Shown: piece after piece, positions 1 through 32,104 of the stretch
Layout: each line of letters begins with the position of its first letter
Position numbering within the stretch: the first letter of the stretch is position 1
Source: Eledone cirrhosa
Taxonomy: Eukaryota
Length of the DNA stretch: 32,104 nt
Reading direction: 5' to 3'
NCBI GenBank assembly: GCA_964016885.1
Contig: CAXHJY010000638.1
Location: 1-32,104, forward strand
Notes under the pieces: model-generated
The model's database searches: none
Told to the model about the DNA's origin: nothing
The model's input: only the letters and a program-made list of their open reading frames with translations
Translations under genes and position numbers: made by a program

Positions 1-8132
<8,132 letters not shown>

Positions 8133-8407
8133 AAAGTTATATTTAAATTGTTGGGTTAACAACGAGTAAATATTTATAACTGATATAAAAGCACTCAACA
8201 AGTATTTGGAGTATATTTATGATATTAAATAAATGGAAACTATATTTATAAAACCATATTTATTTCGTTATATATATTTCAGGGATATCATATTAACAAT
8301 ATGTTATGCCGTCTTCAGACAAAATACAATATAAACAGTCTTATAAATAAATAGATACGACATACCATTCAATCCCCTTGCATTTGGGAGGTTGATTTGG
8401 TAAATCA

Positions 8408-8438
<31 letters not shown>

Positions 8439-8535
8439 ATATATATATATATATAATATATATATATAATATATATATATATAATATATATATATATATA
8501 ATATATATATATATATATAATATATATATAATATA
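8408..8535. repeat. Short interrupted (TA)n tract with AA-type interruptions
   Basis: TA tract whose phase shifts are TAAT rather than ATTA, the opposite polarity to 1-8130. Confidence 0.9.
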
Positions 8536-8540
8536 GCGAT

Positions 8541-9079
8541 CCCGAGGCCAAAGTTAGTTACGTTCCTAGAGTACTCGGAAAAATTAATTTCCATTTCTTT
8601 CGCTAGACGATACGACTCGAGACTGGCTTACTCATGGTGGTGTGTGTGCTGGCTGGGACTCCCAATCGAAATCTTTACTCTATATCCCATCCTAATATCT
8701 TATCGAGTTAAAGAATTTTTTCATATAAGACTCTCTCCGTAAGTTCATTAAATAATTAAATCTCGCTAGCTCTATTTTTCAATTTACCATTTTGCAATTT
8801 ACCATTTTGCAATTTAATATTTTTAATTTAATTTAATTTCATCCTATAACTCGCAACATAAGTTTAACGTTCCAATCTTCGGTTCACACATTAGACCATA
8901 CAGACACCCATTATAGATTCTTTGGGTAGCATTTTTTCGCGGCATTTTCTAACATGAATGTAGTTTGACCTTTACAATACATTTCTTTCTCCCTTTCTTT
9001 CTTTCTTCCCCTTCTTCTTTGACGGAGTGGAGGTAGCGCATTGTAAGTCTTCGGCCCCTCACCAGCTATTCATTGGTAG
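8541..9079 (+). mobile_element. Unclassified interspersed repeat, copy 1 (inverted relative to 24837-25463)
   Basis: Colinear reverse-complement matches to 24837-25440, e.g. tacgttcctagagtactcggaaaaattaatt, tttcatataagactctctc, aatttaatttcatcctataactcg, gaccatacagacacccattata, cccctcaccag. Confidence 0.85.
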
Positions 9080-9089
9080 TTTTCATACG

Positions 9090-9312
9090 TATATATATAT
9101 ATATATCTCTGTATGTATGTGCTGTATGTATATATATACATACTACTGTAGGTCTGTATACATATATGTATATACGTTTACATACTTTATATATATATAT
9201 ATATATATATGAATATATATATATACATATCTATATAAAGATATATATATATATATATGAATATATATATATATATATATAAAGATATATATATATACAT
9301 ATCTATATAAAG

Positions 9313-9351
<39 letters not shown>

Positions 9352-9402
9352 TCTCTCTCTCTCTATATATATATATATAAGATAAATATATATATATATA
9401 TG

Positions 9403-9449
<47 letters not shown>

Positions 9450-9487
9450 ATATATATAAATATATACAGTATATACACACACACACA

Positions 9488-9531
<44 letters not shown>

Positions 9532-9565
9532 TATATATGTATAAAGATATGTATATATACAGTAT

Positions 9566-9598
<33 letters not shown>

Positions 9599-9618
9599 AA
9601 ATATATATATATTTATAA

Positions 9619-9655
<37 letters not shown>

Positions 9656-9714
9656 TTTATATATATAAAGATAATATATATATGTACATATATATATATA
9701 TATAAATATATATA

Positions 9715-9754
<40 letters not shown>

Positions 9755-9828
9755 TATATATATATGTATATAAAGATATATATATATATATACATATATA
9801 CATATAAATATAAATATATATATATATG

Positions 9829-9892
<64 letters not shown>

Positions 9893-9926
9893 GATATATA
9901 TATATATAAGTGTTTTGAAACGTGTG

Positions 9927-9960
<34 letters not shown>
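9090..9960. repeat. Complex (TA)n/(CA)n microsatellite with recurring motifs
   Basis: TA tracts punctuated by repeated tgcaca, taaagat, tacagtata and (CA)n motifs that recur in similar order at ~9400-9490, 9525-9590 and 9745-9850. Confidence 0.9.
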
Positions 9961-10609
9961 CGTTTCAAAACACTTTGCTACTCACAAGAAATCAATATAT
10001 ATATATAATAACATTTTTGTCTGCATTTCTCTCAGGTTTTAGGGTCAGTTGTCAATAATTATGAAGAATAGAACACGCCAGAACTTTACTGAGAATAAAA
10101 CGATTGCTCAATTGTATTTTTACTAAACACAAGGACAATCGGTAATTTCTGCTTGTCGATCGAATTCGGGTATGTACATATGTCAATATTATTTTAGCAA
10201 ATTTTGTTTCATGAATTAAATAAAATAAATATATATAATAAAAATAATTGCAAAAAAAAAAAAAGAAGAAGAAGAAATAATAAAACCAATCCATAGAAAT
10301 ATTGTAATTTCAAATACATTTAAATTTTTCTTTTGGAAATCTTATATTATTATTTCAGAATATATAATAATATATAATAATGTTTTCCCAGGAAGTCAGC
10401 TCAATTGAGTTCTCTAGCTGTCACATTTACAATAAAGTAGTTAAAAATTATTGAATAATAGATTTTTTTCCCTACTAATTCAAATATACCAAGTATTGTA
10501 ATGTATATGCAAATAAAACTATTTCGAAAGTACTCCATCATAAATTGTGTGTACACATATACCTGCATATGTATGCGAATAGACATAATAGACAATTTGT
10601 GAGTTGGTG

Positions 10610-10893
10610 GGTATGCCTTTAGCTTCGCTATCGTGTGGGTGTAGGATCTATTCGTGGACCAAGCGACGTTATGTTATTGAGAAAAGCAATTTATTTCACG
10701 TTGCTCCAATTCACTTAGCTGTAGAAATGAGTTGACATGTCACTAGTGGTAAGATGTATCACCCTTTGATTTGCCCTTGGATAACATCGCTGTCTTGGGA
10801 CCGAGATTGTTATCCATGGGTGACTGCTAGTCTTCCCGCAGAGGCAAATGTTTTAGGTGCCAAACGACCATGGTTATTCTTGAAGGAAAACAT
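10610..10893 (+). mobile_element. Degenerate tRNA-derived SINE (octopus-type, from memory)
   Basis: Core ttgagaaaagcaatttatttcacgttgctccaattcacttagctg is homologous to the minus-strand SINE core at 16100-16150. The 3' body (cccttggataacatcg...catgggtgactgctagtcttcc) resembles a recalled octopus SINE. The head is decayed and the boundaries are approximate. Confidence 0.75.
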
Positions 10894-11133
10894 CTCCCCC
10901 CCCCCCATATACATATATATATATTCAACCGGCATACGGCCTATGGACGCATCCAAGAAACTTACTGGAAATTTATATATATATATATATATATATGTAC
11001 TAAACAACACAATACAATTATTCTATTTGCCAAAGGTTTCACGATGATAGGCGACCTTCGTGATACCTTAATTAAATAGCTCTGTAGTATACATAGAGCA
11101 TTCTTCCTTTTTTTACCCTTTCTATGGATATAC

Positions 11134-11192
<59 letters not shown>

Positions 11193-11197
<5 letters not shown>

Positions 11198-11308
11198 AAC
11201 GAGTAGGGCCCCGACGGCTGCGCTCAAGCCGTGGTAACGGCTAATTCAGTCCAGAATTAGCCGTCGAAACGGCTTGAGCTCAGCTGTCGGGGTCTTACTA
11301 GTTCCTAT
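11193..11308. mobile_element. 116 bp GC-rich palindromic (hairpin) MITE-like element
   Basis: 55 bp arms ataggaac...ggctaattc / gaattagcc...gttcctat around a 6 nt loop (agtcca). It directly abuts the pure (TA)n tract at 11138-11195. Confidence 0.75.
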
Positions 11309-11385
11309 TACCCACTCTACTACCCTAAGTATTGAGTACTTTGGTGCGTTATTGTCCATCTAGTTCCTTACCACATTTCCTTCGT

Positions 11386-11421
<36 letters not shown>

Positions 11422-11429
11422 CATAAATG

Positions 11430-11462
<33 letters not shown>

Positions 11463-11551
11463 ATTTATATATTTATATATATTTATATATTTATATATAT
11501 TTATATATTTATATATATTTATATATTTATATATATTTATATATTTATATA

Positions 11552-11624
<73 letters not shown>

Positions 11625-11627
11625 ATT

Positions 11628-11687
<60 letters not shown>

Positions 11688-11698
11688 CATATATATAT
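11386..11698. repeat. (TA)n tract with an internal 18 bp periodic variant
   Basis: TTT interruptions alternate at 8 and 10 bp spacing over ~11450-11560, which translates as repeated YLYIFI. Confidence 0.9.
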
Positions 11699-12080
11699 GT
11701 TGTGTGCGTTCGTGTGGGTACACAGCTGTGTCGGAATTAAGTTTAGTTACTATTTCCAAGGTGAGATGTCATGTACAGATGAATAAGTAAATTGAAGCTA
11801 ATCCGCCCACCTTCAGAGGCGTAGACTCTCTATATTTTCACCTAGTTTAAATTCCTACAGAGAGCGGAAGAAGCGCTGACCTGATGAGGGCCAGATCTAG
11901 TGATGTGTTCGCAGTTGTCCCCCACTACTCCTGCTGGAATCCTCTAGATGGCAGTTTCCGTTATCTTTTCTGTATTCATCGCTTGTGGGGGCTTTCCAAA
12001 TGCTTATTCGTAAACAAACCGTATATCATTAGATATACGAAATCCCCCCCACGTACACACGCGCATACATTCACGTACAA

Positions 12081-12131
12081 ACACACACACACACACACAC
12101 ACACATAACACACACACACACACACACACAC
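12081..12131. repeat. (CA)n microsatellite
   Basis: Two (CA)n runs separated by taa. Confidence 0.95.
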
Positions 12132-12286
12132 ATATATGTACTTGTATAAGCTGCTGAGGAAATATCACAAATTGCATGCCCCTAAAGTTCTGGAGGTATG
12201 ATCAAATTTTACCTTGAAACCCTGGGTAGTGCTTTTTTCCCGTGTGCGAATCTAAATAAATAGATAGATAAATAATACACACGTCC

Positions 12287-12324
<38 letters not shown>

Positions 12325-12433
12325 TGAGTAATATTAAATATTACTCAGTTACAAGTATGAATATACCTCGATGTAATATACAGAGTATACAATGTAACGT
12401 ATAATTAAATTGTATTTAATCTTTCAAACATTT

Positions 12434-12486
12434 GATAACTAAAGATGGTTTCATCCTAGCACAAGGTAGGAATCTTCAGATTTAGT
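12434..12486 (-). ncRNA. Degenerate minimal type I hammerhead ribozyme motif, copy A
   Basis: Minus strand reads CTGAAGA-t-tcctacc-ttgt-gctagga-t-GAAA-c-catc-ttt-agttat. The CUGANGA and GAAA boxes are intact around stem II. Stems I and III are mutated. Confidence 0.55.
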
Positions 12487-12553
12487 ACAAGAGTAAAACA
12501 GAACTAGACATCACGAACATCTGGGGCATCCTATATTTGTATTTAACTATTGT

Positions 12554-12606
12554 AATTACTCTGAAAAAACCCCACTTGTGGTAGGATGAAACGGTCGTTA
12601 GTTATT
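12554..12606 (+). ncRNA. Degenerate minimal type I hammerhead ribozyme motif, copy B
   Basis: aattact-CTGAAAA-...ttgt-ggtagga-t-GAAA-C-ggtc-GT-T-agttatt. Stem I and the near-palindromic stem III (acggtcgt) are present. Core G8 is changed to A. Confidence 0.55.
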
Positions 12607-12650
12607 AAATGTTTGAAAGATTAAATACTCTTTGATTATTATTTACATTG

Positions 12651-12682
<32 letters not shown>

Positions 12683-12705
12683 TTATATTTGTATTTAACT
12701 ATTGT

Positions 12706-12757
12706 AATAACTCTGAAAATTCCCACTTTTGCTAGGATGAAACGGACGTTAGTCATT
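12706..12757 (+). ncRNA. Degenerate minimal type I hammerhead ribozyme motif, copy C
   Basis: aataact-CTGAAAA-ttccc...ctaggat-GAAA-C-ggac-GT-T-agtcatt. Core G8 is changed to A. Confidence 0.5.
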
Positions 12758-12799
12758 AAATGTTTGAAAGATTAAATACTGTTTGATTATTATTTGCAT

Positions 12800-12861
<62 letters not shown>

Positions 12862-13415
12862 GTTTCATCATACATCGAGTATATGTTTCTTTTTATTTAA
12901 AACTGCAAAAAGCATATGGGTTGGATAATTCTCAATTCCTGAAAGCTTTGAATGTTTTGTCGGTAAACCTTGACATTTCACGGATCAATGTGAAACACTC
13001 TCAGTAATTAATGTTTCGTGGGCTTTATTTCATCCAGGTGATTACATGTCATCGGGGGCTCCTTGCTGACTTCATAAATAATGCCTATTCTTTCGAACGT
13101 TAACTAAAATCAGCAGGATTTGAATGCAATTATATTCGATTTTAATTTTGCCAATCATGCAATATTGATGAAGGATAAAACAAATATGATCAGTGGACAG
13201 ATACATGCGCAAACGCAAGGACATAGACACACATCCACATACATACAGACTCTTGCACGTTTATTCACATAAAGAGGTGCGAAATCTGCTTTGAGTCGAG
13301 GTTATGCATAGAGATGCATTAAGGGAATTGATTAAAAATGGAATGATACAGAATTTAATAAGAGAAAAAGAGAGACATTTTCAGTAGGGCAGTGAAAGAG
13401 AATAAAAGAGACATT

Positions 13416-13458
13416 TCGAGAGAGAGAGAGAGAGATAGAGATAGAGAGTTACAGAGAG
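13416..13458. repeat. (GA)n/GATA microsatellite in a purine-rich tract
   Basis: gagagagagagagagatagagatagagag. Confidence 0.85.
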
Positions 13459-15519
13459 GGTGTAGTGTAAAAATGAAGCGATTGATAGTGGGAATGTTAA
13501 AGGGGTTACGCAAAAAAAAGCGTTTTATTTTGCAATTAATTTTCTCTGTGTGCGGAAAAAGGAATAGTTGCATGACAGAGAAAAATAGAGAAAGAATGAT
13601 GGCGTATCGTGGAGCCAAAGAATAAAAGAGGTATGAAAGAACTTGCAGCCAAATAGAAAAAGACTATGAGATTTGTTAGTGAAAAGGGGAAGAAAATATG
13701 TTAACATTTGACTGAGAATGTGCACCCCGGGAGAACATTTATTAATAACAGTTAAATAATAATTTATATATAGTAATCTTAAAGGAACCCCATGGGTATA
13801 AAAGAAGCAAGTAATTTCACATCATATGTTTCGTAATGGCAATCAATGGTTTTATATTCAATGTTTATAAAGGTTCATGTGTTGTCATTCTTATGCGATA
13901 CGTTATAACGTGTATGCATTCTAGGTCAATAAAGGTCACTTCAACTGTCAGTCTGATCCGTAAATCATGTAAAGGTTTCTCTCATTTTATCTGTTATCAT
14001 ACTATACAGAGATTGCATTGTATCGTCACACCAAGTACTCAAAACTAATGTGGGTTTTCTTATTGAATAAAATAAAATGAGAAGGAATGAGGCGATGTAA
14101 CTGCTGGCAGAATTTAAAAATAAAAATGAAGCATATGGTAATGTAACATAAATTCCACTATTGAAAACAAAACGACTACCCTTGCATCAATAAAAACATA
14201 CAACAAACAAAGCATGATACAGAGATTAACTAAATCCAAGTTATAATTTATATCACATTATCGGAATCCACACAGCTTGCTGTGACAGTTTGTCTGCAGT
14301 GGTTAATCACATTAAAATTATAATGATGATGATCAGTGTAATGATGTCGATAGAGTGAAACTAGAGGAGAGGGTGAAAAAGAGGAGTATGATGAAGGATA
14401 GTTTTAATGATGAACTGACAAATTATGATTGTGATCATGATTAATGTGACTTAATGCTGCAGGTGTTCACTGATTTATCAGAGACGTGAACAAAGAATTT
14501 CTAGTTTTACATTGGCTATCTTTTTATATATCTAGATTTATATTCCCCAACGAGTTTTTTCACTTCAGACAGAATTGGCTCGTAAATATTATCTCTTTAT
14601 GATGTATATTATGTGTGAAAATATGTAATAAGTTGATCAAAAGAATTTAAAAAAAAACATTGGTTTGATGGGAACGAATGCGATATGATATTCTTTTAAT
14701 TTCATATTTATCAGGATTTCTACCATAAGAACAAAAACGAAATCCCGAAAAAAAAATAATAATGAGAAATGCCTAAAGATATATTTGTATTTACAACATT
14801 TCCTATCAAAAACGCCGTTCAAACAAATTTCTCAATCATATATTGGTGATATCTGTTCACCACAATCATAACCATGATCCTTAATCTTTTAAGTGTTTGG
14901 TTAGAAATTGCTGTTAAGTAATTTCAAACGTCTACAGCAAATTTTGTTTTCCTATCTTCATAAGTCGGAGCAATAAACCATTTTCCATTAATCTTTGAAT
15001 GAATAATTTAAAGAATACATATCTATTCATGTGATAGCACTGTTATATATGCATTAACTTCTGATCAAGAATTTATTTGAGGTGTTAATGCTTATAGCTG
15101 ATATTAGATTTTTATTCGTACACATTTCTCAATGGTTCTTTTAATCAGATTTTCTTATTTCTCTACGAATACGTGATGTTACTGCTGAAATACTTTAATC
15201 TGATACTTTTCTGAAGTGACACACGTGACAAAAGTCTTCTTTCGAAAAGAATTGATGTTATCAATGATTATCTTATTGGTAGAAGGATAACAGTTTTTCT
15301 ATTTTGTTTTCTGTCCCATCTTTCAAGGAATAAAAAAGTAATCCATGCATAAATATTAGCAATGATCTTCGAATATATACATGTGTAGCAATTCCTGGGC
15401 GGGCTTCTGTTGTTTTTGAGTTTAAAATGTATTGGAAGATTCAGCGGAAGGCAGCTTCTATATTAGTTTCTGTGTCTTTCATGAATCTGTAGAAAGGCAT
15501 TGGAGTGCACCAGAAAAAG

Positions 15520-15720
15520 ACACACACACACGCACGCACGCACACGCACACGCACACGCATGCACACGCACACGCACACATACACACACATATATAAATA
15601 TACACATACATATACATATAAATATATTTCTACAATCACATACACAGGTGTATGTGTGTGTGTGTATGTGTATGTGTGTGTGTGTGTCTACATACATATA
15701 GATACATATGTATATATATA
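15520..15720. repeat. Compound (CA)n/(CACACG)n ... (TG)n microsatellite
   Basis: A CA-rich block (15520-15615) is followed by a TG-rich block (15648-15687). Both are alternating purine-pyrimidine. Confidence 0.9.
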
Positions 15721-16024
15721 TGAATATAGACTTCTGGAAATGTAAGGATCCCGTGCTCAGTAAATAATTATAACAACGGTTGATCGCTATAAATAACAGC
15801 TTAAATTATCCGTAGAAACGTATCCAGATTCAATTTGATCGAGCTCAGCGAATTACAAATTATGCCAGACCTACTGATCCCTTCTTCTGCTAAGTGAAAG
15901 AAGACGTTGACTAATGTATTTCTTTTGAGAAGACGATAGAGATCGATTTGGGTGATATCTCACGAAGTCGATTCCAGTGAAGTCTAAGTCTGGTGACTGT
16001 CTTAAGCAAAAAGGCTTGTTAGGC

Positions 16025-16233
16025 CGGTATTCATCCCGGTTTCACGATGTAAAGCGACTGAGAGTGCATGACTTCCCCTGGGTTAAACCCGCAGCGATTT
16101 TCAGCTGAGTGTACTGGAACAATATGAAATTAAGTGTTTTGCTCAATAAAACAACACGCAACCCAGCCCAGGAATCGAAACCACGACATTATGATCGTAA
16201 GTCCAACACCATTACCGTTAGGCCACGCACCTC
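16025..16233 (-). mobile_element. tRNA-derived SINE with recognisable Pol III A and B boxes
   Basis: Minus strand: gaggtgcgTGGCCTAACGGtaatggtgttggacttacgatcataatgtcgtGGTTTCGATTCCtggg, then the core ttgagcaaaacacttaatttcatattgttccagtacactcagctg shared with 10670-10725. The 3' boundary is approximate. Confidence 0.85.
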
Positions 16234-17035
16234 TACTCCAGTTGCAGTGAAAGTGAGCACACTGGATACAAGCCAGGATTGGAACATGCAGTATACGTTT
16301 GGTAGGATGAAATAATAATAATTGAATTTGCGACATTGCGCGAATTACAACATAGTATATTTCCAAAACTTCGGTTATTAAAGTCCAGAATAATCTATAA
16401 AACGCAGATATATAAAGTCTGTATATTTCCTTTGTTAAATCTAAAATTGCGTGCGTCATAATAGCATGTTATGATAGTATGAAAATATATATACCAGAAG
16501 TGCATGAGGGCGTATACTTAATGTTAAGACGGAAAGACAATGCTTTGCGGAATATTCATTGTCACGTAAAGATCAGCTCGATACAAGCAATCGATGAAAA
16601 GCAAAAACGAAAAACATCTGCAAAAGTTTCTGAATGCAAACGTTCATTGGAAATAATTCTATTCATGTTTCTCACAAATTATTAACGAAGAGCCTAAATT
16701 AAACTCATTGTTGATTACAATCTACAAATCGCTAGTCGTATAGAATCAAATAAATCAATGTGTAATATCTAAGAATGAACATTCTATTCTATATTCTGAG
16801 GTTAGAAATAGCATGTTCCTTCATTTTTATGGTGTCTGCAATGTTCATACACCACTGTGAGTCAAGAACAATCGACATGTACAACATCAATACCATTGAT
16901 TTTATTAATCATTACAGCAGTATGAAGATAGCAGAACAGTAACAGCTGAAATCAATACAGATGGCTACAAACTACTTAACGTCCTAAAGTGTTAAAAAGA
17001 TATTCTGAATGGCGTTTGGGAATAAATAATATGGT

Positions 17036-17460
17036 GTGGAATATAAAAGAAAAACTGCAGTGATGTTACACATATATATATATGCCAACATCAACAGATT
17101 AAAAGAGGATATCAGAATATTTTCACGACCATTGCTACAAGCACAGACTCAAACATTATCAACAACACTTCAAAATAAAAGAACAGCATCAAAAAACCAA
17201 AACGTCCGTGTAATGTAAAAGTGAAATCTATTGATATTAAACAAAAGTGAAGGCTACTATGAAATATCATTCACAGCATTAATAATACAATAACCAGCGC
17301 TTAAAAGCCTCTATTGCGGAGTTCATTGATTTGCTATCCACCAGAAGTTAATCAATATATACAAGAACAGCTTTAATTATTTTCAAATGGCAATGGTATT
17401 ATTTTATAAATCTTAATATTTTGAAAAGTGTCTGGAAAGCTGCAAGGAATATTCAAGAAT
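17036..17460 (+). pseudogene. Possible very decayed Penelope-like reverse transcriptase fragment
   Basis: A-rich strand with ordered peptide scraps across frameshifts and stops (TTLQNK..KN..VRV, KSEI, IIHSINNTI, IAEF..YP). These loosely recall the PLE RT series ITLKDHK..CRLINP.KSEIG..ILD.IN..I..FDI.EFYPSI. Matched by eye only. Confidence 0.2.
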
Positions 17461-17684
17461 TAAGATCCAGTCTTTAAGCATGATGAATAAACCGAATATC
17501 GCTCATAGTTTCGTGGCATAAACAACCCAGATATTTAAACATTACCAGCAGTATAACAGAATATTTTCAAATAACTAGTTTTTAAAAGTTTGATCCGATA
17601 AAACAACTTAAGTTTAAAACAAAGTTTGTAGTTATATTTAAACATGGACAGTTAAGTGCTATAGTAAAAATATAAGCGCGATGC

Positions 17685-17715
17685 TGGTGGTGGTGGTGGT
17701 GGTGGGGGGGGGGGG
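17685..17715 (+). repeat. (GGT)n followed by a poly-G run
   Basis: tggtggtggtggtggtggtgggggggggggg; G-quadruplex-capable. Confidence 0.85.
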
Positions 17716-17769
17716 ATTTTCATGAGATGTTGTCATTCTGTCTATCTCATCCGCTCAGGGTGAGGAGAT

Positions 17770-17935
17770 AGTTACGTCCGTTTACGTTCTCAGTTCAAAT
17801 TCCGACGAAGTTAGCTTTGCCTTGCTTCATTACGGGATCGAAAATATAAAATACCAGTAATGCACTGGGGTCGTATTAATCAAATATCCCCTCCTCCCAA
17901 ATATTGTTGAAATTTTGCCTAGATCAGAATCCTTT
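17770..17935 (+). mobile_element. Degenerate SINE, same family as 21836-22020 (Meta-domain-like core)
   Basis: B-box-like agttcaaattccg, then ttcat..acgggatcgaaaatataaaataccagtaatgcactgg. Aligns with 21900-21985. Confidence 0.8.
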
Positions 17936-19534
17936 ATGTCTATCCCGTTGAACGAGAAATAAACAGTTTTCTCATAGTAACGAGTATTGGTGTGGTAATA
18001 TAAAGGACATCGATATAGTTAGCTTAAGTTCAAAGTGTTCCCTTCAAGTATGGTTCCCCCGAATATTCCTATTATTTGCAGTATTGTACGATGAGTCCGT
18101 AGGTTAACATTTCAATAATCTAAATATGTATGTAGAAAGTGCAGAGAGAGGAAAGAGAATGTAAAGCTTAGTGAACAGAGTAGTCTCTGAGAGAATTATC
18201 TACAAGTTTAGGAAGAGCAGTACAATCAAATGATACCCTGCTGTCATTCTAAACGAGACATTTGATTATGTATCTCTCTCTGCGACATGTCAGAAAAATA
18301 GTAAGATTTTTGTGACTTGAAACTAAGCAAATGTAAATCGAAACAGAAACTATACAGATGGACACCTTTAACCTATATCTTTTCTTTTTGCTGTTCTATA
18401 AAATGATCGTAATTATGTTCTTCTGTTATGTTCTGAGTTCAAGATTATAATGAATGTCGGATATGATCCTTCTGTGATCGTCAATGGACTAAGGAAAATT
18501 ACTTCAGTCATTTCATTTCACTATATTCATTCATCGTCTCCTTTTATTATATTTATTCTATTCCAACATTTAGAATCTGTTTTATCCTGTGATCAACAGA
18601 TTTGCGAAGTTTCAAGAACCCTATAAATATATGATGTTGTCAACATTCTTTGGTCTGGTTCAGTAATTAGCGAGGAAAAACAGTTCATAGCGAAACAAAT
18701 TGGTAACGTCTAACAAAGTAATCATATTGAAAACCTCAAACCTTTCCTCAACATAACATAACCATTTTATTTACATCACTTTCCAATGAAATGTATTATA
18801 ATTGAATGCGTTTTTCTCCGGTTGAATCCCAAAATCCCAAATGGTTCTATCAATGTCTTTACTTCTCTCACAATATCTATTAAACTAGGTCAAGTAATAC
18901 TTTGTTTTCGATGTAATAGATGAAGCCTATTCCTCTCCAATGTATTGGCCAAAATCCATTTCAAAAATCAGAATGATTAGAATGGAAACATATTTAGAGC
19001 ACTCCTGTCTGTCAGCATTTTCATTAACGAACACACATATACACACATCCATGCGTGTGTCTGCCTGTGTCCGTGTGTAAGTGTTCTAAAGAGAATCAGA
19101 AAGTGGGAGAACATGCCACACTGAGATTAATGGCTTTATGGTTTGTCAATGGCATGAAAAGAATTCATGTGTCGAAGTTAAGTGTTTCATTATAGTTTCA
19201 CACAATACTGTTTCCACCATAGACACAGGGGCAGAGATTTGTCGGATTCTGCTGTCGATTTCATATGCTCCAGTGCTTCACTGATACAATAATGTATGAA
19301 AACACAGAGCACAGAAAGAAGAGTTTGCCTTGGCGTTCTTTTAACTTACAACACCTGGAACTATATCTATACAGTGCAGAACATTTAATGAGTTAACGAT
19401 TTTGTCAATTCTCAAGCCTTTATAATAGGATATTATGTATCAATTGAATACCAAAATACATTGTTTACTATCCTATAAAAGGTTATAAATATAAATCTAT
19501 TCCTATGAGAATAATTCTTCATGTTGAATGAAAG

Positions 19535-19710
19535 AATGGAGTTCAATCGGTTGCAAGAGTGAGGTTTCCAATTGTTCCACCAAGCTTGTGAAATTAATGT
19601 GCAAGTGCCTGAGCATTCAAGAGAGACTTTTTCTATTAACATAACCCTCAGTGACATTCAGCGAGACACAATCTGTTACGGGGATGGCTATGTGAATTAC
19701 AGGTATAGTC
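19535..19710 (-). mobile_element. 3' body fragment of an octopus-type SINE
   Basis: Minus strand tatacctgtaattca...tgtgtctcgctgaatgtcactgag...tgctcaggcacttgcacattaatttcacaagc resembles a recalled octopus SINE body. There is no second copy in the window to confirm it. Confidence 0.6.
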
Positions 19711-20896
19711 TATTCGGTAAACAATCAAACAGTTTCCATCTAGTTCCTGAAATTCATTCACAAGGCATGTATGGAAATAAAGGTATAGTAAATGATATTG
19801 CCGAATATACTCTACAGTGGGATCTCCCGGGGAAAATAACGATTGCGAAGCTTTATTATTTGATCTTAATGCATCCACAATGTAGAACGATGGTATATAT
19901 TATAGTTTGTGCACACATGTTACACATTACACAATGCTTTTCTTCCGATTCGTATATATCAACCTCCATCCTTCTCTCTTTCTTTTTAACACTTCTTAAA
20001 ATATCTAATTAGCCCCATTTGGAATTTATTAACTAGATATATCATTTTATCACAACACGTATATAGATTTATACACTGATAATAATTAAATTCTAATTAA
20101 TTATTTTGAATCTCATAGCGGCGAACGCTTATGATTTGAAAGAAAAGAATTCGTGTATTTCATTAATATATATTTTATTCTAGACTTACGGTGAAATTTA
20201 CTCTCAGGATAATAAATAATTATTATATAAATACATTTCATTAATTAAAGATATTCGTATCGTAATTTTGCATCAGTATTAATAAAAGGATTGAATACAT
20301 ATGTATAGTTCAAAATCCATCTTTAATGTAATATACTTATAAGGTTAATGGAAATAAATCTTACATAAAATAGGAATAATTCATTGATAAAATGCTCCCA
20401 TGGATCAAATCAATACTTATTATTAGTTCGATAAATATCTAGTCAATCGGAAATAGAGGAAGAATAAAAGCATACATTTAAAACATTTAATATCACAATA
20501 TTTACCAAAGAAGCAATGAATATGATCAAAAATATATTTGCGGGGGGACAATATATTGAAATACTTCAAAAAGTGTAGTCATGAAAGTAAAATACATTGA
20601 TAAAAAAAACAGGTTTGGGTATATATAAGACAATAAGATAACTGATGCTCTTCTGTACTTATTTCAAAGGAGCAGAAATTAATTGCAACATATAAATATG
20701 TTTATATATATATTTATTGCCTGAAAGTATGGTTGTAATCAGGAAAGAAAAAACTCTCAATATATAATCATAGAGATAAACATATGTTTAAAGTTTGAAT
20801 GTGCTTTTCTGAAGGCTGAAGTACGAAGTATATAAAGTTGCTTCGCGAAAACTGGACAGCGTAAGAAGGTTTACGCAAGTTTGCCATGTATTTCAT

Positions 20897-20948
<52 letters not shown>

Positions 20949-20952
20949 CAAA

Positions 20953-21092
20953 AGTGGCATTAACAGGTACTCAAATTTCGTAGGGTTTTGGGCCCCAACC
21001 CATTCAGCATGTCATGAGATTATTTTTCTCATGGCAGGTTGAATGAGTTGGGAGCAGAACCCAACAAAACATGAGTAGCTGTTTATGCCACT
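20953..21092. mobile_element. 140 bp diverged palindromic MITE-like element
   Basis: Arms agtggcattaacaggtactca...cccaacccattcagcatgtcatgaga / tctcatggcaggttgaatgagttggg...tgagtagctgtttatgccact, with about a dozen mismatches and a short loop. It lies next to (TA)n at 20902-20945. Confidence 0.75.
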
Positions 21093-21169
21093 GTTATAAT
21101 TATTTATACAAAACTCATCCTATGGACTGACTGCTCTTACTCATGGATATTTACACTTAAATTTTATTG

Positions 21170-21228
<59 letters not shown>

Positions 21229-21405
21229 CGGGTATGTGTGTGAAGCAATATATCACTAGCGGTCGATTTATGAGAGGGGACGACAGTATATATTTGCTCA
21301 TTTTCCTGACTTCGTCCATACTTATTCATTTGCATGTATTTAGCCACGCGGGGCTCGTTTTTCAGATTGATATGATTTATCTCACACCTCCCTGTTCGTC
21401 TATCT

Positions 21406-21442
21406 TTCTTCTTCTTCTTCTTCTTCTTCTTCTTCTTCTTCT

Positions 21443-21489
<47 letters not shown>

Positions 21490-21630
21490 TTCTTCTTCTT
21501 CTTCTTCTTCTTCTTCTTCTTCTTCTTCTTCTTCTTCTTCTTCTTCTTCTTCTTCTTCTTCTTCTTCTTCTTCTTCTTCTTCTTCTTCTTCTTCTTCTTC
21601 TTCTTCTTCTTCTTCTTCTTCTTCTTCTTC
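21406..21630. repeat. Compound trinucleotide repeat (CTT)~12(CGT)15(CTT)~47
   Basis: Read directly. It is the source of the poly-L and poly-R ORFs. Confidence 0.97.
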
Positions 21631-21835
21631 TCTGCTGGTTGAGTCTCTCTTTTTCGGATATTAGCGTTTGCATATTCTCTATATCTTCTCCTTTGTCTTA
21701 TCCAATCGTTCTGGTGGCCTATACAATATATTTTCAGATGCGATCATGGGTTACGGGCAAATTTGCACTTATTTGTAAATTGTAGGTAAGGCTACCGTCT
21801 TGTATTTTATGCATTCGTTACTATGATATATGCAT

Positions 21836-22020
21836 GGGTTGGCAGTATCGGTAGAGGGTCGGATGCCATGCTTTGCAGCAAAGAGTTACAGCCCTTTATG
21901 GTCTGAGTTCAAATCCCGCGGAGGTTAACCCTGTCTTTCATCCTTACGGGATCATAAAATAAGTACCAGTAATACACTGGAATAATTGCTGGCCCTGTGC
22001 CAAAAGTAGAAACAATTATT
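21836..22020 (+). mobile_element. tRNA-derived SINE (Meta-domain-like core)
   Basis: A-box-like tggcagtatcgg, B-box-like gagttcaaatccc, core ctttcatccttacgggatcataaaataagtaccag, and tail aattgctggccctgtgccaaaagtagaaacaattatt. Confidence 0.85.
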
Positions 22021-23378
22021 TGAAAATAGTCGTTAAGACTATCGTCTTGTCCATTTGTTATTGTTCCTTGTGCCCTATATCCAGTAGTATTGACCTTAAA
22101 GCACCGAAACTACGTATCTACAGCGGCTAACTAATGAGATGGGACTACTTTTTGTATTCGTTCATTTTCTTCTTTTCGCCCATATTACATAAGGGTTAAA
22201 ACACACGTGTGTATTTAGTCAGACATTTTGGATATACATGTACACATGCTTGTTGTTTGCCCTTTACAGAAATTGACCCCTGCTTGCACGTACCTAGTTT
22301 GAGAAATTAAATGACATTTGAGCCCTGAAATGTATTTGAAGAACTGACTATAAATATTGCAGCAGTGTCTCATTTCGTGTTTGGCTCCATTCACCGCTTG
22401 TCTATTATGAATGTTCAAGTGTCACTGCAATCCTATATGTAACCTGCAGGGTTTTTAGCAAATATGGTATAATAACTGGTCATCTGGAATGATGACCAGT
22501 TGGGATATGTATGTTGTTGGGCTTAACAAACATATAATTAAAGAATCTAAACTATAATAAAGTAAGGAGTGCGGGACTGCGTATGGTTTATAATGTGTTA
22601 TCCCATTAGTAAAATAAGTTGGATTACTTTGAATAAATAATGTTACATAATTTATCTACTAAATTTCGTAGCGGTTGATTAAATATATTTTATTGTTTAT
22701 TTAAAGATTCACTTCTTTAAAATGTTCAAATGTCAACACTTCCGGATAGTGATCACTTAAATAAACATTCATATATTTCCGTCACTAATTTTCGCCTACT
22801 GCAGTTTATATATACTATCTTCTTTTTTTAATGTATCATGGATTAGGTTACTGATTACAAAAGACAGTGTAACACAGTCTTCGTTTAATTTCTGTGTATA
22901 TTGTCAATTACGATGTTATTTGATGCATTATATCTACATGTATATATATTTGCGTATAATATCAATATGCACACTACACATTCTAACAGAAAAGCACCCT
23001 TCAGGTGGTTTTTCTGCTAGTAAAAATAATTCCCAACGAAATTGCTACTACTCTCATTTTTACGAACTTTCCTTTTCGCTCCAATTTGCAGCGCACCGTA
23101 ATCATCTAACAGCCGCAAGTGATTCCAAATTTCTATAACATAATTTAAGGCATTTCAAATCTGATTATAAAAAGTGTTTGTATGGTAACTTCGGCTTATT
23201 ATTGTTTATTTACCCCAGCATAATCTCGCCATGTAAAAATTAGTATCGTAGTTGATCTCAAATTTCAAATAACCATGGCTTGGATGGAGATGATCCTAGA
23301 TTCAGTGATATTTACAGCGTCGTACATACATATATTCACATATAAGAGTATCTCATCGGGTAATGGAATTGAGATGAG

Positions 23379-23383
<5 letters not shown>

Positions 23384-23463
<80 letters not shown>

Positions 23464-23530
23464 TATATGTATATATATTTTGAGTATATATAAATTATTA
23501 TATATATATCTGTATATGTATATATATGTA
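23384..23530. repeat. Pure (TA)n tract with a degenerate tail
   Basis: Uninterrupted TA at 23384-23460, followed by variants. Confidence 0.95.
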
Positions 23531-23651
23531 TTTAAGAGTAAACAATAGCACCACTGACGGTGTTGAAGATGTGCAACGAAAGAACTTTGAAAAACTATAT
23601 ATATGTGTTTGTGTCTATATTGTATCTGTATTATTTTTGACCATTGGTCAG

Positions 23652-23732
23652 TCAATGGCAACATTGAGGACCGAATAAATTGGATTACCGATATAAAAGA
23701 CACAGAAGCGAAAAGCGAAAACCAACCAAACA
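23652..23732 (+). other. Candidate 81 nt symmetric internal exon (unverified)
   Basis: CAG acceptor at 23649-23651 and GTGAGT donor at 23733. Open in phase 1-1 (NGNIEDRINWITDIKDTEAKSENQPN). The polypyrimidine tract is weak and I recognise no homology. Confidence 0.2.
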
Positions 23733-23792
23733 GTGAGTGTGTTCTGTTATTAATTCTGGCAATATTACACACATATGACCCTCCCCATGTAT

Positions 23793-23835
<43 letters not shown>

Positions 23836-24836
23836 GTCTGTATTTGTATGCGTACATATGTAAATATTTACATATAACTACTTATGTATATTACCTGTTT
23901 TCATAAATGCCACTTACCACAGCCTTCAATGTGTTTACATGCATATATATATGCATTATGACCTAGGGATATATGCTATGTCCGTGTGCACATAGATATC
24001 ATTAATGTTGAATGCTGCTTCAATAACCACATGAGGTTATATGATGCATACTCTATTATGAAAATATGAGCAGCGGTGGAGTTTAAAAGCGGTTGTAAGT
24101 TGAAAAAAGGTTAACAGTGATATTATCGCCGTTCCTTCATCCAAAAAAATATAGTGCAATGCTACTATAGCTATAACACGTTGAACAATGATAAGTGCAG
24201 TCGCAATCGATATATTTGCTATCAGAAAATCCTTGTGAAAGACAAAATAAGAAGGCTTTTCGGATGAATGTAAACCAATGGTGTAATATCTAGCTTGTTT
24301 AGCTTGTTATAGGAATAGTTTTAAATAATATAATACACACAAGAAGGAATGATCAACTGTAAATGTTGTCATGAACAGTATCTATATGTATAGTTTGATA
24401 ATCCTATTCTCTTTCAAGGGCAGGACGGAAAGTTGTGTTTAAATTATAACACTTAAAATCATCATATATACGCAATATCTATATAAACATATTCATATGC
24501 ATATAGACTAATATAGCACAAACAACTATACTTCGTTTGTTTTTCATGACGTTTAGCTACTTTTAAAAACCTTTGTCATGGGAACACAAATACGATTTAT
24601 ATATAAATAAAATAACAGGAGGCTGGACTGTATAATAATCCTTGAAAGGTTTATTATACAATGATCATTTCAATGACCGGGTTCCATATGAATCCTGTCA
24701 TATCATCAGCTATTCGAAATATAACAAGGGAATATGTAAAAAAACATGGGTCCGAAAAATCAGAGACAGAGAGGACGACTGACCAATTAACTACTTTCAC
24801 CTCGGCCAGTCGCCCTCAAAGTGATGGAAACTCAGT

Positions 24837-25463
24837 CTACTAATGACCATCTGGTGAGGGGGCGAAGGCTTATAATGCACTACCACCTCTCTGTCAAAGA
24901 ATAAAAAAGGGGAAGAAAGAAAGAAAGGAAGAAAGAAGAAAAAAAGAAAGAAAGAAGTCAGCGTAAGGGCCACACAACAGTCATGCTAGAAAACACCGCG
25001 AAAAATGTTATTCCAAAGAATCTATATTTTAACAAAGGCATATATAATGGGTGTCTGTATGGTCAAATGTGTGAACAGAAAATTGGAACGTTAAACTTAT
25101 GTTACGAGTTATAGGATGAAATTAAATTAAAAAAATAATAAGTTGAAAAATTATAAATTGAAAAATAAATTAAAAAAACAAATTAAAAAAATTATTAGAA
25201 AATTAAAAGTTAAGGTAGCGAGATTTATTTAATGAACTTAGAGAGAGAGTCTTATATGAAAAAGTTAATCTCGATAAGATATCAGGGCTGGATATAGAGT
25301 AATGATTAAAGCCTTCGATTGTGAATCCCAGCCAGCACCTACTAACCACGTATCAGGAGGTTTCGAGTGGTATCGTCCAGCGAAAGAATTGGCAATTAAT
25401 TTTTCCGAGTACTCTAGGAACGTAGCTACGTTAGGCACCGGGGCCTAAGGTAGCTACGTTCCT
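24837..25463 (-). mobile_element. Unclassified interspersed repeat, copy 2, ending in a 48 bp palindrome
   Basis: Reverse-complement homolog of 8541-9079. Terminal palindrome aggaacgtagctacgttaggc-accggg-gcctaaggtagctacgttcct at 25416-25463. Confidence 0.85.
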
Positions 25464-25595
25464 GTCTCTGATTTTTCGGACACATGATTTTATACATATT
25501 CCTTTGTTATATTTCGAATACCTGATGATATCACCGATATTAGGGAACACGGTCATTGAAATGATCATAGTATAATAAACCTTTCTCGGCTCCTT

Positions 25596-25673
25596 TATAT
25601 ATAATATATATATATAAATATATTATATATATACATATATATATTTATATATAATATATATATATAAATATAT

Positions 25674-25728
<55 letters not shown>

Positions 25729-25888
25729 TTATATATAATATATATATATATATAAATATATTATATATATATATATATATATTTATATATAATATATATA
25801 TATAAATATATTATATATATATATATATATATAAATATATTATATATATATATATAAATATATTATATATATATATATATATATATAA

Positions 25889-25926
<38 letters not shown>

Positions 25927-26066
25927 TATTATATATATATATATATAAATATATTATATATATATATATAATATATATAATATATATATATAAATATATT
26001 ATATATATATATATATATTCTGTATATATATATATAATATATATATTATATAATATATATATATAA

Positions 26067-26097
<31 letters not shown>

Positions 26098-26284
26098 TCA
26101 GTATATATATATATATATATAATATATATTATATAATATATATATATAAATATATTATATATATATATATATATTCTGTATATATATATATATATATAAT
26201 ATATATAATATATATTATATAATATAAATATATTATATATATATATATATATTCTGTATATATATATATATATAATATATATAA

Positions 26285-26316
<32 letters not shown>

Positions 26317-26407
26317 TCTGTATATATATATAATATATATAATATATAATATATATATATAAATATATTATATATATATATATATTCTGTATATATATAT
26401 AATATAT

Positions 26408-26485
<78 letters not shown>
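25596..26485. repeat. (TA)n-derived satellite with repeated TAAATATATTA and TATTCTGTA motifs
   Basis: The unit (TA)n-taaatatatta repeats from ~25615. A larger unit containing ttctg recurs at ~26018, 26174, 26252, 26316, 26385 and 26409. Confidence 0.93.
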
Positions 26486-26487
<2 letters not shown>

Positions 26488-26637
26488 AGGAAGTTATAGT
26501 TCACTTGAAACATTGTGTAATGAGGTATAACCGTTGTATATGTATAATAAAGCCAAAACAATGCAGGTATGGACATAGAATAAAGAATGCAAATGCAAAA
26601 GATATTGTTGACAATTAGTCTTATATTTATATATATG

Positions 26638-26683
<46 letters not shown>

Positions 26684-26724
26684 CAAAAATTACCAGCTGT
26701 CTTGTTGCATTTAGGTCTAAAAAT

Positions 26725-26861
26725 TGAAGAATTAGAAATAGAGGTTAGGAATATCCATCATCAGTTGTCTACTAGACATCATAGGTATTGCGAAGAAATA
26801 CCTATGGTGTCTAGTAGACAATTGATGATGGATATTCCTAACTTCTATTTCTAATTCTTCA
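26725..26861. mobile_element. 137 bp near-perfect palindromic MITE-like element
   Basis: 65 bp arms tgaagaattagaaatagagg...ataggtatt / aatacctat...ctatttctaattcttca with three mismatches and the loop gcgaaga. Confidence 0.8.
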
Positions 26862-27031
26862 TTTTCTCTCTCTCTCTCTCTCTCTCTTATATATATATAT
26901 ATATGTATGTAAAAGGTAAAAACAAATAACAAAAAGCAAAGGTAAAAAACAAATAACAACACAATCGGTACAGTATATGGAAGGTATATATTAGGTTAAC
27001 GTTTGATATAGCAGGAAGAGGGTCGTTGTGT

Positions 27032-27156
27032 TATATATTCTATATATATTCTATATATATATATATATATTCTATATATATATATATTCTATATATATAT
27101 ATTCTATATATATATATATTCTATATATATTCTATATATATATATATTCTATATAT

Positions 27157-27187
<31 letters not shown>
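27032..27187 (+). repeat. (TA)nTTC satellite
   Basis: Repeated tatatattc. This is the reverse complement of the gaatatata satellite to the right of 29140. Confidence 0.93.
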
Positions 27188-27273
27188 GTAGGAGGTGAGT
27201 TTAATTGTAGTACAATAAAGCAATGCAGATATCGGATAAGAAGCACTCTACAGTTTGTAGGACTGGAATATAC

Positions 27274-29041
27274 ATAATATAAGATCAAAAGATGGTTAAA
27301 GGAGTTCCATGTATTTTATTATGCGCATTTCAAAAACAAACATCATCATGCAATAATATTTGTGTTTTCATCAGATAAAACAGGAGAACATGATATGAAG
27401 GCTAAAAAACACTTGTGGATAGTGCAGTTTTAAATCAACATATGAAAAGTGGTTTTAGATTGATGTGTGATATTGGGAAAAATATTTTATTTAGAGAGGG
27501 GGGGGGGTGGAAGGATGAAAAAGGGGAGGAGATAAGAGGGAGAGATGGGTGATAGAGAGAAAGAGATAGTTTTTATAACTGAGAGAAGATATATTGTTTT
27601 ACATAGAGAGGTTGAAAACCGTTAGAAGATAATGTATAAATTAAAAGAATTTGAAAATTAACGAAGGGAAGATATGTATGAGGAAAAAATATTTTATTTA
27701 GGGAGGGGGGGTGGAAAGGATGAAAAAAAGGGGGAGGAGATGAGAGTGAAGGTGGAGAGGGAGAGATGGGTGATAGAGAGAAAGAGATAGTTTTTATAAC
27801 TGAGAAAAGATATATTGTTTTACATAGAGAGGTTGAGAACCGTTGGAAGATAATGTATAAATTAAAAGAATTGTATATAACTGTATACTTTTCACAAAGT
27901 ATACAGTTAATATTCAATTCTTTATCAATTTAGAATCTTTTCTCAAAGGCACATATACATACACCTCTTTAAAATATACCCATCTTCTACCTTACTTCAA
28001 AGGGCATTATACACTCTATAATACTTGTTTACTCATTACCCACTTTCTATCTTCACATTTTAAATCCTTCATAACATATACATTTGTTTTTTTGACGTTA
28101 GAATATTCATCCGCAATTATTATTATTTTTTCTCTCTATCATAAAACTTTTTAATCTCAATTTCATCCTTAATTTATTATTTTTTTTCTCCCCATCAACG
28201 AACTCATTCTTAATACATATTAACTCTTTATTCGCACATATCAATTCCTTCAATATACAAACTTTAACTTCACATTATTTTTCTCAAATCCTTCTACACA
28301 CAAACCTTAATAATTTTTTCTCTTCGTTAATTTTGAAATTGCCACAATACTTATCAACATACACTTTTTTTGACGTTAGAATATTCATCCACAATTATTA
28401 TTTTTTCTCTCTATCTTCATACATAAATTCCCTTCGTTAATTTTCAAATTCTTTTAATTTATACATTATCTTCCAACGGTTCTCAACCTCTCTATGTAAA
28501 ACAATATATCTTTTCTCGGTTATAAAAACTATCTCTTTCTCTCTATCACCCATCTCTCCCTCTCCACCTTCACTCTCATCTCCTCCCCCCTTTTTTTCAT
28601 CCTTCCCCCCCCACCCCTCCCTAAATAAAATATTTTTTCCTCATACATATCTTCCCTTCGTTAATTTTCAAATTATTTTAATATTCATACATTATCTTCC
28701 AACGGTTTTCAACCTCTCTATGTAAAACAATATATCTTGTCTCAGTTATAAAAATTATCTCTTTCTCTCTATCACCCATCTCTCCCTCTCATCTCCTCCC
28801 TTTTTTCATCCTTTCCACCCCCCCTCTCTAAATAAAATATTTTTCCCAATATCACACATCAATCTGAAACCACTTTTCATATGTTGATTTAAAACTGCAC
28901 TATCCACAAGTGTTTTTTAGCCTTCATATCATGTTCTCCCTGTTTTATCTGATGAAAACACAAATATTATTGCATGATGATGTTTGTTTTTGAAATGCGC
29001 ATAATAAAATACATGGAACTCCTTTAACCATCTTTTGATCT

Positions 29042-29049
<8 letters not shown>
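27274..29049. mobile_element. Non-autonomous Foldback-like element (~1.78 kb) with ~600 bp inverted arms containing internal tandem repeats
   Basis: Left arm 27274-27872 and right arm 28447-29049 are near-identical reverse complements (ataatataagatcaaaagatggttaaaggagttccatg... / ...catggaactcctttaaccatcttttgatcttatattat). Each arm holds two copies of a ~200 bp purine-rich unit. The ~575 bp spacer has no ORF. Confidence 0.85.
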
Positions 29050-29110
<61 letters not shown>

Positions 29111-29390
29111 TCTATATATAATATATTCTATATATATATATAGAATATACATAGAATATATATATTTATATACTATATATATTTATATATATAGAATATA
29201 TATAGAATATATATATATAGAATATATATATATAGAATATATATATATATAGAATATATATAGAATATATATATAGAATATATATATATATAGAATATAT
29301 ATATATATATAGAATATATATAGAATATATATATAGAATATATATATATATATATAGAATATATATATATATATATATAGAATATATATG
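29050..29390. repeat. (TA)nTTC switching to (TA)nGAA satellite
   Basis: ttcta units at 29081-29130, then tagaa units from 29141. Confidence 0.93.
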
Positions 29391-29460
29391 TGTGAATGAA
29401 GTAATTCCATCGGAAAAGTCCAGGAAAAAAGAGTGCTCTATGTAAGCAACAGAGCTTAAT

Positions 29461-29644
29461 TATTATTATTATGTAATAAACAACATAAGGCAATTATTCC
29501 ATTTACCAGTGGTTTTTAGAATCCATATTCAATAAACAAACCAGGATTTTTCATTCTGAGGATTGAAAGCAAAACCTTTTGCTTTTAAGAAACCACTGGT
29601 AAATGGAATAATTGCCTTATGTTGTTTATTACATAATAATAATA
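29461..29644. mobile_element. 184 bp MITE with perfect 55 bp terminal inverted repeats
   Basis: 29461-29515 (tattattattatgtaataaacaacataaggcaattattccatttaccagtggttt) is the exact reverse complement of 29590-29644. The spacer is 74 bp. Confidence 0.85.
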
Positions 29645-29777
29645 TATATAGAATATATATAGAATATATATATATATAGAATATATATATATATATAGAA
29701 TATATATATATAGAGAGAGAATATATATATATAGAATAAATATATATATATATATAGAATATATATATATAGAGAGA

Positions 29778-29853
<76 letters not shown>

Positions 29854-30409
29854 TATATATATATAGAATATATATAGAGAGAGAATATATATAGAATATA
29901 TATATATATATATATAGAATATATATATATATATATATAGAATATATATATATATATATATAGAATATATATATATATATATATAGAATATATATATATA
30001 TATATATAGAGAGATAAATATAGAATATGTATAGAATATATATAGAATATATATAGAATATATATATATAGAATATATATAGAATATATATAGAATATAT
30101 AGAATATATATATATAGAATAAATATAGAATATATATATATATAGAATATATATAGAATATATATATAGAATATATATTGAATATTATATATAGATTAAA
30201 TATATAATATAAATATATATATAGAATATATATAGAATATAATATATATATAGAATATATAGAATATAAATATATATATATAGAATAAATATAGAATATA
30301 AATATATATATAGCATATATATAGAATATAAATATATAATATATAGAATAAATATAGAATATATATATATATATAGAATATCTATAGAATATATATATAT
30401 ATATAGAAT

Positions 30410-30466
<57 letters not shown>

Positions 30467-31309
30467 AATATAGAATATGTATAGAATATATATATATAGA
30501 ATATATATAGAATATACATATATAGAATATAAATTATTATATATAGAATATATATATATAGAATATATATAGAATATATATATATATATAGAATATATAT
30601 AGAATATATATATAGAGAATAAATATAGAATATATATATATATATAGAATATATATAGAATATATATATATATATAGAATATATTTAGTATATATATATA
30701 TATAGAGAATAAATATAGAATATATATATATATATAGAATATATATAGAATATATATATATATATAGAATAAATATAGAATATATATATATATATATAGA
30801 ATATATATAGAATATATATATATATAGAATAAATATAGAATATAAATATATATATAGAATAAATATAGAATATAAATATATATATAGAATATATATAGAA
30901 TATATATATATATATATAGAATAAATATAGAATATATATATATATATAGAATATCTATAGAATATATATATATATATAGAATATATATAGAATATATATA
31001 TATATATATAGAATTTATATAGAATAAAAATATATATATATAGAATTTATATAGAATATATATATATATAAATATAGAATATATATAGAATAAATATATA
31101 TATATAGAATTTATATAGAATAAATATATATATATAGAATATATATAGTATATATATAGAATATATATAGTATATATATAGAATATATATAGTATATATA
31201 TAGAATATATATAGTATATATCTAGAATATATATATATATATAGAATATATAGAGGATATATATATATATATTCTACATATATATATATCTATATTCTAT
31301 ATATATATA

Positions 31310-31358
<49 letters not shown>

Positions 31359-31412
31359 ATATATATTCTATATATATATATATATATATATAGTATATAG
31401 AATATATATATA

Positions 31413-31494
<82 letters not shown>

Positions 31495-31565
31495 CTATAT
31501 ATATATATTCTATATACTATATATATATATATATATATATAGAATATATATATATATATAGAATA
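29645..31565. repeat. ~1.9 kb (TA)nGAA satellite with variant subarrays
   Basis: Repeated gaatatatata with variants gaataaata, gaatttata, gagagagaa and tagtata. Orientation flips occur at 31260-31560. Confidence 0.95.

Positions 31566-32104
<539 letters not shown>

What the first reader, a model, noticed from the sequence alone, without database searches (positions are those of the whole stretch)
12387..12802. Hammerhead-ribozyme-bearing repeat in inverted plus tandem arrangement, with (TA)n as part of the monomer
Seen: three copies of one unit. Their composite consensus is AATAACT-CTGAAGA-T-TCCTACC-TTGT-GGTAGGA-T-GAAA-C-(G/C)(G/A)TC-GT-T-AGTTATT. This gives a 7 bp stem I, CUGANGA, a 7 bp stem II, GAAA, a short near-palindromic stem III and a GUU cleavage triplet. 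Known: minimal type I hammerheads with a palindromic stem III mark Penelope-like element pseudo-LTRs and metazoan non-LTR retrozymes, and are thought to cleave as dimers. Inference: this is a relic of a self-cleaving retroelement. The ~152 bp period, with a TA tract after each copy, suggests it either targets or carries and seeds (TA)n, which could link it to the TA arrays here. Each copy has a disabling change (G8A in B and C, stem III in A), so these particular copies are probably inactive.
Basis: partly seen in the sequence, partly recalled or inferred. Interest (0 to 1): 0.75.

Follow-up and report, generated by a model that had tools for sequence, protein, structure and literature searches.

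The report
Hydra-clade Penelope retrotransposon end relics
The three repeats are broken leftovers of the ribozyme-bearing end of a known kind of jumping gene (a Hydra-type Penelope element), which likely landed in a TA repeat as a mirror-image pair and was likely part-duplicated later; the only fresh hint is that related copies often stop where the ribozyme would cut.

Summary
The three copies are real, and each has a damaged minimal type I hammerhead. They are not a 152-bp monomer. They are truncated 3' ends of a dispersed Penelope-like retrotransposon family. Of 20 loci picked by its GIY-YIG region, 14 carry this hammerhead downstream, and the ORF has the Hydra-clade motifs. Stems covary across sister families. 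A and B form one two-armed insertion in (TA)n: genome-wide, 59 of 61 scorable inverted pairs have the tail on exactly one arm and none on both. C shares four derived changes with B and is the only such tandem in 251 clusters, so it is probably a later local duplication. TA is mainly the target. All this matches published Hydra-clade anatomy, and the scan noted the same layout on other DNA. Two leads remain. First, 10 of 45 hand-curated 5' ends fall at the predicted cleavage site, which may record cut RNA being copied in vivo; polymerase stalling is a real rival. Second, three bases after the ribozyme core are hypervariable even between sister arms.

The parts
12290..12322 (.). (TA)n tract at the outer end of arm A; left remnant of the likely target site
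12321..12389 (-).
12321..12506 (-). Arm A: 5'-truncated 3' end of the element, with tail, 89% identical to the family majority
12434..12487 (-). Hammerhead of A: core boxes intact, stem III palindrome broken, one stem I pair broken
12507..12527 (.). Junction between the two arms (filler, perhaps in part a decayed extension of A)
12528..12653 (+). Arm B: 5'-truncated 3' end without tail, 93% identical to the family majority
12553..12606 (+). Hammerhead of B: G8A and damaged stem II; predicted cut site between 12599 and 12600
12651..12688 (.). (TA)n tract after B; overlaps the TATA-like start of copy C
12684..12802 (+). Copy C: probable local duplicate of B (four shared derived changes incl. G8A), no tail
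12803..12857 (.). (TG)n(TA)n tract at the right end; right remnant of the likely target site

Best explanation
This is a decayed insertion of the hammerhead-bearing 3' end (pseudo-LTR) of a Hydra-clade Penelope-like retrotransposon: arms A and B were likely written into both sides of one cut (TA)n tract from two fixed start sites about 85 nt apart on the element's RNA, and copy C is likely a later local duplicate of B. Shown: the family's layout (RT, linker, GIY-YIG, 3' UTR of over 1 kb, hammerhead, tail), the two fixed 3' end sites, the one-tail pattern, TA flanks and covariation across sister families. Inferred: two-strand nicking and double priming (by analogy with the anole element studied in vitro), duplication of B through TA microhomology, and inactivity of the three ribozymes.
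For: Linkage: 14 of 20 loci chosen by the endonuclease region have this hammerhead 0.3-2.0 kb downstream on the same strand, and four (L070, L074, L076, L086) also hold RT-core pieces. The window-type subfamily is itself joined to the endonuclease in L031, L254 and L255. Clade motifs: R-W-R, DKT, CxCx5C linker, no CCHH, CxxC and CxH around E and N, as in the Hydra definition. Sister families show hammerhead, tail, AT-rich spacer and ATG in front of the ORF. Ends: 3' ends cluster at two sites. Of 91 adjacent divergent pairs, 61 are scorable: 59 have one tail, 0 have two, 2 have none. TA follows 97 of 147 tail-less and 125 of 174 tailed ends against 9% of random positions. Covariation in 12 copies from several families: 5 of 14 pairs change on both sides, in all three helices; 0 of 500 shuffles reach the score. 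B and C share 4 derived changes and A shares none; 2 of 90 other copies carry two or more of them.
Against: No intact full-length copy was seen, and none runs unbroken from ATG to hammerhead. Pfam matched none of 5 RT/linker fragments. The one weak GIY-YIG hit (E 0.005) is from a neighbouring related element, not this family. RT identity rests on motifs and on Atlas feature hits of 0.90-0.95. Clade placement is by motif and by eye, with no tree. Within the family there is no covariation above shuffles (71 copies) and RNAalifold predicts no structure. The 12-copy covariation set was hand-picked and the rows are related. A and B are only 80% identical, a little low for sister arms. The element (about 3.8 kb, estimated) and the tail (85 nt) are longer than published norms.
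Confidence: 0.88

Rival explanations
1. A non-LTR retrozyme: a ~152-nt non-coding monomer that includes the TA tract and spreads as tandem copies through a circular RNA.
For: B-C period of 151-152 is at the low end of retrozyme monomer sizes (150-450 bp, PMC7229834 passage).
Against: It is the only such tandem in 251 clusters. Both units have G8A. Copies are nested 5' truncations of a coding element. The TA tract differs at every locus.
Confidence: 0.03
2. Same element, but C arose during retrotransposition (re-priming or a partial tandem) instead of by later DNA duplication.
For: Partial tandems are typical of these elements (PMC8557442 passages). B and C differ at 9% of sites, so the event is old.
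Against: B and C share four changes, including the ribozyme-killing one, that sister arm A lacks. C starts at a TATA-like internal word right after a TA tract.
Confidence: 0.12
3. The element carries and seeds (TA)n instead of targeting it, and so builds the TA arrays of this contig.
For: Both 3' end sites lie at short TA-like words, and an AT-rich spacer follows the tail in the element. In L111 and L112 a long TA tract lies where the spacer would be.
Against: The first end site is followed by the tail, not TA, in the full element. TA also abuts 24 of 66 solitary 5' junctions at arbitrary positions, against 9% background. (TA)n insertion is listed for all 20 Hydra families in the supplement rows seen.
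Confidence: 0.08

Closest known systems
Hydra clade of C-terminal EN+ Penelope-like elements, incl. Hydra-1_Obim of Octopus bimaculoides (Craig et al. 2021, PMC8557442; passages, section 11 and supplement rows read)
   Same: Protein motifs, hammerhead near the 3' end, (TA)n insertion, inverted 5'-truncated copy, tail on one end only.
   Different: Hammerhead sequence differs from Hydra-1_Obim, so a different family (by eye). Estimated length about 3.8 kb with a 3' UTR of over 1 kb, against 'generally under 3 kb'. Tail about 85 nt against 30-40. R-W-R for RWK.
Minimal hammerheads of metazoan PLEs (Cervera and de la Pena 2014, PMC4209133; parts 1-2 of 4 read)
   Same: Type I, long stem II, extra base after A9, palindromic stem III, pairs 100-700 bp apart on opposite strands, many solo copies, high variability.
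   Different: No G10.1-C11.1 closing pair. Many copies have U4C. Variability is concentrated in three bases after the core.
Poseidon element of Anolis carolinensis, PAc (Frangieh et al. 2024, PMC11167929; parts 1-2 of 4 read)
   Same: Two internal start sites for reverse transcription that bound the tail; AT-rich target; both strands nicked and extended.
   Different: Other clade. There the start sites are not homologous to the target and uncut RNA is the main template; here both sites sit at TA-like words and some 5' ends lie at the predicted cut.
Metazoan non-LTR retrozymes (PMC7229834, passages; preprint 10.64898/2026.07.22.740005, part 1 of 5)
   Same: Type I hammerhead in a short, low-GC head-to-tail dimer.
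   Different: Here the tandem is a single local case with two dead cores, and the family is protein-coding.

Membership tests
Hydra-clade PLE | Single ORF with RT and C-terminal GIY-YIG endonuclease, linked to this 3' end | tested here: met
   (decayed frames in linked copies; none in the window)
Hydra-clade PLE | CxCx5C linker motif | tested here: met
Hydra-clade PLE | No CCHH motif; CxxC and CxH beside the conserved E and N | tested here: met
   translations, read by eye
Hydra-clade PLE | DKT motif and N-terminal RWK motif | tested here: met
   DKT in L110/L398 and sister families; RWK reads R-W-R
Hydra-clade PLE | Hammerhead in the pseudo-LTR and insertion into (TA)n | tested here: met
Hydra-clade PLE | Generally under 3 kb | tested here: not met
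   about 2.4 kb ORF plus 1.2-1.3 kb 3' UTR, estimated from different copies; a tendency in the paper, not a strict criterion
Hydra-clade PLE | Monophyly with published Hydra RTs | not tested
   reference proteins were seen in the supplement and compared by eye only
Minimal type I hammerhead | Core boxes, stems I and II, palindromic stem III, NUH triplet in the family | tested here: met
   45 of 90 subfamily copies keep an intact core; covariation across families
Minimal type I hammerhead | Intact motif in the three window copies | tested here: not met
Minimal type I hammerhead | Self-cleavage as dimer or with protein | not testable with these tools
   needs an assay
Non-LTR retrozyme | Two or more consecutive units with complete hammerheads; tandem arrays genome-wide | tested here: not met
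   1 tandem in 251 clusters, both units G8A
Non-LTR retrozyme | Non-coding family | tested here: not met
Non-LTR retrozyme | Expressed as small circular RNA | not testable with these tools
   no RNA holder listed

The most novel reading that the evidence does not exclude
The 5' ends of inserted arms pile up at the hammerhead cut site because ribozyme-cleaved RNA was the template in the living germ line. That would be fossil evidence that the Penelope hammerhead cuts in vivo before or during insertion, against the in vitro result that uncut RNA is the main template. The hypervariable bases after the core would be a per-copy error hot spot of the same polymerase.
Probability: 0.35. Interest if true: 0.6.

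Novelty: new member of a known kind. Interest (0 to 1): 0.27.

Why it matters
As a locus it matters little: a dead fragment of a described clade. As a family sample it touches an open question. The role of hammerheads in Penelope-like elements is called unclear (PMC8557442), and cleavage was dispensable in vitro (PMC11167929). If the pile-up of 5' ends at the cut site holds in a full census, genomic fossils would give a cheap in vivo read-out of ribozyme activity for any family. The strict one-tail pattern also supports double priming from two fixed sites in a second clade.

Tried and rejected
Rfam scan of the window: no hammerhead family among 62 matches. Pfam on RT/linker fragments: 0 of 5. 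First label 'Neptune' dropped after reading the Hydra definition. Covariation within the family: none above shuffles, as expected for decaying copies. Search for a second genomic copy of the right flank, to find an empty or pre-duplication allele: only the window itself. Search with the 5' UTR nearest this family for a full pseudo-LTR/ORF tandem: 6 matches, whose new loci were not analysed further; such tandems were seen only in sister families. Cleavage-site pile-up in the tail-selected set alone: 1 of 100 by automatic boundary, 2 after reading junctions, about 2 expected, so no excess there. A tail-hairpin pattern found nothing and was loosened. RT or endonuclease remnants in the window: none. 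Literature searches for a report of 5' ends at the cut site or of twin priming in these elements gave only reviews or unrelated papers, seen as listings. The library lacks most subscription journals, and preprint supplements were not seen.

Full report
Observation. The window is a whole unplaced contig (G000:C665) of a 3.0-Gb genome in 1796 contigs, with TA arrays at both ends. Earlier notes call the genome octopus-type; I did not test that. The three copies are present. B and C lie head to tail, 151-152 bp apart, and A points away from B on the other strand. The stated defects are real: G8A in B and C, and a stem III in A that cannot self-pair. Three details need correcting. The perfect 7-bp stem II is a composite: the G it needs is in 5 of 87 copies. 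A continues 69 nt beyond 12387 into a tail that ends at the TA tract at 12322. And none of the three copies folds better than shuffles or passes a strict descriptor.

The family. A search with B gave 315 candidates, of which 40 were scored, giving 48 matches. Short patterns gave 139, 136 and 231 matches with 0 for reversed controls, so there are at least a few hundred copies. Copies share a 3' end and are cut off at different 5' points. Upstream in L031, about 1.3 kb of AT-rich UTR (net of a later insertion) leads to a linker and GIY-YIG region. The reverse test used the best 20 of 43 listed matches to that coding region: 14 have the hammerhead downstream on the same strand, mostly in an older subfamily form, and four of them also hold RT-core pieces. 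The window-type subfamily is joined to the endonuclease in L031, L254 and L255. All frames are broken and no whole element was seen.

Clade. The translated pieces show R-W-R, DKT, CxCx5C, no CCHH, and CxxC and CxH beside E and N. These are the features given for the Hydra clade in section 11 of PMC8557442, which also lists hammerheads and (TA)n insertion. The supplement lists an octopus member, Hydra-1_Obim, with a different hammerhead; its protein resembles these pieces by eye. Pfam did not recognise the RT pieces; the Atlas placed one next to RT-domain clusters. No tree was built.

Ribozyme. Among 71 copies of this family covariation does not exceed shuffles. In 12 hand-picked copies from this and sister families, 88% of cells pair and 5 of 14 pairs change on both sides, in stems I, II and the palindromic stem III; 0 of 500 shuffles reach the score and slid controls pair at 24-42%. 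One row lacked its stem I 5' strand through a coordinate slip. Relatedness inflates this test, but the core boxes are fixed while the stems change. Of 90 other copies of the subfamily, 45 keep an intact core. This fits the minimal hammerheads of PMC4209133. Cleavage was not tested. That G8A kills activity is inferred from the C3-G8 pair (G8C abolishes it in PMC11167929).

How the locus was likely made. 3' ends fall at two sites about 85 nt apart. Among 91 adjacent divergent pairs, 30 could not be scored because one arm ended elsewhere. Of the other 61, 59 have the tail on one arm, none on both, and 2 on neither, one of them a doubtful alignment. Tail-selected loci cannot lack a tail, so the absence of double tails is the informative part. 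Four near-identical duplicate loci were set aside. A with tail and B without fit this pattern. PMC11167929 shows for another clade that the protein nicks and extends both strands and starts at two internal sites that bound the tail; I infer the same here. PMC8557442 already describes the inverted copy and the one-sided tail. TA follows 66% of tail-less and 72% of tailed ends, and 24 of 66 solitary 5' junctions, against 9% of random positions in the same loci. TA is therefore mainly target, though a short TA-rich spacer follows the tail in the element. C is the only close same-strand tandem in 251 clusters and shares four derived changes with B and none with A. It starts at a TATA-like word right after a TA tract, so I read it as a later duplication.

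Lead 1: 5' ends at the cut site. I first noticed this in a set biased by the pattern used. In 100 tail-selected arms there was no excess. In a set selected by a pattern downstream of the site (89 of 100 listed places, of 231 matches), 8 of 25 starts in the test range fell in the window fixed beforehand (p 0.004). One of the 8 is a misalignment, one is doubtful and two had been seen before. Pooling by hand, I kept 45 of the 69 rows. The 24 dropped were pattern-biased, internal deletions or insertions, out of range, duplicates, misaligned, or from a sister family. Two rows were moved to the site after reading their junctions. Ten of 45 lie within 3 nt at the site (p 0.0005 for that site, 0.02 for any 3-nt window). 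Against this reading: the 7 nt just upstream hold only 1 start, so the 10-nt stretch as a whole is not enriched (11 against about 10), and the 3' edge of stem II holds 9 starts in 6 nt. Stalling at helices could give the same picture. I put cleavage at about one in three. The searches showed no paper on this.

Lead 2: hot spot. The three bases after the core differ from the majority in 46-49% and 23-39% of copies of the two subfamilies, while the opposite strand of stem II differs in 1-8%. The first two differ between arms of one insertion (12 of 20) as often as between unrelated copies (51%), whereas subfamily-diagnostic sites mostly agree (9 of 60 differ). Only 10 sister pairs were usable, and the variation rises with overall divergence in one subfamily, so a DNA-level hot spot is possible. 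Unexplained.

Earlier notes. They were consulted after my reading was fixed. The scan has recorded Hydra end pairs, the short-end/long-end rule and a tail hairpin on other DNA. I found that hairpin a few bases after the first end site in 9 of 12 loci tried, including sister families, without a covariation test.

Verdict. The 152-bp monomer idea fails. Interest is low for the locus and moderate for the cut-site lead.

Noticed in passing
window 29400-29645 (core at 29556, +): A different, intact-looking minimal hammerhead (7-bp stem I, long stem II, palindromic stem III) inside a short fold-back element between TA tracts. It passes the strict descriptor and belongs to a younger, larger family: 2094 candidates, top copies 88-98% identical over the whole 246 bp. 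The fixed size suggests a non-autonomous element.
   Followed up: partly
window 27374 (-) with 28949 (+), and 24709 (-) with 25522 (+): Two more outward-pointing pairs of hammerhead-like cores from other families.
   Followed up: no
window 11860-11960 (core box at 11881, +); also 8318 (-), 8882 (-), 13055 (-): Further core-box matches; the one at 11881 has no GAAA box close downstream and could be of the rearranged kind named in earlier notes.
   Followed up: no
L119, L126, L127, L130, L134, L135, L136, about 200-300 nt before the ORF: Sister Hydra families keep hammerhead, tail, AT-rich spacer and start codon in order, with U4C cores.
   Followed up: partly
L031:7164-7355 and 7768-8097; window 17770-17869 and 21835-22018: A ~190-bp SINE-like repeat, with a target-site duplication in L031, sits inside several copies of this element and twice in the window.
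   Followed up: no
L034:6194-9313: An intact 1040-aa endonuclease plus RT open frame of an unrelated LINE.
   Followed up: no
L107, L108, L109 (G000:C1, 149.87-149.93 Mb): Three near-identical copies of a long Hydra remnant about 32 kb apart: a segmental tandem repeat.
   Followed up: no
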